A stretch of DNA of 64,000 nucleotides from contig PDTL01000026.1 of the NCBI GenBank assembly GCA_002748835.1, positions 14,330-78,329 on the forward strand, read 5' to 3'. Source of the DNA: Deltaproteobacteria bacterium. GTDB lineage: Bacteria; Desulfobacterota; Desulfobacteria; Desulfobacterales; GCA-2748835. Below the pieces are notes generated by a model. That model was not told the DNA's origin, did no database searches, and worked only from the letters and a program-made list of their open reading frames with translations. A program made the translations under genes and the position numbers. Below are positions 1-64,000 of the stretch, one piece after another (position 1 is the first letter of the stretch; the number at the start of each line of letters is the position of its first letter).

Positions 1-1432
1 CGGCTTTACCAGCGAAGAACGATTTGAAGACCTGTTTGAGGCGTACAACCGTGAATCTGCGGATATGCTGTGTGCAGGTGACACGGTCGAGGGCAAGGTT
101 ATCGCTGTAGGCGCCGATACTGTTTACGTGGATACGGGCACGAAAATCGACGGGGCAGTTGACAAAAAAGAGCTCCTGGATGATGACGGAAACTGCACCG
201 TGGCAGTGGGCGATACGGTCAGCCTGTACGTCGTGTCCGCAACCGAAGATGAAGTGATTCTGTCAAAGGCCCTGTCCGGCAGGGGGGGGACGGATGCCAT
301 CGCAACCGCCCATGCCACGGGCACACCTGTGGAAGGGCGTGTCGCGGAGGTCTGCAAGGGAGGCTTTCGGGTTCGGATTGCAGGGAAACTGGCCTTTTGC
401 CCCATCAGTCAGATGGATGTCGCGTTTATCGAGCAGGCCGAAGATTATGTGGACAAGTCGTTCACCTTTATTGTGAAACGGTTTGAGGAAAATGGGCGGA
501 ACATAGTCGTTTCACGGCGCGAGCTTTTGGAAGCTGAGCGGAACGCCGCCCGGGCGGCGTTTTTTGACACCCTTGAGATCGGCGCGGTAATGGATGGCCG
601 TGTGGCCAAGGTGATGCCCTACGGTTTGTTTGTGGAACTGGTGCCGGGTGTGGAAGGCATGGTGCATGTGTCCGAGATCAGCTGGAGCCGGGTGAGTGAT
701 CCATCGGAAGCGGCCGCTGCAGGCGATGCAGTGCGGGTCAAGGTGCTGAGCGTGGGCCAGGCGGAAGGCGGCAAAGCTCCGCGGATCGCCTTGTCCATGA
801 AACAGACCGAAGACGACCCCTGGAGCCGGGTCGCTGATACGCTGAAGGCAGGCATGCAGGTGGAAGGAACCGTTGCCCGATGTACGGATTTCGGTGCGTT
901 TGTCGAAGTGATGCCGGGTGTGGAAGGCCTCGTGCATATCAGTGAGATAAGCTATGTCAAACGGGTGACCCGGCCGGAAGATGAGGCCCCTCCGGGAACA
1001 ACGGTCTTTGTGTCCATCAAGGATGTGGACCTGCAGAAAAAACGTCTTTCCTTAAGTATTCGAGATGCCAAGGGCGATCCCTGGGCTGATGCGGCGACCC
1101 GGTATCCGGCGGGAAAACCGGTCCGCGGCACGGTGGAGAAAGTGGAGCGCTTTGGCCTGTTTGTGTCTCTGGAACCCGGTGTCACCGGTCTGCTGCCCAG
1201 GCGGCGGCTTCAGGACCGTCCGGAAGGGGCTGCGGTGGAGCGTCTGAAACCGGGGGCGCAGATCGAAGTGACGGTTCTGGCCGTGGATATGGCAGCCCGG
1301 AAGATGGAACTCGGTCTTGCAGAGGCGGATGCCGAAGGGGAGATGACCACCTGGAAGGAGGCGCCGGCATCGAACGGATTCGGTGATCTGGGTGAAAAAT
1401 TGATGGCAGCCATGCAAAAACAGAAACCGTGA
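1..1432 (+). CDS. 30S ribosomal protein S1-like protein (tandem S1 domains), 5' end outside the window
   Basis: Repeated S1 motifs (GxVxxxxxFGxFVE, GxEGxVHISE). The frame is open upstream of ATG 65 (..FEDLFEAY..), so the gene starts before position 1. Could be rpsA or a paralog. Confidence 0.85.
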   Translation, partial: GFTSEERFEDLFEAYNRESADMLCAGDTVEGKVIAVGADTVYVDTGTKIDGAVDKKELLDDDGNCTVAVGDTVSLYVVSATEDEVILSKALSGRGGTDAIATAHATGTPVEGRVAEVCKGGFRVRIAGKLAFCPISQMDVAFIEQAEDYVDKSFTFIVKRFEENGRNIVVSRRELLEAERNAARAAFFDTLEIGAVMDGRVAKVMPYGLFVELVPGVEGMVHVSEISWSRVSDPSEAAAAGDAVRVKVLSVGQAEGGKAPRIALSMKQTEDDPWSRVADTLKAGMQVEGTVARCTDFGAFVEVMPGVEGLVHISEISYVKRVTRPEDEAPPGTTVFVSIKDVDLQKKRLSLSIRDAKGDPWADAATRYPAGKPVRGTVEKVERFGLFVSLEPGVTGLLPRRRLQDRPEGAAVERLKPGAQIEVTVLAVDMAARKMELGLAEADAEGEMTTWKEAPASNGFGDLGEKLMAAMQKQKP

Positions 1433-1586
1433 TCTTATGTCAAATCGCGTACACGAATTTGCATTCAAAACACAGGCGGCTTCCGTTTTGAGGTATCCGA
1501 AACCCGGCCGCGTTTATGTGTTGGGGTTCGGACCTGCTCCTCGGGGGGAGGTATGCAGGTGTGGGTACACGGAAAGGGACGGATAG

Positions 1587-2177
1587 ATGAACCGGAATCA
1601 TGGGGCAGATATGCCTGCTTCACTGCCGCGGCCGTCGTTAAACGACCTGCGCGGCCGTCAGTCAGTGCGCGCCACGTTCAAACTGACCAGCCGGGCCATT
1701 GATGCCATCCGTGTGGTCTCCGTTCACCTGGGAATCAAAAAAAAGTCGCTGTTTGATCACCTGATCGAGGATCCGGATGCGCTCTCCTCCATTGCCGACA
1801 CGGTGGACAGCGGCGATTTTTGCCAGCTGAAGCGGGTGCAGAAAACGTTTGTTCTGAGCCGCAGTACGCTGGATTTATTAGACCGGATCTCCAAGGGACG
1901 CAATACGCCCCGGGACGCGCTGGTCGAGTATTCCATTCGCAGGCTGCACGATATCATTGAAACAGAAAAGATTCGGCACCGCACGCGCAAAGCGCTTCTG
2001 GCAGAAGGGCACCCCCAGCTGATTCAGACGGAGCAGCTGTTCCGCGATGCCCTCGACCGTCTGGGGCCGGATGATCCGGTGACGCGGCATTTCCAGAGCC
2101 TTGCGGAATGCGCGCGTGCCACGTTTTCAGCCGTTGCTGACTATGTTGAAAAGGGCGAAGTGATCGAGTCTTTTTGA
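1587..2177 (+). CDS. Hypothetical protein with two ribbon-helix-helix-like motifs
   Basis: 196-aa ORF; internal repeats VRATFKLT..IDAIRVVSVHLGIKKKSLFDHLI and VQKTFVLS..LDLLDRISKGRNTPRDALVEYSI. Confidence 0.65.
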   Translation: MNRNHGADMPASLPRPSLNDLRGRQSVRATFKLTSRAIDAIRVVSVHLGIKKKSLFDHLIEDPDALSSIADTVDSGDFCQLKRVQKTFVLSRSTLDLLDRISKGRNTPRDALVEYSIRRLHDIIETEKIRHRTRKALLAEGHPQLIQTEQLFRDALDRLGPDDPVTRHFQSLAECARATFSAVADYVEKGEVIESF

Positions 2178-2207
2178 TTTGACCACCCTCCCATGAAACG
2201 GAGCTGT

Positions 2208-2495
2208 ATGATTGTTGGATACGGCCGGATGACGTTTCACCTGCATGGTGTCCGGTCTCTGAAAGAAAAGCGGAAAATTGTCAAAGCCCTTATCAGTCGG
2301 CTGCAGCGTCAGTTTAATGCGTCTGTGGCGGAAGTGGGTGACAATGACGTGCACCAGCGGGCTCAGATCGGGTTTTCGCTGGTGGGTAACGATGCCGGCG
2401 TGATCGATTCCAAAATGGACAAGTTTTTGAATATGGCAGAGAACCTTGGCATCGCGGAAATGACGGATGCGGAAACTGAGTTGATGACACTCTGA
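2208..2495 (+). CDS. DUF503/YlxP family protein
   Basis: MIVG...SLKEKR.IVK.LI..L...FN.SVAEV...D.HQRA.IG signature; start at ATG 2208 preferred over 2193. Confidence 0.9.
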   Translation: MIVGYGRMTFHLHGVRSLKEKRKIVKALISRLQRQFNASVAEVGDNDVHQRAQIGFSLVGNDAGVIDSKMDKFLNMAENLGIAEMTDAETELMTL

Positions 2496-2550
2496 CAGCG
2501 CAGCGGGTGAATCGCGGTTCTGAGAGGCAGTCAACCCGCGATTTCTCAAC

Positions 2551-2576
2551 AAAAAAGGCCGGAGGCAAACCCGGCC
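2551..2576 (-). terminator. Intrinsic terminator
   Basis: GGCCGG-8nt-CCGGCC stem followed by T6 on the minus strand. Confidence 0.75.
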
Positions 2577-2619
2577 GATTTTGAAGAGGAGAAAAAAATG
2601 AAAAAGTTATTAGGCTGAT
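2551..2619 (-). ncRNA. Candidate sigma54-dependent small RNA (~70 nt) with anti-Shine-Dalgarno seed
   Basis: Canonical -24/-12 promoter directly upstream, CU-rich body (CATTTTTTTCTCCTCTTC), GGCCGG/CCGGCC hairpin plus T6 at the 3' end. Confidence 0.6.
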
Positions 2620-2628
2620 TTTTGTTTT

Positions 2629-2645
2629 TGCAAATCATGTGCCAA
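2629..2645 (-). promoter_or_regulatory. sigma54 (-24/-12) promoter
   Basis: Minus strand TTGGCAC-ATGAT-TTGCA, exact GG-N10-GC spacing. Confidence 0.8.
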
Positions 2646-2736
2646 TCCGCTTCTGTTTTTTATATTTTATTTTTATTATTTATTTCAATATGTTGAGAAA
2701 TGAAGGCAAGGTCTGTTTTCCTGTGGTGATCAAAGG

Positions 2737-2919
2737 GGTTCATCATTTTGAACCGCCGGGCAGGGCTGGCTGGCAGAGATCACTGGAAACAGGGGCCATG
2801 ACCGGTAAAACGGGCTGATTGCTGATTCATAATTATGAATACGTGTGCGTCGCCAATCGGTAAGCAGTTTTTTAATCTTTTGATTTTAATATATATGTTG
2901 TAGTTCATTTTTTTGAACT
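2737..2919. promoter_or_regulatory. Three palindromic TTCA-N6-TGAA sites (putative activator enhancer sites)
   Basis: GGTTCA-TCATTT-TGAACC (2737-2754), ATTCA-TAATTA-TGAAT (2825-2840), AGTTCA-TTTTTT-TGAACT (2902-2919). Confidence 0.55.
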
Positions 2920-4287
2920 CACACGGATACCGTATTTTTTAATCTTTTGATTCAAACCACTTTTAGTGATCCCCAGGCGCTCGGCCGCATGGGACTGGAT
3001 CTGGTCGGCCGCATCCAGGGCCTGGAGAATCATTTCCTTTTCAACCGCCGCCAGGGTGGCGGTCAGGGTCTGGCCCGGACGAATGCCGGACAGGTGGAAT
3101 CCTTCGGCATCGGTCTGGCTGATCTGCAGGGGAAAATCCGCCGGTGTCAGCTGGGGGCCGGACGCAAGCACCATGGCCCGTTCCATGACATTTTCGAGTT
3201 CTCTTACATTCCCGGGCCAGGCATAGGCATAGATCAGTCGCCGGGCTTCCGGAGAAAGACCGGTAATCGGCGTGTTGCCGGCCCGTTCGCCTTCGTATTT
3301 GCGGATAAAATGCATGGCCAGCAGATGGAGGTCTTCGGACCGGCTCCGCAGGGGCGGCAGGTTCAGATGCACCACATTGAGGCGGTAAAACAGGTCTTCC
3401 CGGAACGTGCCCGCCGCCACATCATCGGCAAGATGACGGTTGGTGGCGGCAATGAGTCGAAAATCGACAGGAAGGGTCTTCACGCCGCCCACCCGCTCCA
3501 GATTCCGTTCCTGGAGCACGCGGAGCAGTTTTACCTGAAGGCTGCTGGAAAGCTCCCCGATTTCATCTAAAAACAGGGTGCCGCCGTCTGCCAGTTCAAA
3601 CCGGCCTTTTTTCAGGGTGGCCGCACCGGTGAACGCTCCTTTTTCGTGACCGAAGAGTTCGCTTTCAAGCAGGCTTTCGCTTAAGGCTGCGCAGTTCACG
3701 GCAACAAAGGGCTGCTCACGCCGGGGGCTGTTGAAGTGGATGGATTGGGCCACGAGCTCTTTACCGGTGCCGCTTTCCCCTTCAATGAGGATGGACGCGG
3801 ATGCCGGCGCCACTTTCCGGATGGTGTCAAACAGCAGCTGCATGGGCTGGCTTTTACCCACAATATTGTCAAAATGAAACTGGGACGAGACGGCATCACG
3901 GAGCCGCCGGTTTTCCCGGACCACCCGGGAAAGGTCCATGGCTTTTTCCACATGGATGATCAGGCTGTCGTTGTCAAAGGGTTTGAGGATATAGGTGTAG
4001 GCTCCCTTTTGCATGGCTTCCACGGCTTTTTCAATGGTGCCGTAGGCGGTCATGAGGATGACCGGTACGTCCGGAGCCAGTTCCTTCGCTTCCTCGAGCA
4101 GGGCAATGCCGTCCATGCCGGGCATTTTCATGTCCGTGAGAATGAGGTCGATGTCTGCCCGGGAGAGGATGTCCAGGGCGGCCCGTGCATCGTTTGCGGT
4201 CAGGGTTTCATACCCTTCTTCTTCAAGTACGGCGCTCAGGATCAGGGGGTAATTCTTTTCATCGTCAACAATGAGGATGGTGTCCAT
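2905..4287 (-). CDS. NtrC-family sigma54-dependent response regulator
   Basis: REC domain, GESGTGKE Walker A, GAFTGA loop, [15 protein letters not shown]-terminal Fis-type HTH. Confidence 0.95.
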
Positions 4288-4292
4288 GATGG

Positions 4293-5750
4293 CTATCCTT
4301 CGGCGATGGGCAGCTTGACCACCACCCGGGTGCCGCCGATCTGGCGATTCTGGATCTGGATGCTGCCCTGATGGGCATCGATGATGTTCCGGACAATCCC
4401 GAGGCCCAGTCCGGTTCCTTTGTCTTTGGTGGTGAAAAACGGATCCCAGATCTTTTCAACGAGTTCTTCGGGGATGCCGGTTCCCTGGTCTTCAAAACGG
4501 ATACGGACCGTGTCTGCATCGCAGGTGAGGTAAATCCCCACGGTCCCGCCGTCGGGCATGGCCTGCATGGCATTGAGCAGCAAATTCAGGAAGGCCTGGT
4601 AGAGCATATCCGTATCTGCCCATACGGGGGGCAGGGATTTTCGATTGCCGGATTCGGTGTGTTTCCGGATGGTATAGCCCTGGGTGTCGATGGTTGGGGC
4701 CAGAAATTTCAGGTTCTGCTCGATCACGGCGTCCACGTCGCAGTGGGTGCGGTTTGGTACTTGAGGACGGGCATAGTTGAGGAAATCCTGAATGATGGTG
4801 TCCAGCCGGGTAGCTTCGGTCACAATGATTTCCGGAATGGTGGATGCCGCATCCAGCCGTTTCATTTTTTTCTGGAGCAGCTCTGCGGAGCTGCGGATAA
4901 TCCCCAGGGGGTTGCGGATCTCATGGGAGATGCCGGCTGTCATTTCACCTAGGGCAGACAGATGTCGCGCTTTTGCCAGCTCTTCTTTCAGCTTGAGGCG
5001 TTCCTGGGCGCGGTTTTCAATAATGCGTTCTCCGCGCTTGACTGTATAGCGGAGCACCAGAAACAGGCCGCCCATGACCAGAATGCAGGTGCCGAGCACC
5101 AGCAGCTGGAGCCGGAAAATCTCCCGGTAATCATCAGACACATTTTCAACCACCTCCACCACCCCGAGTACAGGTCCTGAAATTTTGGACAGCGGCTGCT
5201 CGGCCCGGAGCGGGGCCAGGGTCACGATTCGGCTGTCCGCAGGGACACCGAACAGGATTTCCCAGAAATTGCCGGTCTGTACGAGAATGGTGGTCACCTC
5301 TCCCTTGACCGCCTTTCGATATCCGGAACCGCCCAGGTCGCGCATGCCGATCCGATCACGATCCATGCTGTAGGAGACAATGTTGGACAGGTCGTAGATG
5401 GTGACAGACTCTACCTTGAAACTGTGCAGGGTGGATCTGACCACCTTGTCCATGCGGGCAAACTGATCCGGTTCCCGCAGACGGATTTTCCCCAGGGTCA
5501 TGGCCACGGGAATCACGAACTGCATGAAGACCTGATGGTTCAGGTTCTCGATGAGCACCCGGGCATAATCTTCCCGGTTTTTGATGAGCATGCTGCGGAC
5601 CCAGTGCGTGTTGAGTCCGGAAAGAATCAGGGTGCCGATGAACATAACCGTCAGGCTGGTAAAGGTAAAGTACTTGACAAGCCTGAACGGCTTTAACTTT
5701 TCTTCCGTGGCGTTCGGTGAGGGCTGTGACGGAGGTAGGGATGTATTCAT
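4293..5750 (-). CDS. Membrane sensor histidine kinase (cognate partner of the NtrC-type regulator)
   Basis: Two TM segments, H-box SHEIRNPL, N box, DxGxG, FFTTK.GTGLGL. Start set at ATG 5750 because the longer ORF runs through a tRNA. Confidence 0.92.
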
Positions 5751-5808
5751 AAACGATTCAATATCATTTATCAAAACCGTCCATGCCGGAAATGATGCGA
5801 TGAAAAAA

Positions 5809-5884
5809 TGGCTGGGGCGGAAGGATTCGAACCTTCGAATGCTGGAATCAAAATCCAGTGTCTTTGCCACTTGACGACGCCCCA
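5809..5884 (-). tRNA. tRNA-Gln(UUG)
   Basis: Cloverleaf, anticodon loop TTTTGAT, GGTTCGAATCC T-arm, encoded CCA. Confidence 0.95.
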
Positions 5885-6206
5885 GCAGGATTCCGGGGGA
5901 TGCCGGAAACTGACGTTTACGGGGGATCATCACCGGACGCGGGCCTGAAGGTTTACCGCTGCAGGCGGGGAATCCGGTTTATCCGCAGTTAATACAGCCG
6001 TTTTTACCATTGACGCTTCCGGTAGTCAATACCCTTGCCTGCGCTTTAAGGCAAAAAAGACCCTGTGTTCCGGTAAATCGTGGAATCGGGTTGACCGATC
6101 CCCTGTTTGGATGTATGGGCGTTCTTTCGTACGCGGTTCCGGAAAGGATTGCATACGGATAAAGAAAGGGATATTGTATTGATACACTATAAGGAAAGCA
6201 GGACAT

Positions 6207-7595
6207 ATGAAACCGATCATCGCACTGGTGGGCCGACCCAATGTGGGAAAATCGACCCTGTTCAACCGGATTACCCGCCGAAAAGACGCCCTGGTGGACA
6301 ATTTCCCCGGCGTGACCCGGGATCGGCATTATGGCGATGCCGAGTGGGAAGGACGGGCATTCACCCTCGTGGACACGGGCGGCTATCTGGGCACGGACGC
6401 AGATGCCTTTGCCGGTGAAATCCGGTATCAGGTGGAACAGGCCATGGAAAATGCCGATGCCGTGATTCTGGTGCTTGACGGCAAATACGGGATTTCTCCC
6501 TTTGACAGCGAATTGATCGATCTGCTCCGGTGCGTGTCTCGGCCGGTCTACTATGCGATCAATAAAATCGACGGCATTGAACAGGAAGAGCTGCTGGCCG
6601 ATTTCTATGCCCTGGGCCTTGATACCCTGTTCCCGGTTTCCGGAGAACACGGTTATGGGGTGCCGGATCTTCTGGACAGCCTGATGCACATGCTGCCGGA
6701 ACCGGATGATACGGCAGCCGACGATGCCGCGATCAAGGTGGCGGTGGTCGGTCGGCCGAACGTGGGAAAATCCTCTCTGATCAACCGGATCCTCGGCGAA
6801 GACCGGATGGTGGTGAGCGATGTGTCCGGCACCACCCGGGATGCCATTGACAGTGAATACCGGGTGGGGGACCGGACCTATACCCTGATCGATACGGCCG
6901 GTATCCGGCGAAAGGGGCGGGTGAACCGGAAAATTGAAAAGTTTTCCATCTTAAAAGCCCTCAGAGGCCTGGAACGCTGTGATGTCGCGCTCATTCTGAT
7001 CGATGCCGTAGAAGGGGTGACAGATCAGGATGTCACCATTGCCGGCTATGCCTATGATCGTGGGTGTGGATGCATTTTCATTCTGAATAAATGGGATGCC
7101 ATTGAAAAGGATGATAAGACGATGAAACGGTTTGTGGAGCGGCTTCGGCTGGAATCGAAATTTCTGAGTTTTGCGCCGGTGCTCTCCATCTCCGCCCTGA
7201 CCGGCCAGCGCGTGAACCGGATTTTCCCTCAGGTGGATGCGGTTTTTCGTCAGTATGCCACCCGCATCGGAACCGGCGCGTTGAACCGGATTATGGAACA
7301 GGCCATGGAACGAACCCCGCCGTCTCTTCACAAGGGAAAACGCCTGAAATTTTATTATTCCGCTCAGGTGAGCGAAAAACCGCCCACCGTGGTCAGCTTT
7401 GTCAATTATCCGGAAGCCGTCCATTTTTCTTACAAGCGCTTTCTGATCAACCAGATCCGGGAGCATACAGGGCTGGAGTTGACGCCCATCCGGCTGTTGT
7501 TTCGTCAGCGGACCGGACGCATCGACTTTGCTGAAAAGAAACCGAAGCCCCCGCTGAAAACCAAACGGGGACTGAACCGGAAACGGAAGCGGTAA
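6207..7595 (+). CDS. der: Ribosome biogenesis GTPase Der (EngA)
   Basis: Two tandem G domains (GRPNVGKS x2, DTGG/DTAG, NKxD). Confidence 0.97.
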
Positions 7596-7597
7596 CC

Positions 7598-8962
7598 GTG
7601 GACCTGTTTTCCTATGCGGAGCATGACACGGATCCTAGGCGTTCGCCGCTGGCAGACCGCCTGCGTCCCGAGTCCCTTGCGGATTACGAGGGCCAGGACA
7701 CTGCCGTGGGGGATGGCTCCCTGATCCGGAATGCGATTGAGGCGGATCATCCGTTTTCCATGATCCTCTGGGGGCCGCCGGGGTGCGGGAAAACCACCCT
7801 GGCCAAGATCATGGCAAAAGAGACCGCCTCGCATTTTGTAGAAATATCTGCGGTCTTATCCGGGGTCGGGGATATCCGGAATGTGATTGATGCCGCCCGC
7901 AAGCAGCGCCGGCTGCATCAGAGGCAAACCCTTTTGTTTGTCGATGAAATTCACCGGTTCAACAAGGCCCAGCAGGACGCGTTTCTGCACCATGTGGAGA
8001 GCGGGCTGATCACGCTCATCGGTGCTACCACGGAGAATCCCTCCTTTGAAGTCATTCCAGCCCTCTTATCCCGGTGCCGCGTCATTCAGCTGGTGGCGCC
8101 GGACGCAGCCGCCATGAACCGGATTCTGGACAGAGCGCTCGCCGATGAGCACAAGGGGCTGGGGGCACTCCGGCTGTCTGTTTCAACTGAGGCCCGGATG
8201 CATCTGATCCATCAGGCGGACGGGGATGTGCGCATGCTGCTCAACAACCTCGAGGCAGCCGCGTTCATGGCACTGAAAAAACGGCCGCCTGGTGCGGATG
8301 GAGCGCGGGAGATCGCCCTTGATCTGGTCGAACAGACGCTTCAGAAAAAAGCACTGCATTACGACAAAAGCGGTGAAGAACACTATAATCTGATTTCCGC
8401 GTTTCACAAAAGCCTGCGCGGCAGTGATCCGGACGGTGCCCTCTACTGGATGGAGCGGATGCTTGCCGGCGGTGAAGACCCGCTTTACATTGCCCGCCGC
8501 ATGGTGCGGTTCGCATCCGAAGATGTGGGCAATGCCGATCCGCACGCCCTGACCATGGCCCTGAATGCCGTGGAAGCGTTTCGTCTCCTTGGCCATCCAG
8601 AGGGTGAACTGGCCCTTTCTCAGGCCGTCGTCTATCTGGCCACCGCGCCCAAGAGCAATGCCGTGTATGCGGCCACTCAATCGGTACGGCAGTTTGTTGC
8701 ATCCACAGGCTACCTGCCAGTCCCCCTGCATATCCGGAACGCGCCCACGGGCCTGATGCAGGACATGGGATACGGCGAGGGGTACCGGTATGCCCATGAT
8801 TATGAAGGCGGGTACGCGCCCCAGGATTATCTGCCTGACGGTCATGAAACAAAACGGTTTTATTTTCCGGTGGACCGGGGCTACGAGCAGGCCATTGGCA
8901 GGCGGCTCAGCCAGTGGCTGGAATGTCGCAGGCGGTCAAGAAAAGCGGCAGGGCGGTCGTGA
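7598..8962 (+). CDS. rarA: Replication-associated recombination protein RarA/MgsA
   Basis: [48 protein letters not shown]. Confidence 0.95.
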
Positions 8963-8973
8963 CCCGTAAACAG
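8934..8973 (+). repeat. 40-bp direct repeat copy 1 (spans rarA stop codon)
   Basis: GGTCAAGAAAAGCGGCAGGGCGGTCGTGACCCGTAAACAG. Confidence 0.9.
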
Positions 8974-9177
8974 CAGGCAGATGCGCGTCATGACATCAGT
9001 CAGGAGCGGCTGATGCGGGTTTAGGGATTTCTGTGCCGGCACGGGTGGGCCTGCGCCTTGAGATGGCAGGCGAAGGCAGGCGTCAGGGACGTGCCGATGC
9101 CAGTCGGGATATGATTGCCGACTGCCGGGGGAATGCTGCCGGTATCATGATCCGAGTCTTTTGCGGATTGAAGTGAA

Positions 9178-9207
9178 TTGACAACCCAGCCCAAGGGGGC
9201 TATTGAT
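9178..9207 (+). promoter_or_regulatory. Putative sigma70-type promoter of LRR cassette 1 (repeated at 10283 and 11409)
   Basis: TTGACA, 17-nt spacer containing an AGCCC/GGGCT inverted repeat, then an AT-rich imperfect -10. Confidence 0.45.
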
Positions 9208-9299
9208 AAATATATATCGTTAAAAGAACTTTCTGGGGAGCATAACGCTGACAGACATACGCTCCCCTTTTTCTGGTAACGCTTCTTATGGAGGCTGAT

Positions 9300-9962
9300 A
9301 TGTTTCGCTTAAATGTTTGTGATTGGTATGGTGTTGACTGTAACAGCGACAGAACTGCTGTTACACGTCTTGACCTTAATCATAACAGCCTCACAGGTCC
9401 AATTCCTGAGTCTATTGGAAAATTAAAAAATCTAGGATATCTTAACCTTGAGAGTAACAGCCTCACAGGTCCAATCCCTGAGTCTATTGGAAACTTAACA
9501 AACCTAAGCGGTCTTGACCTTGAGAGTAACGGCCTCACAGGTCCAATCCCTGAGTCTATTGGAAACTTAACAGGTCTAATAGGCCTTTACCTTTTGAATA
9601 ACAGCCTCACAGGTCCAATTCCTGAGTCGATTGGAAAATTAACAAACCTAATATATCTTCACCTTGACAGTAACAGCCTCACAGGTCCAATTCCTAATTC
9701 TATTGGGAATTTAACAAAATTAAGAATATTCGATCTTGATTCGAACAACCTATCAGGAGTCATTCCCACCACCATCACATCGTTGACCTATTTATTAAGT
9801 GGAGAATTACGTCTATATGAGAATTGCAATTTAACTACCCCGAATCAAAACGTGATAGACTTTATAGACAGTAAAAGCGACGGCGGTTATCAGAAAATTC
9901 TAGACACAAATGGACATTGCGGCGTCACCCTCAGTCCTATCTATCATTTGTTACTCAATTAA
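9300..9962 (+). CDS. LRR protein cassette 1 (24-aa plant-type LRRs); signal peptide and most of N-cap deleted in frame
   Basis: LxxLxLxxNSLTGPIPESIGNLTN repeats; GGAGG RBS before ATG 9300; C-terminal LSPIYHLLLN. Confidence 0.85.
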   Translation: MFRLNVCDWYGVDCNSDRTAVTRLDLNHNSLTGPIPESIGKLKNLGYLNLESNSLTGPIPESIGNLTNLSGLDLESNGLTGPIPESIGNLTGLIGLYLLNNSLTGPIPESIGKLTNLIYLHLDSNSLTGPIPNSIGNLTKLRIFDLDSNNLSGVIPTTITSLTYLLSGELRLYENCNLTTPNQNVIDFIDSKSDGGYQKILDTNGHCGVTLSPIYHLLLN

Positions 9963-9976
9963 AATATGGGAAGAAA

Positions 9977-10006
9977 AAAGCCGGCAGACACGCGTCTCCC
10001 GGCTTT
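9977..10006 (+). terminator. Hairpin terminator after LRR cassette (also at 11241-11270 and 12350-12379)
   Basis: AAAGCCGG-C-AGAC-loop-GTCT-C-CCGGCTTT. Confidence 0.7.
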
Positions 10007-10016
10007 CAGCATTAGG

Positions 10017-10056
10017 GGTCAAGAAAAGGGGCAGGGCGGTCGTGACCCGTAAACAG
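10017..10056 (+). repeat. 40-bp direct repeat copy 2
   Basis: 1 mismatch to copy 1. Confidence 0.9.
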
Positions 10057-10404
10057 CAGGCAGATGCGCGTCATGGCATCACTCAGGAGCGGCTGATGCG
10101 GGTTCAGGGATTTCTGTGCCGGCACCCGCTCACCGATGGAGATCCGCTGAATGGACGGGTGACGGAACGGGTGGGCCTGCGCCTTGAGATGGCAGGCGAA
10201 GGCAGGCGTCAGGGACGTGCCGATGCCTGCCGGGGGAATGCTGCCGGTATCATGATCCGAGTCCTTTGCGGATTGAAATGAATTGACAACCCAGCCCAAG
10301 GGGGCTATTTATAACTGAATATCGTTAAAAGAACTTTCTGGGGAGCATAACGCTGACAGACATACGCTCCCCTTTTTCTGGTAACGCTTCTTATGGAGGC
10401 TGAT

Positions 10405-11145
10405 ATGTTTCGCTTAACGGCACTTGTCGATCTCTACAATGCGACCCATGGTGTTCAGTGGGAGAGTCAAGACAATTGGAAAGTGCCAGGCACGCATGTT
10501 TGTGATTGGTATGGTGTTACCTGTAACAGCGACAGCACTGCTGTTATAGCCCTGGAGCTTCCTGAAAACAATCTCACAGGTGACATGCCTGAGTCTATTG
10601 GAAACTTAACAAATCTAACAGGTCTTGACCTTCAAGATAACAGCCTCACAGGTCCAATTCCTGAGTCTATTGGAAACTTAACAAATCTAACAGAGCTTTC
10701 CCTTTGGATTAACAGCCTCACAGGCCCAATTCCTGAGTCTATTGGAGACTTAACAAATCTAACATCTCTTGACCTTGGCTGGAACAGCCTTACAGGTCCA
10801 ATTCCTGAGTCTGTTGGAAAATTAACAAATCTAACATATCTTTACCTTGATAGGAACAGCCTCACAGGTCCAATTCCTGAGCCTATTGGGAATTTAACAA
10901 AATTAGATGGACTCTATCTTGATTCGAACAACCTATCAGGAGTCATTCCCACCACCATCACATCGTTGACCTATTTAGTAAGTGGAGAATTAACTCTATA
11001 TGAGAATTGTAATTTAACTGCCCCGAATCAAAACGTGATAGACTTTATAAACAGTAAAGGCAACGGCGGTTATCAGAAAATTCTAGACACAAATGGACAT
11101 TGCGGCGTCACCCTCAGTCCTATCTATCATTTGTTACTCAATTAA
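10405..11145 (+). CDS. LRR protein cassette 2; N-cap intact, signal-peptide core deleted in frame
   Basis: ALVDLY..T.G..W....NW......CDWYGV.C cap (LRRNT_2-like), six LRRs, same C-terminal tail. Confidence 0.85.
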   Translation: MFRLTALVDLYNATHGVQWESQDNWKVPGTHVCDWYGVTCNSDSTAVIALELPENNLTGDMPESIGNLTNLTGLDLQDNSLTGPIPESIGNLTNLTELSLWINSLTGPIPESIGDLTNLTSLDLGWNSLTGPIPESVGKLTNLTYLYLDRNSLTGPIPEPIGNLTKLDGLYLDSNNLSGVIPTTITSLTYLVSGELTLYENCNLTAPNQNVIDFINSKGNGGYQKILDTNGHCGVTLSPIYHLLLN

Positions 11146-11287
11146 CATGGCGACGCAGTGATCGCTTCGATTGTTGAGTCTCGTGTGCGGATTTCAACCG
11201 CATCGCATGAATGATTCCAGTTTGCGCGTATGGGAAGAAAAAAGCCGGCAGACAAGCGTCTCCCGGCTTTCAGCATTTAGAGATAAG

Positions 11288-11331
11288 GGAGATAAGGGGA
11301 CAGTCAAATGGAGATAAGGGGACAGTCAAAT
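11288..11331 (+). repeat. 22-bp tandem repeat x2 (GGAGATAAGGGGACAGTCAAAT)
   Basis: Two perfect adjacent copies plus a partial copy upstream. Confidence 0.85.
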
Positions 11332-11548
11332 AATACATTATTTCTTGTTGAAAATCGTGAACCTTTGATTTCCAAATGTGGCTACCCTGGCACACAAACA
11401 CAAATGAATTGACAACCCAGCCCAATGGGGCTATTTATAAATGCATATAAATGCATATAAATGTATATCGTTAAAAGGACTTTCTGGGGAGCATAACGCT
11501 GACAGACCTATGATCCCTTTTTCTGGTAACGCTTTCATGGAGGCTGAT

Positions 11549-12254
11549 ATGTTTCGCTTGACTGTGTTGGTTTCAGGTTTACTGTTTGCATTGTGTGGTA
11601 ATGCGTTTGGCGATTTAGCGACTGACAGAGCGGCGCTTGTCGATCTCTACGATGCGACCCATGGTGATCAGTGATCTCACAAGCTCAATTCCTAATTCTA
11701 TTGGAAACTTAACAAATCTAACAATTCTTTTTCTTTACTATAATAACCTCACAGGTCCAATCCCTGAGTCTATTGGAGATTTAACAAATCTAACAGATCT
11801 TAGGCTTTACGGTAACAGCCTCACAGGACCAATTCCTGAGTCTATTGGAAACTTAACAAATCTAACCGATCTTTTCCTTTGGAAAAACAGCCTCACAGGT
11901 CCAATCCCTGCGTCTATTGGAAACTTAACAAATCTAAAATGGCTTTGGCTTAATCGTAACAGCCTCACAGGACCAATTCCTGAGTCTATTGGGAATTTAA
12001 CAAAATTAAAAAGCTTCCATCTTTATACGAACAGCCTATCAGGCGTCATTCCCACCACCATCACAGCGTTGACCGATTTAAATAGTGGAAGCTTAGGTCT
12101 ATATGAGAATTGCAATTTAACTACCTCGAATCAAAGCGCGATAGCCTTTATCAATAGTAAAGCCACCGGCGGTTATCAAAAAATTCTAGACACAAATGGA
12201 CATTGCGTCGTCACCGTCACCCTCAGTCCTATTTATCATTTGTTACTCAATTAA
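11549..12254 (+). pseudogene. LRR protein cassette 3; signal peptide intact, frameshifting deletion in the N-cap
   Basis: MFRLTVLVSGLLFALCGNAFG-DLATDRAALVDLY... stops at 11674; LRRs continue in another frame; ~110 nt missing relative to cassette 2. Confidence 0.85.
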
Positions 12255-12389
12255 AAGGACGACGCAGTGATCGCTTTGATTGTTGATTTTCGTGTGCGGA
12301 TTTCAACCGCATCTCATGAATGATTCCAGTTTGCGCGTATGGAAAGCAAAAAGCCGGCAGACAAGCGTCTCCCGGCTTTCAGCATTAGG

Positions 12390-12429
12390 GGTCAAGAAAA
12401 GCGTCAGGGCGGTCGTGAACCGGAAACAG
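12390..12429 (+). repeat. 40-bp direct repeat copy 3 (right boundary of island)
   Basis: 3 mismatches to copy 1. Confidence 0.85.
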
Positions 12430-12455
12430 GGGCCGTCATCTATCACCGGTCAGCG

Positions 12456-15377
12456 TCAATGAGACAGATTACGGCTGACCACTTTTTTGAATTCTTCCCC
12501 GGAATAGACCGTTTTGGCCCCAGACGATGATGCGGGGCAGGCCTCTGACTGGGAAGCAATGAGCGGTCTGAATCCTGTTGAAAACACAATCCCGGAACGG
12601 GATGCGTTCAGGGGGATGGAAATGGGCTGGTCATAGAGCAGGTAGGCCCCGAACGCTTCTCCCGCATCACCAATGTACCCGTCATTATCCAGGTCACTCC
12701 CTGCGTAAATCCGGTAGAGCCCGCCTGTCAGCCCGGTGAAATTGAAGGTGTAGGCACCGTCTTCGGGCGCCTGGTTCTGCTGGGAGACAACCGCATTGGT
12801 TTCATCATCCACAAGTAGAATATAGTGATAGGAAGCATTGGAAGCCTTGCTGGCCCTGAAATACTGCAGGGCCACCGGGATCGTCATCGTTTCAGCAGAA
12901 CTGGTGATCCGGATACTTGTGGAATGCGCGCCTTCGGAGAGACCGCTCCGGTCTGCGATGACCGTATAAACCCCAAGCCCGGTATCTGGATCCGTTGCAT
13001 TGGATGTCACCTGGAGCCAGGAGTCCTGTGGGGAAACGCTGGAGATGCTTAAGGGCGAAGCACCTGCATTGGCAAGGGTCAGAAACAGGCGGTCTTCCGT
13101 GAGGCCGAAATTGAGGGACGATGGCGACACGCTGAGCCGGGCCGGTGTTTCAAGATCACCGGTGCCTCGGAGCACCATGAGGGTTTCCGCTGCCCGTTTG
13201 CCGTTGATCAGGCCATAGCCGAACAGGGCATCTTTTCCCGGTTCTCCGATATCTTCCGTGAGCCGGCCGTCTTGCAGGAGCTCATCTGCGAGCGCCGGTG
13301 TCAGATTAGGATACCCCGCTTTCATCAGGGCGAAAAAACCTGTGACATGCGGGGCTGCCATGGAGGTGCCCTGCTCAAAGGTGTAGACATGCTGGATAGA
13401 CCCGGTGCTGTCGTCCCCGGCGGTGCTGAGGATTCCGTCTCCATATCCGTCACCGTTCACATCTGTGGCGGTCACTCCTCCGGGAGCGGCCACATCTATC
13501 CAGGATCCGTAATTGGAGTAAAAGGCAGATGCTTTCTGCAGGGTAACGGCAGATACGGCGGTCACGCCTGGATAGGCAGCTGGATATGCCTGGATCCGTG
13601 TGGCTTCGTTTCCGGCAGCGGCCACCACATGGATACCAAGGCTTCGGATCTGCTCGTAAAGGGCGGCTTCGGACTCCGTATAGCCGGCGCCACCCAGGCT
13701 CATATTGATGATATCCGCAGGCGGATCCAGGATCCGTCCGGAGTCATTGGAGAGTCCCGCCGCATAACGGACCGCCTGAATGATGTCATAGGTATATCCT
13801 CCCTCTTTTCCGAGTACCCGCAGGGGGATGAGGGTGGCTGACGGTGCCACGCCGGCAATGCCGGTGCTGTTTCCCGTCACACCAGCAATGGTGCCGGCCA
13901 CATGGGTGCCGTGAAAGCTGCTATTCCCGTTGATGCTCTGGTCTCCGGGGTCTGACGGGTCCGCATCTATGCCATCGCCGTCAAGGGCGTTTTCCGGATC
14001 GCTGATGAAATCATATCCTGCCGTCAGCTGTCCGGCAAGGTCCGGGTGGTCGGTCAGCACGCCGGTATCAATGACCGCGCACCGGACACCAGACCCGTCC
14101 GTGAGTGACCAGAGCGAGGAGAGCTGGATCATGTCATAGTGCCACTGGTAGGTGTAGAGCGGATCATCCGGAGCCACTGCACAGGGTTTGCGGATGAAGT
14201 TGGGGCTTGCATAGCGGACACGGGGAGAGTTGTTGAGTGATTTTACGGCGTACAGGAGCGAGAGCTTGCGTGCCTGAAGCGGCGCCAGCGCGCATGGAAA
14301 CGCGGTGATCAGGTCCGTGTTTTCAGTGTCTGACAGGTATGCCCGGGCGGTTTGCCTTTGTTTAGCGCCATCCGTACGGTACAGAAGGGTCGGGCACCCA
14401 GGCGTGGATGCGCCTTTCAGCTGCCACCCGGTCGGAATCGCGGTGAAGGTACTGGCGGTTGCCGCATCGGTTTCGGCCTGGCTGCTTTCATCGGTATATT
14501 CGGTAATGATGGTATCTGGATCAAAGGCGGTGTTGAGGGTAGGTCCTGTTTTTTTAGCAAGGCCGGCATCCCCGATAAACCGGCTGATGATGAGGTTGTA
14601 GGCAGATGCACCGCTGTACGGATGTACGGCAATGTAAAAGGTGCCGGCTGCCGGTGCATCCAGAACTTCAGCATCGGTTTCTCCGACCGCGCCATCGACC
14701 AGGTTTTCGTCCGCATCGAAAATAAACAGGTCCAGATCCGCATGAGGATCGGCTATGATTAGCTGGATCACTTCATCGCCAGTAAAGTCCACGGCAAAGA
14801 AATCAAAGATATCTCCGGACAGAAACGAGCTCCCCTGGGACCCGTTGAGCGGCTGATTGACATACCCGCCCAGCACCACCGGACAGCTGATCGTCTGGGC
14901 GTTACGAATTGTATTGTTGGTCGTGTCGGCCACATTGGGATCATTGACATCGGCGTCCGTGAGTGTGGCACCGGGTATCTGTACAGTGCCGCTCAGGGAG
15001 AGGTCTCTGGCCGGGGGCGTCACCTGAATGGACAGGGTCGCGGTGCCTGAGGATCCTGCTGCATCCGTGATCGTGAGCGTTGCATCGTAGGTACCGGACT
15101 GGGTGTAAATATGACCGGTTGAGACGTCTACGGCAGAGGTGCCGTCTCCGAAATTCCATGCGTAGGAGAACGGTTCACGCCATCCGGTCTCTTGCGCGTC
15201 GGTTGCGTCAAAGGTAACAGACAGCGGTGCGGCACCGGACGCCGGAGAAGCCGTAAACCGGATGGCAGAAGGGGGAGGGCCGTCGTTATCAGAAGCATCA
15301 CTTCCACCGCCGCCACCGCAGCTGATGCAGAAGAGAAGCAGGACAAGGACGAAACAACAGGAAATGGCATGCCGCAT
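12456..15377 (-). CDS. Lipoprotein S8 (subtilisin-like) serine peptidase with PKD domain
   Basis: Lipobox-like LFCISC-GGGGG, PKD (WNFGDG..H.Y...G.Y), triad motifs VIDTG / HGTHVAG / GTSMAAPHV; AGGAGG before ATG 15377. Confidence 0.92.
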   Translation of the reverse strand: MRHAISCCFVLVLLLFCISCGGGGGSDASDNDGPPPSAIRFTASPASGAAPLSVTFDATDAQETGWREPFSYAWNFGDGTSAVDVSTGHIYTQSGTYDATLTITDAAGSSGTATLSIQVTPPARDLSLSGTVQIPGATLTDADVNDPNVADTTNNTIRNAQTISCPVVLGGYVNQPLNGSQGSSFLSGDIFDFFAVDFTGDEVIQLIIADPHADLDLFIFDADENLVDGAVGETDAEVLDAPAAGTFYIAVHPYSGASAYNLIISRFIGDAGLAKKTGPTLNTAFDPDTIITEYTDESSQAETDAATASTFTAIPTGWQLKGASTPGCPTLLYRTDGAKQRQTARAYLSDTENTDLITAFPCALAPLQARKLSLLYAVKSLNNSPRVRYASPNFIRKPCAVAPDDPLYTYQWHYDMIQLSSLWSLTDGSGVRCAVIDTGVLTDHPDLAGQLTAGYDFISDPENALDGDGIDADPSDPGDQSINGNSSFHGTHVAGTIAGVTGNSTGIAGVAPSATLIPLRVLGKEGGYTYDIIQAVRYAAGLSNDSGRILDPPADIINMSLGGAGYTESEAALYEQIRSLGIHVVAAAGNEATRIQAYPAAYPGVTAVSAVTLQKASAFYSNYGSWIDVAAPGGVTATDVNGDGYGDGILSTAGDDSTGSIQHVYTFEQGTSMAAPHVTGFFALMKAGYPNLTPALADELLQDGRLTEDIGEPGKDALFGYGLINGKRAAETLMVLRGTGDLETPARLSVSPSSLNFGLTEDRLFLTLANAGASPLSISSVSPQDSWLQVTSNATDPDTGLGVYTVIADRSGLSEGAHSTSIRITSSAETMTIPVALQYFRASKASNASYHYILLVDDETNAVVSQQNQAPEDGAYTFNFTGLTGGLYRIYAGSDLDNDGYIGDAGEAFGAYLLYDQPISIPLNASRSGIVFSTGFRPLIASQSEACPASSSGAKTVYSGEEFKKVVSRNLSH

Positions 15378-15437
15378 GGTGCCTCCTTGTTGAAAAGTGG
15401 TTTTTTTAACAATAAATACAATGCTCAAGGAACTGTG

Positions 15438-16226
15438 TCAAGGCGTTATGGTGAACTGCTCCCGGCGGCTGCCTGTGGGTATGGGTGACGGCGGCCGGGT
15501 GGGATAGGTCCATTCGGTAACCCGCAGGGTTCCGGATGTATCGAGTTGCAGGAGGCTTGCAGAACGGGTTCCGTAACAGTCGCTCCGGATAAATATCGGG
15601 CTGAGGATTTGTTCCCATTCAAGGCCCATTCCGGTGTCGGGCAGTGCCGCGTCTTCGGGCCGGGTCTCATCACAGAGCAGGGTCTGGATGCGTGCTTCTG
15701 AAATCCTGCCGGTGGCAGCTTCTCTTTGTAGCTGCGCTGTGGCGCGGGTGACTTTTGGCCACGGTGTATCCAGCAGGTGGTTGCACAGGCCGTGGACACC
15801 GGGGGAGACGGGCATCGGGCGGTCTGACTGGTTGGAGTAGAACCACAGCCGTTCCGGGGAACGGATATCGTCAGAGACCAGCAGGTTAAATGGGTTGTAG
15901 GTGGCGGCAGTGGCTGCCAGCTGATCGAGATACGATTTACCGGAGCCGGATGCTTCGAGGAACCGTCGGACCAGATGTCCCCGGGAGGGGGCGCCCGTCT
16001 TTAGTAAATGGGGCGCGCGGAAATTGGTCAGGGCGGCAAACCGGCCGGAACGGGTGATTCCCATCCAGGTGCCCCTGTCCTTTAGATCCCGCCCGGCGAG
16101 CAGCGACGGGTTGTCTTCCCAGAAGTGAAGCGGCGCTGAAGGCCGTTGGTAGCATTCGTCCCGGTTTGCGGCCAGAATGAAGGGGATGTCTGGATGAAGG
16201 TGGTAGCCAAATAAAATCAAACACAT
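15438..16226 (-). CDS. NRDE/TANGO2 family protein
   Basis: MCL...ANRDE..RP, GGTW-like GTWMG, ALTNFR, YGTRS. Confidence 0.92.
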   Translation of the reverse strand: MCLILFGYHLHPDIPFILAANRDECYQRPSAPLHFWEDNPSLLAGRDLKDRGTWMGITRSGRFAALTNFRAPHLLKTGAPSRGHLVRRFLEASGSGKSYLDQLAATAATYNPFNLLVSDDIRSPERLWFYSNQSDRPMPVSPGVHGLCNHLLDTPWPKVTRATAQLQREAATGRISEARIQTLLCDETRPEDAALPDTGMGLEWEQILSPIFIRSDCYGTRSASLLQLDTSGTLRVTEWTYPTRPPSPIPTGSRREQFTITP

Positions 16227-16542
16227 AATTCTTCATTCCCATGCAGACTTATAGGGGCGTCTAATCCATGCCGCCATGTACAACCGTGTATACCATGGAG
16301 ATCTCTGGTGTTCAAGAAACGAAAAAAACAGGGATGAGCTTTTCCTTTACTTATCTGTCTTCGGCCTGTAAAATATCTATGTCGTTGGTGATTTCTTGAT
16401 TTGTGAAGACCGTTGGTCTTCTGGTTACGGCCGCCTGTCCGGTGAATTCTGACGTATATTGCCATGAAAATCGAATGCCTGATTCCGGAAAGGATATTCC
16501 GGTTTCTTCTGCTGAAATCCGCAACCCGTGAAAGAGGTAAAC

Positions 16543-16698
16543 ATGACCCTGAGCAGAAAACTGGGTATTCTGATTCTATTCGGAATTCCTGCGATTGTGG
16601 GGGGCGGTGTTGTGTATGGGGTTTTTCGTGGGTATCCGGCGGTGGCAGTTTATGAAGTGCTGTTATACATCACAGCAGCAGCCATTGTAAGGAAATAA
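16543..16698 (+). CDS. Small (51-aa) membrane protein, below ORF-track cutoff
   Basis: GAGGT RBS; MTLSRKLGILILFGIPAIVGGGVVYGVFRGYPAVAVYEVLLYITAAAIVRK with two hydrophobic segments. Confidence 0.65.
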   Translation: MTLSRKLGILILFGIPAIVGGGVVYGVFRGYPAVAVYEVLLYITAAAIVRK

Positions 16699-16709
16699 GG
16701 TGGTAGAAA

Positions 16710-17900
16710 ATGCGCATGGCCGGTGTGCCGGATGCGTGTGACGGGGCGGATCCGGATACGGGGGGAGTGAGGATGCGGTCAAGTGGTTCTCCGGATATGA
16801 TCCTCTGGTTTTTTCTGGGACTTTTTCTGATCTCTATCTACCTGGTCAGTAAACTCCTCTGGCCGTTTGTGTCCACGATCGTTATGGCCATGGTGATCAT
16901 GGGGCTGTTCCGTCCCGTCTACGCCTTGCTAAATCGGAAGATGGGTAAGCAGTTAGCATCGTTTTGTGTCTGCTGTTTGATTTTTATTCTGATTTTTATT
17001 CCCATTGCTTTCCTGGTGGGGATCCTTGCCAGGGAAGCATACGGTTTTTATCTGGCGGCAAAAGGGGCGATTCTGGAAAAGGAGGTGATCCGCTTTCTCG
17101 AAGCCAGCCATCTGCTGGGTAAAATCAACGCGTTTCTGAGGAGCGTTGATATCACCCTGACGCTGGAGGATCTGCTGGCGCCGGTGACGGATCTGGGGCG
17201 GTTTGCCGGGCTGTTTTTGTTTGAGCAGGTCAGTGCTGTAGCATCGAATGTGTTCAGTTTTCTGGCAAATTCTTTTTTTATGCTGCTGATTGTTTTTTTT
17301 CTGTTCATGGATGGCGGCGAACTGCAGCAGTTTTTCATGGACCTTTCTCCGCTGCCGGCGGATCAGGACGAGAAACTGCTGAGGAAATTTGAGGATATGC
17401 TGGGGGCCGTGCTCATTGGAAACGGTGCTGCCGGTCTGATTCAGGGCGTCCTGGGGGGGATCCTTTTTTCGGTGCTGGGTGTGAATTCCCCGTTTCTCTG
17501 GGGGGTGATCATGGGCTTTCTCGCGTTTCTTCCCATTGTGGGTATTGGTGTGGTGCTGGTGCCCACTGTCGTGATTTTTCTGGTGAAGGGACGCGTTGTC
17601 ACCTGTATCGGTATTTTGATTTTTTATGTTGTTGTATCGGGCGGAATTGACTATATCTTCAAACCAAAACTGGTGGGAGACCGCGTCAAAATCCATACCC
17701 TTCTCGTTTTTCTGTCCATCATCGGCGGGCTGCGGTTGTTCGGGATTCTGGGCATCATATACGGCCCGCTTGTGGTGACATTTTTTTTGACATTGACGGA
17801 TATCTATCTCGCCAATTATCAGCGAGTGGTGGAAAACAAGGATGCCAGTAACATGGCTGAAAAACTGGCGCCGGAAGGGGCGGACGGCCGGCAACTGTGA
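16710..17900 (+). CDS. AI-2E family transporter
   Basis: Multi-TM; FLPIVG, DYIFKPKL.G, GGL..FG..GII.GP motifs; start uncertain. Confidence 0.88.
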   Translation: MRMAGVPDACDGADPDTGGVRMRSSGSPDMILWFFLGLFLISIYLVSKLLWPFVSTIVMAMVIMGLFRPVYALLNRKMGKQLASFCVCCLIFILIFIPIAFLVGILAREAYGFYLAAKGAILEKEVIRFLEASHLLGKINAFLRSVDITLTLEDLLAPVTDLGRFAGLFLFEQVSAVASNVFSFLANSFFMLLIVFFLFMDGGELQQFFMDLSPLPADQDEKLLRKFEDMLGAVLIGNGAAGLIQGVLGGILFSVLGVNSPFLWGVIMGFLAFLPIVGIGVVLVPTVVIFLVKGRVVTCIGILIFYVVVSGGIDYIFKPKLVGDRVKIHTLLVFLSIIGGLRLFGILGIIYGPLVVTFFLTLTDIYLANYQRVVENKDASNMAEKLAPEGADGRQL

Positions 17901-17970
17901 ATAGGCACTGCCGGGCGGAGTGGTATAAAACAGGTGTTGAACCGGCGGGATAGGCGGGCAAAGGCAATAC

Positions 17971-20505
17971 ATGGAAATGGAACAGGAAAAACAAGCCAAG
18001 GTTACAATTGAAAATGAAATGAAACGCTCGTACCTTGAGTACGCCATGAGCGTTATCGTGGGCCGAGCCCTGCCGGATGTCCGGGACGGACTGAAACCGG
18101 TGCACCGGCGGATTCTGTTTGCCATGCGGGAGCTTCGGAACGACTGGAACAAACCGTATAAAAAATCGGCCCGGGTTGTCGGGGAGGTCATTGGTAAGTA
18201 TCACCCGCACGGAGATTCTGCGGTCTATGATGCCATTGTCCGGATGGCGCAGGATTTTTCCCTGAGATATCCACTGGTGGACGGCCAGGGAAACTTCGGG
18301 TCAGTGGACGGGGATGCGCCGGCGGCCATGCGGTATACGGAAGTCCGTATGATGCGCCTTGCACATCATCTGATGGCGGATCTGGACAAAGAGACGGTGG
18401 ATTTTTCCCCTAACTACGACGGCACGCTGGAAGAGCCGTCGGTCATGCCGTCCAGGATCCCGACCCTGCTCGTCAACGGGGCATCGGGCATCGCGGTGGG
18501 GATGACCACCAATGTGCCGCCGCACAACCTGTCTGAGGTGATTGACGCGATCACGGCCCTTATCGACAATCCGGCGCTGGAGTGGACCGACCTGATGCGC
18601 TATATCCCGGGGCCGGATTTTCCCACGCGGGGGATTATCTACGGCCGCCAGGGAATTATGGAAGCCTATCAGAGCGGCCGCGGCATAATTCAGGTCAGGG
18701 GGCGGGTGACCATTGAGGACGATGAAAAGTCCGGCTATGCCACTGTGGCGGTGACCGAGCTTCCCTATCAGGTCAACAAGGCGCGGCTGATTGAAAAAAT
18801 CGCAGAGTTGGTGCGGGACAAGCAGATCGAGGGGATCCGGTTTGTCAGAGACGAATCGGACCGGACCGGGATGCGGATTGCCATCGGGCTTAAGAAAGAT
18901 CAGTTCCCTGAAGTCGTGATCAACCAGCTCTACAAACATACCCAGCTGCAGACCAGTTTCGGGATTATCTTCCTGGCCATTGTCGATGGCCGACCTCGCC
19001 AACTGTCGCTCAAGGAGATTTTAGAGCAGTTTATTCTTCACCGGAAGGATGTGATCATCCGGAGAACCCGGTATGAATTGAGAAAAGCGGAAGAACGGGC
19101 ACATATTCTCGAAGGCCTGCGCATTGCACTGGACAACCTGGATGCGGTGGTCGCACTCATCCGCAGGGCCGCTTCTCCCCAGGAAGCCAAAACCGGTCTC
19201 ATGGAAACCTTCCGTTTGAGCGAAATCCAGGCTCAGGCCATTCTTGATATGCGTCTGCAGCGGCTGACCGGGCTTGAGCGTGACAAAATTGTGGCAGATC
19301 ATGACCAGGTGCTCAAAGATATTGCCTGGTACCGGGAGATCCTCGGCAGCGATCAGATTGTGCTGGGGCTGATCAAGGATGAGCTGGCGGAAATTCGGGA
19401 TGGCTTTGGGGATAACCGGCGCACGGAGATTGTGGACCGGCTCCGGGAGATCACCCTGGAGGATATGATCGCCGAAGAAGATATGGTGGTGACCCTGACC
19501 AATTCGGGGTATATCAAGCGGAATCCCATCTCCATGTATCACAGTCAGCACCGGGGCGGAAAAGGGAAAACCGCCATGGGGATTAAGCGGGATGATTTTG
19601 TCTCCCAGCTGTTTGTGGCATCCACCCACCATACCTTCCTCTTTTTTACCAACCTGGGGCGGGTCTACTGGTCGAAAGTCTATGAGCTGCCCATGGCCAG
19701 TCGATCCAGCCTCGGAAAAGCCATTGTCAACTTTTTGAATCTCTCGGAAGGCGAACAGCTGACCACCGTGCTGGCGGTACCCGAGTTCGAGCAGGGCAAG
19801 CAGATTGTCATGGCCACCCGTAACGGTCTGGTGAAGAAAACGGACCTGATGGCCTACAGCCGTCCGCGGGTCGGGGGGATTATTGCCATCAATCTGGTGG
19901 AAGGGGACGAACTGATCGCCGCACGTATATCCGATGGTGAGATGGATGTGCTCCTCTGCACGGCTGAAGGGCAGGCCATTCGTTTTGCGGAATCCGATGT
20001 ACGGTCCACCGGCCGTGTGGCCCGGGGGGTGCGAGGGATCCGTCTGTCTGAGACCGATCATGTGGTTGCCATGGAGATGGTGTCTCGGCCGGCCACGCTG
20101 TTTACCGCAACGGCAAACGGATACGGGAAACGGACGGACATCACGGCCTATCCGGTCCGGTCTCGCGGCGGGAAAGGGGTGATCACCATCAAGACCAGCC
20201 AGCGGAACGGACCTGTGGTGACATCGATCATGGTGGATGATACCGACGACCTGATGCTGATGACCAACAAGGGAAAACTGATCCGGATATCGGCTACCAG
20301 TATGTCGGTGATCAGCCGAAACACCCAGGGGGTCAGGCTCATCCACATGGATGCGGATGAAACCGTCATCGGTGCGGCGCGCCTGGATGAAGAAGAACAG
20401 ATGGATGAAGGGAATCTTACGTCGGAGGCAGACGGAAAGACCGCCGAAGAAACGCCGGATGCAGCAGACGGTGATGCGGCCGAATTTCCTGAAGACGACG
20501 AATAG
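17971..20505 (+). CDS. gyrA: DNA gyrase subunit A
   Basis: [32 protein letters not shown], GyrA box QHRGGKG. Confidence 0.97.
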
Positions 20506-20576
20506 GACCCAAGCGATGACTGCCCGCTGGTATTTCTAACAGATGATACGGGTGGCTATTTCTTTATTAAGGTATA

Positions 20577-21629
20577 GTGATCATGACACAAACGATGAAG
20601 GTGGACACAAACGCTTTCCGGATCGGTGTGATCGGAGCCGGAAGCTGGGGAACCGCCCTTGCCGACCTGCTTGGAAGAAAAGGGTTCAGCGTTCAGCTGT
20701 GGGTGCATGAGCCTGAGGTATGTGAGGAGATTCGTGGGGTACGGGAGAACCGGCCTTTTCTCCCCGGGTTTACTCTGTCAGAGCGGATCCTGCCCACAAC
20801 CGATCTGAAAACAGCGGTGACGGATCAGGATATGGTGGTGCTGGTGGTTCCCTCTCACGTGATGCGGGAGACGGCTGAAAAGCTCAAACCGATTCTGTCG
20901 TCGCAGACGGTGCTGGTAACGGCATCCAAGGGAATCGAGAACCGGACGTTTCAGACCATGACCGGTATTCTTCAATCCGTGCTTACGGACCACCCGGTGT
21001 CGAACCTGGCGGTTCTGTCCGGCCCGAGTTTTGCCAGAGAAGTGGCGCAGCGAAAACCCACGGTGGTCACGGTGGCGGCAAATGTGGAAGAGACGGCTGT
21101 CACGGTTCAGCATGCGTTTGCCACACCAGAATTCCGGGTATACACGAGCGATGATATGATCGGCGTGGAGCTTTCCGGGGCCTTGAAAAATGTAATTGCC
21201 ATTGGGGCTGGTATATCCGACGGGCTTGAGCTGGGTTTGAATTCCCGGGCTGCGCTGATCACCCGGGGCTTAAACGAAATCCGGCGGATCGGGAACCAGA
21301 TCGGCGCCAATCCGCATACGTTTTCCGGGCTGGCTGGTGTGGGTGATCTGATGCTGACCTGTACCGGTAATCTGAGCCGGAATTACACACTGGGACTTCA
21401 GGTGGGCCAGGGGCGGAAGGTCAAAGACATCCTGGATGAAATGAAGATGGTCGCCGAAGGGGTAAAAACGGCCCGGTCGATTCATAACTGGGCCCGGAAA
21501 CTGGGGGCGAGTGTGCCCATCTGCGATGAAGTCTACCGGATTCTGCACGAAGATGCCGCTCCCAGTGGGTCGGTTATTCGCCTGATGACCCGTGATCTGA
21601 AGCCGGAACTGGATCTGGTGCAGGTGTGA
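20577..21629 (+). CDS. gpsA: NAD(P)H-dependent glycerol-3-phosphate dehydrogenase
   Basis: GAGSWGTALA, SGPSFA, LKNVIAI, GDL.LTC...SRN. Confidence 0.95.
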   Translation: MIMTQTMKVDTNAFRIGVIGAGSWGTALADLLGRKGFSVQLWVHEPEVCEEIRGVRENRPFLPGFTLSERILPTTDLKTAVTDQDMVVLVVPSHVMRETAEKLKPILSSQTVLVTASKGIENRTFQTMTGILQSVLTDHPVSNLAVLSGPSFAREVAQRKPTVVTVAANVEETAVTVQHAFATPEFRVYTSDDMIGVELSGALKNVIAIGAGISDGLELGLNSRAALITRGLNEIRRIGNQIGANPHTFSGLAGVGDLMLTCTGNLSRNYTLGLQVGQGRKVKDILDEMKMVAEGVKTARSIHNWARKLGASVPICDEVYRILHEDAAPSGSVIRLMTRDLKPELDLVQV

Positions 21630-22372
21630 AGACCCAAGGGGACAGCGGTGGCAACGCGGTGAATGGAAACGCTGCTGACGGACACCGGGCGCGGCTCCGT
21701 GAACGCTTTCTTCAGGGTGGCCTGGACGGTTTCCATGACTATGAAGTCATTGAACTCCTGCTCACCCTGGGAACCCCGAGAAAAGACTGTAAACCTTCAG
21801 CCAAAGCAGCCATGGCCCGGTTTGGAACCTTTCAGGCGGTGCTGGAGGCTTCACCCGAGGACCTGAATCAGGTTCCGGGGATCGGGAAGACCAACATGAT
21901 CGCCCTCCGGCTGATCAAGGCGGTGACAGACCGATATCTGCAGAAAAAGCTAACGGCAAAAGAGACCATTCGTGGAACCACTGATCTTCTGGATTATCTT
22001 CGCCTTCACATCGGGGAAAAGGGCCGGGAATGGTTTCTGGTGATTCTGCTCAATGCCAAAAACCAGGTCATCCGGACGGAAACGCATTCCGTGGGCAGTG
22101 TGTCTGCAAGCAGCGTCTATACCCGGGAGGTGATTCAGCTGGCGCTAAAACACGATGCGGCTGCCATGATTCTTGCCCATAATCATCCCTCGGGCGATCC
22201 GGCGCCGTCTGCAGAGGATGTGGCTGTCACCCGGCGGTTGGTTTTTGCCGGAAAGATTATGGGGATATCGGTGCATGAGCACCTGATTATCGGAAACCCC
22301 GATTACTACAGTTTTGCCGAAAACGGCTATGTACGGCGGTTTGAACGTGAGTACGAGAGCAGCTCTGTCTAG
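21626..22372 (+). CDS. radC: RadC/JAB-domain protein
   Basis: GHR.RLRERF, HhH, HNHPSGDP.PS.ED. Confidence 0.92.
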   Translation: MKTQGDSGGNAVNGNAADGHRARLRERFLQGGLDGFHDYEVIELLLTLGTPRKDCKPSAKAAMARFGTFQAVLEASPEDLNQVPGIGKTNMIALRLIKAVTDRYLQKKLTAKETIRGTTDLLDYLRLHIGEKGREWFLVILLNAKNQVIRTETHSVGSVSASSVYTREVIQLALKHDAAAMILAHNHPSGDPAPSAEDVAVTRRLVFAGKIMGISVHEHLIIGNPDYYSFAENGYVRRFEREYESSSV

Positions 22373-22405
22373 AACCGGAAAGTCCATTGACTAAATCCTG
22401 CTGGA

Positions 22406-22711
22406 ATGCATATGCGACATGTGGACCATCAATATCCGAACTGTTTCGGTGATCTGGAGCAGGTGTTCCCTCTGACCGCTTCTGGTCTCAGGGAAAGCCC
22501 GGAGGCCTGCCGTATCAGCTGCCAGTTTAAAACCGACTGTTTGAAAAAAGCGCTGGCAGGAGAACAGGAAGGACGGCAGACCCGTGAGGAACTGGTGGAT
22601 CGGCAGTATGAAGCTGGTATGATCGGGTTTCTAGAGCGGTGGTCACGAAAAAAAATGCTCAATCCGTCAGGTGGCAAACCAAAGTGGAAAGGAACAAAGG
22701 AACGGAGATGA
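22406..22711 (+). CDS. Small Cys-containing hypothetical protein
   Basis: CFG.L..VFP...C..SC..K..C pattern; stop overlaps pgk start (ATGA). Confidence 0.65.
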
Positions 22712-23898
22712 AGTCGATCAAGGATGTGGATCTGAACGGAAAACGGGTGCTGATACGTGTGGATTTCAACGTGCCCATGGACGAGTTGCAGAACATTACC
22801 GATGATGTGCGGATCCGTTCGGTACTGCCGACTATCCAGTACTGTCTGGACAATAATGCCAAACTGATTATTACATCACATATGGGACGCCCGGAAGGAA
22901 AAGTGGTCCCGGAGATGAGTCTCAAACCGGTAGCCAAACGGCTGGCACGCCTCCTGGAGCACGATGTCCGGATGCTCGGCGACTGCGTAGGTGCGAATGT
23001 GGCAGCGGCTGTGGATGCCATGAAAACAGGCGACATCATTTTGCTTGAGAATCTTCGGTATCATGCTGAAGAACAGAAGAACGACGAGACATTTGCGCAG
23101 GCCCTGGCCAGCCTGTGTGATGTGTACGTCAATAATGCGTTTGCCGTTTCCCACCGGGCCCATGCATCCGTGGATGCCATCACGCGGTTTGCGCCGGTTT
23201 CTGCAGCGGGCTTTCTGTTGCAGAAGGAGATTACCTATTTCGGAAAAGCCATGGACGAACCCCAGCGCCCGCTGGTTACCGTGATCGGCGGAGCAAAGGT
23301 GTCCAGCAAACTCGGTGCCCTGGAAAATATGCTTCAGCGGGTTGACAAGATGATCATCGGCGGGGCCATGGCCAATACGTTTTTAAAGGCCCTGGGATAT
23401 AGTGTGGGTGTCTCCAGGATCGAAGATGATCTGATTGACAAGGCCGCCAGCATCATGGCCAAAGCCCGCAAGCGGGGTATCAAATTCTATCTGCCCGTGG
23501 ATGCCGTTGTGGCACGGCGTATGGAAGCCAATGCCGAAACCAAAATCGTACCGGTTCAGGAGATCCCTGAATACCGGATGGTGCTGGATATCGGGCCAGC
23601 AACATCTCTCTTGTACCAGGAAGCCATGTACGATGCCAAAACCATCGTGTGGAACGGTCCCATGGGTGTGTTTGAAATGGATGCCTTCAGCCGGGGAACC
23701 ATTGCCATGGCCCATCATGTGGCCAATTCCTATGCCCTGACCATTGTGGGCGGGGGGGATACGGATGTGGCCATCCACAAGACCGGTGAAACCGACCGGA
23801 TCACCTATATATCGACAGGCGGGGGGGCGTTCCTCTACCTGATGGAAGGAAAGGAACTCCCGGCTGTGGCGGCACTCAAGGCGGCGGCCGGAAAATAA
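22708..23898 (+). CDS. pgk: Phosphoglycerate kinase
   Basis: [32 protein letters not shown]. Confidence 0.97.
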
Positions 23899-24011
23899 GC
23901 CGAAATGAAGCGTGTGATACCGGGCGATGGCATTTGTGCGATCTCACGGTATCCCACCTGCCGGATGACGGTTTAGATGTGCAGAGGGGTGCGCGAGGAT
24001 AGGAGCCGGAT

Positions 24012-25073
24012 GTGGCATACTGGAAATACCGCGAAGATTTGAGCTTGTCGGACCGACTGCGTCGATCCTATTATGAACTGCTCCGGGATGATTTGGATCA
24101 GTTTGTGCTGCAATATGCACTGGTCGATTCGTATCAGAATTTCATTGATGCCGGTCTGCCGTATCCGTTTGTGGAACGCCGGGAGTTGAAGCCCCGTGCC
24201 CGGATTCCGGATGTGGAATATGAACACCAGAACTCCATGCTCCTGATTTTTCTTGAAGACCAGATCGAGTCCGCGCATAAAAAATATGTCCGTTTTTTTG
24301 ATGCGAACAAATCAACTAAAGCCAACCTGATCAAGTCTGAAGTTTTTTCCCTGATGGAAGAAGATTTTGACCGATCGTGTAAGTTTCTGGATGCCGTCAG
24401 TTTTTACGATTTTTTGCGTTCTCTGCTTCCGGTGGATTATGCCCTCTTGATCCAGCCGGATCCGAGCGTGAAAAAAGCCCGCTACGCACTCACTCATTTC
24501 CATGTCCGGATCGACTGGCCCATTGCAGAAGCCGCAGAGGAACTGGCGCGTTCGCTCCGCTATATTTCAAAGGACCTCTACGAAAAAGGCGATAAATACG
24601 CCGAAGATATTCAGAAAAAATTTTTTGAGTATTACAATCTGACCAGCATGGCCGGTGGCCGGCGGACTGCGGCCATTGTGGCTGCCCAGTATCTGCGGAA
24701 AATTCACTGCATCCACACCGTTTATGTGGGAAGCAGCGAATCCCGAACCCTGAACCGGATATCTGAACGGGGCAATACCCGCTTTGTGCTGGTGAAGTTT
24801 ACCCGGAAGGAAATGCGCCAGCTTGCTGAAAACAACAACATGCCGCTTGAAACTGTGCTCGCAGACTACCCTGTTGCCTGGGAAGGGCAAGAGGCGGTTT
24901 TGATTTTTCAGGTTATCTACGCCAATACCTCTCACTCTCAAGTTCCGGAGGATGGTAAACTCCGGGAACTCAACCCGGACCGGAACTGGCTGACCGTCTC
25001 CCAGGAGCGGATACTCCCCAAACCCGGATCCTGGTCAAGCCCCCCCCTTGCCCTGAACCTGGTCTATGCGTAA
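24012..25073 (+). CDS. Hypothetical protein (353 aa)
   Basis: Long ORF with AGGAG RBS before GTG; no motif recognised. Confidence 0.75.
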   Translation: MAYWKYREDLSLSDRLRRSYYELLRDDLDQFVLQYALVDSYQNFIDAGLPYPFVERRELKPRARIPDVEYEHQNSMLLIFLEDQIESAHKKYVRFFDANKSTKANLIKSEVFSLMEEDFDRSCKFLDAVSFYDFLRSLLPVDYALLIQPDPSVKKARYALTHFHVRIDWPIAEAAEELARSLRYISKDLYEKGDKYAEDIQKKFFEYYNLTSMAGGRRTAAIVAAQYLRKIHCIHTVYVGSSESRTLNRISERGNTRFVLVKFTRKEMRQLAENNNMPLETVLADYPVAWEGQEAVLIFQVIYANTSHSQVPEDGKLRELNPDRNWLTVSQERILPKPGSWSSPPLALNLVYA

Positions 25074-25127
25074 CTCAATACCCTTAAAATCGTTTTGCTT
25101 CCTGGGAGGGACACAGGAGGAAGTGGA

Positions 25128-27086
25128 TTAAGGTGCTGCTTCTGTTGCGAAAAGAACGTTGATAGTGCGGGGGGTATGGGCGGGGACGGGTTTGCCGGTT
25201 TTAGGATTGACGGTGATCAGTTCCACGGAGTCGGGGATGGGGAAGTGACGGTAGGGTCGTGATTCCAGGACTTGCGCCATATAGTCAATCCAGATGGGAA
25301 GGGCGGCGCGTGCGCCGGTTTCCCCTTTGCCCAGGGGACTGTGGTCATCATTACCCACCCAGACGCCGGTGACAATATCCGGAGAGAACCCCACAAACAG
25401 GGCATCCCGGCAATCGTTGGTGGTGCCGGTCTTGCCGCCGACTGGCCGGCGGATGCGTTTGGCCTGTCTTCCGGTGCCTTCCTGGACCACGGCGGTTAGC
25501 ATGTCACAGACAATGGCCGCAGTTGCCGGTGTGACGGCCCATGATGCGTCCGAGTGAGGGGGGGAGGCTTGTATCGGCATGATCTGGGTTTGATCGGGTT
25601 TCCGGATACTGATCACGCTGGTGAGATTCAGCCGCTGGCCGCCATTGGGAAAGACGCCGTATGCCTGTGTGAGGTCAATCAGGGTCATTTCAGATGTGCC
25701 CAAGGCCAGGGAGAGCGTTGGTTTCAGGCGAGCGGTGATTCCTAATTTTTTGGAAAAGGCGATAATCGCTTCGGGAGTGTAGCGGTCGATGAGCCGGACA
25801 GCTGGGATATTTTTTGACAGGCTCAGCGCTGTTCTGAGGGTGATTATACCTTTATAATCGCGAGAATAATTCTGGGGCTGCCAGTCATTGCTGTTGCCCG
25901 GAATTGAAAAACTGACCGGCGCATCCAGCACAGGGGCCATCTGGGACAGGCCTTGTTCAATGGCATAGGCAAACACAAAGGTTTTGAATGCTGAACCGGG
26001 CTGGCGCCGGGCCTGTGTCGCCCGGTTATAGGGACTGCGCGCATAGTCCAGTCCTCCGATCAGGGCCAAAATACGGCCGGATGAAATCTCAATGGATACC
26101 AGGGCTGCCTGGACACCGGCGGTTTCCAGATCGGCGGATGCCATCCGCTGTTTCAAGCGGGAAACGCCTTTTAAAACAGCTGCCTCCGCGACCTTCTGAC
26201 AGTTCAGGTCAAGGCTGGTTTGGATGGAAAGACCCCCTTTGTACAAAAGGGTGTCACCCAGAGACGGTTTCAGGGTGCTCAGCACATAATCCGTAAAATA
26301 GGCGGCTGGCTGTACTTCAGACACCGTCGTCCGGTCAGGCGGCATATAGGGAATGGTGACAGCGGTGTCATAAGCTGCTTCAGATATCATCTTCTGGTTT
26401 CTCATGAGCGTCAGGACGATATTACGTCGTCGGATGGCTGCTTCGGGGTGAACGAGAGGGGAATAATAAGACGGTGCTTTGGGGAGACCGGCCAGAAGGG
26501 CGCATTCATGAAGGTCCAGCGCATGGACCGGTTTGCCGAAAAAACGTTCCGCCGCAGCAGACACCCCGTAAACACCGCTGCCCAGATAGACCTGGTTCAG
26601 GTAGAGCTCCAGAATTTCTTTTTTTGTGTAGCGACGTTCCAGTTGAAAGGCCAGAAACATTTCCTTGAATTTTCGGGAGAGTGATTTTTCTGGGGTGAGA
26701 AACAGGGTTTTTGCCAGCTGCTGAGTGAGCGTGCTGGCACCTTCCACAAATGCGCCCGCCTGAATATCTCGTGCAATGGCCCGCAGAATGCCTTTGAGGT
26801 CGATTCCGCTGTGCTCCCAGAACTGCCTGTCTTCGGTTACGATCAGAGCATTGACCAGATGCGCGGGAAAGGTTGGGTAGGGAACCGGGGTCCGGCGTTC
26901 CGCATAGATTTCTCTGAGAAGCTGCCGGTCATAGGTGTAGATCCGGGTAACAGCCGGATGCCGGAAATCTTTCAGCGCCCGAATGGACGGCAGGTCGACG
27001 ATGAGCATGCGGACAAAAGCGACACCGAGACCGGTTCCCACAGCTAGGAACAAAAACAAGACGGCTGTTAGATAACGCGGCTTCAT
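25128..27086 (-). CDS. Class A penicillin-binding protein (PBP1A family)
   Basis: Transglycosylase EDR.F..H.G.D and GASTLTQQL; transpeptidase SxxK (GSAFK), SKN, KTGT. Confidence 0.93.
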   Translation of the reverse strand: MKPRYLTAVLFLFLAVGTGLGVAFVRMLIVDLPSIRALKDFRHPAVTRIYTYDRQLLREIYAERRTPVPYPTFPAHLVNALIVTEDRQFWEHSGIDLKGILRAIARDIQAGAFVEGASTLTQQLAKTLFLTPEKSLSRKFKEMFLAFQLERRYTKKEILELYLNQVYLGSGVYGVSAAAERFFGKPVHALDLHECALLAGLPKAPSYYSPLVHPEAAIRRRNIVLTLMRNQKMISEAAYDTAVTIPYMPPDRTTVSEVQPAAYFTDYVLSTLKPSLGDTLLYKGGLSIQTSLDLNCQKVAEAAVLKGVSRLKQRMASADLETAGVQAALVSIEISSGRILALIGGLDYARSPYNRATQARRQPGSAFKTFVFAYAIEQGLSQMAPVLDAPVSFSIPGNSNDWQPQNYSRDYKGIITLRTALSLSKNIPAVRLIDRYTPEAIIAFSKKLGITARLKPTLSLALGTSEMTLIDLTQAYGVFPNGGQRLNLTSVISIRKPDQTQIMPIQASPPHSDASWAVTPATAAIVCDMLTAVVQEGTGRQAKRIRRPVGGKTGTTNDCRDALFVGFSPDIVTGVWVGNDDHSPLGKGETGARAALPIWIDYMAQVLESRPYRHFPIPDSVELITVNPKTGKPVPAHTPRTINVLFATEAAP

Positions 27087-27107
27087 TGGGCTGCGGTGCC
27101 AGAGACG

Positions 27108-27992
27108 CTAAATGGTTCTTCGGTTTGACTGTGTTCCGGGAAGGGGCGCGTTTTGTTTCTGATAAAATGTGGAACGCAGGTAGCGTTGGGGGGCAAACCA
27201 TTTGCTGTCATTGGTCAGTGACTCCGTTGCGCCGATGACCAGATAGCCGTCATCTTCCAGTAGGTCGTATAGTTTTTTGTACAGCGTCTGACGGGCTTCC
27301 GGTGTAAAGTAGATCATCACATTCCGGCAAAAAATGATATCGAACTTGCCTAACCCAAGCAAGGGCTTCATCAGGTTAATCTGACGAAAGGAGACCATGG
27401 CGCGCAGTTCATCATTCAGTTTCCAGTGATCCCCGTCTTGATAAAAGTAACGGCGCCGCCGGTTCTCGTCCATGCCGCGGGAGACTTCAAATTTATTGTA
27501 GCGCGCGTAACTGGCTTTGGAGATGGCCTGATTGGAGATGTCGGTTCCCATGAGTTTCACCCTGTACTGGGGTGCTACAATGGACAGTTCCTTTAAGATC
27601 ATGGCGATGGAATAGATTTCCTGGCCGGTGGAACAGGCCGCACTCCAGATCCGGAGGGGGACGGGCATCCGGCCGAGGCCGCTTTTCTGGATGCGATTGT
27701 CGATGAGATCCGGCAGGATTTTATGCTGAAGCAGATCAAAAGGGGCGTTGTCCCTGAAAAAATAAGTCTCATTGGTTGAAATGGCGTCGATGATTTCCTT
27801 TTCAAGTTGCTTTTTCGGATCCTGGACCGCTTTTCGGTGCAGCTCGGTGAAGGATGCAGCCTTGGTTTTCTCCAGTATTGATGCCAGCCGTGTCTCGATC
27901 AGATACTCTTTTCCAGGCTGCAGGGAAATACCTGATATATCCAGAATGTACTTCGATAGTGTCTTGAATTCATCAGGAGCGATTTTAATCAT
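27108..27992 (-). CDS. cheR: Chemotaxis methyltransferase CheR
   Basis: TNETYFFRD, WSAACSTGQE.YS, FCRNV.IYF. Confidence 0.95.
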   Translation of the reverse strand: MIKIAPDEFKTLSKYILDISGISLQPGKEYLIETRLASILEKTKAASFTELHRKAVQDPKKQLEKEIIDAISTNETYFFRDNAPFDLLQHKILPDLIDNRIQKSGLGRMPVPLRIWSAACSTGQEIYSIAMILKELSIVAPQYRVKLMGTDISNQAISKASYARYNKFEVSRGMDENRRRRYFYQDGDHWKLNDELRAMVSFRQINLMKPLLGLGKFDIIFCRNVMIYFTPEARQTLYKKLYDLLEDDGYLVIGATESLTNDSKWFAPQRYLRSTFYQKQNAPLPGTQSNRRTI

Positions 27993-28009
27993 TGCAACAC
28001 CGTATGGAG

Positions 28010-29158
28010 TTATAGGTTGATCGGTCCGTTATATCGGTGTTTGCGGACAGATTTGACAATTTCACCGGAAATCGACGTCAGCGGACAAACGGCGTCAACA
28101 ATACCCGATGCAATGGGTTCTTTGGGCATACCGAAAACCGTACATGTGGCTTCATCTTGCGCGATAATGTAGGCGCCGCTTTGTTTCATCTGTTTGAGGC
28201 CTTTGCTGCCGTCGTTACCCATACCGGTCATGATAACGCCGGTGGACCGTCCGAGGTAATATTCCGAAACAGATCTGAACAGATAGTCTGCAGATGGTTT
28301 ACAGCTGTTTTCGGGTGGATCGTCGGTAATTCTTATGAGGCGGTTCTGGCCGTCATTGCCGGCAATGACTTTCATCTGTTTGCCACCTGGCGCGATATAG
28401 ACGGTATTGGCGGTAAGTGCTTCACCGTTTTCCGCCTCCTTGACCCGGAGGCGGGATTTGGCGTCAAGGCTTTTAGCCAGGGACTGTGTAAACACCGGCG
28501 GCATGTGCTGAACAATGAGAATGGGCACATTTAGGGTATCTGGCAGCGCTGGAATGAGTTGAGCCAGCGCGTTGGGACCGCCGGTGGAAATACCGATGGC
28601 AACGATCTCCGATGATCCAGGGGGGGTGGGCCGAGGGACAGGAGGAGCCGATGCCGCTTTAGGCGCTGGCGGCTCCGGGGGGTATCTGAAAGGGACAGAC
28701 GGTCTGGCCGCAGGGAGGGGGGTGGGGCGAAAGCCGGGGCGGACAATGGCACGTCTTCGTGTAAACGCCTTGACAATGGGATTCAGAAGCGTTCTGATGC
28801 TCTGAAGGTTTTCCCTCATGGTTCCGGATTGGGGCTTGGGGATGAAATCAAACGCGCCCAGCTCTAGCGCACGGATGGTCATATCGCTCCCGTCGTGGGT
28901 CAGGGTGCTGACCATGATCACACCGATATGGGGATGCTCCCGGTTCACGGCTTCAAGGGTTTCCAGCCCGTTCATCTCCGGCATTTCAATATCCAGGGTA
29001 ATGAAGTCGGGCTTCAGGGTGTTGATTTTATGCAGGGCTATTTTCCCGTTGTTCGCTGTTCCGACCACTTCGATGTCAGGGAATTCGGCAAGCACATCTG
29101 ACACAATTTTTCGATAAACGATGGTATCATCCACCACAAGGGCGCGTAGCTTACTCAT
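28010..29158 (-). CDS. cheB: Chemotaxis methylesterase CheB (REC + catalytic domain)
   Basis: GISTGGP, QHMP, TGMG.DG. Confidence 0.95.
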   Translation of the reverse strand: MSKLRALVVDDTIVYRKIVSDVLAEFPDIEVVGTANNGKIALHKINTLKPDFITLDIEMPEMNGLETLEAVNREHPHIGVIMVSTLTHDGSDMTIRALELGAFDFIPKPQSGTMRENLQSIRTLLNPIVKAFTRRRAIVRPGFRPTPLPAARPSVPFRYPPEPPAPKAASAPPVPRPTPPGSSEIVAIGISTGGPNALAQLIPALPDTLNVPILIVQHMPPVFTQSLAKSLDAKSRLRVKEAENGEALTANTVYIAPGGKQMKVIAGNDGQNRLIRITDDPPENSCKPSADYLFRSVSEYYLGRSTGVIMTGMGNDGSKGLKQMKQSGAYIIAQDEATCTVFGMPKEPIASGIVDAVCPLTSISGEIVKSVRKHRYNGPINL

Positions 29159-29298
29159 AACTGTCTCTTGCCATATTGAATCAGGAAATCCGGGTTGCCA
29201 GAAAACGGTTCTGTTGAAGTGTCGTTCTGCAGTGACCGTCTTTCGTGCATAGAACGCAAGGGATCGGCCTTACTGTCAGCTGTTCATTTCAGGCACTA

Positions 29299-29745
29299 TT
29301 ATTCCTGAAGGACTTCTTCCGTATTCAGGATGCCGATTAGGCTGTTTTTTGTTTTATACACCCCGCTAAAAAAACGGCCTTGGACGCCGCCGATATTTGC
29401 GGGCGGGTTCTCAATGCCATCGGCATGCGCAATCATGACATCGCTGATCCTGTCAACTAACAGCCCGATATGCTCATCATCCGAGTTGACAATGATATTT
29501 CGGCTTTCCTTATCCACCTCAACCGGTGAAAGTCCGAGTTTTTTTCCTAGATCAATGATGGTGACAATACGCCCGCGAAGGTTCAGTACGCCTCGGACAT
29601 AGTCGGGAGCCTGGGGGACCAGGGTGACTTCCGTCTGTTTGTTGATTTCCTGGATGTTCAGGATGTTCAGGCCGCACAGGGCGTCACCAATATAAAAAGT
29701 TGCCAGTTCAATGACAGGTGATCCGGATGTGTTTTGTTCCTGCAT
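29299..29745 (-). CDS. cheW: CheW
   Basis: QEI...VP.AP.YV.GV.NLRG.IV..IDL. Confidence 0.93.
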   Translation of the reverse strand: MQEQNTSGSPVIELATFYIGDALCGLNILNIQEINKQTEVTLVPQAPDYVRGVLNLRGRIVTIIDLGKKLGLSPVEVDKESRNIIVNSDDEHIGLLVDRISDVMIAHADGIENPPANIGGVQGRFFSGVYKTKNSLIGILNTEEVLQE

Positions 29746-29814
29746 GTGTGTAGTCCTCCGGTATACGCGTGCTTTGAAGTATGAAACCGCCGCAGCAGGT
29801 TGCCTTACTTAAAG

Positions 29815-32800
29815 TCAGATGATGCCGAGGTAACGCTTGGTCGATTCAACGAGTTTTTCACGATCGAGTTTGATCTGGTAATCGTCGATACCTACGCGCT
29901 GTCCGCGATCAATATCTTCCTGGCCTGCCAGGGATGTAAGAGCAATCACTGACAGGTGGTTGAATTTCGGGTTGCTTTTGATTTTATTTGTCAGTTGAAA
30001 TCCGTCCATGCGCGGCATTTCAAGGTCCGTTACAACGATGTCAATGGCCTCCGGTTGCTCTTCGAGAATTTCCAAGGCTTCCTGCCCGTCCGCAGCCGGA
30101 ATAACGGCAAAACCTTCTTCTTCCAGGAACCCTTTGACTTGATTCCGGAAGAATGCAGAATCTTCCGCAAAAAGAATTGTATATTCCTTGGTTTCACCGT
30201 TATCCTGGTCCGCTTGCGTTTCAGCGGTAAACCAGTCTGGATGAACGGTGCGCACCACGTCGAAAATGTCAACCATCAGGGTGGTGTGATCACCCACAAT
30301 AAGAGAGCCCATGATACCGGTCTGCCTGAGCGTTGAGTCGTCAATTTCAAGGGCCACTTCAACAGCATCCACCGGCGGTGTGACAATGAGTCCAATTTCA
30401 CGGCCGGCTACAGTGAAGACGATGACATCTCGTTGATCCTTTTCCGGAAGCGGCTTGACATTGGTGACCTCGCTCAGGTCGATGAGGGGAAGGCTGCCGC
30501 CCCTGTACTGAACAACTTTGCGACCACCAAGTGTTTCAATGTCAGCGGAATTGATACGCTCAATGCGTTCCACCAGATTGAGCAGGGCGGCAAAATGTTC
30601 ATTTTCAGCCACGCGGAACAGAAGCAAGGAAGCACGGTCTTTTCTGGCATCCTCAATTTCCCGGGCTTCTCTAGCCTTGCGCAGTTTGGATTCGGCTGAT
30701 TCGACCGTGGTGAGTTGCGCCATCTGGGCAAGGTTGGCCACATCCAGGATCAGGGCAACTTTGCCGTCTCCCATGATGGTGGCACCGGCGTAGCCTTTGC
30801 AATCCTTGAGATGGCGTCCCAAGGGCTTGACAACGATCTCTTCAGAATCGTTCAGGTCGTCGACAACCAGGCCGTAACGGAAGGTGCCGGCTGAAACCAC
30901 GGCAATGTTGATGGCACTGCTGGCATGGTACCGCCGGTCATGCAGGCTTCGTTCATTCTGGTTTGCGGTTACATCATCAGATGGAACCGGATCCGCGTCA
31001 TTTTTGGAACGTCTGTCTGCAATACGGGTTCGCCTGTCAGGCAGAATGTCGCCTGTTTCGGGATGGACAAAGGTGCGCTCGATGCCGAGCACTTCAGACA
31101 GGTTAAGCAGGGGCAGGAGATTTCCCCGAAGCCTTACGACTTCAGCACCGCCAACTTTTTCGATTTTATCCTTGACTTGGGCCGCAGGAATGCGAAGCAG
31201 TTCGTTCAGGTTCACCTGGGGAATGGCAAATCGCTCCTGACCCACGTTAATGATTTGACTGGGGATGATGGCCAGGGTGAGCGGGAGCTTGATATGGATC
31301 GTGGTCCCGGAGCCGACTTTGGAATCCAGCTCGACAATCCCACCCAAGTTATCTAGATTGGTTTTCACCACATCCATCCCCACACCGCGGCCGGAAACAT
31401 CCGAAATCTCTTTGGCGGTGGAAAACCCAGGAAGAAAGATCAAACCGATTTTATCTTGTTCGGAAAGGTGCCGCGCCTCTTTTTCGGTGATCAGCCCTTT
31501 GGAAAGGGCGGACTGCATCAGCTCGTCACCATTGAGCCCTTTACCGTCATCGGTGATTTCAATATTAACCTGACCGGCCTGGTGAAACGCACGCAGCCGG
31601 ATTTGGCCGATCGGGTCTTTCCCCATGGCCTTGCGGACATGGGGAGGCTCAATGCCATGATCTACGGCATTCCGGACAAGGTGGGTCAGCGGGTCGCTGA
31701 TGGATTCAATAATGGTTTTATCCAGCTCAACCTCTTTACCCTGCATGGACAAATCGACCTGCTTGCCCAGATTCCTGGCGAGATCTCTAACCACCCGGGT
31801 AAATTTATTGAAAATATTTGAAATCGGCTGCATGCGTGTGTACATGACCGCTTCCTGGAGCTCGGAAGTGATCATGTCGATACGCTGGCTGGCGGTTTCC
31901 AGGGTGCGTGTATTGTTTGATGTCAGGCTCTGGAGGAGCTGATTTCGGCTGAGGACCAGCTCGCCAGCCAGATTCATGAGGGTGTCCAGAAGATTCACAT
32001 TTACCCGGAGGGAGGTCTGCTGGTTTTTGGACGGCCTACTGTCTTGAAGTACGGCAGCTTCCATCCAGTCTGCTTTGTTTTTCTGGGGAGCTGGGTTGGC
32101 AGCATTCGCCTGTGACAACGGGGCAGAGGGCGCAGCTGTAACACCCGTTTCTGCCACGGGCGGAAGGTCGGGTTCCGGATCCGGAAGGATCGGGTCGGGG
32201 ATGTCCGTCACGTCCGGCGGCATGTCCTTTGTTGCCTCAACCGACAGCGTTGTATCCGATTCCGGGATCTCATCCTTGGTGGCCTCTTCGATCGCTTCCA
32301 GCGAGGGAATGTCGTAGCGCGCGGTGTCAATCTGGAAAATTTGCTTTTCGTCTAATTCTACGAGCGCATGTGCCATATCCGGCTCAATGATCGACGCGAA
32401 TACCACAAGAAACGGGATGTTGACAGGATCTGGGGTCTCCAGTGTGCCGACAGCCTCAAGGTCGACCCTGGCATCAATGATGATACCGCTGGAGAGGAGG
32501 ACGGCAATGACATCCAGGGGCGTTTTATTTTTCTGGTGGATGTCGGCGATCAGATCATATTCAATGATATAGACAAATTTCCCCTGCTTCACCGCCTGTT
32601 GAAGGTCAAACTGCTTCACGGAAAAGACAGTTCCGGTGGGCGGATGAATCACGTCCACGTGCGTTGAGACGCTTTCTTTGTCTGATTCCGAGGGGACCGT
32701 GAGGGCCTCAAGGGATGTGACATACGCGGCAATGTCGATGTCATTGCTTGTCTCAATGGCGTTGATCAGTTCTCTAAGCTTGTCAAAACTGTTTAAGAGG

Positions 32801-33075
32801 GTGCTGATGATTTCAGGGCCCGGCACCAGCTCGCGGCTGCGAATCAGCCCGAGAATATTTTCAAGATGATGCGCAAGATCCTTTATGGTGGTCAAACCCA
32901 TAAATCCGGCGCCGCCCTTGATGGAATGCGCGGCCCTGAACACATTGTTCACAAGGTCTTCATCAATATTGGCGCCAGCACCTTCAATGGCAAGCAGATC
33001 GGTTTCGATATCTGCGAGGTGCTCCAAGGATTCGTCCATGTACATGCGCAAGGTTTCGTCATCTTCAAAAATCAT
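29815..33075 (-). CDS. cheA: Hybrid CheA (Hpt-P2-dimer-HATPase-CheW-CheW-REC)
   Basis: FRAAHSIKG, HLVRNAVDHG, SGRGVGMDVV, C-terminal REC (D..MP.MDG); AGGAGG before ATG 33075. Confidence 0.95.
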   Translation of the reverse strand: MIFEDDETLRMYMDESLEHLADIETDLLAIEGAGANIDEDLVNNVFRAAHSIKGGAGFMGLTTIKDLAHHLENILGLIRSRELVPGPEIISTLLNSFDKLRELINAIETSNDIDIAAYVTSLEALTVPSESDKESVSTHVDVIHPPTGTVFSVKQFDLQQAVKQGKFVYIIEYDLIADIHQKNKTPLDVIAVLLSSGIIIDARVDLEAVGTLETPDPVNIPFLVVFASIIEPDMAHALVELDEKQIFQIDTARYDIPSLEAIEEATKDEIPESDTTLSVEATKDMPPDVTDIPDPILPDPEPDLPPVAETGVTAAPSAPLSQANAANPAPQKNKADWMEAAVLQDSRPSKNQQTSLRVNVNLLDTLMNLAGELVLSRNQLLQSLTSNNTRTLETASQRIDMITSELQEAVMYTRMQPISNIFNKFTRVVRDLARNLGKQVDLSMQGKEVELDKTIIESISDPLTHLVRNAVDHGIEPPHVRKAMGKDPIGQIRLRAFHQAGQVNIEITDDGKGLNGDELMQSALSKGLITEKEARHLSEQDKIGLIFLPGFSTAKEISDVSGRGVGMDVVKTNLDNLGGIVELDSKVGSGTTIHIKLPLTLAIIPSQIINVGQERFAIPQVNLNELLRIPAAQVKDKIEKVGGAEVVRLRGNLLPLLNLSEVLGIERTFVHPETGDILPDRRTRIADRRSKNDADPVPSDDVTANQNERSLHDRRYHASSAINIAVVSAGTFRYGLVVDDLNDSEEIVVKPLGRHLKDCKGYAGATIMGDGKVALILDVANLAQMAQLTTVESAESKLRKAREAREIEDARKDRASLLLFRVAENEHFAALLNLVERIERINSADIETLGGRKVVQYRGGSLPLIDLSEVTNVKPLPEKDQRDVIVFTVAGREIGLIVTPPVDAVEVALEIDDSTLRQTGIMGSLIVGDHTTLMVDIFDVVRTVHPDWFTAETQADQDNGETKEYTILFAEDSAFFRNQVKGFLEEEGFAVIPAADGQEALEILEEQPEAIDIVVTDLEMPRMDGFQLTNKIKSNPKFNHLSVIALTSLAGQEDIDRGQRVGIDDYQIKLDREKLVESTKRYLGII

Positions 33076-33174
33076 GGGAGGCCTCCTAAGAAATGCGCAT
33101 CCAAATGCGTCAGGGTGAAATCCGCTGAGTGAAAGCATGCAAAAAGAATGAGTTGCGGGAACTAAAACATACCT

Positions 33175-33203
33175 ATCTTATCAAAGGATTTGGTGAAAGT
33201 CAA
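33175..33203 (-). promoter_or_regulatory. sigma70-type promoter upstream of cheA
   Basis: TTGACT-N17-TAAGAT on the minus strand. Confidence 0.55.
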
Positions 33204-33296
33204 ATATAGCTTGCGGTTTCAGACAAAATTTGGCGGATAGTCCGGGCCGTGCCGGCGTTCTGTCGAAAAAGGGGCGAAATTGCCGAGCTTATCCCG

Positions 33297-34520
33297 TCAA
33301 CTGCCGGCAGCAGCTGTGCGGATGAGGTCGTTTTCAGATACCGGCGAATGAAACCTTATCCGTGCAAACGTGTTGGGCTGAGCTGCTTCAACCGGGGTTC
33401 CGTCATCCGAGAGGAGTTGCTCGACCCGGTCGGTGCGGGATGGCCCGTCAACGCCGAGGATGTTGACCGCCATGCCAGGAGAGATTTTGTTGCGCACCTG
33501 GACCCGGGCCTGGTTGTCTGCGAGGGGGGTGATCACTTTTCCGAGAAAGGTCAGCACAGAATTGGGTTTTTTGTTTTCGATATTGGCGTCAACAGCCTCT
33601 GTTTCGTTGTAGTAGAAGCCCGTACTGTAAAGTCGGTGCTGCACATGGCTGAGTTCTTCGATCCAGGCGGGATCGGTCTGATACGTGTCTGGGGCCGCCT
33701 GGTAACGGTCAAGGGCTTCTCTGTAAACTTTGACGGCGGAAGCCAGGTAATTGATCCCTTTCATCCGCCCTTCGATTTTCAGGGCGCGAACCCCTGTACG
33801 AACCAGCTCCGGGATATGGGCAATCATGCAGATGTCACGGGTGTTGAACAGGTAAAGACCTCGGTTATCTTCGGTGACAGGTATATATTCTCCGGGCCGC
33901 TGCGATTCCACTAGGTAGTATTGCCAGCGGCAGGGATGGGCGCACATGCCGCGGTTTCCGTCGCGGCCGGCCATGAAGCTGCTGAGCAGGCAGCGACCCG
34001 AATAGGCCATGCACGCGGCGCCATGGACAAACACTTCCACGTCAATATCCGACTGACGGACACAGTCGGTAATTTCGGCTAGTGATAACTCCCGGGCCGC
34101 ATTGATGCGTGAAATCCCGGCGTTCTGCCAGAACTGGATGGCCCGCCTGTTTGTGGTATTGGCTTGGGTGCTCAGGTGGAGGGGGATGTGGGGGGCAATG
34201 CGCTGTGCCTCCAGAATGATGCCGGGATCCGCGACAATCAGCGCATCGGGACCGATGTCGGCCAGTGCGGCAAGATAATCTGAAATGCCCGCGAGATCTG
34301 ATTCCCGCGCGTAAATATTGCAGGCCACATAGACAAAAACGCCTCGATCATGTGCATAGGAAACGGCGGTTTCGATCTGGTCAAGGCTGAAATTGCCGGA
34401 ATAATTTCGCAGGGAGAAATCGGTTCCTCCGAGGTAGACAGCATCCGCACCGTAATGGACAGCAATCTGGAGTTTTTCCATATTGCCGGCAGGCGCCAGC
34501 AGTTCGGGGCGTTTATGCAT
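33297..34520 (-). CDS. U32 family peptidase (TrhP/YegQ-like tRNA hydroxylation protein)
   Basis: ELLAPAG, HLSTQ, E.FVHGA.C..YSGRC, N.G.C...CR, KIEGR. Confidence 0.9.
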   Translation of the reverse strand: MHKRPELLAPAGNMEKLQIAVHYGADAVYLGGTDFSLRNYSGNFSLDQIETAVSYAHDRGVFVYVACNIYARESDLAGISDYLAALADIGPDALIVADPGIILEAQRIAPHIPLHLSTQANTTNRRAIQFWQNAGISRINAARELSLAEITDCVRQSDIDVEVFVHGAACMAYSGRCLLSSFMAGRDGNRGMCAHPCRWQYYLVESQRPGEYIPVTEDNRGLYLFNTRDICMIAHIPELVRTGVRALKIEGRMKGINYLASAVKVYREALDRYQAAPDTYQTDPAWIEELSHVQHRLYSTGFYYNETEAVDANIENKKPNSVLTFLGKVITPLADNQARVQVRNKISPGMAVNILGVDGPSRTDRVEQLLSDDGTPVEAAQPNTFARIRFHSPVSENDLIRTAAAGS

Positions 34521-34538
34521 TATCTATACTTTCAGCAG

Positions 34539-34613
34539 TGGTGCCCCCGGCAGGAATCGAACCTGCGCACAAGGATTAGGAATCCTATGCTCTATCCACT
34601 GAGCTACGGGGGC
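34539..34613 (-). tRNA. tRNA-Arg(CCU)
   Basis: Cloverleaf, anticodon loop TTCCTAA, encoded CCA. Confidence 0.95.
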
Positions 34614-34849
34614 AAGAATACGGGAGTTACTTAACAGAGACCCTGAAAAAAAACAAGTGGGAATCGATTCCGGGTCAGTGCGGAAAGGTATTTTCAGGTT
34701 GTTTTTGGTTGCTGTTTGATGGTACATAGCTTAGATACAAAACAAAACACAGGCCAGGCGTTTGCGCGCTGGATCGGATATGAACAGGGGGAATATCTGC
34801 TAGACAGGTAACCGATTTTCATAATGGCTGGAACCGCCAGGGAGAAGCG

Positions 34850-35095
34850 ATGAAGTTAGCAAAGGAAAGTCGACGGATCGTTGTAAAAACCACCGATGGA
34901 TCGACCATCACCGGAAATGTGAATCTGAACAGCGAAACTCGGCGGATTGACCGGGTAAGTGATCTGCTGACAAAGGGGCAGTCTCCGTTTCTGGTCATGT
35001 ACGAAGCCATGTTTGAAGGGCGACTGAATCCGTATATGATCGTAAACAAGATGCAGATCGTCTGGGTCACCTCGGATGAAGTATTTGACGATTGA
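34850..35095 (+). CDS. Small conserved-looking hypothetical protein
   Basis: GGAG RBS; I.G..NL....R.SDLL....PFL..........VNK..I.WV pattern. Confidence 0.7.
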   Translation: MKLAKESRRIVVKTTDGSTITGNVNLNSETRRIDRVSDLLTKGQSPFLVMYEAMFEGRLNPYMIVNKMQIVWVTSDEVFDD

Positions 35096-35150
35096 TCTGA
35101 AGTGGGGCCGCGGGCTGGCCTGCGCCGTTTAGCCGTGTAATCAAGGCAGG

Positions 35151-35185
35151 GGCAGGGTGACGCATGTGCGTCGCCCTGCCTTTTT
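35151..35185 (+). terminator. Intrinsic terminator between convergent genes
   Basis: GGCAGGGTGACGC/GCGTCGCCCTGCC stem followed by T5. Confidence 0.8.
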
Positions 35186-37022
35186 ATTTGATATGGAGTT
35201 CCTGGCCGGGATAAATCGTGCTCGATTTGGACAGGTTGTTAAGTCTGAGCAGGCGTTTGAGGGGGATGTTGTGTGCTTTTGCAATGGAATACGGACTGTC
35301 TCCCTGTCTGACCGTATAGCGGGTATGGGCGTCGATGTCTGCCGAGGGGATACGGAGCTTCTGGCCAACGCGCAGGGCGGAGCTGCGCAGACTGTTGAGT
35401 TCCTGTATCCGCCTGACGGTTGTATGGTACTGCTTGGCGAGCTGCCAGAGGGAATCTCCTTTGCGTACCGTATGGGTTTTGGGGTTTTGTCTCGGGGGGA
35501 TGGGGTGTGCCGTGTGGGCCGCTGTGCGTCCGGGTATTTTCAGCAGCTGACCGGCGACGATCAGGTTGCGCCGGGTAATGTTGTTGGCGCGTGCCAGCGA
35601 GGCGGCGCTGACGCGGTACTTCCGGGCAATGGTCGAGAGGGCTTCACCGGATCTGACCCGATGGTAGCGAAAGGATTTTTGTGGTGGCCGGGAGGTTGGA
35701 ATCGCGGCAATGACCTGTTCCAGGGTGGCTTTGGTGCCAGTGGGAACGCGGAGCCGGTATTCCGCGTCCGGAAGAATATCATAGCGTAATTCCGGGTTCA
35801 GGTTCTTGAGGGTGCGCAGGTCCGTGTGCAGCGCAGACGCAATACCGTTGAGGTGCACCTGTCTGTTTACAGTGACGTTGTCAAAGGACCAGGGTGTGTC
35901 TGGCTGAATTTCGGAAAAACCGTATGCACCAAGATCGGAGACAATGTGAAGGGTGGCGATGAACTTCGGGACATACTGGGCGGTTTCCCGTGGCAGACGG
36001 GAATAGAGGTCCCAGAATCCGTCTAAGTAATTGATGTTCTGGGAACGGATGATACGGAGAACGCGATTTTCGCCGCAATTATAGGCTGCCAGCGCCGTAA
36101 ACCAGTCCCCAAAAATTTGGTGGAGTTCTTTCAGGTAGGCGATAGCGGCGCGTGTGGCCTTCTCGGGATCCAGACGTTCGTCAACCAGCAGATCCCGCTT
36201 GAGTCCGTATTTATAGCCGGTGGACGGAATAAACTGCCAGATTCCGAGGGCCCGTGCCTTGGAAAGTGCCGTTGTTTTGAATCCGCTTTCGATCAGGGGC
36301 AGCCACGCGAGTTCTTCAGGCAGGCCGGCTGCCTTGAGTTCCTTTAATATATAGGGACGAAATTGCCCGGACCGTTTGAGAGACTGCGCAAAAAAAGATC
36401 GCTTCGGTCCGGTGAACCGCTTGATTTCCGCTTTTACAAACGCGTTCATCACCCGTGGAATTGGGGTATGCGTGCCGTTCGCGCCCAGGTTGCGGGAGGC
36501 ATAGATCTCCATGATTCGTTTTGAAATCATGAAGCGCAGATCCTCTTTTTGCTGGGAAATGGCTTCCGAATTTTTTCCTGTGGTTTTCAGGAGGGCCGCA
36601 TAGGCCTGGTCAAGAACCTGAAGCGCACTGTCCACATCACCGTTTTGCCAGTAGGTCTGGGAGATCTGGCAGAGGTCAATGGCCTGGTCGCAGAGGGCCT
36701 GAAGGTCGTCGATGGATGGTTCAGGTTCGGGTGCAGGATCCTTTACCGGTTCAGGTTCAGAATGAGCGGCAGTCGGGGGAATGGGGGCTGCCGGTTGAAG
36801 ATAATCTGGTCGCTCAGTCGGCATGGGTGCGTCGAGCGGTGCTTCAGCAGACGTCGGCGAGGACGGAGCCGTTGTCGGCGGTTGAAGGAGGCGTGTGATG
36901 GGCAGGCAGCCAGTGAGGATGATAAAGAAAAATATGGCGGATGGCAGCAAGCACTGCCATAGGGGCGTCGATTGATTCGGATGTGCGGGTAAACGGTATA
37001 AATAGATACGGGTAATACGCAT
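35184..37022 (-). CDS. MltD-like lytic transglycosylase with LysM repeats
   Basis: LP.IESGF, GIWQF, LAAYN.GE, ET..YV, three C-terminal LysM motifs; start uncertain. Confidence 0.9.
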   Translation of the reverse strand: MRITRIYLYRLPAHPNQSTPLWQCLLPSAIFFFIILTGCLPITRLLQPPTTAPSSPTSAEAPLDAPMPTERPDYLQPAAPIPPTAAHSEPEPVKDPAPEPEPSIDDLQALCDQAIDLCQISQTYWQNGDVDSALQVLDQAYAALLKTTGKNSEAISQQKEDLRFMISKRIMEIYASRNLGANGTHTPIPRVMNAFVKAEIKRFTGPKRSFFAQSLKRSGQFRPYILKELKAAGLPEELAWLPLIESGFKTTALSKARALGIWQFIPSTGYKYGLKRDLLVDERLDPEKATRAAIAYLKELHQIFGDWFTALAAYNCGENRVLRIIRSQNINYLDGFWDLYSRLPRETAQYVPKFIATLHIVSDLGAYGFSEIQPDTPWSFDNVTVNRQVHLNGIASALHTDLRTLKNLNPELRYDILPDAEYRLRVPTGTKATLEQVIAAIPTSRPPQKSFRYHRVRSGEALSTIARKYRVSAASLARANNITRRNLIVAGQLLKIPGRTAAHTAHPIPPRQNPKTHTVRKGDSLWQLAKQYHTTVRRIQELNSLRSSALRVGQKLRIPSADIDAHTRYTVRQGDSPYSIAKAHNIPLKRLLRLNNLSKSSTIYPGQELHIK

Positions 37023-37305
37023 GTCGATCTCTGGTGTCTTTGATTGAAAAGTTAATAAAGCTAATAAATTTAGATAGATGCGCTCTTATCCTTCGCTGTT
37101 TAAAGATGAGAGTATGCTTGCGTTGCAGGATCTGTCAAGTGTTTCTTGAGGCTGGATTTGCAGGGACGCATGAAAAAAAATGACGTGCGGTAAAAAAATG
37201 CTTGTAATGGAAGATGAATCGGGGTATACAGCAGTCTCGTTTGAGGGCGCGACGTCAAATATATGTTGACAATGTGCTTTTTTTTTGATGTTATTTAAAA
37301 ATTAT

Positions 37306-37381
37306 GCCAACGTAGCTCAGCTGGTAGAGCCACTGATTTGTAATCAGTTTGTCGGGGGTTCGAATCCCTTCGTTGGCTCCA
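37306..37381 (+). tRNA. tRNA-Thr(UGU)
   Basis: Cloverleaf, loop TTTGTAA, CCA. Confidence 0.95.
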
Positions 37382-37398
37382 TTAGCAAAAAAAAATGC

Positions 37399-37483
<85 letters not shown>

Positions 37484-37552
37484 GTCATAAGGCGCTGCAT
37501 GTAGGAGGCAACTGCCGACGCGACTACATGTTAGGCTGTGTATATTGGCGAT

Positions 37553-37628
37553 GCGGGAGTAGCTCAGTTGGCAGAGCTTCAGCCTTCCAAGCTGAAAGTC
37601 GCGAGTTCGAACCTCGTCTCCCGCTCCA
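37553..37628 (+). tRNA. tRNA-Gly(UCC)
   Basis: Loop CTTCCAA, CCA. Confidence 0.95.
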
Positions 37629-37682
37629 GTGAATGCTGATTGTGCGAATCGCGGATCAAGCAGCGCACGAAATGACCCCTAC

Positions 37683-37759
37683 GCCCACGTAGCTCAGTCG
37701 GTAGAGCGCATCCTTGGTAAGGATGAGGTTCATCAGTTCGATTCTGATCGTGGGCTCCA
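37683..37759 (+). tRNA. tRNA-Thr(GGU)
   Basis: Loop TTGGTAA, CCA. Confidence 0.95.
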
Positions 37760-37869
37760 TTCATTTCGGAAATGAAGACGTGTTGGCAGCGCTGAAAAAC
37801 GATTGACCGTGTCATTCGCAATTTTTTTTGAAACCGATCAAAAAACAATAAGGGTAGGAGGATGAGGAG

Positions 37870-39060
37870 ATGGCGAAAGAGAAGTTCGAACGAACGAAGC
37901 CGCATGTGAACGTTGGTACGATTGGGCATATCGACCACGGTAAAACCACGTTGACTGCTGCGATCACAAAGCAGAACGCTCTGAAGGGTCGCGGTGATTT
38001 CGTTGCGTTTGACAAGATTGACAAGGCACCGGAAGAACGTGAACGCGGCATCACCATCTCAACCGCTCACGTCGAGTATGAAACTGACAATCGACATTAC
38101 GCCCATGTGGATTGCCCTGGTCATGCTGACTACATTAAGAACATGATCACCGGCGCAGCCCAGATGGACGGTTCCATTCTGGTTGTGTCTGCTGATGACG
38201 GCCCCATGCCCCAGACGCGCGAACACATCCTTCTGGCCCGCCAGGTGGGTGTTCCCCGTATCGTTGTCTTTTTGAACAAGTGTGACATGGTCGATGATGA
38301 AGAGCTGATTGAGCTCGTTGAAATGGAGCTGCTCGAACTGCTGGAAAGCTATGAATATCCGGGAGATACACCGATCATCCGCGGCAGCGCCTTAAAGGCC
38401 CTGGAATCTGATGATCCCGCGTCACCGGAAGCCCAGTGCATCTTTGAACTCATGGATGCCTGCGACTCCTACATTCCGGAGCCGGTGCGCGACGTTGACA
38501 AGACCTTTTTGATGCCCATTGAAGACGTGTTCTCTATCTCCGGTCGGGGTACCGTCGTTACCGGACGTGTCGAGCGCGGTGTCATCAAGGTGGGTGAAGA
38601 AGTTGAGATCGTCGGTATCCGCGAAACCGCCAAGACCGTATGCACCGGTGTCGAGATGTTTCGGAAGCTGCTGGATGAAGGTCAGGCCGGTGACAACGTC
38701 GGTCTTCTGCTCCGCGGTACCAAGCGTGATGAAGTTGAACGCGGCCAGGTCGTTGCCAAACCGGGCAGCATTACCCCGCACAAGAGCTTCAAAGCGGAAA
38801 TCTATGTACTGAGTAAGGAAGAGGGGGGGCGTCATACGCCGTTCTTTACCGGTTATCGTCCCCAGTTTTTCTTCCGGACCACAGACGTTACTGGTGTTCT
38901 GAATCTGCCGGAAGGTGTGGAGATGATCATGCCGGGTGATAACGTCACCATCACAGCTGAACTGATTGCACCGATTGCCATGGAAAAAGAGCTCCGGTTC
39001 GCTATCCGTGAAGGCGGCCGTACCGTCGGCGCCGGTGTTGTCGGTGAAATCATCGAATAG
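37870..39060 (+). CDS. tuf: Elongation factor Tu
   Basis: [22 protein letters not shown]. Confidence 0.98.
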
Positions 39061-39071
39061 GGAGGCGGCAA

Positions 39072-39221
39072 GTGAGGGTCAATATCACGCTTGCGTGCAC
39101 AGCATGCAAGCGACGCAACTATACCACGACCAAAAACAAGCGGACCACGCCGGATAAGCTTGAATTTAAAAAGTATTGCCGGTTTTGCGGTAAGCATGTT
39201 GTTCACCGGGAAACCAAGTAG
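39072..39221 (+). CDS. rpmG: 50S ribosomal protein L33 (zinc-ribbon type)
   Basis: GTG start; [24 protein letters not shown]...KYCRFCGKH. Confidence 0.93.
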
Positions 39222-39257
39222 GTCGTTGATCAGTTCATTGGCAGGAGTTGACGACGT

Positions 39258-39334
39258 AGGCCAGTAGCTCCAATTGGCAGAGCGCCGGACTCCAAATCCG
39301 GATGTTGGGGGTTCGACTCCCTCCTGGCCTGCCA
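39258..39334 (+). tRNA. tRNA-Trp(CCA)
   Basis: Loop CTCCAAA, CCA; canonical position before secE. Confidence 0.95.
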
Positions 39335-39401
39335 CAGATAATAAGTTGAGCCGATTGCGTTTTGCGGTCGGCTCAACTTTAGTTTAGCGATTGGGTAAAC
39401 T

Positions 39402-39791
39402 ATGGCGCGAATGCAACGGAAAAAAACTGAGGCTGAAAAGAAACGCAAGAAGAAGGCGCCTCTATCTGACAGTAATGCTGCAGCATCAGATACATCCCAT
39501 TCAGAGGCTGTCGTTTCGAACCCTGTGGCGCCGTCTGAAAAACGCAAACCGATTCAGCCGTCGAGGCCTGCTGCATCCGCTACTACCTCGATTTTTGAAG
39601 GTGACGGAAAGATCGCGCAATGGGTTGAATTTCTGCGCGAAGTGAAGATCGAGCTGGGAAAGGTGGTCTGGCCCACTCGGAAACAGACGGTTGGATCAAC
39701 GGTTGTGGTCATTATACTGGTGATGCTGCTGTCGGCTTTTTTAGGCGCGGTCGACGTGTGTCTGTCGTGGGCGATGCAGTTGTTCATCTAA
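39402..39791 (+). CDS. secE: Preprotein translocase SecE
   Basis: FLREVK.EL.KVVWPTR plus one TM; long polar N-terminal extension. Confidence 0.93.
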   Translation: MARMQRKKTEAEKKRKKKAPLSDSNAAASDTSHSEAVVSNPVAPSEKRKPIQPSRPAASATTSIFEGDGKIAQWVEFLREVKIELGKVVWPTRKQTVGSTVVVIILVMLLSAFLGAVDVCLSWAMQLFI

Positions 39792-39804
39792 CTAGGGGGC
39801 GGGC

Positions 39805-40335
39805 ATGTCACGAAAATGGTATGTGGTCCACGTCTATTCCGGTTTTGAATCCAAGGTGAAGATCAGTTTGGAAGATCGGATCCGTAACTCTCCGCATCCG
39901 GAAAAATTCGGTGAAGTACTGGTGCCGACCGAGCAGGTGGTCGAGTTGGTAAAAGGGAAGAAAAAAGAATCTTCCCGGAAGTTCTATCCGGGCTATATCC
40001 TGGTGAATCTGCATCTGGACGATGAGACCTGGCATATTGTGACCAATACCGCCAAGGTGACCGGATTTCTTGGGGGCGGAAACCGCCCGACACCCATAAC
40101 GGAAGAAGAGGCGAACCGGATTCTCAACCGGATGGAAGAGGGGAAACAGAAACCGCAGCCGAAATACTTTTTTGAGACCGGTGATGAAGTTCGCGTGATA
40201 GACGGCCCGTTCACCAATTTCAACGGAACTGTTGAAGAGGTGAGCCCGGAGAAAGGGAAAATCAAGGTACTGGTGAGTATCTTCGGCCGTCCCACACCTG
40301 TGGAGCTTGAGTTCGTTCAGGTTACTAAATTATAG
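39805..40335 (+). CDS. nusG: Transcription factor NusG
   Basis: WYVVH.YSG.E, PGY, KOW motif GPF..F.G.V. Confidence 0.97.
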
Positions 40336-40360
40336 GATAAGGATCAGGAGCGTTAGACTG

Positions 40361-40783
40361 ATGGCAAAAAAAGTAATGGCAATGATAAAACTGCAGGTCG
40401 CAGCTGGTAAAGCGAATCCGTCGCCTCCGATTGGTCCGGCATTGGGTCAGCACGGCGTGAACATCATGGATTTTTGCAAGGCGTTCAATGCCCGTACGCA
40501 GAATGACGCGGGTATGATCATTCCTGTTGTGATTACCGTTTATCAGGATCGTACGTTTACATTTGTTACCAAAACTCCGCCGGCAGCGGTTCTTTTGAAA
40601 AAAGCGGCCAAGATCGAATCAGGTGCTCATGATCCGAAGCGCGAAAAGGTCGGCAAGGTGACCCGTGCACAGGTTGAAGAGATTGCCGAACTGAAGAAAC
40701 CGGACCTGAACTCGAACGATCTGGAAGCAGCTGTGAAGATCATCTCGGGAACTGCCAGAAGCATGGGCATTGAGGTCGTTTAA
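40361..40783 (+). CDS. rplK: 50S ribosomal protein L11
   Basis: [27 protein letters not shown]. Confidence 0.97.
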
Positions 40784-40807
40784 CATATAAGGAGCGAGTG
40801 GGTTAAA

Positions 40808-41512
40808 ATGCCGAAACGGGGGAAAAAGTATTTAGAGGCGCAGGGCCGGATTGACCGGGAAAAGCGCTATGAGCTGGAAGAAGCCATTGATATGGTACTG
40901 TCGTCATCATTTGCTAAGTTTGATGAAACTGTCGATGTCGCGGTCCGCCTGGGTGTTGACCCGCGGCATGCGGATCAGATGGTTCGCGGTACGGTTGTGC
41001 TTCCCAACGGCTTGGGTAAAGAGGTCCGTGTCCTTGTGTTTGCAAAAGGCGAAAAAGAAAAAGAAGCGCAGGATGCTGGTGCTGAATTTGTGGGTAACGA
41101 TGATTTGGTTGAAAAGATCAAGGGCGGCTGGTTTGATTTTGATAAGGCCATTGCCACGCCCGATATGATGGGCACCGTTGGTAAAATCGGTAAAATGCTC
41201 GGTCCGCGTGGCCTCATGCCCAATGCGAAAACCGGTACGGTTACCTTTGATGTGGCAAAAGCTGTCAATGAGTTGAAAGCGGGTAAGATCGATTTCCGTG
41301 TGGAAAAAAACGGAATCGTTCATGTGCCGGTCGGTAAGGTCTCCTTTGGTACGCAGAAACTGGTTGAAAACATCAATGCCTTCCTTGAGACAGTTCAGAG
41401 ATTGAAACCCTCGGCAAGTAAGGGGACGTACCTGAAAGGAATCGCCGTCTCTTCAACCATGGGCCCCGGACTTCGTGTCGATACGGCATTCGCTCGCTTA
41501 TTGAAGAAATAG
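40808..41512 (+). CDS. rplA: 50S ribosomal protein L1
   Basis: [24 protein letters not shown]. Confidence 0.97.
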
Positions 41513-41625
41513 ACGGATAGCCGATTCTTATTACAAACTGTATTTCAGCAGTTCCGTGTGCAAACCGGTAGATACGCGACTGTGTTTGCACGCGTTGATC
41601 CGTGGGTGAACCGCTTTTCGGGTCA

Positions 41626-41715
41626 TTGTCATAGACAGCAGGCACCCGTTGCCACCGGGTTTAATTGAGTGATCAGCCTGCCGAGGCAACGCATTGTGAA
41701 ATGCTGGGCCTCCGT
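41626..41715 (+). promoter_or_regulatory. L10 leader (rplJL autoregulatory RNA)
   Basis: AGACAGCAGG...TTAA...CCTGCCGAGG pattern upstream of rplJ; boundaries approximate. Confidence 0.6.
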
Positions 41716-41744
41716 TATTAGAACGTGGAAGGGGGTGTTTTCAT

Positions 41745-42266
41745 TTGAACCGTACTGAGAAACAACAACTTGTTCAGGATTTGCATGAACGTTTGTCTCG
41801 CGCAAGCATTACTGTTGCGACTGACTACAAGGGGCTTGATGTTGAGAAGCTGAACCAGATGCGTCGGGAACTGCGAGAGGCGGGTGTCGAGTATCAGGTT
41901 GTGAAGAATACGCTTCTGAAACTGGCTTCACAAGGTACTGACGCCGCAGCGATGCAGGACGTCTTTACGGGTCCGACAGCGATCGCGTTGAGCTACGACG
42001 ATCCGGTAGCGCTGGCAAAAGTCATCAGCAAATTTGCTTCAGACTACGATCATCTGGACATCAAGGCGGGTGTCCTTGAGGGTAAATCCCTTGATGTAAA
42101 AGAGATCGAAGCGCTGAGCAAGCTGCCGAGCCGCGAGGTACTCCTTGCTCAGGTGCTGTCGGCAATGAACGGCGTGCCGAGAGCGCTGGTGACTGCGCTC
42201 AGCGATGCACCGAGACAGATGGTCAACGTACTTCAGGCGATCAAGGATCAGAAAGAAGCGGCCTGA
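41745..42266 (+). CDS. rplJ: 50S ribosomal protein L10
   Basis: DYKGL.V, VVKNTL, LSKLPSRE. Confidence 0.96.
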   Translation: MNRTEKQQLVQDLHERLSRASITVATDYKGLDVEKLNQMRRELREAGVEYQVVKNTLLKLASQGTDAAAMQDVFTGPTAIALSYDDPVALAKVISKFASDYDHLDIKAGVLEGKSLDVKEIEALSKLPSREVLLAQVLSAMNGVPRALVTALSDAPRQMVNVLQAIKDQKEAA

Positions 42267-42335
42267 TCGAATGCATTCATTTTTTGTAAGTGGTATTGAA
42301 AACCCGCATATCATAATGTGTTTTTGGAGGATTAA

Positions 42336-42725
42336 ATGGCTGATATTACTAAAGAAGATGTAATTGAGTTTATTGCGAACATGACCGTTCTCGAGCTGTC
42401 TGAACTGGTCAAGGAACTCGAAGAAAAATTCGGTGTATCCGCTGCTGCACCGGTTGCCATGATGGCTGGTATGCCCATGGGTGGTGGCGATGCAGCACCG
42501 GCTGCTGAGGAAAAGACGGAATTTGACGTTATTCTTGAAGCTGCCGGAGATAAGAAGATCAACGTGATTAAGGAAGTCCGCGCCATCACCGGTCTGGGTC
42601 TGAAAGAAGCCAAAGCCCTGGTTGACGAAGCGCCGAACCCCGTGAAAGAAGGTATCGCCAAGGAAGAAGCTGAAAAAATCAAGGCTCAGCTGGAAGAAGC
42701 AGGCGCATCTGTAGCGCTGAAGTAG
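42336..42725 (+). CDS. rplL: 50S ribosomal protein L7/L12
   Basis: [26 protein letters not shown]. Confidence 0.97.
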
Positions 42726-42860
42726 TGCGTTTTGTGCCGGCATTGAGGCCGGCACACTGTATCGTCTTTTCTTCATTCTGATGATATTAACGCGGTCGGG
42801 CCGACTCCCGAATCGAGAGGGGAGTCGTGCGCGTCCGCGATAACTTATATGGGAGAGACT

Positions 42861-45800
42861 ATGTCCGAAAGCCCTCTGGCATTAAAGCGAATCAGGAAGA
42901 ATTTCGGAGAAAAACGCAAAATTATTGACATGCCGAATCTGATTGGCATGCAACGGGATTCCTACGATCGTTTCCTGCAGGAATCCACCCCGCCTGACAG
43001 ACGCAGGGACATAGGCTTACAGGCTGTATTTAATTCCGTATTCCCCATTACCGATTTTACAGGAAGCGCGTCGCTCGAGTTTGTTTCCTACAGTTTCGGT
43101 GAAGTCAAACACTCCATGGAAGAGTGTATTCACCGGGGCATGACCTACGAGATTTCCGTTCATATCCGGGTCCGTCTGGTGGTTTTCGATGTGGACAAGG
43201 ATGCCGACGTCACCAAGAGTATTCGGGATATCAAGGAACAGGAAATCTATTTCGGCACCATCCCGCGAATGACGCCCAAAGGGACTTTTATTATCAACGG
43301 AACCGAGCGCGTTGTGGTCAGCCAGCTGCACCGGTCATCCGGCGTTTTTTTTGACCATGACAAGGGGAAAACGCATTCGAGTGGAAAGTTGATTTACAGC
43401 GCCCGGGTGATCCCTGTGCGCGGTTCCTGGATTGATCTTGAAATTGACCCGAAGGATACGGTTTATATTCGTATCGACCGGCGACGCAAGTTTCCCATTA
43501 CCATTTTGTTCAAGGCGTTCGGTTACACCACTGAAGATCTCTTGTCCTATTTCTATCAGAAAGAAACCATTCATGTACATGACATGAATTATTTCAAGGT
43601 GTTCAATGAGGAGCACCTGAAAGGTCAGCGCGCCAGTTTTGATGTTGTAGATCCGGAAACCTCTGAGATCATTGTTAAAAAAACACGGTTATTCACCAAA
43701 CGGGCCATTCGTCAGCTCAAGACATCCGGGATCCGGGAGATTCCCATTGCAGTGGAAGACCTGGAAGAACGCGCTTTTGCCACCACCATCCGGGACGAAT
43801 CCACCGGTGAGGTTCTGGCCAAGGCAGGCAGTCTTATCGATCAGGACTGCCTGGACCGGATCAATGCTGCCGGTATTGAAAAATTTGATATTCTGTTTGT
43901 CGAAGGTGCGTTCAGCTCCGATTCTATCCGAAAAACGCTGGCCGTTGACAAGGTGGATTCCCGGGAAGAAGCGCTCATCGAAATATACCGCCGGCTCCGG
44001 CCCGGTAACCCGGCGACACCGGAAGTGGCGCAGGAATTTGTCGATCACCTGTTTTTCAAACCGGCCTATTATGATCTGTCCGGTGTCGGACGGCTCAAGC
44101 TGAACCACCGTCTGGGCATCTCAACGGAAATCGACGTACGGACCCTCCGGAAAGAAGATATTCTGCTGACAACCCGGACCCTGGTGGAGCTCAGAGATAC
44201 CCAGGGTGTTGTGGATGATATCGACCATTTGGGCAACCGGCGGGTCCGTGCCGTGGGGGAACTGCTGGAAAATCAGTACCGGATCGGTCTGGTGCGCATG
44301 GAGCGTGCGATTAAAGAACGGATGAGCATGCATGAGGTCGATTCACTCATGCCCAATGATCTGGTCAATCCCAAGCCGGTTTCCGCCGTGGTCAAGGAAT
44401 TTTTCGGCACCAGTCAGCTGTCCCAGTTCATGGACCAGACCAACCCGCTGTCAGAGACCACCCACAAACGGCGTTTGAGCGCACTGGGACCGGGCGGCTT
44501 GACCCGTGAACGCGCCGGGTTTGAGGTCCGTGACGTCCATCCTTCGCATTATGGACGGATCTGCCCCATCGAAACACCGGAAGGCCCGAACATTGGGCTC
44601 ATCGTTTCGCTGTGCACCTATGCCCGGGTGAATGACTTTGGCTTTATTGAAACCCCATACCGGGTGGTATCTGATGCGTCGGTTACCTCTGAAATTCGCA
44701 TGCTCAGCGCGTTTGAGGAAAAGGAGCATCCCATTGCCCAGGCCAATGCGCCGCTCAATGATAACAATGCCTTTATCCGCCCGGATGTAGCCTGCCGTGT
44801 GGCCGGTGAATCCGAAATGGTGCGCCGGGAAGATGTGGAGCTGATGGATATTTCGCCGAATCAGCTGGTGAGTGTGTCTGCCTCTCTGATTCCCTTTCTT
44901 GAAAACGATGATGCCAACCGCGCACTCATGGGCTCGAACATGCAGCGGCAGGCGGTTCCGCTGATTCAGGCACAGGCGCCGCTGGTCGGTACGGGTGTGG
45001 AAGCGGTGGTGGCCCGGGATTCGGGTGTGGCTATTGTGGCGCAGGCAGACGGGGAAGTGGTGTTTGTCGATGCTTCCCGGATCGTGATCAAGCACAACAC
45101 CATGGATCATCCGGTGAGCGTGCACGCCCTGTCGAAGTTTACCCGGTCAAACCAGAATACCTGCTTCAACCACCGGCCCATTGTTCAAAAAGGCCAGCAC
45201 GTGAAGGCCGGCGAAGTCATCGCGGATGGCCCGTCCACGGAAAAAGGTGAATTGGCCTTGGGAAAAAATGTGACGGTCGCCTTCATGCCCTGGGGGGGGT
45301 ACAACTTTGAGGACTCCATCCTGGTCAGTGAGCGGCTGGTTCAGGACGGGGTCTACACCTCGATCCATATCGAAGAGTTTGAGGTGGTTGCTAGGGACAC
45401 CAAGCTCGGGAAAGAAGAGATTACACGGGATATCCCCAATGTGGGCGAGGAAGCGTTAAAAGATCTGGATGACAGCGGTATTATCCGGCTGGGTGCGGAT
45501 GTACGGCCCAGTGATATTCTCGTGGGTAAGATTACACCGAAGAGTGAAACCCAGCTGTCACCGGAAGAAAAACTGCTTCGGGCCATCTTCGGGGAAAAAG
45601 CCGGTGATGTGAAAGATACATCCCTCCGGGTGCCGCCCGGTGTTGAAGGCGTGGTCGTTGATGTGAAGGTCTTTTCCCGCAAGGGGGTCGATAAGGACGA
45701 CCGGACCCGCTACATCGAAGACCTTGAGATCATCGCCATGGAACAGACCCGCGATGATGAGATTCGGATTATTGACGAGACGGCCAAAGATCAGCTGAAG

Positions 45801-47054
45801 AATCTGCTTGTGGGCCAGCCCTGCGCGGCGCCGTTGAAAAAGGGCCGCAAGCAGCTCCTGGAAGAAGGGGAGACCCTCACAGCTGAACGCATCGATGCTT
45901 CACCGGTCGGGCATTTGGAAGGCCTGGTGCTGAAGGATCCTGAGCTTACCCGCAAGGTGGATGAAATCATCGACGCCTATCGTGATCAGGTGGACAAGTG
46001 CCGCCGTAAGTTCGAAGATCAGGTGTCCCGGTTTGAGAAAGGGGATGACCTGCCACCGGGCGTGATCAAGATGATCAAGGTTTATGTGGCCATGAAGCGG
46101 ATCTTGTCCGTGGGTGACAAAATGGCCGGCCGTCACGGAAACAAAGGGGTCGTCTCCCGCATCCTGCCCGTGGAAGACCTGCCGTACTTTGAAGACGGTA
46201 CGCCGGTGGACATGGTGCTGAACCCGCTGGGGGTGCCCTCCCGTATGAACGTGGGCCAGATTCTCGAGATCCATCTGGGTCGGGCTGCCAAGGCGCTGGG
46301 AACGCAGATTCAGCAGATGATCGACGACCAGAAGGCCGAGGCGCTGCGGGAAAAACTCAAACGCATCTTCACCACCCCGCGTGTTATTAAGATTGAAAAT
46401 GACATCAGCGGTGAAGTCAAATATGACTATGCCGCGCAGTATACGGAAACCATTCCCCTGGATCCGGAAGAAACGGTCGACAAAGAACTGGTCTCCATGA
46501 TCGACGGGTGGGATGATGAAACTCTGTTTGCCTTTGCCGGATTCTACCGCAATGGCGTTCACATGGCCACACCGGTATTTGACGGTGCCAGGGAAGATTA
46601 TATCAAGTCTCTCCTTGCCTATGCCGGCGTGTCCAGGACCGGTCAGGCCGTCTTGTATGACGGTCGTACCGGCGAGCCGTTTGACGGCAGGATCACTGTG
46701 GGGACCATGTACGTCCTCAAGCTTCACCACCTGGTGGACGACAAACTGCATGCCCGTTCCATCGGTCCCTACTCACTGGTGACCCAGCAGCCGCTCGGCG
46801 GTAAGGCCCAGTTCGGCGGCCAGCGTCTCGGCGAGATGGAGGTTTGGGCTATGGAAGCCTATGGGGCCGCTTATGCCCTGCAGGAGTTCATTACCGTGAA
46901 GTCGGATGACATGGCTGGTCGTACCCGAATGTATGAAAAGATCGTGAAGGGACAGAACGTTCTGGAACCCGGGCTGCCTGAATCTTTCAAAGTACTGACC
47001 AAGGAACTGCAGGCCCTGGGCTTGGATGTCAACCTCATTGAAGGCGATCAATAA
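42861..47054 (+). CDS. rpoB: RNA polymerase beta subunit
   Basis: [34 protein letters not shown]; start 42849 or 42861. Confidence 0.98.
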
Positions 47055-47061
47055 GGAGAAC

Positions 47062-50000
47062 ATGTTGGAAACCTTATACGATTTTTTTGCCAAACCGATT
47101 GATCCGAAAAAATACGCCGGTGTGCAGATTGCACTGGCATCCTCAGAGCAGATCCGGACCTGGTCCCATGGTGAGATTACCAAGCCTGAAACCATCAATT
47201 ACCGGACGTTCAAGCCGGAACGCGATGGTCTGTTCTGCGCAAAGATATTCGGTCCCACAAAGGACTATGAGTGTAACTGCGGTAAGTATAAGCGTATGAA
47301 ACACCGCGGTGTCGTGTGTGAAAAATGCGGTGTGGAGGTGATTCAGTCAAAGGTGCGGCGCGAAAGGCTGGCACATATAGAACTGGCTTCTCCGGTTTCC
47401 CACATCTGGTTTTTGAAGAGTCTTCCAAGCAAGATTGGCAACCTTCTCGACCTTACCCTGAAGAATCTCGAACGGGTGCTCTATTTTGACAGTTATATTG
47501 TCATGGATCCAAAAGAAACCGGGCTGTCAAAATATCAGCTGCTGTCAGATGAAAAATATCACGATGCCCTGGAACTCTATGGCCCCACCTTCACTGCGGG
47601 TATTGGCGCCGAAGCCATCCAGGTACTTCTTGAAGAGCTGGATCTGGAAGCCATCTACGTGGAGCTCCGGGAAGAGCTTCAGAAAACCAATTCCACGGCA
47701 AAACGTCAGAAGCTGGCAAAACGCCTGAAGATCGTTGACGCCTTCAGAAATTCGCCGGTGGATCCGGTCTGGATGATTATGAGCACGGTCCCGGTACTGC
47801 CGCCGGATCTTCGGCCCCTGGTACCGCTGGAAGGCGGCCGTTTTGCCACATCTGACCTCAACGACCTCTACCGCCGGGTGATTAACCGGAACAACCGTCT
47901 GAAACGGTTGGTCGACCTGAAAGCCCCGGATATCATTGTCCGCAACGAAAAACGGATGCTCCAGGAAGCCGTGGATGTGCTCTTTGACAATGGCCGCCAT
48001 GGCCGGGTGGTGACGGGTACCAACAAGCGGCCGCTCAAGTCGCTGAGTGACTCTCTGAAAGGCAAGCAGGGGCGTTTCCGGCAGAATCTCCTTGGTAAAC
48101 GTGTGGATTATTCCGGTCGTACCGTTATTACCGTCGGTCCGAATTTGCGCCTTCATCAGTGCGGGATTCCGAAAAAAATGGCCCTTGAGCTGTTCAAACC
48201 GTTCATCTACCATAATCTGGAGCAGAACGGGTTTGTCTCCACAGTAAAAAGCGCCAAGAAAATGGTCGAGCGGGAAACCCCCGAGGTCTGGGATGCCTTG
48301 GATCAGGTGGTACGCGAATATCCGGTGCTTCTGAACCGTGCGCCGACCCTTCACCGGCTGGGGATTCAGGCGTTTGAACCGCTCTTGATCGAGGGAAAGG
48401 CGATCCAGCTGCATCCCCTGGTCTGTACGGCATTTAACGCGGACTTTGACGGTGACCAGATGGCGGTCCATCTGCCCCTTTCCATTGAGGCTCAGATCGA
48501 AGCCCGGGTGCTCATGCTGGCCAGTAACAATATCCTGTCACCGGCCAATGGCCAGCCAATTATTGTACCGACACAGGATATCGTTCTTGGCATTTACTAC
48601 ATGACCCGGTCACTGGACACACCGGAACCGGAACGCCGCCGGTTTTCCAGCTGTGCCGAGGCCCGTATCGCGTTTGACGCCAATGAAGTTTCCCTGCACA
48701 GTCAGGTCTATGTCCGTATCGAGGGTGAGCTGGTGGAAACCACCATCGGCCGCATTCTGCTGTGGGAGATCATTCCCTCTGAGACCCTCTCCAATTTCGA
48801 GCATATCACGGTCGATACCCGTGCGGATGCGGAACAGGTGTATGCGGACCTTAAAAAGGGGATGAGCTTCAAATCGGCTGTCGAAAAATACGCTGTGTCT
48901 GATGACAAGGCGATGGCCGGCGCCATCGGCTGGCTGAAAAAGAATGAACTCCGCGCCGTGTTCGGTTTCAGTGAAATGGATGCGGAGGCCCTGCTGGCTA
49001 TTGCCCCCAACCGACTGAGTTCGATCCTGAAAATCAGGGGAAAATATCATATTTTCCGGGTGGTTGAGACAAGAAATGAGATCCCGTTCAAACTCGTTAA
49101 TCAGGTGATGGACAAGGGTGCGCTTCGTAAGCTGGTTGACTATGCCTATCGTGAACTCGGCCCGAAATCCACGGTGATCCTGGCCGACCGCCTGAAAGAT
49201 CTCGGTTACCTGTATTCGACCCGGGGCGGTTTGTCCATTTGTATTGATGATATGATCATTCCGGAAACAAAATGGGATATTGTCGCATCTGCCCGTCAGA
49301 AGGTGTCTGAAATCGGTCGCCAGTATGTGGAAGGCCTGATTACCCAGGGGGAAAAATACAACAAGGTGATCGATATCTGGGCCAAGTCAACAGATGACAT
49401 TGCCACTGAAATGATGAAGGGGATGGAAAATCCGCCGATGCTTAACGAAGCCGATGTCGACGCGGACCGGCCGGTTCAGCTCCGGGATTCCATCAACGCG
49501 ATTTTTATGATGGCAGACTCTGGGGCCAGGGGAAGTAAGGACCAGATGCGTCAGCTGGCCGGGATGCGCGGCTTGATGGCCAAACCTTCTGGTGAGATTA
49601 TCGAAGAGCCGATTACCGCCAACTTCCGTGAAGGACTCACGGTTCTCCAGTATTTCGTCTCCACCCACGGGGCCCGTAAAGGACTGGCAGATACGGCGCT
49701 CAAGACCGCCAACTCCGGTTACCTGACCCGCCGTCTTGCCGATGTTGCCCAGGATTGTGTGGTATCGGAGCAGGACTGCGGCACCACCCTGGGCATCGAG
49801 GTGGAAGCGCTGACCGAGGGCGGGGAAGTGATTCAGCAGCTTGGAGAACGGGTGCTCGGCCGGTATACACTGGAAACCGTATATGACCCGTTTACCGATG
49901 AGCCGATCATTCTTCCCAATGTGGAAATTGACGAAAAAAACCTGGCAAAGATCGAAGAATCCGGTATCACCAGCCTTCGGATTCGGTCGGTGTTGACGTG

Positions 50001-51492
50001 TAATGCAAAAGTGGGTGTCTGCGCCCGCTGCTACGGCCGGGACCTGGCGCACGGAAAGCGCGTAGAGGTCGGCCAGGCGGTGGGGATTCTCGCTGCGCAG
50101 TCCATTGGCGAGCCAGGAACCCAGTTGACCATGCGGACCTTCCATATCGGCGGTACGGCCAGCCGGCGGGTCGAGCAGGCGGATATCAAGGCCCGCGTGG
50201 AAGGGACCATCAAGTATCTGGATGACCTGCACACCATCATCAACAAGGAAGGCGAGCGGATCGTCATGAACCGCCGCGGCGGTGAGTTTGCCATTCTCAG
50301 TGAAACCGGCAGGGAACGTGAACGCTGCCAGGTGATTTACGGTTCGCATCTGCTGGTCGAAGACGGCGCGCGTGTATCTGTCGGAGAGCTTCTCTGCGTA
50401 TGGGATCCGTTTACCACACCGATTATTACAGAAGTCTCGGGTACCATCAAATACGGCGACATTGTTGCCGGAAAAACCATGCAGGAAAAGATCGACCCGG
50501 TCACGGGCAAGGCCAGCCGCGCCATCATCGAGTCCAAAGTCGGTGATGTCCGGCCGCGGATTTCAATCAAGGACGCATCCAATCGGACCGCGACCCTGCC
50601 GGATTCTTCTGCACCGGCTCGGTATCATCTGCCGGTGGAAGCGGTCCTCATGGTTGAAGAGCATGATTCGGTCCAGGCCGGTGATGCCATTGCCCGTCTG
50701 CCACGGGCGACCACCAAGACCAAGGACATCACCGGCGGGCTTCCGCGGGTTGCAGAACTGTTCGAGGTGCGCAAACCTAAGGTGACGTCGGTGTTGAGTG
50801 AGATTGACGGATATGTCTCCATCTCCAAAGGGACCAAAGGCAAGCAGCGGGTGGTTATCCATCCAGTGGATGAGCAGGGAGACAAGAAAGAATACCTGAT
50901 TCCCCGGGGCAAGCATCTGAATGTGTATGAAGGGGATTATGTCAAGGCCGGGGATCAGCTGGTTGCCGGGAGTGCAAACCCGCAGGATATTTTAAATATT
51001 AAAGGTGATATCGCACTGGCCAGCTATCTGGTGGATGAGGTTCAGGAAGTGTATCGCCTGCAGGGGGTCCGCATCAACGACAAGCACATCGAAGTGATTG
51101 TGCGCCAGATGATGCGCCGGGTGAAAATCACAGATGTGGGTGACACGGATCTGATTGTAGAAGAACAGGTGGATAAACTCCATTTTGCAGAAGTCAACCG
51201 CAAGGTGGTGGCTGAAGGCGGAAGACCGGCAACCGGTGAACCGCTGATCCTCGGGATCACGAAAGCATCGCTGGCCACGGATAGTTTTATTTCCGCAGCA
51301 TCCTTTCAGGAGACCACCAAGGTGCTGACTGATGCGAGTATCCGTGGTGATATCGATACACTGCGCGGGTTGAAGGAAAACGTGATCATGGGGCGGCTGA
51401 TACCGGCAGGTACCGGTATCCGGCAGTATCATCAGGTTGGAATACAGGCCGATGTCGAGGCGATAGAACCGATTCCGGATGGACTCGACTAA
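47062..51492 (+). CDS. rpoC: RNA polymerase beta' subunit with a parvulin-like insertion
   Basis: Zn ribbon, [20 protein letters not shown]; AAGGAG before ATG 47062. Confidence 0.98.
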
Positions 51493-51509
51493 GGACGTTT
51501 TAAAATATA

Positions 51510-51538
51510 TTGACACGTAATTGGCTTGGGTTTATAAT
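51510..51538 (+). promoter_or_regulatory. Consensus sigma70 promoter of rpsL operon
   Basis: TTGACA-N17-TATAAT exact. Confidence 0.85.
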
Positions 51539-51590
51539 GCCGCATTTTGTCGGGCTAGTGGACGCTATTTAAAAGGAGTTTGGACGAAAA

Positions 51591-51962
51591 ATGCCAACGA
51601 TTAATCAACTTGTGCGCTTTGGCCGCAAGCGGGCGGTCAAGAAGAATTCAACGCCGGCCCTCAAGGGCGGGCCGCAGAAAAGGGGGGTGTGTACACGTGT
51701 TTACACCTCAACGCCGAAGAAGCCGAATTCGGCGCTCCGGAAAGTTGCCCGTGTACGGTTGACAACCGGTGTTGAAGTGACGGCCTATATCCCGGGGATG
51801 GGTCATAACCTTCAGGAGCACTCGGTTGTTCTGGTACGTGGCGGTCGTGTGAAGGACTTGCCGGGTGTACGGTATACCATTGTCCGCGGTACGCTGGATA
51901 CACTGGGGGTCGAAGACCGTCGACAGGGACGCTCGAAGTATGGCACACGCCGTCCCAAGTAA
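51591..51962 (+). CDS. rpsL: 30S ribosomal protein S12
   Basis: [22 protein letters not shown]. Confidence 0.98.
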
Positions 51963-52026
51963 CAGGCTGTCATCCCCCGCTGTGCCGGGCGTTGCAGTTT
52001 TTAATGAATGAAATGGTGAGTAAACA

Positions 52027-52497
52027 ATGCCAAGAAGAAGAGAAGTTCCTCAACGGATTGTTATTCCGGATTCAAAGTATGGTAACAAGCTTGTGGCCCG
52101 GTTTATCAAGAGCATTATGAAGGATGGAAAAAAGAGTACAGCAGAGCGCGTGCTCTATTCTGCGTTTGACATGATTGAGGCAAAGTCAGGCCAGCCTCCT
52201 GTCGACGTCTTTGAAAAGGCGATGAATAATGCCATGCCAGCGATTGAAGTCAAGTCCCGCCGGGTGGGCGGTTCCACCTATCAGGTGCCGACGGAGATTC
52301 GTCACAGTCGCCGGACCGCACTGGCCATCCGCTGGCTGATCAACTACGCCCGGAACCGGAATGAAAAAGGCATGGCAAGCAAGCTGGCTGCCGAACTGCT
52401 TGATGCGGCCAATGAACGGGGCGGCGCTGTGAAAAAGCGTGAAGATACCCACAAGATGGCCGAAGCGAACAAGGCGTTTGCCCATTACCGCTGGTAA
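52027..52497 (+). CDS. rpsG: 30S ribosomal protein S7
   Basis: [24 protein letters not shown]. Confidence 0.98.
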
Positions 52498-52759
52498 TAT
52501 GGTGAATGCACGGCTCCGGGTGCCATCCCGATGATCCCGCTCGCAACCGAGAATGACGGGAATTTGAGGTCAGGGTGTGATGGATCCTTGAAACCGGGGC
52601 TGACATGGCGGTGTCTGTCCGGAAGATGACCAGCCAGGCGGCTGCAACCCCCAGGCTGGAGAAACGGGTCAGACGCCGCATCGGTTTTTTAGCCGATGGT
52701 ATGGAAAACCGCGGTTGACGGTAGAAATGTAGAACAAGTAAAGGGTTAGGTACACCATT

Positions 52760-53071
52760 ATGATGATGAATACCAAGATTCGAATCCGCCTGCGTGCATA
52801 TGATCACAAATTGCTGGATCAGTCTGCGCTGGATATCGTGGATACGGCCAAAAAAACAGGCGCCAAGGTGGTCGGGCCGGTTCCGCTGCCGACACGGACC
52901 AATAAATTTTGTGTGCTGCGGTCACCGCATGTGAATAAAAAATCCCGTGAGCAATTTGAAATCCGTACACACAAACGGTTGCTGGATATTATGGAACCCA
53001 CGCAGCAGACCGTGGATGCCCTGATGAAGCTCGACCTTTCGCCAGGGGTTGATGTTGAGATTAAACTGTAG
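52760..53071 (+). CDS. rpsJ: 30S ribosomal protein S10
   Basis: [24 protein letters not shown]. Confidence 0.98.
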
Positions 53072-53092
53072 CGGGTGACAGGGGAAAGACGC

Positions 53093-53722
53093 ATGAGTAC
53101 AGGAATCATTGGAAAAAAACTGGGCATGACCAGTGTCTATGATGCCGACGGAAAAAATGTACCGGTTACCGTCGTTCAGGCAGGCCCCTGCGTGGTAACG
53201 CAGATCAAGACGGATGCGGTAGATGGTTACACCGCCTTGCAGCTGGCCTTTGATGAAAAAAAGGAAAAGCGCGTCACAAAGCCGCTCCAGGGGCATTTTG
53301 CCAAGAGTGGTGACAAGTGCTACGCCAAAGTGAAGGAATTTCGTCTTGACGATGCGGCAGGCTTTGAACTGGGACAGGCGGTTACCGTCGACATGTTCGA
53401 AGTGGGTGAAAAAGTGGATGTGACCGGAACGAGCAAGGGGCGCGGGTTTTCAGGTACTGTTAAACGCCACGGATTCCAGCGTGGTCCCGAAACGCACGGT
53501 AGCCGGAACCATCGCGCACCGGGGTCCATCGGGTGCAGCGCCTATCCTGCGCGCGTCATGAAGGGGAAACGGCTTCCCGGACAGTACGGCGGGGATCGCA
53601 AGACGGTTCAGAACCTTGAGGTGGTTGCCGTAAGACCCGAAGATCATGTCATTCTCGTTAAGGGCGCCGTACCGGGAGCCAACAAGGGGTACGTCGAAAT
53701 TAAGAAGAAAAAGAAATCCTGA
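53093..53722 (+). CDS. rplC: 50S ribosomal protein L3
   Basis: [21 protein letters not shown]. Confidence 0.97.
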
Positions 53723-53775
53723 TACGCAGACCGCCGATCGAATGCAGCGGTTTACGGATGGATGGCGAGGAAATT

Positions 53776-54396
53776 ATGGCTGTCGTTGATGTGCGAAATA
53801 CAAATGGGGATAAGGTATCTGACCTGGAAGTGTCGGATGCGGTCTTCAATGTTGAAGTTAAGACCAGTGTGCTTCATGATATTGTGAAAATGCAACTGGC
53901 CAAGCGGAGAGCCGGCACCGCTTCAGTAAAAAGCCGGGGAGAAGTGAAGGGGAGCACCCGGAAGCTGTTTCGCCAGAAAGGTACCGGGAATGCACGCCCG
54001 GGCAGCATCAAATCACCGCTGAGAAATGGTGGTGGTGTGATATTTGGCCCTCAGCAGCGTTCGTACGCGTACAAGCTGCCGAAAAAAGTGATGCGCCTTG
54101 GCCTCAGGATGGCACTGTCAGGAAAACTTAAGGCCAGCGAACTCATCGTTCTGGATGCATTTCAGCTGGATGCAGTGAAAACCCGTGAATTTGTCAAAAT
54201 TGCCGCAGGGCTGAACCTTGAGAATGCCTTGATCGTTGTGGATGGTCAGGATAAAACCCTGGAGCTTTCGGCACGAAACGTGCCGAATGTGAAAGTGATT
54301 CGGGTTGAAGGCCTGAACGTTTACGATATCCTGAAGCATAAGAACCTGGTCATGCTGGCGCCGGCCGTTAAAACGGTTGAAGGGAGGCTGAGCTGA
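53776..54396 (+). CDS. rplD: 50S ribosomal protein L4
   Basis: [16 protein letters not shown]. Confidence 0.97.
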
Positions 54397-54683
54397 TGAG
54401 TGTTTATGATATGATCCGGAGACCGTTGGTTACGGAAAAAACCACGCTCCAGAAGGAATTGTACAATCAGGTTTCTTTTGAAGTCGATATCAAGGCGAAT
54501 CGCGTCGAGATCAAAGATGCCATTGAACGGATTTTCAAAGTACGGGTCAAGTCCGTTCGGACCCTGCAGGTTGAAGGCAAGGTAAAACAGCGGGGACGCA
54601 TTCTTGGCAAACGGAAAAACTGGAAGAAAGCGATCGTTACGTTGATGCCCGGTGAGCGGATCGAGTTCTTTGATGGTGTATAA
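54396..54683 (+). CDS. rplW: 50S ribosomal protein L23
   Basis: [14 protein letters not shown]. Confidence 0.97.
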
Positions 54684-54697
54684 GGCAGGAGTAGATA

Positions 54698-55525
<828 letters not shown>

Positions 55526-55545
55526 GCCGGCCGGAGGAGACACAG

Positions 55546-55827
55546 ATGCCACGTTCGTTAAAAAAAGGTCCCTTTGTGGACGACAACCTGATGAAAAAAG
55601 TATGGGTCGCGCAGGAAAGCCGGTCAAATAAAGTGATCAAAACCTGGTCACGGCGTTCCACGATTATCCCCGAGATGGTGGGGATGACATTTGCGGTACA
55701 CAACGGGAAAAAATTCGTCCCTGTGTTTGTCACCGAGAATATGGTCGGTCACAAGCTGGGCGAGTTCTCACCGACCCGGACGTTTTACGGACATGCCGGC
55801 GATAAAAAGTCGAAATTGAAAAAATAA
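55546..55827 (+). CDS. rpsS: 30S ribosomal protein S19
   Basis: [15 protein letters not shown]. Confidence 0.98.
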
Positions 55828-55844
55828 CAGGTGAAGGTGATATT

Positions 55845-56183
55845 ATGGAGGTTAAAGCGGTTACCAGATTCGTACGAATCTCTCCCATGAAGGTCCGCAG
55901 GGTGGTAGATGTCGTAAAGGGTGAGCCCGTTGAGATGGCGTTGAACAGTTTGAAGTTTATGCCCCAGAAAGCGGCAGGTATCCTTTCAAAAACGTTGAAA
56001 TCCGCAGTTGCCAACGCCGACCACAACGCAGATCTTGATATCGACGACCTGATTGTTAAAAACGTTCTGGTCGATCAGGGACCCACTCTGAAACGCTTCC
56101 GTGCCCGTGCACGCGGCAGAGGGTCTCGTATTCTGAAACGCACCAGCCACATCACCGTGATTGTGGCCGACGAGGCGAAGTAA
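55845..56183 (+). CDS. rplV: 50S ribosomal protein L22
   Basis: SAVANA, RARGR, KRTSHIT. Confidence 0.97.
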
Positions 56184-56197
56184 AGGGAGGTAGAAGC

Positions 56198-56893
56198 GTG
56201 GGCCAGAAAGTCAATCCGATCGGATTACGGTTGGGAATTATTAAAACCTGGGAGTCTCGGTGGTACGCCGGCAAGAATTACGCGAATTTTATTCAGGAAG
56301 ACTTCAAAATTCGGAAGTTCTTGAAAAAGAAACTCTATCACGCGGGGGTTTCCCGAATTGAAATTGAACGCTCGTCCAAGCGCGTTCGCCTCCGCATCCA
56401 CACGGCGCGTCCGGGGATCGTCATCGGGAAAAAAGGCGCAGAGATTGCGGTGCTCAAACAGGACCTAGCAAAGCTGATCTCTCAGGATATTCTCATCGAT
56501 ATCCAGGAAGTGCGCCGTCCGGAGCTGGATGCGCAGCTGGTTGCCGAAAACGTGGCCACGCAGCTGGAACGCCGGGTGGCATTCCGTCGCGCAATGAAAC
56601 GTTGTGTGACGTCATCCATGCGGTTTGGTGCAAAAGGGGTGAAAATCATCTGCGCCGGTCGCCTGGGTGGGGCGGAAATGGCCCGTACCGAGTGGTACCG
56701 CGAGGGTCGTGTTCCCCTTCATACGTTCCGTGCCGACATCGACTACGGATTTGCGGAAGCACAGACAACTTATGGAGTCATTGGCATAAAAGTCTATATT
56801 TTTAAAGGTGAGATCCTGAAAAAAGAAGAGATGCAGGTTGCCAATGTAAAGGCTGTAGGAGAAAAGGGTTATGCTGACTCCCAAGAAGGTTAA
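56198..56893 (+). CDS. rpsC: 30S ribosomal protein S3
   Basis: [25 protein letters not shown]. Confidence 0.97.
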
Positions 56894-57284
56894 GTTCAGA
56901 AAGCAACAGCGCGGCCGGATGCAGGGGACGGCTCAGGCCGGAAATGCACTCAACTTCGGTGAGTTCGGGCTGCAGGCTGTTGAGTGCGGTTATATCAATT
57001 CACGTCAGATCGAAGCCGCCCGTATCGCCATGACCCGTCATGTCAAGCGTAGCGGGAAAATGTGGATTCGGTTTTTCCCGGACAAGCCGGTTACCAAAAA
57101 ACCTGCCGAAGTACGGATGGGTAAAGGTAAGGGGCCGACGGATGCGTGGGTTGCAGTGATCAAACCTGGCCGGATTCTGTATGAAATGGAAGGTGTGCCC
57201 CGGGAGCTGGCCATGGAAGCCTTGCGGCTGGCAGCACACAAGCTGCCGATCAAGACCAAGTTCGTGGAGAGGGGGCCGTTCTAA
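56871..57284 (+). CDS. rplP: 50S ribosomal protein L16
   Basis: RQIEAAR, RMGKGKG. Confidence 0.97.
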
Positions 57285-57487
57285 TGAAGGCAGAAAAAAT
57301 GCGGGAACTCGGTACCGATGAACTGATGGCCAGACTGGCTGCGAAAAAGCAAGAACATTTCAACCTGAGGTTCCAACTGGCCACGGGCCAGCTTGAGAAA
57401 ACCTCGCAGCTGAAACAGGTCAAACGTGAAATCGCCAGGATTGCAACGGTAATCCGGGAAACCGATCTAAAAAATAAAAGTGAATAA
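57284..57487 (+). CDS. rpmC: 50S ribosomal protein L29
   Basis: FNLRFQ.ATGQL, IARI.T. Confidence 0.95.
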
Positions 57488-57492
57488 GACCT

Positions 57493-57750
57493 ATGAAAAA
57501 TCGTGGAATGAAGAGGCAGTTGGTCGGGAAAGTCGTCAGCAATAAAATGGACAAGACGGCGGTGGTGCGAGTGGAGCGCAAGGTAAAGCATCCGCTGTAC
57601 AAAAAATATGTTCGCCGCAGTATCAAATTTGCTGCGCATGATGAACAAAACGACTGTAACATCGGCGATACCGTTCTTATTACCGAATCTCGGCCCTTGA
57701 GCAAGTCCAAGCGGTGGCGGGTCAGTAAAATTGTCGAAAAAGCAGTTTGA
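57493..57750 (+). CDS. rpsQ: 30S ribosomal protein S17
   Basis: [21 protein letters not shown]. Confidence 0.97.
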
Positions 57751-57768
57751 TGGACAAAGGGATAAAAG

Positions 57769-58137
57769 ATGATTCAGGCAGAAACTCGATTAACGGTAGC
57801 CGACAACTCCGGTGCAAAAGAACTTTACTGTATTAAAGTGCTGGGCGGTTCCAAACGTCGGTATGCCAGTGTCGGTGACATTGTTGTGGTCGCCGTCAAG
57901 GAAGCGATTCCGGCATCCAAGGTGAAAAAAGGTGATGTGGCCAAGGCGGTGATCGTTCGCACGAAAAAAGAGATTGCCCGTCCTGACGGTTCGCGTATCC
58001 GGTTCGATGATAACTCGGCCGTCCTGATCAACCAGAACAAGGAACCGATTGGAACGCGTATTTTTGGTCCGGTCGCCCGGGAGCTTCGTGCCAAGAAGTT
58101 CATGCGCATCATCTCGCTGGCACCGGAAGTCCTCTAA
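57769..58137 (+). CDS. rplN: 50S ribosomal protein L14
   Basis: [22 protein letters not shown]. Confidence 0.98.
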
Positions 58138-58168
58138 AGTCCGGTACGCGTTAAGTGGAGAAGTGAAA

Positions 58169-58495
58169 ATGAAGATCAAATCTCGCATCAAGAGAGACGA
58201 TAAAGTTAAGATCATCGCTGGCAAGGATAACGGTAAGATCGGGCGGGTATTGCGCGTTGATCGTAAGCAGGGTCGCGTTACGGTCGAAAACCTCAATATG
58301 GTGAAGCGGCATACCAAACCGAATCTTCAGAATGCGCAGGGGGGAATCATTGACAAGGAAGCACCCATGGATATTTCCAATGTGATGCTTGTCTGCAACG
58401 CCTGCCTGCAGCCTGTCCGTATTAAGATGAAGTATCTGGAGGATGGGAAGAAAATCCGGGTATGTCGCAAGTGTAACGAAGCGATCGACGCTTAA
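58169..58495 (+). CDS. rplX: 50S ribosomal protein L24
   Basis: D.V.II.GKD.GK.G, KEAP...SNV. Confidence 0.95.
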   Translation: MKIKSRIKRDDKVKIIAGKDNGKIGRVLRVDRKQGRVTVENLNMVKRHTKPNLQNAQGGIIDKEAPMDISNVMLVCNACLQPVRIKMKYLEDGKKIRVCRKCNEAIDA

Positions 58496-58516
58496 TCGGT
58501 TCGTTACAGGAGGAAA

Positions 58517-59059
58517 ATGATGTCGACACTGAAATCGCGTTATAAAGAAGAAATTGCCCCGAAACTTCGGGAAGAATTCGGCTACAAGAGCCCGATGCAG
58601 ATTCCCCGGCTGGAAAAAGTGGTACTGAACATGGGCATTGGGCAGGCGATCAATAATATCAAACTGCTGGACTCAGCAGCGGATGAACTGGCAAAAATTG
58701 CCGGCCAAAAGCCGGTGATCACCCGTGCGAAAAAATCCATTGCGGCATTCAAACTTCGTGAAGGCATGCCCATTGGATGCATGGTCACCCTGCGCAGAGC
58801 GAAAATGTATGATTTTCTGGAACGCCTGATCAATCTGTCGCTTCCTCGTATCCGTGACTTCAGGGGCATTTCGGGTAAAGCCTTTGACGGTCATGGGAAC
58901 TACACCCTGGGAATCAAAGAACAGATTATCTTTCCGGAAATTGACTATGACAAGATTGATCAGATCAAAGGTCTGAACATTTCCATTGTCACGTCTGCCA
59001 AGACAGATGCAGAAGCCAAAATGATGCTGAAACTGATGGGCATGCCCTTCCGGAATTAG
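58517..59059 (+). CDS. rplE: 50S ribosomal protein L5
   Basis: [26 protein letters not shown]. Confidence 0.98.
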
Positions 59060-59123
59060 CAAATTGCGTGTAACAGACCGGTGCAGGATCCGAGGCGGTC
59101 CCCCCGGGTAAAAGGAGGAAGCG

Positions 59124-59309
59124 TTGGCTAAAAAATCAATTATTGCAAAAGCGGCCCGCCAGCCCAAGTTCACTGTCCGGGCGTATAATCGGTGCACGCT
59201 TTGCGGTCGTCCCAGAGGTTTTTTGAGGAAATTCGGCATCTGCCGTATCTGTTTCCGTCAGCTTGCATCTGCAGGTAAACTTCCGGGCGTAACCAAGTCG
59301 AGCTGGTAG
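59124..59309 (+). CDS. rpsN: 30S ribosomal protein S14 (zinc-binding short type)
   Basis: RC..CGRPR, CRICFR, GVTKSSW. Confidence 0.95.
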
Positions 59310-59364
59310 GCTCACGACGTCAAGCGGTTTTAATAATTAATCTTTAAGAATAACGGAGAGAATC

Positions 59365-59763
59365 ATGGCAATGAGTGATCCTATTGCGGACATGTTGACA
59401 CGGATCCGTAATGCAGGAAAAGCGAAGTTTGCCAGCGTTGATGTTCCCGGTTCCAAGCTGAAAGAGGCGCTGGCCCGGGTAATGCAACGGCAAGGATACA
59501 TTCGGAATTTCAAAGTGATTGAGGATGACAAACAAGGCGTTATCCGTATTTATTTGAAATATGATCAGGATCAGCAGCATGTGATCTGGGGTCTGAAGCG
59601 GGTCAGCAAGCCCAGCCGCCGGATGTACGTCAAAGCGAAGGACATCAAGCCGGTGATGAACGGTCTCGGGGTGTCCGTCCTTTCGACATCAAATGGCATT
59701 TTAACGGATAAAGAAGCACGCCAGGCGAACATTGGCGGTGAAGTGATCTGCAATATCTGGTAG
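59365..59763 (+). CDS. rpsH: 30S ribosomal protein S8
   Basis: DPIADMLTRIRN, STS.G, GGE. Confidence 0.97.
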   Translation: MAMSDPIADMLTRIRNAGKAKFASVDVPGSKLKEALARVMQRQGYIRNFKVIEDDKQGVIRIYLKYDQDQQHVIWGLKRVSKPSRRMYVKAKDIKPVMNGLGVSVLSTSNGILTDKEARQANIGGEVICNIW

Positions 59764-59776
59764 CGTGGGGGACGTT

Positions 59777-60313
59777 ATGTCGCGTATTGGAAAAAAACCG
59801 ATTCAGATTCCGGAAAAGACCGATGTAACGATTACCGGTGATAAGGTGGTCGTCAAAGGCAAAAACGGAACCTTGGAATGCAACATCCATCCCTCGGTGG
59901 CCGTGAATGTTTCCGAGAATGAGGTACGTGTGGAAATTGTCGGTACCGAACGCAAGGTGAATGCGTATCAGGGGATGGTCCGCGCACTGATCAACAATAT
60001 GGTCGTCGGTGTGACGACCGGGTTTGAACGGACCCTGGAAATGAACGGTATCGGTTATCGTGCTGAAGTGAGCGGAAAAAAATTGGTTCTGAACCTGGGA
60101 TACTCACATCCCGTCGATTATCCGCTGCCCGAGGGCGTCACGGCGGCTGTGGACAGAAATACGATTAAACTTTCGTCGATTGATAAGCAGTTGCTGGGTC
60201 AGACCGCAGCTGAAATTCGTGCCCTGCGCCCGCCTGAGCCCTACAAGGGAAAGGGGATCAAATACGCGGAAGAGCACATTCAGCGTAAAGCCGGTAAAAC
60301 AGGCGCCAAGTAA
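59777..60313 (+). CDS. rplF: 50S ribosomal protein L6
   Basis: MSRIGK.P, PEPYKGKGI. Confidence 0.97.
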   Translation: MSRIGKKPIQIPEKTDVTITGDKVVVKGKNGTLECNIHPSVAVNVSENEVRVEIVGTERKVNAYQGMVRALINNMVVGVTTGFERTLEMNGIGYRAEVSGKKLVLNLGYSHPVDYPLPEGVTAAVDRNTIKLSSIDKQLLGQTAAEIRALRPPEPYKGKGIKYAEEHIQRKAGKTGAK

Positions 60314-60393
60314 ACAAATTGGCTTGTTTTTCCATGACGGTTTTGTCATGATGAGCCGCTTTTTTTGCGGATACCGAACATAAAGGTTGAGAC

Positions 60394-60756
60394 ATGAAAA
60401 CAAAAGAAAAAAAGATACAGCGCATGAAGCGCAAGAAACGGATCCGGAAACGGATGTCCGGTACGGAAGACCGGCCCCGTCTCTCGGTTTTTCGAAGCAG
60501 CAAGCATATTTATGCTCAGGTAATTGATGATACCTGCGGGTGTACGCTTGTTTCAGCGTCTACGGTTGAAAAAGACATGAAGGCGGAAACATTTGAGAAT
60601 AAAATCGCCAAGGCGACAGCGGTTGGTAAACGGGTAGGGCAGCGTGCAGCCGATAAAGGCATCAAGCAGGTTGTCTTTGATCGTAACGGTTTTATGTACC
60701 ACGGCCGAGTGAAAGCTGTTGCAGATGCCGCTCGTGAAGCCGGGCTCGATTTCTAG
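60394..60756 (+). CDS. rplR: 50S ribosomal protein L18
   Basis: [19 protein letters not shown]. Confidence 0.97.
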
Positions 60757-60772
60757 TGAAGGAGGCAGACTC

Positions 60773-61267
60773 TTGTTGAAGAAAGAGGTTGAAGAAAAAC
60801 AATTGATCGACAAGGTCGTTCACATCAACCGTGTCGCCAAGGTTGTCAAGGGTGGTCGCCGGTTCAGTTTCAGTGCCATCGTAGTCGTGGGGGACGGTGA
60901 GGGTAAAGTGGGATTCGGTCTGGGTAAGGCTGCCGAAGTTCCTGAAGCGATCCGTAAAGGTGTTGAAAAGGCCAAAAAGAACATGGCCCCTGTGGTGCTG
61001 GTAGACGGTACGGTTCCGTACGAAGTGATCGGCCGATACGGTGCAGGTAAAGTGATGCTCAAGCCGGCGTCCAAAGGTACCGGTCTTATTGCCGGGGGTG
61101 CGGTGCGTGCGGTTCTGGAAGCAGTCGGCGTGACAGATATCCTGACAAAATGTATGGGATCCAATAACCCGCATAATGTTGTCAAGGCAACAATTGAAGG
61201 CCTTACGGGCCTTCAAGACAAAGCGGCTGTGGCGGCGCGTCGGGGCTTGGACATCAATGATATTTAA
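60773..61267 (+). CDS. rpsE: 30S ribosomal protein S5
   Basis: [13 protein letters not shown]; AAGGAGG before TTG. Confidence 0.96.
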
Positions 61268-61306
61268 CGGCCGTCTGCCGTTAGCAATAAATTGAGGATA
61301 CGCAAA

Positions 61307-61495
61307 ATGGCTGGAAAATTGCAGATAACCCTTGTCCGCAGTATGATCGGACGGCCGGAAAAGCATCGAAAAGTCCTGGCAGGCATGGGACTGACCCGAA
61401 TGCATAAGACCGTTTCGCTGGAAGATACCCCTGCGGTTCGCGGAATGATCAATAAAGTGGTTCACATGGTTAAAGTCGAGGAGGCAAACACATGA
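61307..61495 (+). CDS. rpmD: 50S ribosomal protein L30
   Basis: ITLVRS.IG, GMI.KV.HMV. Confidence 0.95.
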
Positions 61496-61938
61496 AGCTG
61501 AATGAGTTGGCCCCTGCAAAAGGTTCGAAAACGGCACGCAAGCGGCGGGGCAGAGGCCCTGGATCCGGTAACGGCACCTATGCGGGTAGAGGTCTCAAGG
61601 GGCAGAATGCACGCAGTGGTGGCGGTGTCCGGCCGGGTTTCGAAGGCGGTCAGATGCCGATTCACCGCCGTCTGCCCAAACGTGGATTTACCCATATCTT
61701 CAAGAAAACGTACGCTGTCATCAATGTCGCTGATTTGGCGCGTTTTGACGCTGGTGCGGTGATTGATGAGGCATCGCTTATTGCAACCGGGCTGGTAAAG
61801 GGGCGCCGTGACGGTCGCCGTGACGGCGTTAAGATTCTCGGCAATGGTGAGATCTCAGCAGCCCTGACCGTTAAAGGCTGCCTGCTGAGTCAGAGTGCGA
61901 AACAGAAAATCGAAGCGGCAGGCGGGACAGTAGAGTAG
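61492..61938 (+). CDS. rplO: 50S ribosomal protein L15
   Basis: [23 protein letters not shown]. Confidence 0.97.
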
Positions 61939-61950
61939 AGGATTGATTTC

Positions 61951-63258
61951 ATGTCGGACACCGCAATTCAGAATATATTCAAGTTGCCTGAGCTGAAGCG
62001 ACGGATTTTTTACACCTTTGCCCTGTTGTTTGTTTACCGGATCGGGGTTCATGTGCCCACACCTGGTATTGACGGGGATGCATTGTCTCAGTTGTTCGCC
62101 ACCCAGGGGGGCATCCTTGGGATGTTCAACATGTTTTCGGGTGGGGCGCTCGAACGATTGTCGGTATTTGCCTTGGGCATCATGCCGTATATCAGTGCCT
62201 CCATTATCCTTCAGCTGCTTACCGTGGTGATACCGCACCTTGAGCAGCTGTCCAAGGAAGGCGAACAGGGCCGGAAAAAAATCACGCAGTACACCCGATA
62301 TGGAACGGTACTGCTCAGTGTGATTCAGGGATTTGGGATCAGTCTTGGCCTGGAGACCATGACCTCTCCGGGTGGGGCTGCCATTGTTCTGGAACCGGGG
62401 TGGGGCTTTCGTATCATGACAGTGATCACCCTGACGGCGGGAACTGCCTTTATTATGTGGTTGGGCGAGCAGATTACGGAACATGGGATCGGCAATGGTA
62501 TTTCCCTGATCATTTTTGCCGGTATTGTCGCGCGGATGCCGACGGCGACCGGTAATACTTTCCGTCTGCTCTCCACCGGTGAGATGAATATCTTCACGGT
62601 TGTTGTGCTGGTGGCACTGATGGTTGCCGTGGTTGCTTTTATTATTTTTGTTGAACAGGCGCAGCGCCGGATTCCGGTGCATTACGCCAAACGGATGGTC
62701 GGACGCAAGATGTATGGTGGGCAGACATCGCATTTACCATTGAAAATAAATACATCTGGTGTTATACCTCCTATTTTTGCATCATCGATTATTATGTTCC
62801 CCACAACGCTGGCGGGATTTATCGATGTGCCGGCCATGAAGGCGGTTGCCGATTTCATGCGTCCGGGGAGCATTCTGTACGAACTCTGTTTTGTCGGCTT
62901 TATCTTCTTTTTCTGTTTTTTCTATACAGCCATCATGTTCAATCCGGATGATGTGGCGGAAAACATGAAAAAGAATGGGGGGTATATCCCCGGATATCGA
63001 CCGGGTAAGCGGACCGCTGAATACATTGACCGTGTCCTGACGCGTATTACTGTGGGCGGGGCAACATATGTATCGGCTGTGTGCGTGCTGCCGTCGATAT
63101 TGATCACCCAGTTTAATGTACCGTTTTATTTCGGCGGTACGGCACTGCTGATCGTTGTGGGGGTGTCCATTGATACGGTTGCGCAAATCGAATCGCATTT
63201 GCATGTCCGGAATTATGAAGGATTTTTAAAGCAGTCGAAAATACGCGGTCGTCGATAA
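61951..63258 (+). CDS. secY: Preprotein translocase SecY
   Basis: [28 protein letters not shown]. Confidence 0.98.
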
Positions 63259-63326
63259 CCGGCGAATATCAATAGCAGAGTGATTTTATTTTAGGGTATT
63301 GGGTTAGTCGCAGGAGGCAAGAAGGG

Positions 63327-63545
63327 ATGGCTAAAGAAGAGCCGATCAAAGTGCAGGGTAAAGTGCTGGAGACTTTGCCCAACGCAATGTTCAAGGTGGA
63401 GTTGGAAAACAAGCATCAGATACTTGCACACATTTCCGGTAAAATGCGGATGCATTTTATCAAGATTCTGCCGGGTGATACGGTAACGGTAGAACTGTCG
63501 CCCTATGATCTCACGCGGGGGCGGATCACCTATCGTTCAAAATAA
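63327..63545 (+). CDS. infA: Translation initiation factor IF-1
   Basis: LPNAMF.V.LEN, SGKMR, SPYDL. Confidence 0.97.
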
Positions 63546-63600
63546 CCTTCTGGGCTGGCTGGTAACAGTGGTAATGCCTAACAATGACGAGGAATAAACA

Positions 63601-63714
63601 ATGAAAGTCCGGGCTTCAGTTAAAAAGATGTGTAAAGACTGTAAAGTGATCCGCCGAAACGGTGTGGTACGGGTCATTTGCGTAAACAAACGTCATAAAC
63701 AACGTCAAGGATAG
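63601..63714 (+). CDS. rpmJ: 50S ribosomal protein L36
   Basis: [37 protein letters not shown]. Confidence 0.96.
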
Positions 63715-63725
63715 GGGGATTTATT

Positions 63726-64000
63726 TTGGCACGTATAGCTGGCGTTGATTTACCCAAAAGCAAGCGGATCGAAATCGCATTAACCTATATCTATGGTATC
63801 GGCCGCAGCTGTTCCCAGGAAATTCTGGAAAAGCTTGAAATTGATCCGAATACCAAAACCGATCGACTGACGGATGACGAAGTTAACAAGATTCGAAAGC
63901 TGATCGATACGGAATATAAGGTGGAAGGTGAACTTCGGACGGAAGTCTCCATGAACATCAAACGATTGATGGATCTTGGCTGTTACCGCGGCCTTCGCCA
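63726..64000 (+). CDS. rpsM: 30S ribosomal protein S13 (partial, runs off window)
   Basis: TTG start; [21 protein letters not shown]. Confidence 0.95.

Follow-up and report, generated by a model that had tools for sequence, protein, structure and literature searches.

A predicted sigma-54-dependent small RNA of the Desulfobacterales with a seed antisense to a porin mRNA start region

In Enterobacteria, the trans-encoded small RNAs (sRNAs) MicF, MicC, MicA and RybB pair across the Shine-Dalgarno (SD) sequence and start codon of porin or other outer-membrane protein (OMP) mRNAs and block their translation, and transcription of micF is controlled by the envelope-sensing EnvZ-OmpR system. Other sRNAs are transcribed from sigma-54 promoters next to the genes of their activators, as are CrcZ (CbrAB) and NrsZ (NtrBC) in Pseudomonas, Qrr1 (LuxO) in Vibrio, GlmY (GlrKR) in Escherichia coli and Pxr (nla19) in Myxococcus; we know of no report that any of these targets the start region of a porin mRNA. 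Desulfobacterales are major sulfate reducers of marine sediments and, to our knowledge, almost nothing has been described of their RNA regulators.

In Desulfovibrio vulgaris Hildenborough, noncoding RNAs (ncRNAs) are found downstream of the response regulator genes DVU0679 (Dv_sRNA2) and DVU0653. According to the accessible text of the two reports (PMC3333781, PMC4641369), NtrC-type regulators target the sigma-54-dependent sRNA gene just downstream, the binding site is conserved in relatives, the function of the ncRNAs is given as unknown, and orthologues of DVU0679 are reported from no organisms beyond some Desulfovibrio species and two Firmicutes; the accessible text of PMC4641369 has no occurrence of the word 'porin'. 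In Burkholderia cenocepacia, a porin mRNA is the conserved predicted, and also tested, target of the conserved sRNA NcS25, with pairing in the 5'-UTR and start region; in the accessible text of that report, ncS25 is constitutively expressed, adjoins the porin gene and has no sigma-54 motif upstream (PMC10117139).

The window analysed here is a 64,000-nt stretch of contig PDTL01000026.1 (positions 14,330 to 78,329) from an assembly of the order Desulfobacterales (GCA_002748835.1, hereafter G000), which comprises 2.43 Mb and is 85% complete, so that further targets or binding sites could be absent from it. A preliminary description, made from the letters alone, had pointed to a minus-strand TTGGCAC-N5-TTGCA promoter followed by about 45 nt of unstructured U/C-rich sequence, a GC hairpin and six T, with no protein gene after the promoter and a complement that reads as a strong ribosome-binding site (RBS) plus MKKLL. 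All of these features were confirmed between 2645 and 2551. The sigma-54 (-24/-12) promoter, TTGGCAC-ATGAT-TTGCA, lies at 2629..2645 on the minus strand and constitutes the single exact match to TGGCAC-N5-TTGCW that the window contains. Placing C2630 at -12 puts the predicted start at about 2618/2619 and thus yields a predicted RNA of about 69 nt (2551..2619, minus strand), the 3' end of which was taken from the U-run. Nucleotides 4-35 of this RNA (2585..2616, minus strand) form a predicted single-stranded seed, antisense to positions -13 to +18 of the porin mRNA discussed below, that contains an anti-SD CUCCUC and an anti-start CAU. Scanning and folding identified an intrinsic terminator consisting of the stem-loop GGCCGGGTTTGCCTCCGGCC (2576..2557, minus strand) and the run TTTTTT at 2556..2551. 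On the plus strand, the complement of the RNA body is GAAGAGGAG-AAAAAAA-ATGAAAAAGTTATTAGGCTGA, that is, an RBS and the codons of MKKLLG followed by a stop, and on the minus strand no ORF of 40 aa or more was found between the promoter and the convergent DUF503 gene (2193-2495). The sRNA terminator can also serve this DUF503 gene.

The predicted fold of a 76-nt form of the RNA has an energy of -21.3 kcal/mol (z = -4.3; equalled by one of 200 shuffles) and leaves the first 32 nt unpaired. The single exact promoter match in the 64-kb window compares with a shuffle mean of 0.10, at least one match occurring in 8 of 100 shuffles. With one mismatch allowed, the motif was not above chance in the 64 kb (two matches, 2.42 expected), and a terminator scan of 2000-3200, which returned only the site at 2551..2576 (shuffle mean 1.6), was by itself not above chance either. 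The support for the predicted sRNA rests on conservation, not on motifs of the single window.

A BLAST search with the 409-nt intergenic region against 40 relatives revealed no homologue, giving only matches of 17-37 nt that fell mostly in the RBS-like part; homologues were reached through synteny first and a covariance model second. The results showed that in 10 of 20 fetched loci a TGGCAAG-N4-TTGCA promoter lies 216-755 nt past the stop codon of the response regulator (RR) gene, and that 3' of the promoter these ten loci carry the conserved AACCUAAUAAUUUCUUYAUCUGUUUUCCUCC, after which come a variable hairpin and a U-run. With the covariance model R1 (E <= 0.01), the sRNA family was detected in 115 of 150 Desulfobacterales genomes, across which promoter, seed and terminator recur, and the window copy scored 80.7 bits (E = 1.2e-14); R1 takes in the promoter, so these matches are not pure RNA homology. 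The conservation in related genomes that the preliminary description had proposed as a check was thereby found. Promoter positions T4, G5, G6, C7, A8 ... T15, T16, G17 and C18 are invariant in alignment A1, and the promoter is conserved in alignment A2 as well. An sRNA pattern scan of the genomes of 185,579 species returned at least 120 matching stretches. Among the matches listed, 79 of 80 records have titles of Desulfobacterales type or general deltaproteobacterial titles, the sole exception being a MAG titled Nitrospinaceae; likewise among the matches listed, none of 81 contains an ORF of more than 60 aa, and a sigma-54 promoter is present in 77 of these 81 relatives. One record, NZ_CP061800.1 of the cultured Desulfonema magnum 4be13, contains two copies in tandem.

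In alignment A2 (89 distinct sequences), compensatory changes were seen in all 13 terminator stem pairs and 95.9% of cells were paired, values that were reached by none of 500 shuffles and that compare with 22-43% paired in slid controls; A2 was fitted to the covariance model, and its pair counts therefore lean towards structure. The most conserved stretch of the RNA body in A2 is the seed. Its anti-start CAU varies, relatives also having UAU or CAC, and a U in that place could still pair with the G of AUG through a G-U wobble. Rfam 15, which includes MicF, MicC, Qrr, GlmY, CrcZ and Pxr, gave at best 16-21 bits against thresholds of 40-111 for positions 2300-3000 of the window, and no match over the sRNA at E <= 0.1 in the loci of 20 relatives. 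In the literature searched, which took in few subscription journals, no description of this RNA and no sRNA-porin link in Desulfobacterales was found. The family, which appears in no Rfam model and nowhere in that literature, is apparently new, and these comparisons suggest that the predicted RNA is very probably a real, previously undescribed regulatory sRNA of the order Desulfobacterales.

Among 6052 SD-bearing candidate starts in G000, the sRNA formed its best predicted duplex with the gene at G000:C16:21075-22286, which lies on a separate contig from the sRNA (-39.9 kcal/mol, against -30.4 kcal/mol for the next candidate; mean -13.6, sd 4.4), and the duplex covers -13..+18 of the mRNA start region. 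The encoded protein (403 aa) begins with a signal peptide, ends in Phe and matches Porin_4 with 42.4 bits (cut-off 27) and NCBIfam NF033939 (DESULF_POR1) with 51.4 bits (cut-off 250). NF033939 also matched seven of nine further targets or homologues, at 31-101 bits and in every case below the cut-off, and Pfam recognizes few of the remaining target proteins. When 150 genomes were scanned with the consensus target pattern, 43 places were found (reversed control, 0); 39 of them are the sRNA genes themselves and the remaining four are start codons of porin-like genes.

A homologue of the G000 porin at E <= 1e-8 was present in only 7 of 150 genomes, G000 included; the porins diverge fast, and the sRNA/porin comparison covers ten genomes. 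In an energy matrix of sRNAs by start regions from these genomes, in which the G000 target had been picked by complementarity to its own sRNA and four more start regions had been found via a pattern derived from the sRNA consensus, the cognate start region ranked first for 7 of 12 sRNAs. Among the porins found by homology, the cognate one ranked 8th in G112, 6th in G021a, 3rd in G135 and 2nd in G116. For the five porins found by protein homology alone, the cognate arrangement was the best of all 120 permutations; for the nine genomes besides G000, 1 of 50,000 random permutations equalled or surpassed it, and each of the 12 cognate duplexes was stronger than those with all 200 shuffled start regions. 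The seed parts outside the SD and AUG complements track the spacer and codons of the porin: the G000 spacer lacks CAG, the seed of G029 has CCCAAUAA where its porin has TTATTGG, and that of G042 has CCGUAAA where its porin has TTTACGG. In this comparison, sRNA seeds and porin start regions co-vary across the ten genomes. Hfq (PF17209) was detected in none of 41 genomes of the order, G000 included, control genomes being positive; the sRNA, if working, works without canonical Hfq, and the unusually long duplex may stand in for the chaperone.

Upstream of the sRNA, the minus strand carries the gene for an NtrC-type RR at 2905..4287, with a receiver (REC) domain, a sigma-54 AAA+ domain containing GAFTGA and a Fis-type HTH (Pfam Sigma54_activat, 4.6e-72; Response_reg, 5.5e-30; HTH_8, 1.6e-10), and that for a sensor histidine kinase (HK) at 4293..5933 (Pfam HisKA and HATPase_c). 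The true HK start is probably M62, at about 5750. The kinase has two hydrophobic segments around a periplasmic domain of roughly 170 aa, and its orthologues, found in 254 of 301 genomes of the order, are 55-63% identical and align from about residue 70. For the periplasmic domain, the ESM Atlas contains a look-alike of sCache_3_2 type (score 0.96), which we treat as a lead only. Orthologues of the RR (62-66% identity) follow the kinase in all 20 fetched loci, and the G000 assembly contains rpoN at C5:160185-160661 (204 bits). The RR is predicted to be the activator of the sRNA promoter. In a hand tally of G001-G149, 110 genomes had both sRNA and HK, 4 the sRNA without the HK, 17 the HK without the sRNA and 18 neither. 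An RR gene lies within 1.5 kb upstream of the sRNA in 14 of the best 30 loci, and about half of the sRNA copies lie away from the RR. By hand count, HK and sRNA adjoin in 31 cases and do not in 42; the latter figure is too high, since at least one of these cases, G032, is a contig break with the RR beside the sRNA.

A palindrome with the family consensus GGTTCAAAATTTTGAACC precedes the sRNA promoter in 26 of 32 non-redundant regions, as two copies in 18 and as one in 8 more; the paired copies lie at about -225 and -147, the usual spacing in relatives being about 78 bp, and the loci that carry it include sRNA copies not adjoining the RR. In the window, the predicted upstream activator site 1, GGTTCATCATTTTGAACC (2737..2754), lies about 109 nt upstream of the promoter and is the sole site in G000 with two or fewer mismatches from the consensus. 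A weaker palindrome read by eye, ATTCATAATTATGAAT (2825..2840; core TTCA-N6-TGAA), is a possible second site at a spacing of about 87 bp; with five mismatches to the 18-mer consensus, it was missed by the consensus scan. Between the activator sites and the promoter lies a candidate IHF-like core, CAACATATTGAA (2684..2695, minus strand). IHF-type matches (YAA-N4-TTGAW / WTCAA-N4-TTR) occur in 10 of the 32 upstream regions, mostly near -64 (shuffle mean 1.1, maximum 5), from which an IHF site can be inferred with moderate confidence. Five loci have TTTCC-N4-6-GGAAA in place of the main palindrome, and the RRs of all five read GIG[KR]SGF[NS]KK. The other RRs, comprising 12 of 12 from main-palindrome loci, the window's own and 10 of 10 without an sRNA downstream (23 of 23 in total), read ...KSGL[NS][WQM]K. 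The recognition helix of the RR co-varies in this set with the type of upstream site, to which it would bind. The kinase, the NtrC-type activator and the conserved palindromes do not figure in the preliminary description, and we regard this context as decisive.

We consider it likely that the locus encodes a two-component-controlled, sigma-54-dependent, trans-acting sRNA that silences the mRNA of a general outer-membrane porin. The adjacent HK would sense a periplasmic signal and, as is usual for its family, phosphorylate the NtrC-type RR, which would bind the one or two palindromes that precede the sRNA promoter, as the sites and the helix co-variation suggest. The RR, probably with the help of an IHF-type bend, would then activate sigma-54 RNA polymerase at TTGGCAC-N5-TTGCA, and the transcript would end at the intrinsic terminator. 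Through about 30 nt, the unstructured 5' part of the sRNA would pair with the SD, the start codon and the first codons of the porin mRNA, as indicated by their complementarity and co-variation, and the duplex would block ribosome loading, so that less porin is predicted to be made.

A real RNA might instead be a broad regulator whose anti-SD/anti-AUGAAAAAG seed dampens many exported or OMP mRNAs or SDs in general, a reading to which we assign a small but appreciable probability. Its CUCCUC is of the anti-SD type found in 16S rRNA, and signal-peptide-like ORFs account for 8 of the 40 and 19 of the 100 best duplexes in G000, against 279 of 4411 ORFs overall, a baseline that includes spurious ORFs. 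However, the porin duplex leads all other candidates by about 10 kcal/mol, the remaining candidates pair mainly via the SD and AUGAAA, and the seed outside the SD/AUG complements co-varies with porin spacer and codons in G000, G029 and G042. The preliminary description had taken the seed for the complement of a generic signal-peptide start and had suggested scanning 5'-UTRs for signal-peptide genes; the enrichment does exist, but the top duplex by far is with one porin start, of which the seed is a near-perfect antisense. Of the set of exported or outer-membrane protein mRNAs that it had proposed as targets, an OMP mRNA is most probably silenced, as judged from the comparisons, whereas a wider target set is possible, the enrichment being one of weaker candidates. 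The comparative evidence also favours its proposals of a sigma-54-dependent, terminator-ended, non-coding and trans-acting RNA and of a 5' part antisense to an RBS and start codon.

That same description had named a deleted gene's stub on the plus strand as the outcome that would speak against an sRNA. In this reading, which we find hardly credible, there is no functional RNA: the plus strand holds either what is left of the 5' end of a duplicated and decaying porin gene or a very short ORF, and the resemblance to a promoter and a terminator is fortuitous. A full-length gene with nearly the same start does exist on contig C16, the plus strand does offer a strong RBS and an ATG, and an ATG stands at that place in 69 of 89 distinct members, 50 of the searched loci having come from a pattern that requires ATR. 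Yet similarity to the porin gene ends after about 30 nt, and more than 100 genomes retain, on the opposite strand, a sigma-54 promoter, activator sites and a terminator that co-varies, which would not be expected of a decaying stub. The mini-ORF varies from 4 to 19 aa, with only MKKLLG, to which the seed is antisense, conserved, and ATA and other non-start triplets occur; as the feature itself it was ruled out, its length not being conserved. It is also quite unlikely that the RNA acts in cis or without pairing, as a DUF503 antisense or terminator, a feedback element on HK/RR or a protein sponge. The hairpin is common to the convergent DUF503 gene, and some sigma-54 sRNAs encoded beside their activators, CrcZ among them, are protein sponges; but the RNA stops short of the DUF503 stop codon (2495), neighbours vary among relatives, the roughly half of copies far from the HK/RR operon have an unchanged seed, the HK and RR start regions are absent from the 40 best duplexes, and the U/C-rich seed lacks repeated GGA or CA-rich protein-binding motifs.

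Beyond the porin-silencing sRNA favoured here, we tentatively raise a wider hypothesis that we hold to be doubtful on present evidence: the two-component system, the sigma-54 sRNA and the porin may form an old circuit, widespread in the phylum, of which this locus would be the type example and which acts as the main post-transcriptional control of outer-membrane permeability in Hfq-less Desulfobacterota, the sRNA gene having begun as an inverted copy of the first 30 or so nt of a porin gene. R1 gave weak matches in 12 of 146 genomes of other orders; an RR homologue lies about 200 nt upstream in two of six such loci examined, and all six aligned matches have anti-SD/anti-start-like seeds, which would support a wider range. 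Candidate targets outside the order, a 254-aa secreted protein of G393 (20 of 22 nt matched, E = 0.05) and a match in G403, were rejected, the short BLAST matches being too weak. If the hypothesis were true, compensatory change or gene conversion would have kept the sRNA in step with the porin start, the regulator would on at least one occasion have changed its DNA-binding helix together with its site, and the Desulfovibrio sRNAs downstream of RR genes would be assigned a function.

The locus offers a complete, testable arc from a sensor kinase through a sigma-54 activator, with predicted DNA sites and specificity residues, to an sRNA and the start region of a porin mRNA. It suggests that bacteria without detectable Hfq may run MicF-style porin control by means of a very long duplex, and it may provide a natural example of three-way co-evolution, of an activator helix with its binding site and of an sRNA seed with an mRNA start region. 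With model R1, more than 100 intergenic regions of public genomes could be annotated.

Compared with the described systems, the predicted sRNA resembles MicF, MicC, MicA and RybB in its accessible seed, predicted to be complementary to a porin SD and start codon, and differs from them in having no Rfam match, in a sigma-54 promoter with an enhancer-binding protein (EBP) in place of sigma-70 or sigma-E, and in a nearly perfect duplex of about 30 nt in an order with Hfq in 0 of 41 genomes. With NcS25 it shares conservation and a porin start-region target, here a predicted one; unlike ncS25, it has a sigma-54 promoter, and none of 30 loci has a porin gene within 1.5 kb of the sRNA, in the manner of micF-ompC or ncS25. 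Like CrcZ, NrsZ, Qrr1, GlmY and Pxr (Qrr and GlmY are treated in PMC10162802 and PMC7073468, respectively), it shows the gene order kinase, NtrC-type regulator, sRNA, and a -24/-12 promoter with upstream activator sites, and its two-component system seems largely devoted to driving one RNA; the RNAs, seeds and targets are others, those of the known systems being Hfq/Crc sequestration, quorum-sensing regulators and glmS. The promoter spacing, the intact GAFTGA, the presence of rpoN and the predicted EBP-specific sites are those of a sigma-54 sRNA gene with a linked EBP. Dv_sRNA2 and the DVU0653 ncRNA belong to the same phylum and have the same architecture, by which alone, and not by RNA sequence, they are likened to the present RNA; the present family extends across the order Desulfobacterales, and both its target and its mode of action are predicted. 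The findings also offer a possible role for the as yet unexplained sRNAs that were described in Desulfovibrio, in 2011 and 2015, downstream of response regulator genes.

The minus strand of the window carries a sigma-54 promoter, TTGGCAC-ATGAT-TTGCA (2645..2629), followed by about 45 nt of U/C-rich sequence and a terminator hairpin, GGCCGGGTTTGCCTCCGGCC (2576..2557), with the U-run TTTTTT (2556..2551) directly 3′ of it. No minus-strand ORF lies downstream of the promoter, the next gene being a convergent DUF503 gene (2193–2495). The promoter, U/C-rich stretch, hairpin, and U-run noted in the preliminary description are all present in the sequence. Taking C2630 as −12 places the predicted start at about 2618/2619 and the RNA length at about 69 nt; the predicted fold of a 76-nt RNA was −21.3 kcal/mol (z = −4.3), with the first 32 nt unpaired. 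The exact motif TGGCAC-N5-TTGCW occurred once in the window (shuffled mean 0.10; at least one match in 8 of 100 shuffles), two matches were observed versus 2.42 expected when one mismatch was allowed, and one terminator-like site was observed in 2000–3200 versus 1.6 in shuffles. Viewed in isolation, the promoter and terminator motifs are only mildly unusual, and the significance of the observation rests on family, regulator, and target comparisons, not on motifs in the window. A 196-aa plus-strand ORF (1587–2177) between an S1-domain gene and the DUF503 gene had no Pfam match at E ≤ 0.001.

The preliminary description omitted two genes directly upstream on the same strand, which encode a sensor histidine kinase (4293–5933; probable true start M62, at about 5750) and, immediately following it, an NtrC-type response regulator (2905–4287) with a REC domain, a sigma-54 interaction domain containing GAFTGA, and a Fis-type HTH. 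On the plus strand, the 18-nt sequence TTTTTTAATCTTTTGATT is repeated exactly and in direct orientation at 2868–2885 and 2935–2952, 67 nt apart, one copy lying in the final codons of the regulator gene (…LNQKIKKY) and the other just beyond its stop; the repeat appeared as a self-match in BLAST and may have been left by a small duplication at the gene's 3′ end. The source assembly (2.43 Mb, 38 contigs, 85% complete) contains rpoN and nine other strict sigma-54 motifs (TGGCA[CT]-N5-TTGC[AT]), located (contig:position) at C7:89159, C18:8873, C23:137043, C28:44686, C28:38530, C28:17322, C30:13661, C31:16784, and C38:16855. Several have an apparent RBS and start codon within about 110 nt downstream; at C23:137043 and C30:13661 the downstream sequence is GC-rich and hairpin-like, with no obvious start, and these two could represent further sigma-54 RNAs.

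Because BLAST found no homologue of the intergenic DNA, relatives were sought through synteny. Kinase orthologues (55–63% identity) were present in 254 of 301 genomes of the same order. The regulator (62–66% identity) followed the kinase in all 20 fetched loci, and in 10 of these a TGGCAAG-N4-TTGCA promoter was found 216–755 nt beyond the regulator stop on the same strand, with AACCUAAUAAUUUCUUYAUCUGUUUUCCUCCUUAAUG and then a variable hairpin and U-run downstream. The window copy could be aligned with these copies (sRNA-family alignment A1). With a covariance model of the family including the promoter (R1; E ≤ 0.01), matches were obtained in 115 of the 150 genomes searched from the order, mostly once per genome, with up to five copies in one genome and some in tandem. 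In an alignment of 94 R1 matches (89 distinct), which was fitted to R1 so that the structure is somewhat favoured, compensatory changes occurred at all 13 terminator pairs and 95.9% of cells pair; none of 500 shuffles reached the observed values, and slid controls were 22–43% paired. Multiple copies were seen in L157 (NZ_CP061800.1, Desulfonema magnum), G049 (C1:4038525–4039136), G098 (C2:347375–350195), G089 (five), and G074 (four).

A search of one genome per species (185,579 species) with a degenerate 29-nt pattern matched at least 120 stretches. Among the matches listed, 79 of 80 records bore Desulfobacterales-type or general deltaproteobacterial titles, including Desulfobacterales, Desulfobacteraceae, Desulfosarcina, Desulfonema magnum, Desulfatirhabdium, Desulfatibacillum, and the Olavius Delta 1 and Delta 4 symbionts, the exception being one MAG titled Nitrospinaceae; an ORF longer than 60 aa on the ‘RBS’ strand was absent in 81 of the 81 listed, and the promoter was present in 77. 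By comparison between genomes, the sigma-54 promoter, the terminator, and the predicted seed (2585–2616) are conserved. Rfam 15 gave no family match in the window, nor on the sRNA in the loci of 20 relatives. One relative has a TPP riboswitch (L083:239–347, plus strand) that scores 75.1 bits, exceeding the gathering score; it is situated about 1.2 kb away from the sRNA and is unrelated to it.

Of the 30 best sRNA loci, 14 have the regulator gene upstream at a distance of no more than 1.5 kb, so that about half of the copies adjoin it and half are elsewhere, and the palindrome GGTTCAAAATTTTGAACC is found upstream of both kinds. Among 32 non-redundant upstream regions, 18 contain two sites of this main palindrome (at about −225 and −147), eight contain one, five contain an alternative palindrome, TTTCC-N4-6-GGAAA, mostly twice, and one, upstream of the second copy of a tandem pair, contains none. 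The site at 2737–2754 is the only one in the source assembly within two mismatches of the main consensus (eight others have four), and a weaker palindrome read by eye at 2825–2840 is a possible second site. At all five loci with the alternative palindrome (L069, L071, L095, L097, and L103; GTTTCCA-N2-TGGAAAC), the HTH recognition helix of the regulator reads GIG[KR]SGF[NS]KK (SGF-[NS]-KK). The helix ...KSGL[NS][WQM]K (SGL-[NS]-[WQM]-K), which goes with the main palindrome at the other sRNA loci, was found in 12 of 12 main-palindrome regulators, in the window's regulator, and in 10 of 10 regulators without a downstream sRNA. On comparison, the dedicated palindromes co-vary with the helix; this paired change is a natural specificity switch, provides the strongest argument that the regulator is the activator of the sRNA, and is worth structural or biochemical study.

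A hand tally of the other genomes of the order (G001–G149), which are related and not independent, gave 110 with both sRNA and kinase, 4 with the sRNA only, 17 with the kinase only, and 18 with neither. In G045 the sRNA (C56:236691–236796, plus strand) adjoins a convergent kinase gene (237057–238499, minus strand) with no space for a regulator gene between them, a rearranged version of the locus. An IHF-like core between activator sites and promoter, found in 10 of 32 loci (shuffled mean 1.1), points with moderate confidence to an IHF-type site.

The target scan covered 6052 candidate starts in the source genome (ORFs of at least 70 aa, first three start codons each, SD-like motif upstream). 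The best duplex of the sRNA 5′ part was with gene C16:21075 (−39.9 kcal/mol; next −30.4; mean −13.6, sd 4.4), spanning −13 to +18 with 25 contiguous pairs over GAGGAG, the spacer, AUG, and codons 2–4. The 403-aa product has a signal peptide and a C-terminal Phe, passed Pfam Porin_4 (42.4 bits, threshold 27), and partially matched NF033939, a Desulfovibrio-type homotrimeric porin model (51.4 bits, cut-off 250). A consensus ‘target’ pattern (up to three mismatches) had 43 matches in 150 genomes and none for the reversed control; 39 were the sRNA genes themselves, and the other four (G029, G077, G025, and G042) were start codons of 362–422-aa proteins with signal-peptide-like N-termini, of which the three read to the end (G029, G077, and G025) have a C-terminal Phe and three match NF033939 below its cut-off. 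Five more porin homologues, found by protein similarity alone (G116, G112, G135, G021, and G046), have similar starts, with an AGGAGG-type SD, a short A-rich spacer, and ATGAA(A/G)…; that of G116 reads AGGAGGAAGAACAG-ATGAAGAAATTATT.

When the duplex energies of 12 sRNAs against 10 start regions were compared, the cognate pairing, within one genome, ranked first for seven sRNAs and 2, 3, 6, 7, and 8 for the rest. For the five homology-found porins the cognate arrangement was the best of 120 permutations, with either sRNA copy where there were two; across the nine genomes that remain when the source is left out, 1 of 50,000 random permutations did as well or better. Each cognate duplex was better than 200 of 200 shuffled start regions. 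Compensatory changes were seen in the source genome (CAG before AUG missing in both partners), G029 (sRNA CCCAAUAA versus porin TTATTGG), G046 (AAAAAAAG spacer in both partners), and G042 (CCGUAAA versus TTTACGG). On comparison, the long complementarity to the porin start region co-varies between genomes. At the anti-start position the triplet is CAU, UAU, or CAC; a U replacing C could form a G–U wobble with the G of AUG, which we infer would be a signature of RNA–RNA rather than protein-coding constraint. In G021 the copy adjoining the two-component system pairs worse with the porin found (−26.5) than the unlinked copy (−37.5), and sRNA paralogues may serve different porins.

A conserved plus-strand mini-ORF was rejected, as its length ranges between 4 and 19 aa, nothing beyond MKKLLG is common, and non-start triplets occur. 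A decaying porin stub was also rejected, since more than 100 genomes have retained an opposite-strand promoter, activator sites, and a co-varying terminator. In 30 loci, no porin gene was found within 1.5 kb of the sRNA. It is possible that the sRNA controls a broader ‘exported-protein’ regulon, the kind of target proposed in the preliminary description, and signal-peptide-like ORFs were indeed over-represented among the weaker candidates, at 8 in the top 40 and 19 in the top 100 versus 279 of 4411 overall, but this baseline is lowered by spurious ORFs, and the non-porin duplexes, weaker by about 10 kcal/mol, depend largely on the SD and AUGAAA.

In the proposed porin-silencing mechanism, the kinase, whose periplasmic part resembles single-Cache domains (ESM Atlas, score 0.96; a lead only), would sense a periplasmic cue, the phosphorylated regulator would activate sigma-54 polymerase, and the sRNA would block 30S binding on the porin mRNA, lowering porin synthesis. 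A search for Hfq (PF17209) in 41 genomes (G000–G040) from 41 families of the order was negative throughout, with control genomes positive; the order may be without canonical Hfq altogether and, given this result, the approximately 30-nt duplex may render a chaperone unnecessary. Judged from sequence, the whole chain from regulator through sRNA to porin is probable. The sRNA appears to be a real regulator of an ordinary kind in a new guise, with unusually complete computational support for regulator, sites, and target.

Among 146 genomes of other orders of the phylum, R1 gave 12 weaker matches (37–57 bits). The six aligned have a sigma-54 promoter, a U/C-rich seed (anti-SD/anti-start-like in several), and a terminator, and in two a regulator homologue ends about 200 nt upstream (L280, 57% identity; L282, 53%). 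Target matches for these out-of-order relatives were too weak for a call.

Comparable regulator–sRNA architectures are found in CbrB–crcZ, NtrC–nrsZ, LuxO–qrr, GlrR–glmY, and nla19–pxr, and porin silencing via start-region pairing is the mode of MicF, MicC, MicA, and RybB. No description of the sRNA was found in the literature searched, in which coverage of subscription journals and D. vulgaris supplements was limited. It is unrelated in sequence to all Rfam families, and its hosts have no detectable Hfq. In D. vulgaris, DVU0679 (Dv_sRNA2) and DVU0653 are reported to show the same architecture as the window, a two-component regulator gene and then a sigma-54 sRNA, of ‘function unknown’ (PMC3333781, PMC4641369). 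NcS25 silences a porin via start-region pairing, and its authors report that ncS25 has no sigma-54 motif upstream (PMC10117139). The sRNA described here unites the two modes, that of the regulator-linked sigma-54 sRNA and that of porin silencing at the start region.

Follow-up and report, generated by a model that had tools for sequence, protein, structure and literature searches.

Diversity-generating retroelements (DGRs) and the pilE/pilS genes of Neisseria are bacterial systems in which templated copies serve to diversify a ligand-binding face or a surface protein. DGRs require a reverse transcriptase and a template repeat, while pilS cassettes are silent and lack promoters. The repeats of TAL effectors are near-identical in DNA and recombine. 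These Xanthomonas proteins have been described as bacterial repeat proteins whose repeats, otherwise near-identical, vary at a small number of specificity positions (PMC3394250).

High-internal-conservation (HIC) repeats are reported from fungal NLRs, namely the Podospora HNWD genes het-d, het-e and het-r, and from bacterial NLR-like proteins. In the accounts cited here, their DNA is near-identical apart from a few hypervariable codons on the binding surface, and identity between paralogues is as high as within a gene, which is explained by concerted evolution via repeat exchange together with diversifying selection (PMC4986451, PMC12222747, PMC13449251, bioRxiv 10.1101/2020.01.06.895854). A repeat identity threshold of 85% has been used as the criterion for HIC repeats (PMC4986451).

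The variable lymphocyte receptor (VLR) of lampreys is described as a single germline gene that is incomplete and contains a non-coding intervening sequence; hundreds of partial cassettes, in one orientation or the other, flank it. Assembly is somatic, and AID/APOBEC-like deaminases have been implicated in the process (PMC3308329, PMC5889659).

Organization of the array

The array considered here belongs to a Deltaproteobacteria bacterium (Desulfobacterales; GCA-2748835; assembly GCA_002748835.1). The window, the whole stretch of DNA analysed, comprises 64,000 nt of contig PDTL01000026.1 (14,330-78,329, forward strand). The genome is a draft of 38 contigs, 85% complete, and all genome-wide searches carry this scope. 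As originally predicted, three paralogous LRR units stand in tandem at window positions 8934-12429, each made up of a leader followed by a gene that encodes a small LRR protein of plant type. The array lies at the 3′ end of rarA, with 44-nt direct repeats on both sides.

7598..8962, + strand: rarA-like AAA ATPase gene (open reading frame); its final 29 nt are the beginning of the first 44-nt boundary repeat A
8934..8977, + strand: boundary direct repeat A, copy 1, left array edge (blastn, 44 nt, 97.7% identity with copy 2)
8978..9175, + strand: GC-rich segment B, copy 1 (43-nt gap and 21-nt insertion relative to copy 2 in the alignment)
9980..10003, + strand: conserved GC hairpin at the 3′ end of unit 1 (read from the sequence, conserved in the alignment)
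10017..10060, + strand: boundary direct repeat A, copy 2 (alignment, blastn)
10061..10280, + strand: GC-rich segment B, copy 2 (A and B jointly 10016-10280, GC 0.63)
11244-11267 and 12353-12376, + strand: counterparts of the GC hairpin in the other units, conserved with it
11262..11415, + strand: upstream segment of unit 3, in place of B, with a perfect 22-nt tandem duplication at 11288-11331
12389..12429, + strand: boundary direct repeat A′, copy 3, right array edge (90% over 41 nt), immediately before the stop of the convergent S8 protease gene
12456..15428, - strand: neighbouring subtilase (Peptidase_S8 and PKD), of native GC and outside the array

Copies 1 and 2 of A and B together differ at 6 of 221 aligned positions, and segment B has no match in Pfam, Rfam or the relatives. 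The upstream segment of unit 3 also contains pieces of a small dispersed intergenic element. The hairpin of unit 1 was not scored as a terminator (its T-run is short).

The LRR genes have a GC3 of 0.35-0.37, against 0.62 for the genome, and the array is compositionally foreign. This composition, the scarcity of CTG among their Leu codons and the rarity of the C-cap domain (both given below) suggest a horizontal origin.

Framework and variable codons

Each copy contains five full plant-type LRRs of 24 residues (72 nt), and the 15 repeats were aligned.

9396..9755, + strand: five 72-nt LRR units of copy 1 (repeat alignment)
10579..10938, + strand: five 72-nt LRR units of copy 2 (repeat alignment)
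11682..12041, + strand: five 72-nt LRR units of copy 3 (repeat alignment)

The LRR count, predicted to be the same throughout, is equal for these full repeats; an additional LRR0, proximal to the N-cap, is present in copies 1 and 2 and missing from copy 3. Repeat 5 is a distinct type common to all three copies.

Framework codons hardly vary, even at third positions: CCT at position 4, TTA at position 10 and CTT at position 18 are found in 15/15 repeats, ACA at position 11 and AAC at position 21 in 14/15. The original prediction of near-invariance at silent sites is thereby borne out, although the framework as a whole is ~91% identical rather than invariant. Codon bias does not account for this identity, since four different codons serve the five Leu positions, with one codon fixed at each, and CTG, the preferred Leu codon of the genome, makes up 0.9% of Leu codons in the LRR genes versus 49.5% genome-wide.

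The x positions of LxxLxLxxN (14, 15, 17, 19 and 20) carry 7, 7, 8, 8 and 10 different residues, and no other position more than three; by chance, five positions named a priori would rank highest among the 24 with a probability of 1/42504. The six x combinations listed in the prediction all occur, and the x residues are rich in D, Y, S, T, G and W (D12, Y10, S9, T8, G7 and W5 of 75). Among solved structures, FLS2 gives the best match (4mn8_A; E 6e-145 in 8 stretches, query residues 28-194 to chain residues 27-193). To judge from the LRR motif and this alignment, the variable positions would be the solvent-exposed β-strand positions of the concave face, in agreement with the binding face proposed originally.

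Over the 66 pairs formed by repeats 1-4, framework pS (0.125; pN 0.074) is far below the x-position pN of 0.593, a silent-site comparison that had been proposed with the prediction. A comparison of copy 1 with copy 2 gives differences at 39 of 75 nt in x codons and at 55 of 933 in all other aligned positions (odds ratio 17, p 5e-24).

Divergence confined to five codons per repeat is also what targeted hypermutation, by a DGR or another codon-directed mutator, might produce, and apparent synonymous divergence is higher in x codons (pS 0.34-0.44) than in the framework (0.10-0.135). This excess, however, would be expected from convergent residues at saturation. Leu codons 16 and 18, which lie between x codons, read CTT throughout repeats 1-4 (12/12 for each), and such invariance at fourfold sites amid saturated codons argues against regional hypermutation. 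Variation in the x codons affects all three positions, and NNT, AGG and TGG codons occur, types that adenine-only mutagenesis of one template codon, the rule in DGRs, would not yield. Neither a reverse transcriptase (PF00078) nor a template copy of the repeat elsewhere was found in the 85%-complete genome. Targeted hypermutation is therefore highly improbable; the codon-precise pattern fits selection on residues in young repeats, and not regional hypermutation or neutral conversion.

Repeat frameworks have an identity of 0.912 within genes (18 pairs), 0.912 between genes at the same repeat index (12 pairs) and 0.913 at different indices (36 pairs), the outcome to be expected if identical frameworks are homogenised or shuffled. 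The 7.9-9.6% by which frameworks of different copies diverge does not follow the divergence of the flanks, and repeat kinship crosses indices, as in the trio c1r1/c1r4/c2r4 (copy and repeat numbers) and the pair c2r2/c3r3, which has 1/57 framework differences. The x patches cannot be told apart from draws made by shuffling columns (minimum distance 4/15, P 0.6), and therefore provide no direct footprint of patch exchange.

Gene copies and their lesions

The leaders and reading frames of the three units are as follows.

9176..9299, + strand: leader of unit 1, with a TTGACA box, a hairpin with U-run, and GGAGG 5 nt upstream of ATG; 96.8% identity to the unit 2 leader
9300..9962, + strand: LRR gene copy 1; additional in-frame ATG at 9288
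10281..10404, + strand: leader of unit 2 (alignment)
10405..11145, + strand: LRR gene copy 2, 246 aa from MFRL (P0001); additional in-frame ATG at 10393
11407..11548, + strand: leader of unit 3, carrying a tandem insert (10 nt x3.3, 11436-11468) and a hairpin with a mutated 3′ arm
11549..11674, + strand: 5′ fragment of copy 3, signal peptide and start of LRRNT; its stop arises from a 110-nt deletion
11675..12254, + strand: body of copy 3 in a different frame, five LRRs and C-cap, separated from its start codon

Leader (90-97% conserved), Shine-Dalgarno sequence and ATG are present in 3/3 copies; thus none is a silent cassette, unlike those of pilS. The intact protein would comprise a signal peptide, an LRRNT cap, LRR0, five 24-residue LRRs, a Cys-capped C-terminal domain and a conserved hydrophobic tail. 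The copy 2 product has LRRNT (Pfam LRRNT_2, 21.5 bits versus a cut-off of 20.7), LRR0, five LRRs and the Cys C-cap, and is missing the 69-nt signal-peptide segment. A 78-nt in-frame deletion relative to copy 2 leaves copy 1 without signal peptide and first half of LRRNT, and the 110-nt deletion shifts the frame of copy 3. The N-terminal deletions thus differ in all three copies (69, 78 and 110 nt). Eight of 11 homologues (set A1) have a hydrophobic N-terminus, as judged by eye; copies 1 and 2 have none there. Over 163 non-x codons omega is 0.74-0.81, no different from 1. The dN/dS estimates are Nei-Gojobori counts on saturated codons, and the sample of 15 repeats is small. All three copies probably are disabled in this genome, and the array appears inactive and decaying. 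With two copies lacking a signal peptide, one frameshifted and near-neutral non-x codons, the proposed repertoire of surface receptors or adhesins is doubtful.

Alternatively, copies 1 and 2 could be functional intracellular LRR proteins, or be exported otherwise, their x faces having diverged by selection after duplication in this genome. Their reading frames are intact, leaders and start codons are conserved, and the 69-nt and 78-nt deletions are in frame; upstream DNA, leader and C-terminal domain differ by 2.7-3.9%, and x codons by 52%. However, omega between the two is 0.81 at non-x codons, 7/8 C-terminal differences are non-synonymous, copy 1 is without half of its cap, and most homologues keep the hydrophobic N-terminus. 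Cys pairs in caps are typical of extracytoplasmic LRR domains and count against an intracellular one. Continued function of these copies is accordingly unlikely.

The shared loss of the signal peptide in copies 1 and 2 also bears on any account based on selection. If they arose by a duplication as recent as their flanks suggest and were by then non-secreted, selection for binding cannot explain the 52% x divergence, which counts against the HIC-type explanation preferred below; later homogenisation of the flanks or imported LRR blocks would be needed.

Instead, a short-read metagenome assembler might have collapsed the alleles of different strains, or a larger number of copies, so that the array, its repeat order or its N-terminal deletions would be chimeric. 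The assembly is in draft form, and short-read assemblies of highly conserved repeats are noted as possibly wrong (PMC12222747). Against this, to judge by eye, each 72-nt unit has a unique 21-nt patch and identical framework runs reach at most ~51 nt, so that typical large k-mers and reads would span the repeats. The three deletion junctions, likewise read by eye, share no long identical words between copies at which assembly paths could jump. An artefact is improbable, and it would leave the central contrast intact, since the 15 distinct x patches must be in the reads in any order.

Relatives, further copies and machinery

The genes appear to encode a small LRR protein of plant type, normally secreted and belonging to a rare subfamily. 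The subfamily's C-cap domain was found in 0/400 further genomes of the phylum, and 27 of 1.84 billion library representatives have it, the window's own protein counted. The contrast between x positions and framework is seen in the family as well. In 15 related loci, x-position residue identity is 0.05-0.37 versus 0.45-0.76 in the framework, and same-residue codon identity is 0.31-0.61 versus 0.82-0.83 in this array. Where repeat pairs of relatives reach a framework identity of 0.85 or more, their x identity is 0.51-0.67, and in P0140, a subfamily member, the repeats are near-identical, x positions included.

The original prediction had named a lack of further copies as evidence against itself; none of the LRR gene or its cassettes was found elsewhere in the 85%-complete genome, giving a total of three. 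There is no APOBEC_N match to indicate an APOBEC-like deaminase, and neither a serine nor a tyrosine recombinase on the contig. The targeted, VLR-like system proposed originally is not supported by three copies in the 85%-complete genome, in the form of complete units without such machinery; the equal framework identity is in line with the suggested shuffling of repeats.

A working recombinational repertoire of pilE/pilS or VLR type could nevertheless be imagined, in which 51-nt frameworks guide exchange of 21-nt patches among copies or kin DNA, and the 5′ end of copy 3 is completed from the bodies of copies 1 and 2, such that only recombinants are secreted. The lesions are complementary, copy 3 having the signal peptide and copy 2 the LRRNT segment that copy 3 lost; conserved leaders and start signals, framework equidistance, kinship across indices, and an x divergence of copies 1 and 2 far above that of their flanks also fit. 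But any two different lesions would be complementary by chance, no x patches are shared or related beyond chance, and non-x codons show an omega of ~0.8. Upstream of the deletion, homology between copies 3 and 2 extends over 41 nt with 3 mismatches, the longest identical runs being ~15 nt (read by eye), which is short for RecA-type exchange. The few copies, the lack of a recombinase on the contig and the rarity of the C-cap domain, which gives no sign of a conserved system, likewise make such a repertoire an improbable one.

Comparison with described systems and best explanation

The array shares with the VLR an LRR scaffold, LRRNT and LRRCT caps and variable concave-face residues, and copying might in principle be directed by short stretches of homology from one LRR unit to another. 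It differs in having three complete transcription units in one orientation and no further cassettes. Ectodomains of plant LRR RLKs and RLPs (FLS2, GSO1, MIK2, HAESA) have the same 24-residue plant-specific consensus and LRRNT_2-type cap with CxWxGVxC. However, the array proteins are ~250 residues with 6-7 LRRs, lack an island domain, TM helix and kinase, end in another type of C-terminal cap that bears a conserved hydrophobic C-terminal motif, and come from a bacterial host. TAL effectors show no sequence relation; theirs are helical, DNA-reading repeats of 33-35 residues with two variable residues rather than five, and they use type III secretion.

Like HIC repeats, the array combines near-identical DNA, few hypervariable codons, and equal identity within genes and between paralogues. 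Its fold, in contrast, is LRR and not WD40, ANK or TPR, there is no NOD/ATPase domain, and the proteins are small, of secreted type and apparently disabled. Whole-repeat residue identity is 0.72 (repeats 1-4) or 0.68 (all 15), below the 85% criterion. Repeat-number polymorphism is typical of HIC repeats, and the three copies show none. Both the five repeats in every copy and the 0.72 identity count against an HIC reading.

By analogy, the array nonetheless resembles the HIC regime, and TALE repeats. The best explanation, with a probability of roughly 60%, is an HIC-type history in a horizontally acquired array. Its 72-nt units would be young or continually homogenised, by unequal crossing-over or gene conversion between them, and diversifying selection on ligand-contact residues would have saturated the concave-face codons. 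The x diversity would mostly predate the lesions, given the signal-peptide loss, the frameshift and the near-neutral non-x codons, and may have arisen in a low-GC donor lineage. The process would have acted on an evolutionary time scale, and not as programmed somatic assembly or templated hypermutation; the array, presumably acquired horizontally, is now probably decaying in this genome.

Variation within the LRR repeats

Three tandem LRR genes (copies 1, 2 and 3, belonging to units 1-3) lie at 8934-12429, between rarA and the gene for an S8 subtilase, exactly where the original prediction had placed them. Each copy contains five full 24-residue repeats, followed by a Cys-containing C-terminal domain. 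LRRs of the plant-specific (PS) class follow the 24-residue consensus LxxLxLxxNxL(T/S)GxIPxxLGxLxxL, and 15 of the 15 repeats fit this pattern; Pfam LRR_1, LRR_8 and LRR_14 pass their cut-offs in each copy. The LxxLxLxxNxL core of LRRs is stated in PMC5976695 and PMC2946307.

The five x positions of LxxLxLxxN fall at repeat positions 14, 15, 17, 19 and 20, and the rest of the 72-nt repeat is termed here the framework. Across the 15 repeats, the x positions carry 7-10 residues each, against three at most at any other position; positions 5, 9 and 12 count as semi-variable. The claim that hypervariable x positions are set in near-invariant framework DNA is borne out, as framework codons are nearly fixed in the 15 repeats, silent sites included. 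Repeat 5 is a distinct type, orthologous between copies.

Silent (pS) and replacement (pN) differences in 66 pairs of repeats 1-4
Framework: pS 0.125, pN 0.074
x codons: pS 0.379, pN 0.593

The per-codon comparison goes the way the original prediction expected, with a pN of 0.59 at x codons against a framework pS of 0.125; after Jukes-Cantor correction, the x replacement rate in repeats 1-4 is roughly 8-9 times the framework silent rate. Whole repeats have a residue identity of 0.72 (repeats 1-4, 66 pairs) or 0.68 (all 15, 105 pairs) and a nucleotide identity of 0.815 or 0.775, respectively; that of the framework alone is 0.91.

Codon bias is excluded as the source of framework codon identity, since four different codons are in use at the five Leu positions, each fixed by position, and CTG, the preferred Leu codon of the genome, is avoided (0.9% in the LRR genes versus 49.5% in the genome). 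The Leu codons 16 and 18, which lie between x codons, are CTT in 12/12 of repeats 1-4. So codon-precise a pattern is beyond the reach of regional hypermutation and of neutral gene conversion, but it can arise where residues are under selection in repeats that are young or homogenised. Judging from the LRR motif and an alignment with the plant receptor kinase FLS2, the x positions would lie on the concave face. With 15 repeats and 75 variable residues (D, Y, S, T, G and W being frequent), the array offers a compact natural example of a putative binding face varied on a constant scaffold.

History of the repeats and copies

Among repeats 1-4, frameworks have an identity of 0.912 whether compared inside one gene or at matching indices of two genes, and of 0.913 at non-matching indices of two genes, so that neither gene nor index leaves a signal in the repeats. 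In this small sample, such equality points to concerted evolution within and between paralogues, although a star-like burst of duplication may also have given rise to it. Homogenisation would predict that framework similarity is uncoupled from the age of the copies.

Differences between copy 1 and copy 2
Upstream DNA (repeat A and segment B): 6/221 nt
Leader: 4/124 nt
C-terminal domain: 8/207 nt
Framework of repeats 1-4: 18/228 nt
x codons: 39/75 nt

The x codons stand apart from everything else in this comparison (odds ratio 17, p 5e-24). In comparisons with copy 3 the flanks are 2-3 times more diverged, yet framework divergence is still 8.8-9.6%; framework similarity is therefore uncoupled from copy age. 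The x patches differ among themselves as much as column-shuffled patches do, framework and x distances in repeats 1-4 have a correlation of 0.15, and a four-gamete test returned three gametes, with only two informative framework sites. Copies 1 and 2 differ at 21/25 x residues (our own count) despite near-identical flanks and a shared loss of the signal peptide. Either the flanks and the lesion were homogenised after the LRR blocks had diverged, or LRR blocks were swapped with unseen donors.

For a family comparison, 52 related loci were screened for frames in which four or more repeats match the motif. Only the 15 that passed were kept, and four of these (L013, L015, L030 and L031) are near-identical and so not independent. 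Residue identity at x positions is low in all 15 (0.05-0.37). Codon identity at positions with the same residue is 0.31-0.61 in these loci, compared with 0.82-0.83 in the window. Four loci studied in more detail contain repeat pairs with a framework identity of at least 0.85 (13/91, 31/561, 8/276 and 1/21 pairs), and in these x identity is 0.51-0.67. In P0140, a metagenomic protein of 220 aa belonging to the same subfamily, the LRRs are near-identical, x positions included, which shows that its repeats were amplified recently while the binding face did not diversify. Fast x evolution is thus a trait of the whole family, in which repeat amplification recurs, with the window as the extreme case seen.

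Tests of programmed diversification

In diversity-generating retroelements (DGRs), variation is confined to template adenines. A DGR target is rejected here: the genome, 85% complete, has no match to the reverse transcriptase profile PF00078, no copy of the repeat lies outside the array to act as template, and variation is not confined to adenines. Each of the three codon positions varies in the x codons, which as a set cannot be derived from one adenine-bearing template codon, and adenine-rich framework codons are invariant.

The original prediction had proposed a diversification system resembling that of the lamprey variable lymphocyte receptors (VLRs). The VLR expression gene is described as incomplete, with a non-coding intervening sequence that is replaced during assembly (PMC3308329). 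Here, copies 1 and 2 are continuous ORFs, and copy 3 is broken by a 110-nt deletion, with no intervening sequence. The large bank of promoter-less partial LRR cassettes that flanks a VLR gene is likewise absent, every unit having its own leader, Shine-Dalgarno sequence and ATG. An AID/APOBEC-like deaminase, searched for with the APOBEC_N profile (PF08210) alone, gave no match in the genome. The further copies or expression locus that had been anticipated elsewhere did not appear, as all tblastn and blastn matches in the 85% complete genome fell inside the array. With the incomplete gene, cassette bank and deaminase all lacking, the VLR-like interpretation is not supported.

No serine recombinase was found in the genome, and its four tyrosine recombinase matches are all on contigs other than that of the window. 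The locus has no close relatives among 17 loci on genome contigs and 25 on metagenome contigs, the best being 48% identical. If LRR blocks were exchanged with unseen donors, an active recombinational repertoire would retain a small probability. In a working bacterial system of cassette-based receptor diversification, the identical 51-nt frameworks would guide swaps of 21-nt specificity patches among the three copies and with DNA of kin, and a join between the copy 3 5' end, which bears the signal peptide, and the body of copy 1 or copy 2 would switch on a secreted LRR binder with a new specificity, the draft representing an 'off' configuration; we consider this improbable.

Organisation and probable decay of the locus

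The window is a segment of bacterial chromosome, from contig C27 of a 2.43-Mb draft (38 contigs, 85% complete). Upstream of the array are housekeeping genes (ribosomal protein S1, a histidine kinase, an NtrC-type regulator, Der and RarA); downstream are the convergent subtilase, TANGO2, an AI-2E transporter, GyrA and GpsA.

Features of the array and its flank
8934-8977, 10017-10060, 12389-12429: 44-nt direct repeats A, which bracket and subdivide the array
8978-9175, 10061-10280: GC-rich segment B, duplicated with units 1 and 2
9176-9299, 10281-10404, 11407-11548: unit leaders, kept in every unit
9918-9959, 11101-11142, 12210-12251: hydrophobic C-terminal tail, consensus roughly SPIYYLLLN
12456-15428, minus strand: S8 subtilase of 990 residues with a PKD domain, secreted-type with a lipoprotein-like N-terminus

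The subtilase gene follows the array directly; its GC is native, and nothing evident links it to the LRR genes. Units 1 and 2 open with repeat A, followed by segment B, whereas the upstream segment of unit 3 is unlike theirs. Common to all three are a leader (about 124 nt, with 90-97% identity), the LRR gene and a conserved GC hairpin, with GGAGG 5 nt ahead of the ATG (MFRL...), and a third copy of repeat A closes the array. The first copy overlaps the final 29 nt of rarA. These repeats resemble an att-type duplication at a gene 3' end or the scar of unequal crossing-over; no integrase lies nearby. Repeat A and segment B together (10016-10280) have a GC of 0.63 and, when read in frame with a minus-strand ORF of 95 aa, a GC3 of 0.72. 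Segment B matched nothing in Pfam, on either strand, or in Rfam, and found just one match, 25 nt long, in 40 relatives; it may be a remnant of a native gene.

In each leader, a GC hairpin (7-bp stem, 19-nt loop) and then a U-run lie immediately 5' of the Shine-Dalgarno sequence; in unit 3 the 3' arm of the hairpin is mutated. The arrangement looks attenuator-like, with a fold z-score of -1.4 that is not significant. No Rfam family matched 8700-12700 at E <= 1, and a promoter/terminator scan returned no plus-strand sigma-70 site above thresholds and three promoter-like sites, where shuffles led one to expect 6.9. Upstream of unit 3, the DNA at 11262-11415 holds a perfect 22-nt tandem duplication, the core of which recurs on other contigs at C36:5411-5434, C17:18454-18474 and C17:47291-47310, all intergenic and the first two placed after short tandem repeats. 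A separate 51-nt stretch there is 94% identical to C34:122372-122422. Together these pieces look like a small dispersed element.

Copy 3 alone retains a putative signal peptide and the start of the LRRNT, in a fragment at 11549-11674, after which its deletion shifts the frame. Copy 2 has lost the 69-nt signal-peptide segment, and copy 1 a further 78 nt; a hydrophobic N-terminus is seen by eye in 8 of 11 homologues in A1, an alignment of the C-cap subfamily. At 163 non-x codons, omega is 0.74-0.81, indistinguishable from 1. The LRR genes have a GC of 0.38-0.42 and a GC3 of 0.35-0.37, while the GC3 of the genome is 0.62; the x codons, at 0.41, are thus compositionally nearer to the foreign genes than to the host. 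These features suggest that a small islet was acquired horizontally and underwent duplication here. From the lesions, omega, composition and the 44-nt repeats at the rarA 3' end, we infer that the array is now decaying, and the locus is probably inactive.

The LRR proteins and their family

Among solved structures, the closest are the ectodomains of plant receptor kinases, headed by FLS2 (4mn8). Copy 2 has a plant-type N-cap, with a CxWxGVxC motif and a match to LRRNT_2 (PF08263) at 21.5 bits (cut-off 20.7), which aligns with the FLS2 N-cap residue for residue. In copy 1 the Cys motif alone is retained, with no Pfam match, and in copy 3 the cap is deleted.

The C-terminal domain follows the pattern LYxNCxL...FI..K...GYQxILxTNGxC, then a short hydrophobic motif at the extreme C-terminus. 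Out of 1.84 billion representatives, a search with the 68-residue C-terminus recovered 27 at E <= 1e-3, one of them the protein of the window itself, and a sample of 400 further genomes of this phylum did not yield the domain. It defines a rare, patchily distributed subfamily, the members of which are mostly of 200-360 residues and end in the conserved motif; domain and tail align in 13/13 rows of A1. Ten members that were looked up are all cluster singletons, the sole organism label being a Pseudomonadota MAG (P0018). The tail sits directly after the last Cys, also in the homologues P0018, P0121, P0122, P0127, P0139 and others. At this length it could not form a membrane helix, and a basic tail is lacking; a cap strand and a sorting signal are candidate roles.

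More broadly, the LRR domain is very common (3423 proteins at E <= 1e-3 among 8000 candidates), and 10 of 40 same-order relatives match it, some within giant ORFs. Two of the same-order genomes, G009 and G032, which are large (about 7-8 Mb) and fragmented, have 24 and 22 matches; some of these (loci L005 and L003) are in ORFs of up to 2700 residues with repeated LRRNT-LRR-cap modules.

Relation to repeats of high internal conservation

Repeats of high internal conservation (HIC) are described as near-identical, with few hypervariable, positively selected binding-site codons, and as kept so by repeat exchange within and between paralogues; they are known from the WD40, ANK and TPR domains of fungal NLRs and have been noted in bacterial NLRs (PMC4986451, PMC12222747, bioRxiv 10.1101/2020.01.06.895854, PMC13449251). 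The survey in PMC13449251 also took in LRR proteins, and puts HIC at 5.59% of those repeat proteins that lack an ATPase domain. LRR repeats are not displayed by prokaryotic NLRs, according to bioRxiv 10.1101/2020.01.06.895854.

The evolutionary regime of the window genes appears to match that of HIC repeats, with which they share a few hypervariable codons per repeat (the five x codons) and the concerted evolution indicated by framework identities of 0.912/0.912/0.913. However, as 5/24 residues per repeat vary, their whole-repeat residue identity of 0.72 is under the HIC threshold sensu Dyrka et al. 2014, given in PMC4986451 as an identity between repeats of 85% or more, over a length of 100 residues or more. 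Nor do they display repeat-number polymorphism, each of the three copies in this one genome having five full repeats, and they are not NLRs. No published account was found of the C-cap subfamily, or of HIC-type LRR repeats in small bacterial proteins, although the supplements of PMC13449251 may list such proteins.

The observation is real and striking, and represents a known evolutionary regime in a probably inactive locus. As found, the locus is of comparative rather than mechanistic value and opens no long-standing question. If the reading favoured here is true, the HIC regime would operate also in small, secreted-type bacterial LRR proteins. The finding draws attention, too, to a rare subfamily with a conserved C-terminal motif.

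What the first reader, a model, noticed from the sequence alone, without database searches (positions are those of the whole stretch)
9300..11700. No cassette is complete: complementary 5' deletions, two sharing one breakpoint
Seen: cassette 3 keeps the signal peptide but lacks ~110 nt of N-cap, causing a frameshift. Cassette 2 lacks 69 nt in frame, removing the hydrophobic signal core. Cassette 1 lacks a further 78 nt in frame. Cassettes 1 and 2 both break right after ATGTTTCGCTTAA. The LRR blocks and C-termini carry no stops. A full gene can be rebuilt from the cassette 3 signal plus the cassette 2 body, which overlap at CTTGTCGATCTCTAC. Known: silent 5'-truncated donors are typical of gene-conversion antigenic variation (pilS, vls). 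Inference: silent donors, or export-disabled variants that recombination can reactivate.
Basis: partly seen in the sequence, partly recalled or inferred. Interest (0 to 1): 0.72.

Follow-up and report, generated by a model that had tools for sequence, protein, structure and literature searches.

The report
Tandem plant-type LRR genes, all 5'-damaged
Three neighbouring copies of a foreign gene for a secreted, plant-like leucine-rich-repeat binding protein have each lost a different piece of their front end, which looks more like a fast-evolving gene family being switched off than a programmed antigen-switching system.

Summary
Three tandem ~1.1-kb units encode plant-type LRR proteins. Copy 3 keeps the signal peptide but lacks 110 nt and is frameshifted. 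Copy 2 lacks 69 nt in frame (the signal core). Copy 1 lacks a further 78 nt in frame. Copies 1 and 2 break after the same 13 nt.

The pilS/vls reading fails two defining tests. Every copy keeps its own conserved upstream element, GGAGG, ATG and terminator hairpin. No full-length copy, and no second signal or N-cap segment, is in the 85%-complete assembly.

The genes look foreign: GC3 is 0.35-0.37 against 0.62-0.68 in neighbours. Outside relatives form tandem arrays, and all 16 with complete N-termini look signal-bearing.

All 25 xxLxLxx codons differ between copies (dN about 1.0; framework dS 0.11-0.15). The flanks of copies 1 and 2 are 96-100% identical around a divergent core, so gene conversion or unequal crossing-over has acted.

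Best reading: a birth-and-death LRR family with export recently lost. The shared breakpoint is unexplained. Reads were unavailable. This scan noted a similar hypervariable plant-type LRR cluster in another genome (e1-5020664).

The parts
8934..10016 (+). Repeat unit 1. It comprises a GC-rich block T+I (8934-9170, which begins inside the last 9 codons of the rarA ORF), the upstream element, the leader, c1 and a terminator.
   Evidence: T+I has GC 0.61, and its T part matches unit 2 at 43 of 44 bases.
9300..9962 (+). c1: a 220-aa ORF, MFRL joined directly to NVCDWYGVDC, then 6 LRRs and the C-cap. It has no signal peptide and lacks most of the N-cap. The breakpoint lies at 9312|9313.
10017..11276 (+). 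Repeat unit 2: T+I block (10017-10275), upstream element, leader, c2, an 81-nt 3' segment shared with unit 3, and a terminator.
10405..11145 (+). c2: a 246-aa ORF with a complete N-cap (LRRNT_2), 6 LRRs and the C-cap, but no signal peptide. The breakpoint lies at 10417|10418.
11277..12389 (+). Repeat unit 3: an AT-rich segment X (11277-11400) in place of T+I, then upstream element, leader, c3 and terminator.
11549..11674 (+). c3 5' fragment: 41 codons (a signal-like peptide plus the start of the N-cap), ending at TGA because of the 110-nt deletion. The breakpoint lies at 11673|11674.
11676..12254 (+). c3 body: the rest of LRR1, LRR2-6 and the C-cap, open but out of frame with its start codon.
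9171..9217 (+). Conserved upstream element containing TTGACA. It recurs at 10276-10322 and 11402-11448 (89-100% identity). I infer it to be the promoter region.
   Evidence: D7. The consensus scan did not call it a promoter.
9235..9272 (+). Leader hairpin followed by a U-run. It recurs at 10340-10377, and in altered form at 11486-11522. GGAGG lies at 9290-9294, 10395-10399 and 11539-11543.
   Evidence: No Rfam match.
9977..10006 (+). Terminator-like hairpin after the stop codon. It recurs at 11241-11270 and 12350-12379.
   Evidence: -17.9 kcal/mol for the two fragments whose fold is the hairpin alone (-22.2 for the third, whose fold adds outer pairs); z -1.2 to -2.2. Also (D4).
12390..12429 (+). 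Stub of a further unit: 40 nt, about 90% identical to the start of block T. It lies just before the 3' end of the convergent subtilase gene.
   Evidence: (D4).

Best explanation
The locus is a horizontally acquired family of genes for small secreted plant-type LRR binding proteins (signal peptide, Cys N-cap, six 24-residue LRRs, Cys C-cap, hydrophobic tail). It was amplified in tandem in this host, downstream of rarA, to at least three units plus the stub of a fourth. The family has evolved by unequal crossing-over or gene conversion together with diversifying selection on the concave xxLxLxx face. This is the birth-and-death pattern known from plant pgip and R-gene clusters. In this genome every copy has lost an export-competent 5' end by deletion: c3 is a frameshifted pseudogene, and c1 and c2 are signal-less ORFs. 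As a set of secreted proteins the array is therefore off, most likely through recent inactivation rather than as a programmed store of silent donors. Shown: the anatomy, the lesions, the composition, the substitution pattern, the mosaic, and the absence of another copy in the assembly. Inferred: the promoter, the order of events, and that the copies are not exported.
For: Lesions and unit anatomy. Foreign origin: the LRR genes have GC3 of 0.35-0.37 against 0.62-0.68 in der, rarA and the subtilase, and the nearest relatives sit on contigs of 31-36% GC. With the C-cap profile, 2 of 401 sampled genomes of the phylum matched; one is the window's own genome and the other is a weak match to the LRR part only. 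Amplification in this host: units 1 and 2 carry the GC-rich block that starts in the rarA tail, and a 40-nt stub of it follows unit 3. Normal state of the family: L024 holds two, and L025 at least two, tandem genes with signal, N-cap, LRRs and C-cap. All 16 distinct outside proteins with complete N-termini are signal-like, whereas c1 and c2 are not. Diversifying selection: 25 of 25 xxLxLxx columns vary, with pN 0.56-0.58 and dN 1.0-1.1, against framework pS 0.10-0.135 and dS 0.11-0.15. These positions flank the predicted beta-strands of a confident model (pLDDT 94.5). Recombination: LRR1-5 are about equally distant among all three copies, while LRR6 plus C-cap are 93-100% identical between c1 and c2, and 99 nt upstream of the c1/c2 breakpoints are identical. 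Lesions are young relative to paralog divergence: of 17 C-cap columns that vary among the copies, only 1 falls in the 23 columns invariant in four outside relatives. One search gives P(0) = 0.0006; P(<=1) of about 0.008 is my own arithmetic. No expression locus. No recombinase or mobile-element gene lies among the neighbours.
Against: Two of the three deletions are in frame, and c1 and c2 share the same left breakpoint. Independent neutral decay does not predict this. If c1 arose from a c2-like unit, a second deletion had to start at exactly the old junction. All three lesions lie in the first third of the gene, and no LRR body has a stop. c1 and c2 could therefore still make foldable proteins. 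The assembly is only 85% complete, is a metagenome bin, and could not be checked with reads. An intact copy elsewhere, or in part of the population, is therefore not excluded. The promoter is inferred from conservation only; the consensus scan did not call it.
Confidence: 0.55

Rival explanations
1. c1 and c2 are functional. In-frame removal of the signal peptide was selected, turning secreted binders into cytoplasmic ones (for example inhibitors or immunity-type binders). Only c3 is a pseudogene.
For: Both deletions are in frame and keep SD, ATG and the first four codons. c2 begins almost exactly at the start of the N-cap and gives a confident fold. All 23 family-invariant C-cap residues are intact in c1 and c2. 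If the start had to be kept and the hydrophobic core removed, possible left breakpoints are confined to about 12 nt, which makes a shared breakpoint less surprising (inference).
Against: None of the 16 distinct outside relatives lacks a signal-like N-terminus. The caps carry the paired cysteines typical of extracytoplasmic LRR proteins. c1 has lost the N-cap helix. In the recently shared C-terminal 70 codons, c1 and c2 differ by 7.0 nonsynonymous and 1.0 synonymous changes; this gives no sign of purifying selection, though the numbers are small. The 99-nt identity up to the junction points to common descent or conversion of the 5' module, not to two independent selected events.
Confidence: 0.15
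2. The array is a programmed recombinational switch. No copy is export-competent, and recombination between copies (c3 5' end with c2 body) creates a secreted variant in a subpopulation. Further exchange among LRR cores varies the binding face.
For: The lesions are complementary, and c2 and c3 share a 43-nt stretch at 93% identity. pilE/pilS recombination is reported to use conserved stretches of 1-34 bp (passage in PMC4534519). The mosaic shows that core and flanks of c1/c2 have different histories. The binding face is hypervariable.
Against: Every copy has its own expression signals. There is no expression site. No recombinase, G4-type or other initiating element was seen among the neighbours. 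With three random 5' lesions, complementarity is the expected outcome. Intact relatives are ordinary tandem arrays of complete genes. The longest exact run in the c2/c3 overlap is 15 nt. No population data exist.
Confidence: 0.08
3. The picture is partly an artefact of metagenome assembly or binning. The contig is a consensus or chimera of strains, and an intact allele exists in the population.
For: The genome is an 85%-complete bin of 38 contigs. Units 1 and 2 share exact repeats of 99, 83 and 62 nt, and such repeats can confuse short-read graphs.
Against: Each deletion junction joins sequences with no shared k-mer, so reads spanning it must exist. The three units have distinct flanks and cores. 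No alternative fragments of signal or N-cap sequence occur on any other contig.
Confidence: 0.12

Closest known systems
Plant PGIP and SERK-type extracellular LRR proteins, and plant pgip/R-gene clusters evolving by birth and death
   Same: The repeat is the 24-residue plant-specific type, with an LRRNT_2 cap (CxWxGVxC). Best matches to solved structures by sequence: FLS2 at 1e-142, then GSO1, MIK2 and ERL1. Best matches by fold: GSO1, FLS2, OsSERK2 (TM 0.66/0.74) and PGIP 1OGQ. The genes are clustered in tandem, variation is concentrated in xxLxLxx, and pseudogenes and remnants occur in the cluster, as described for legume pgip loci (passages read in PMC4115169).
   Different: The host is bacterial (a Desulfobacterales-type bin according to earlier notes of this scan, which I did not verify). 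There are only 6 repeats and 4 cysteines. A C-cap with a hydrophobic tail ...SPIYHLLLN is shared only with a bacterial/metagenomic family. Here no copy retains an export-competent 5' end.
Neisseria pilE/pilS and Borrelia vlsE/vls gene-conversion antigenic variation
   Same: Tandem partial copies with variable segments between conserved ones, and signs of segmental exchange between copies.
   Different: Silent pilS copies lack promoters and ribosome-binding sites and feed one expressed locus (PMC4534519, passage). Here all copies keep upstream element, SD, ATG and terminator, and no expressed full-length locus was found. There is no evidence of host association.
Metagenomic bacterial family signal + N-cap + LRR + C-cap ending P[IV]I.YLL[ND] (for example P0016, named by its source 'Two component regulator three Y domain protein', and P0171, P0206)
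   Same: Same architecture and C-terminal tail. P0016 is 51% identical over the full length of c2. The genes are arranged as tandem paralogs.
   Different: Those members have signal peptides. They sit in AT-rich genomes. Some are multi-module fusions or carry extra N-terminal domains.
Earlier finding of this scan, e1-5020664: hypervariable plant-type LRR lipoprotein cluster in a Dehalococcoidia genome
   Same: Tandem genes of near-identical plant-type LRRs with wildly variable ligand-facing residues (as summarised; I did not re-examine it).
   Different: That cluster was described as intact surface lipoproteins. The 5' lesions and shared breakpoint are particular to this locus.

Membership tests
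pilS/vls-type silent-cassette gene-conversion system | One full-length, promoter-driven expression locus that receives donor segments | tested here: not met
   Only three copies occur in the assembly, all in this array and all 5'-damaged. The signal segment and the N-cap segment occur nowhere else. Caveat: the assembly is 85% complete.
pilS/vls-type silent-cassette gene-conversion system | Donor copies lack promoter, ribosome-binding site and start (PMC4534519 passage) | tested here: not met
   All three units keep the 47-nt upstream element (89-100% identity), the 66-nt leader (91-100%), GGAGG five bases before the ATG, and a terminator hairpin.
pilS/vls-type silent-cassette gene-conversion system | Variable segments bounded by short conserved segments usable for recombination | tested here: met
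   25 of 25 xxLxLxx codon columns vary between near-invariant framework stretches. Exact shared runs of up to 38-99 nt occur between units.
pilS/vls-type silent-cassette gene-conversion system | Ongoing unidirectional transfer visible as variants within a population | not testable with these tools
   No sequencing run was listed. No near-identical contig was found in metagenome contigs.
Plant-specific-class extracellular LRR proteins | 24-residue repeat LxxLxLxxNxLtGxIPxxIGxL | tested here: met
   72-nt period with 4.4-4.8 copies per gene. Per-position table. Pfam LRR_1 and LRR_8 match.
Plant-specific-class extracellular LRR proteins | Cysteine N-cap (LRRNT_2) preceded by a signal peptide | tested here: inconclusive
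   LRRNT_2 reaches its Pfam cut-off only in c2 (21.6 against 20.7 bits). c1 keeps only CDWYGVDC, and c3 keeps only the first 20 residues after the signal. A signal-like N-terminus is present only in the c3 fragment.
Plant-specific-class extracellular LRR proteins | Curved LRR solenoid fold with caps | tested here: met
   The AlphaFold2 model of c2 has pLDDT 94.5 and pTM 0.89. The top Foldseek matches are plant LRR ectodomains with probability 1.00.
Birth-and-death LRR gene cluster (as in plant pgip/R genes) | Tandem paralogs with variation focused on xxLxLxx, exchange between copies, and pseudogenes or remnants in the cluster | tested here: met
   c3 is frameshifted, and a 40-nt stub of a further unit remains. 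Comparator passages come from PMC4115169.
Xanthomonas LRR type III effectors (XopAE, XopAC, XopL; NCBIfam) | Score at or above the curated family cut-off | tested here: not met
   66.2, 51.4 and 35.3 bits against cut-offs of 600, 450 and 500. This is generic LRR similarity only.

The most novel reading that the evidence does not exclude
The array is a contingency locus of a new type. A bacterium keeps several LRR binders with different binding faces, each with its own expression signals, and each blocked at a different point of the export/N-cap region. Only rare recombinants between neighbouring copies export a protein. That would give stochastic, reversible display of one binder out of a repertoire. 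The shared breakpoint would then mark a preferred recombination site.
Probability: 0.08. Interest if true: 0.75.

Novelty: new member of a known kind. Interest (0 to 1): 0.32.

Why it matters
If the ordinary reading is right, this is a clear bacterial example of the evolutionary regime known from plant immune-receptor and PGIP clusters. The features are tandem amplification, concerted evolution of the scaffold, extreme diversification of the binding face, and loss of members. Here the gene was acquired horizontally by a sulfate-reducer-type bacterium. It also points to an uncharacterised family of small secreted LRR binders with a conserved hydrophobic C-terminal tail. If the shared breakpoint and in-frame signal-peptide losses are not accidents, the locus would show either re-use of secreted binders inside the cell or a recombination-gated export switch. 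Either would be new and testable.

Tried and rejected
Reads: the look-up of sequencing runs listed no run. Neither junction support nor expression could be examined; none was listed.

Other strains: an exact 26-mer from the conserved C-terminal coding region had 0 matches in metagenome contigs. The genome-contig scan with c2 gave one 44%-identical Vicinamibacterales locus. The protein search with c2 gave no outside protein above 60% identity over 59% of the query.

RNA elements: no Rfam match in 8800-12600 at E <= 1. The sigma-70 consensus scan called no + strand promoter upstream of the genes (3 sites found in the region, all on the minus strand, against 5.7 expected). It did not call the post-stop hairpins as terminators either. 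Leader and terminator folds are only modestly better than shuffles (z -0.01 to -2.2).

Other collections: the plasmid search gave only hits below 60% identity. The Atlas search gave only generic LRR clusters. NCBIfam gave only sub-threshold LRR hits and no model for the C-cap.

Literature: a search for 'silent cassettes' + 'gene conversion' + 'antigenic variation' + 'leucine-rich repeat' found 0 papers. 'plant-specific LRR' + bacteria + 'horizontal gene transfer' found 1 unrelated paper. 'leucine-rich repeat' + LRRNT_2 + bacterial returned only plant papers among the 12 listed of 37.

Rejected ideas: a +1 frameshift at the c3 stop (no slippery re-pairing at CAG-TGA; my reading of the sequence). 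Microhomology-mediated deletion at the three junctions (0-1 nt of microhomology; my reading). I considered a diversity-generating retroelement but did not test it (no reverse-transcriptase search was run). Among the neighbouring genes scanned, none is a recombinase or reverse transcriptase.

I did not build the composite c3+c2 gene.
Full report
WHAT IS THERE. Between rarA (7598-8962, MgsA_C domain) and a convergent S8 subtilase with a PKD domain (12456-15428, minus strand) lie three direct repeats of about 1.1 kb. Each unit contains:
- a conserved 47-nt upstream element with a TTGACA hexamer (three copies, 89-100% identical, D7);
- a 66-nt leader (91-100% identical, D5) that folds into a hairpin followed by a U-run;
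- GGAGG five bases before an ATG;
- an LRR gene;
- a hairpin after the stop codon (-17.9 kcal/mol for the hairpin).

Units 1 and 2 also start with a GC-rich block (GC 0.61-0.63). Its first 44 nt are the last codons, the stop and the immediate downstream bases of rarA (43 of 44 identical between the two units). Unit 3 has an AT-rich segment X there instead. A 40-nt stub of the GC-rich block follows unit 3 (about 90% identical). The neighbourhood is core chromosome: rpsA-like S1 protein, a two-component system, der, rarA, TANGO2, gyrA, gpsA, radC, pgk. No recombinase or mobile-element gene was seen.

THE OBSERVATION.
- c3 (ATG 11549) encodes a signal-like peptide and the first 20 residues after it, then lacks 110 nt (c2 positions 10461-10570). 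It reaches TGA at 11672-11674. Its LRR body (11676-12254) is open in another frame.
- c2 (ATG 10405) lacks 69 nt (c3 positions 11562-11630), which removes the hydrophobic core and the cleavage region.
- c1 (ATG 9300) lacks a further 78 nt (c2 positions 10418-10495). Its start, MFRL, is joined directly to NVCDWYGVDC.
- c1 and c2 both break after ATGTTTCGCTTAA.
It sits in a 43-nt stretch that is 93% identical.

WHAT THE PROTEINS ARE. Pfam finds LRR_1, LRR_8 and LRR_14 in all three copies. LRRNT_2 is found in c2 only, just above its cut-off. Against solved structures, the best sequence matches are plant receptor ectodomains (FLS2 at 1e-142, then GSO1, MIK2, ERL1). An AlphaFold2 model of c2, built on a 40-row alignment, is confident (pLDDT 94.5, pTM 0.89). 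Only the last ~16 residues are weak. Foldseek puts it with GSO1, FLS2, OsSERK2 and PGIP.

The closest full-length relative is P0016 (268 aa, 51% identity, 100% coverage). Its layout is signal peptide, N-cap, LRRs and a C-cap ending SPIYYLLLN. The window's copies end SPIYHLLLN.

A profile of the last LRR plus C-cap found 13,465 representatives at E <= 0.001. Most of these match through the LRR part. Among the best 150, 25 (own protein included) match the whole profile at their very C-terminus. The 10 that I fetched all have hydrophobic N-termini and tails of the type P[IV]I.YLL[ND]. By a crude hydropathy rule, all 17 outside rows (16 distinct proteins) are signal-like, as is the c3 fragment. 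c1 and c2 are not.

In two metagenome loci the family occurs as tandem arrays of complete genes. L024 holds two. L025 holds two with complete starts, plus a first gene at the contig edge whose LRR body has no signal or cap in frame.

ORIGIN. The LRR genes have GC 0.39-0.42 and GC3 0.35-0.37. For der, rarA and the subtilase the values are GC 0.56-0.60 and GC3 0.62-0.68. L024 and L025 have GC 0.36 and 0.31. With c2 as query, 16 of 61 genomes of the order matched (own included), but only at 31-64% identity, mostly inside very large multi-LRR frames. With the C-cap profile, 2 of 401 sampled genomes of the phylum matched: the own genome, and one weak match to the LRR part only. I infer horizontal acquisition from an AT-rich lineage. 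Because units 1 and 2 include host-like GC-rich DNA that begins in the rarA tail, I also infer that the amplification, or at least its reshuffling, took place in this host. The stub after unit 3 suggests that the array once continued.

HOW IT HAS EVOLVED. I numbered each 24-residue repeat from the L of LTG. Positions 16, 17, 19, 21 and 22 are then the x residues of LxxLxLxxN. These differ in 25 of 25 columns among the copies, while positions 1, 2, 6, 10, 12, 15, 20 and 23 never vary.

Nei-Gojobori estimates for the three pairs:
- x positions: pN 0.56-0.58, dN 1.04-1.13.
- Framework: pS 0.10-0.135, dS 0.11-0.15, dN/dS 0.54-0.66.

I picked the x positions after seeing the data, but they are the canonical solvent-exposed positions. 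They bracket the predicted strands of the model, for example residues 73-75 and 97-99. The same concentration of variation in xxLxLxx is described for pgip and R genes (passage in PMC4115169).

The copies are mosaics. Over LRR1-5 the three are about equally distant (71-89% identity per 72-nt block). From LRR6 to the stop, c1 and c2 are 93-100% identical and c3 is the outlier, odd at 20 of 26 two-against-one informative sites. Upstream, units 1 and 2 share 185 of 191 bases, including a 99-nt exact run that ends precisely at the shared breakpoint. The next 75 aligned bases are only 83% identical. Flanks and core therefore have different histories, which requires gene conversion or unequal crossing-over.

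WERE THE COPIES FUNCTIONAL UNTIL RECENTLY? In the C-cap region, 17 columns vary among the three copies. Only 1 of these falls in the 23 columns that are invariant in four outside relatives. One search gives P(0) = 0.0006; P(<=1) of about 0.008 is my own arithmetic. Most divergence therefore accumulated under constraint, so the lesions are young compared with the paralogs. In the recently shared C-terminal 70 codons, c1 and c2 differ by 7.0 nonsynonymous and 1.0 synonymous changes. That fits relaxed constraint, but the numbers are too small to decide.

TESTING THE SILENT-DONOR READING. According to the review passage I read (PMC4534519), silent pilS copies lack promoters and ribosome-binding sites, and they convert an expressed pilE through conserved stretches of 1-34 bp. 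Here every copy has its own putative expression signals. The assembly (2.43 Mb, 38 contigs, 84.95% complete) also holds no fourth copy and no other instance of the signal segment or the N-cap segment. Complementarity of three 5' lesions is what chance would give anyway.

Recombination between c3 and c2 within the 43-nt overlap could in principle join an export signal to a whole body. The longest exact runs there are 15 nt, and nothing indicates that this occurs. I could not look for variants, because no run was listed.

WHAT REMAINS ODD. Two of three deletions are in frame. All three lie in the first third of the gene. c1 and c2 share one left breakpoint, with 0-1 nt of microhomology at the junctions (my reading). 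If the 5' module of c1 and c2 is one recent lineage, as the 99-nt identity suggests, then a second deletion began exactly at the old junction. If the events were independent, the identity upstream needs a conversion tract that ends exactly there. Selection for loss of export with retention of the start would narrow the possible breakpoints to about a dozen bases. That is the main argument for the rival reading that c1 and c2 are functional cytoplasmic proteins. I leave this unexplained.

VERDICT. The most likely reading is a horizontally acquired, tandemly amplified family of secreted plant-type LRR binders under diversifying selection, whose export function has recently been lost in all copies. 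That makes it a new member of a known kind. This scan has noted a similar hypervariable plant-type LRR cluster in another genome (e1-5020664; not re-examined here). The taxon label 'Desulfobacterales-type' comes from earlier notes of the scan, and I did not verify it.

Noticed in passing
11288-11331 and 11297-11341; also G000 contigs C17 (two sites), C36, C16, C18, C6: Segment X, between units 2 and 3, holds a perfect 22-nt tandem duplication (GGAGATAAGGGGACAGTCAAAT x2). Its core, GGGACAGTCAAATAATACA, occurs 7 times in the genome with up to 2 mismatches, against 0 for the reversed control. The copies are often preceded by a partial second copy and A/G-rich short repeats. It may be a dispersed regulatory site or the end of a small mobile element.
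   Followed up: partly
11337-11390: A 54-nt piece just upstream of the c3 promoter-like element is 93% identical to G000:C34:122372-122425. There it also lies upstream of a TTGACA and an ORF. It may be a shared regulatory region.
   Followed up: partly
9235-9272, 10340-10377, 11486-11522: The 5' leader of each LRR gene folds into a hairpin followed by UUUUU, about 20 nt before the Shine-Dalgarno. This looks like an attenuator. In unit 3 the stem carries three substitutions and a 1-nt deletion but re-pairs differently. No Rfam family matches.
   Followed up: partly
11436-11468: A 10-nt tandem repeat, TATAAATGCA x3.3, is present only in unit 3. It adds 20 nt between the TTGACA element and the leader, relative to units 1 and 2.
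   Followed up: no
C-termini: 9933-9959, 11116-11142, 12225-12251: All three copies end in the hydrophobic tail LSPIYHLLLN. The type P[IV]I.YLL[ND] is conserved at the extreme C-terminus of distant family members. The tail is modelled with low confidence and has no NCBIfam model. It may be an unrecognised sorting or anchoring signal.
   Followed up: partly
L025:1-921: In a related metagenome array, the first gene has an LRR body and C-cap but no signal peptide or N-cap in frame. A hydrophobic stretch lies in another frame upstream. It sits at the contig edge, so it could be a 5'-damaged copy like c3 or an assembly end.
   Followed up: partly
The signal+cap+LRR+cap unit therefore also exists as fused multi-module proteins.
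   Followed up: no
12456-15428 (minus strand): A 990-aa secreted-type S8 subtilase with a PKD domain converges on the array. I did not examine whether it is functionally linked to the LRR proteins.
   Followed up: no

Follow-up and report, generated by a model that had tools for sequence, protein, structure and literature searches.

A parvulin domain inserted in the RNA polymerase β' subunit of the Desulfobacterales

Introduction

Most of the variation among bacterial RNA polymerases is due to lineage-specific insertions, and according to recent surveys those of the β' subunit almost all belong to one fold class, HABAS. The rpoC gene of the window, i.e. of the whole 64,000-nucleotide stretch analysed here, raises the question whether the fold of an enzyme, a parvulin-type prolyl isomerase, has been built into β', and what such a domain would do there. 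The segment had been picked out by a reading of the sequence alone, which took it for a parvulin-like insertion that is not known among those described for β'.

The claim of novelty holds for the literature covered. No description of a parvulin insert was found in the main texts of the full-text articles searched, PMC8655204 among them. The 2024 catalogue of β/β' insertions (PMC11515920) contains no parvulin, rotamase, PpiC, isomerase or Desulfo in its main text.

Results

The rpoC gene and the extent of the insert

The open frame at 47026-51492 (plus strand) is identified as rpoC by the five Pfam Rpb1 domains and the TIGR02386 match (1747 bits) of its product in Pfam and NCBIfam scans. The true start of the gene is likely the ATG at 47062 (47062..51492, plus strand, 1475 aa), which is preceded by AAGGAG and lies just downstream of the stop codon, at 47054, of a putative rpoB. 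METLYDFF is the N-terminus of rpoC homologues, and the database copy of the window β' also has 1475 aa. The putative rpoB, a 1401-aa ORF at 42849..47054 (plus strand), is named from its position and size; its stop codon was confirmed. The residue numbers used below are those of the 1488-aa ORF at 47026-51492.

The insert comprises residues S585-E685 (48778..49080, plus strand, 101 aa), to which Pfam Rotamase, AlphaFold2 and Foldseek assign a parvulin fold. It is bordered by highly conserved segments. The N-terminal flank (residues 575-584; 48748..48777, plus strand) aligns to ...GRALLFQVVP of solved β' chains, and 9 of its 10 columns are invariant over 76 homologues, the remaining one being I in 75 of the 76. 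The C-terminal flank IPFKLVNQ (686-693; 49081..49104, plus strand) is also conserved, with I686 corresponding to L587 of E. coli β'; the E. coli chain aligns from 587 to 787 with residues 228-433 of a 433-aa query placed around the site. All 60 solved β' chains among the matches listed cover this query in two stretches around the site, and the insert residues are unaligned in the two solved-chain alignments shown as well as in the E. coli coordinates listed. There are about 101 extra in-frame residues at this site as opposed to about 2 in E. coli, and insert-free relatives have 2-8 residues there, the number varying with the definition of the flanks. As judged by these alignments, the insert is an in-frame extra segment between segments that are conserved in all bacterial β' subunits. 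Translation of 48700-49150 (plus strand) gave the very residues that had been quoted for it, within one open frame. The span first proposed, 48778-49077, has the correct start; its end is one codon short of the true end at 49080.

Parvulin identity of the insert

The Pfam Rotamase family (PF00639) matched a 112-aa piece with 29.9 bits (E 1.1e-6; cut-off 21.7), and the match was also above the cut-off within the whole β' (23.9 bits). A phmmer search against PDB sequences returned the PpiC protein 3gpk and B. subtilis PrsA at E ~5e-5, and a profile built from 14 sequences matched PrsA (6vj4, 1zk6) at E 2e-9. The AlphaFold2 model of the insert has the topology β-α-α-α-β-α-α-β-β, with strands at 12-22, 59-63, 94-96 and 99-111 and helices at 25-36, 41-48, 51-55, 65-72 and 76-83 (model numbering); when the domain is divided into nine blocks of ten residues, pLDDT is 81-91 in seven of them, 70 in one and 56 in another. 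With this model Foldseek found 46 PDB matches at E ≤ 1e-3. PrsA, PpiC, Par14, SurA (1m5y), PpiD (2kgj) and Pin1 are the top matches, at probability 1.00, and the best single-domain matches (3gpk, 3ui4, 1zk6) have target TM-scores of 0.75-0.83 and an rmsd of 2.3 Å. The family HMM, the fold (β-α3-β-α-β2, a sheet of four strands flanked by helices) and the dual histidines of parvulins are all found in the insert. The parvulin assignment is thus borne out by HMM, profile and predicted fold, among them the Rotamase search and the AlphaFold model that the sequence-only reading had proposed as checks.

We regard it as extremely improbable that the segment is not a real parvulin insertion and owes its appearance to a fortuitous similarity, a chimeric assembly or a mobile element akin to inteins. 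The identity to known parvulins is only ~20-26% in the Foldseek alignments, and no other support for this explanation was found. Against it, three independent kinds of search (HMM, profile and fold) lead to the same family, and at E ≤ 0.01 the Pfam and NCBIfam scans give peptidyl-prolyl isomerase families only; there are two chance-level Pfam hits at E ~0.1 and no intein families. The recurrence of the insert in many genomes, described in the next section, speaks against it as well. We note that the domain is easily overlooked in annotation: a precomputed Rotamase-type Pfam match exists in just 11 of 27 β' homologues, and the source names give only "subunit beta'".

The closest relatives in sequence and fold are the parvulin domains of PrsA, SurA and PpiD (6vj4, 1zk6; 4wo7, 3gpk, 1m5y, 2kgj). 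In these proteins the parvulin is likewise an inserted domain. The difference is in the host, since PrsA, SurA and PpiD are envelope chaperones, whereas the present insert resides in the catalytic subunit of the cytoplasmic RNA polymerase. The domain is not of the phospho-specific Pin1 type, because β1 is not followed by a long basic loop: just two residues separate β1 (12-22) from α1 (25-36) in the model. The Pfam scan showed no WW domain.

Distribution, losses and selection

The insert is present in 143 of the 147 genomes of Desulfobacterales with a detected rpoC. The sample drawn at the level of the class contains it in 143 of 151 genomes, always at the same position and in the same frame and in part in single-contig assemblies, which argues against a chimera or a mobile element; the eight genomes without a match are four with an rpoC that lacks the insert and four in which no rpoC was found. 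When one genome per family was taken, a full-length match was obtained in 34 of 41 (ORFs of ~900-1560 aa, two of them cut near 905 aa), and one further genome carries the insert with frame breaks. Desulfonema limicola, Desulfosudis oleivorans, Desulfocicer vacuolatum, Desulfamplus and Desulfobacterium are among the carriers. A survey of RpoC across the Desulfobacterota, which had been suggested at the outset, showed the insert to be order-wide: the phylum sample includes 7 genomes of the order, that of the window among them, and each carries it, as opposed to none of the 194 genomes outside the order. Three outgroup β' ORFs (1381-1388 aa) among the matches listed match at the C-terminal flank only. 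The insert characterises the order as a whole; it is no peculiarity of the window genome.

A wider profile search over 1.84 billion representatives gave 7 hits at E ≤ 1e-30, all of them short β' fragments of the same type (130-385 aa). Among the best 150 hits, eleven of the longest, with 918-1303 aa, belong to proteins of multi-parvulin or HEAT-parvulin type, and none is a polymerase subunit; this library is clustered at 50%, which hides full-length β' variants, and other phyla are thus not shown to be insert-free by it.

A tree computed from β' without the insert is compatible with a single gain followed by several losses. The insert is restricted to one lineage and vertically inherited, and it has been lost at least three times, once by a recent clean deletion within a genus. 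In this last case the β' of genome G059 is 92.3% identical to that of its genus-mate over 1393 positions, and the core of the domain is gone (...IMPRDNI-KRPEIPF...). The insert-free genome G020 and the insert-free family f53 are nested in insert-bearing clades with supports of 0.96-0.99. A third insert-free genome, G007, is placed as sister to all other members with weak support (0.149), and a primary absence of the insert is suggested for it mainly because its junction is outgroup-like.

The median dN/dS is 0.23 for the insert and 0.075 over 433 flanking codons (95 filter-passing pairs of 3321), i.e. purifying selection acts on the insert, and its dN exceeds the value of the flanks about fourfold. 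The surface of the insert is not conserved: its net charge is variable (median -6.5 over 76 members, range -14 to +6, 0 in the window), and some members contain low-complexity expansions within it.

These data bear on the possibility that the domain is a near-neutral passenger in a permissive loop, constrained only to stay folded and harmless and without a function of its own, an explanation which we consider possible, if somewhat unlikely. The repeated losses, the fast divergence at non-synonymous sites, the changing surface charge and the expansions would all be expected of such a passenger; the variable charge, the expansions and the losses are more in line with a passenger under weak constraint than with a specific site for docking. 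It is harder to reconcile with this explanation that the domain is kept in nearly all rpoC-bearing genomes although a clean deletion is clearly possible, and that its dN/dS is far under 1.

Active-site and pocket residues

Residue frequencies were taken from the 76 homologues (alignment of 134 columns). The first histidine of the dual-His pair, H593 (48802..48804, plus strand), stands at the position of Pin1 His59 and aligns with the H of PrsA "SHILV"; it is His in 62 of the 76. The second, H675, at the position of Pin1 His157, lies in IRGKYH (670-675; 49033..49050, plus strand) and is His in 66 of the 76, both histidines being kept together in 59. The reading that the two histidines are retained while other active-site positions are altered agrees with the window sequence: the position of the catalytic Asp/Cys, which is Cys113 in Pin1 and the Asp of "GGDLGW" in PrsA and Par14, is occupied by A633 in the PrsA alignments (48922..48924, plus strand), and I670 and G672 correspond, by their spacing from the second His as given in PMC6468809, to Pin1 Thr152 and Ser154. 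Neither the catalytic Cys/Asp nor the Ser/Thr network is therefore present in the window.

Only one of the 134 columns is more variable than position 633 (entropy 3.36 bits; N18, L14, V9, I6, M5, D4, K4, Q4, A3, F3 and others). With Asp in 4 and Cys in none of the 76 homologues, and with the histidines and the pocket kept, the earlier term "possibly degenerate" is borne out. Position 670 is A in 31, S in 30 and T in 3 homologues, position 672 is G in 34, D in 18 and E in 11. Two homologues (L039 and L049) retain His-Asp-Ser-His; at the other end, both histidines are lost in some members, e.g. in the CQYN and RNSN types and in the longer inserts of G064 and G013.

The hydrophobic positions of the proline pocket lie in residues 635-646 (48928..48963, plus strand), which form the β2 strand and the following helix. 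G635 is kept in all 76 homologues, L636 is L in 62 and L637 is L in 60, position 642 is F in 70 (L in the window) and position 646 is F in 69. By alignment, the family residues F642 and F646 correspond to Met and Phe in PrsA "GAMTPEF" and to Pin1 Met130 and Phe134, the residues named in PMC6468809. F677 is invariant in the family. The insert family has a motif of its own, G-L-L-x-[KR]-x-E-F-x-x-x-F, and differs from PrsA in that the catalytic Asp is not conserved. In other words, the catalytic Asp/Cys and Ser/Thr positions are lost or variable, and the dual histidines and the hydrophobic pocket are retained. This retention may reflect stability alone, because the same residues build the core of the fold; both histidines stabilise Pin1 (PMC6557836). 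That the conserved positions are mostly of the fold core is in keeping with a passenger. E641, kept in 74 of the 76 homologues and without a counterpart in the PrsA alignments, is not.

An active prolyl isomerase tethered to the polymerase, acting on the enzyme itself while it assembles or on transcription factors docking nearby, would account for the Rotamase match above the Pfam cut-off, for the conserved histidines and pocket, and for the two members with His-Asp-Ser-His. Nevertheless, we find this explanation doubtful. The window has Ala at the Asp/Cys position and Ile and Gly at -5 and -3 relative to the second His, the Asp/Cys column is nearly the most variable of the alignment, and both histidines are gone in some members; moreover, Pin1 Ser154Leu is inactive (PMC6468809). 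The same source notes that a parvulin can bind a peptide without catalysing its isomerisation. It also describes the PPIase domain of TbPar42 from Trypanosoma brucei, which keeps the dual His and shows no isomerase activity and weak peptide binding; TbPar42, however, is a eukaryotic FHA-domain fusion that keeps the Cys, while the present domain lies within a polymerase and lacks it. Activity may persist in some lineages, since L039 and L049 keep His-Asp-Ser-His.

The insertion site on the polymerase

The match of the NCBIfam model rpoC1_cyan extends to window residue 592, and those of rpoC2_cyan and PRK02597 start at 685-691, so that the natural split of the cyanobacterial and plastid β' falls in the same loop. 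The cases differ in that the chain is cut in RpoC1/RpoC2 and separate proteins dock there (the β'-SI1/PAP8 surface), whereas the window β' is a continuous chain with the extra domain attached covalently. The corresponding region of the plastid polymerase is situated next to the rim helices of the secondary channel; in spinach, PAP8 and PAP5 dock close to this channel on the rim helix and on a loop at the C-terminal end of RpoC1. The split with its docked PAPs and the parvulin insert together suggest that this surface has recruited extra protein mass more than once, which marks the loop as a recurrent place for additions near the secondary channel. The coincidence with the natural split argues indirectly for a surface location, and the site also tolerates the clean deletion in G059; by homology to the split site the insert would lie on the polymerase surface, near the secondary-channel side.

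When the residue numbers are mapped on the domain table of PMC11515920, the site falls ~12 residues into the second β'-uD3 segment, just after β'-bD4, and outside the seven locations of that catalogue. The segment KSTVILAD (714-721; 49165..49188, plus strand) begins 28 residues after the insert. By alignment offset it holds the equivalents of E. coli β' K615, I619 and D622, which are named as residues of ppGpp site 1 in PMC10191844.

Two further ideas were considered. Nucleic-acid binding by the insert is unlikely given its negative median charge and wide charge range. For cyanobacterial SI3 a trade-off with factors of the secondary channel has been proposed; the same idea was rejected here, because GreA and DksA are present regardless of the insert: among 41 relatives, the insert-lacking G007 and G020 included, 39 have the GreA N-domain and all have the DksA/TraR zinc finger.

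Discussion

We think it probable that the parvulin insert is a lineage-specific, non-catalytic and dispensable surface module of β', which most likely serves for docking or as a structural element and does not act as an enzyme. A PpiC/PrsA-type domain, probably from the gene of a PrsA/SurA-like chaperone, would have been inserted once, early in the Desulfobacterales, into a loop on the surface of the pore-1 domain (Pfam Rpb1 domain 3), and would then have been kept by nearly all descendants. The domain of the window β' would, to judge from its residues, no longer isomerise prolyl bonds. The folded module may bind a peptide of a partner protein via the retained pocket, or may merely buttress the enzyme. 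SurA P1 and the parvulin domain of PpiD offer a parallel: they are not known to have isomerase activity, yet assist client binding.

The contribution of the module would be useful and not essential, like that of the E. coli insertions βi4 and βi9, which are dispensable and show minor defects on deletion (PMC2939025). As in β'i6/SI3, βi4, βi9 and the HABAS and BEAN insertions, the extra segment is in frame, lies between conserved segments, is confined to one lineage and follows the phylogeny. It is distinguished from the HABAS and BEAN insertions (Alvarez-Carreno et al. 2024), which have the barrel-sandwich-hybrid and the BEAN fold, by being a parvulin, i.e. derived from an enzyme family. A parvulin at another β' site, fixed order-wide in environmentally important sulfate reducers, widens the set of folds recruited by the polymerase. 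The clean deletion that nature provides in G059 is a ready-made design for probing the role of the domain.

A parvulin-fold module associated with the largest polymerase subunit is also known from Pin1/Ess1 and the CTD, and Foldseek matches these at E ~7e-4. The insert differs in having no WW domain, no phosphate-binding basic loop and no catalytic Cys/Asp, and the window β' sequence has no heptad-repeat tail; the resemblance is an analogy only. A more speculative proposal, to which we give little weight, is that of a built-in parvulin "reader", whose retained hydrophobic pocket, next to the secondary channel, would hold a proline-containing stretch of a lineage-specific regulator or of a factor associated with the polymerase and tune transcription by binding or by isomer state. 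If this were true, the insert would amount to a bacterial equivalent, encoded in cis, of the Pin1/Ess1-CTD axis, and the His-Asp-Ser-His lineages could still be catalytic. HABAS-like Pfam hits also occur in the window β', elsewhere in the chain (residues 1249-1317).

Identity of the inserted segment

The rpoC ORF (47026-51492, plus strand), directly after a 1401-aa ORF, encodes the RNA polymerase β' subunit, as seen from a match to TIGR02386 (1747 bits) and from five Pfam Rpb1 domain matches. Its mechanical start at 47026 overlaps the stop of the upstream gene (47054). Translation probably begins at the ATG at 47062, since homologues begin with METLYDFF, the database copy has 1475 aa, and an AAGGAG precedes this ATG just past the upstream stop. 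Residue numbers refer to the 1488-aa ORF. The insert, S585-E685 (48778-49080, plus strand), lies between a conserved 10-residue N-terminal flank and IPFKLVNQ, and the residues first quoted for it are found exactly so in the window translation. All 60 listed solved β' chains match a 433-aa query around the insertion site in two stretches; the insert residues are unaligned in both printed solved-chain alignments and in the listed E. coli coordinates, and I686 aligns with E. coli β' L587. We take E. coli β' to have about two residues at the site where the window protein has 101.

The Pfam Rotamase model (PF00639, cut-off 21.7 bits) is matched both by the isolated insert (29.9 bits, E 1.1e-6) and by the whole β' (23.9 bits). 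Searched against PDB sequences, the single insert sequence retrieved PpiC (3gpk) and B. subtilis PrsA at E ~5e-5, and a 14-sequence profile retrieved PrsA at E 2e-9. The NCBIfam matches of the insert were solely peptidyl-prolyl isomerase models, the best being NF000809 (E 1.6e-5, far under its full-length cut-off). An AlphaFold2 model of 134 residues including flanks (14-row alignment, mean pLDDT 76) has the parvulin topology, with the elements in the order β-α-α-α-β-α-α-β-β; when the domain is divided into nine ten-residue blocks, seven have pLDDT values of 81-91, one 70 and one 56. The long terminal strands of the model (12-22 and 99-111) begin and finish at the β' junctions, i.e. as expected for an inserted domain. 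Foldseek gave 46 PDB matches at E <= 1e-3, and the identifiable ones are all parvulin-domain proteins (PrsA, PpiC, Par14, SurA, PpiD, NmPin, Par10, Ess1 and Pin1); the top single-domain matches reach target TM-scores of 0.75-0.83, with an rmsd of 2.3 A. The parvulin-like domain proposed in the sequence-only reading is thus recovered by HMM, profile and structure searches alike, and we regard the identification of the insert as a parvulin-fold, lineage-specific β' insertion as secure.

No paper describing a parvulin insertion in β' was found in the searchable full-text literature, mainly main texts of open-access papers, and within this scope the insert is not among the described β' insertions, as had been supposed. 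Table S4 of PMC11515920 lists 11 further rare β' architectures. The parvulin insert is of moderate interest for polymerase specialists.

Distribution, gain and loss

A word-index search with residues 575-700 returned 27 proteins, all β' carrying the same insertion; precomputed Rotamase-type Pfam hits exist for 11 of them, so the domain is visible to databases in some members. Whole genomes were searched with the 14-row insert profile. In a sample of one genome per family of the order (n=41), 34 full-length matches lay within ORFs of about 900-1560 aa, G001 had the insert in pieces with frame breaks, G007 and G020 had β' without it, and rpoC was not found in four. The 'class' sample (n=151, all labelled 'same order') had the insert in 143 genomes; G059 and all three members of family f53 had β' without it, and rpoC was not found in four. 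In the phylum sample (n=201) the insert was present in all seven genomes of the order, and the profile search gave a full-length match in 0 of the 194 others; 265 further, unlisted matches were weaker than E 2e-7, and the weakest true insert match had 69.9 bits. In three listed outgroup β' ORFs (1381-1388 aa) the match is confined to the C-terminal flank. A scan of named genome records confirmed 180 stretches and retained 80; the taxa in their titles belong to Desulfobacterales, among them Desulfonema limicola, Desulfosudis oleivorans, Desulfocicer vacuolatum, Desulfamplus, Desulfobacterium and Ca. Desulfatibia.

A FastTree phylogeny (LG+gamma, insert columns removed) was built from 82 full-length β' sequences, i.e. 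the window and 81 loci with a longest ORF of >1300 aa containing NADFDGD, shorter loci being excluded, and was rooted with three genomes from other orders. The insert-lacking G007 branches first, with a support of just 0.149 for the rest as a clade, and its junction, IVPREIPYDLIN, resembles the outgroup junction, ILPEEVPFDLVN. The insert-lacking G020 and the three f53 genomes nest in a clade with the insert-bearing loci L084 and L033 (supports 0.994, 0.963 and 0.978), and their linkers have about 7 or 8 residues, versus two. The β' sequences of G059 (L107, G059:C14:21300-26300) and of G023 from the same genus (L108, G023:C19:7800-12900) share 92.3% identity over 1393 positions; the junction reads ...IMPRDNI-KRPEIPF... 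in G059 and ...IMPQDNILSIRH...ETISKRPEIPF... in G023. Judged from this pair, G059 is a natural mutant that recently lost the parvulin core through a clean in-frame deletion, which left RDNI-KRPE. The simplest history suggested by the tree and the junctions is one gain early in the order, followed by at least three losses.

Five insert-bearing loci (L014, L028, L039, L048 and L063) come from records titled 'Pseudomonadota bacterium'. The β' of L014, L028, L039 and L063 groups inside the Desulfobacterales clade (L048 was too short for inclusion), and these labels look outdated or wrong.

Position on the enzyme

The insert falls inside Pfam Rpb1 domain 3, the pore-1 domain. Mapped by residue numbers onto the scheme of PMC11515920, it lies near the beginning of the second β'-uD3 segment, just past β'-bD4, and it differs in location from the seven insertion sites listed in that survey. 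It ends 28 residues ahead of K714, I718 and D721, which correspond to the ppGpp site 1 residues K615, I619 and D622 of E. coli (PMC10191844). We note that the equivalents of E. coli Q623 and Y626 (window 49165-49200) are R722 and D725, unlike the kept K615, I619 and D622. The NCBIfam model of cyanobacterial RpoC1 aligns as far as residue 592 and the RpoC2 models from 685-691, therefore the natural β' split of cyanobacteria and plastids lies in the same loop as the insert, which argues that this loop is an exposed, permissive site. In the spinach plastid polymerase, PAP8 and PAP5 are bound close to the secondary channel by the rim helix and a loop next to the RpoC1 C terminus, where PAP5 begins (PMC11561172). 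By homology, the parvulin domain would lie next to the rim helices, on the side of the secondary channel.

Constraint and catalytic positions

Residue counts were taken from the segment extracted from 76 loci. The fold-core residues G635 and F677 are invariant, F615 is kept in 75 and E641, which has no counterpart in the PrsA alignments, in 74. F642 and F646, which align with the proline-pocket Met and Phe (Met130 and Phe134 in Pin1), occur in 70 and 69, L636 and L637 in 62 and 60. The dual His residues, H593 and H675, are found in 62 and 66 loci, and together in 59. Position 633, the Asp of PrsA 'GGDLGW', is the second most variable column (N18, L14, V9, I6, M5, D4 and others, Cys 0). The equivalents of Pin1 Ser154 (672, three before the second His) and Thr152 (670, five before it) are mostly G34/D18/E11 and A31/S30. 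The window protein itself has both His residues with Ala633, Gly672 and Ile670; in other words, the dual His is kept and the Asp/Cys and Ser/Thr positions are changed, in agreement with the sequence-only description of altered active-site positions and a possibly degenerate domain.

An active tethered isomerase is unlikely in the window's protein but may exist in the few lineages that retain the full residue set: His-Asp-Ser-His is complete in two members, L039 and L049. Some others have lost both His residues. According to PMC6468809, Pin1 Ser154Leu is inactive, and the parvulin domain of TbPar42 has the fold and both His residues, no activity, and still binds peptide weakly. Two longer inserts lack both His residues: in G064 (L106, G064:C7:38400-39350) a Ser/Gly/Lys-rich low-complexity stretch replaces the middle helices, and in G013 (L105, G013:C299:3300-4200) the loop ahead of the GLL..EF motif is extended, with Phe and Tyr at the two His positions. 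Both retain the ...EF...F and ...(I/L)F motifs.

Nei-Gojobori estimates (95 of 3321 pairs passed the divergence filters) gave a median dN/dS of 0.23 for the 101 insert codons versus 0.075 for 433 flanking codons, with an insert dN about 4x that of the flanks. The insert is therefore under purifying selection, looser than that on the core.

In G001 (L104, G001:C12:26600-27600) the insert region spans three frames over ~400 bases, i.e. two frame changes in an essential gene; assembly indel errors are a more likely cause than decay.

Possible function

The reading to which we commit is that the insert of this genome would be a non-catalytic, folded surface module, useful yet dispensable. Its retained hydrophobic pocket may dock a peptide segment; alternatively the domain may buttress the enzyme structurally. 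The leading alternative is that the insert is a near-neutral passenger, which would suit the variable surface, the expansions within the insert and the repeated losses; nevertheless, the insert is kept in 143 of the 147 'class'-sample genomes with detectable rpoC, despite clean deletion being evidently possible. Links between parvulins and transcription exist, since E. coli PpiC co-purifies with NusG, Rho, SuhB and RpoA (PMC7353009).

Two other ideas were dropped. Cyanobacterial SI3 is proposed to block secondary-channel factors (PMC10895346); for the present insert this was abandoned, since 39 of 41 relatives have GreA_N and all 41 have the DksA/TraR finger, and G007 and G020, which lack the insert, have both. 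The predominantly acidic character of the insert (median net charge -6.5) argues against nucleic-acid binding.

Other parvulin-domain and long ORFs

The insert-holding frame at G098:C159:1012-1413 is open for 2433 aa, far beyond β' length, and might reflect in-frame read-through from rpoB into rpoC or a fusion of the two; those of G114 (1604 aa) and G121 (1635 aa) are likewise long. Among the profile matches in the window's own genome there is no small free PpiC-like ORF and there are at least two other parvulin-domain ORFs, of 373 and 641 aa (G000:C7:23205-23495 and G000:C19:74849-75085), sizes typical for SurA/PrsA-like and PpiD-like proteins. The database proteins P0037, P0089, P0157 and P0179 are large (1039-1303 aa) and unrelated to polymerase; they carry tandem arrays of four or five parvulin domains, except P0179, in which two parvulin domains are combined with HEAT repeats.
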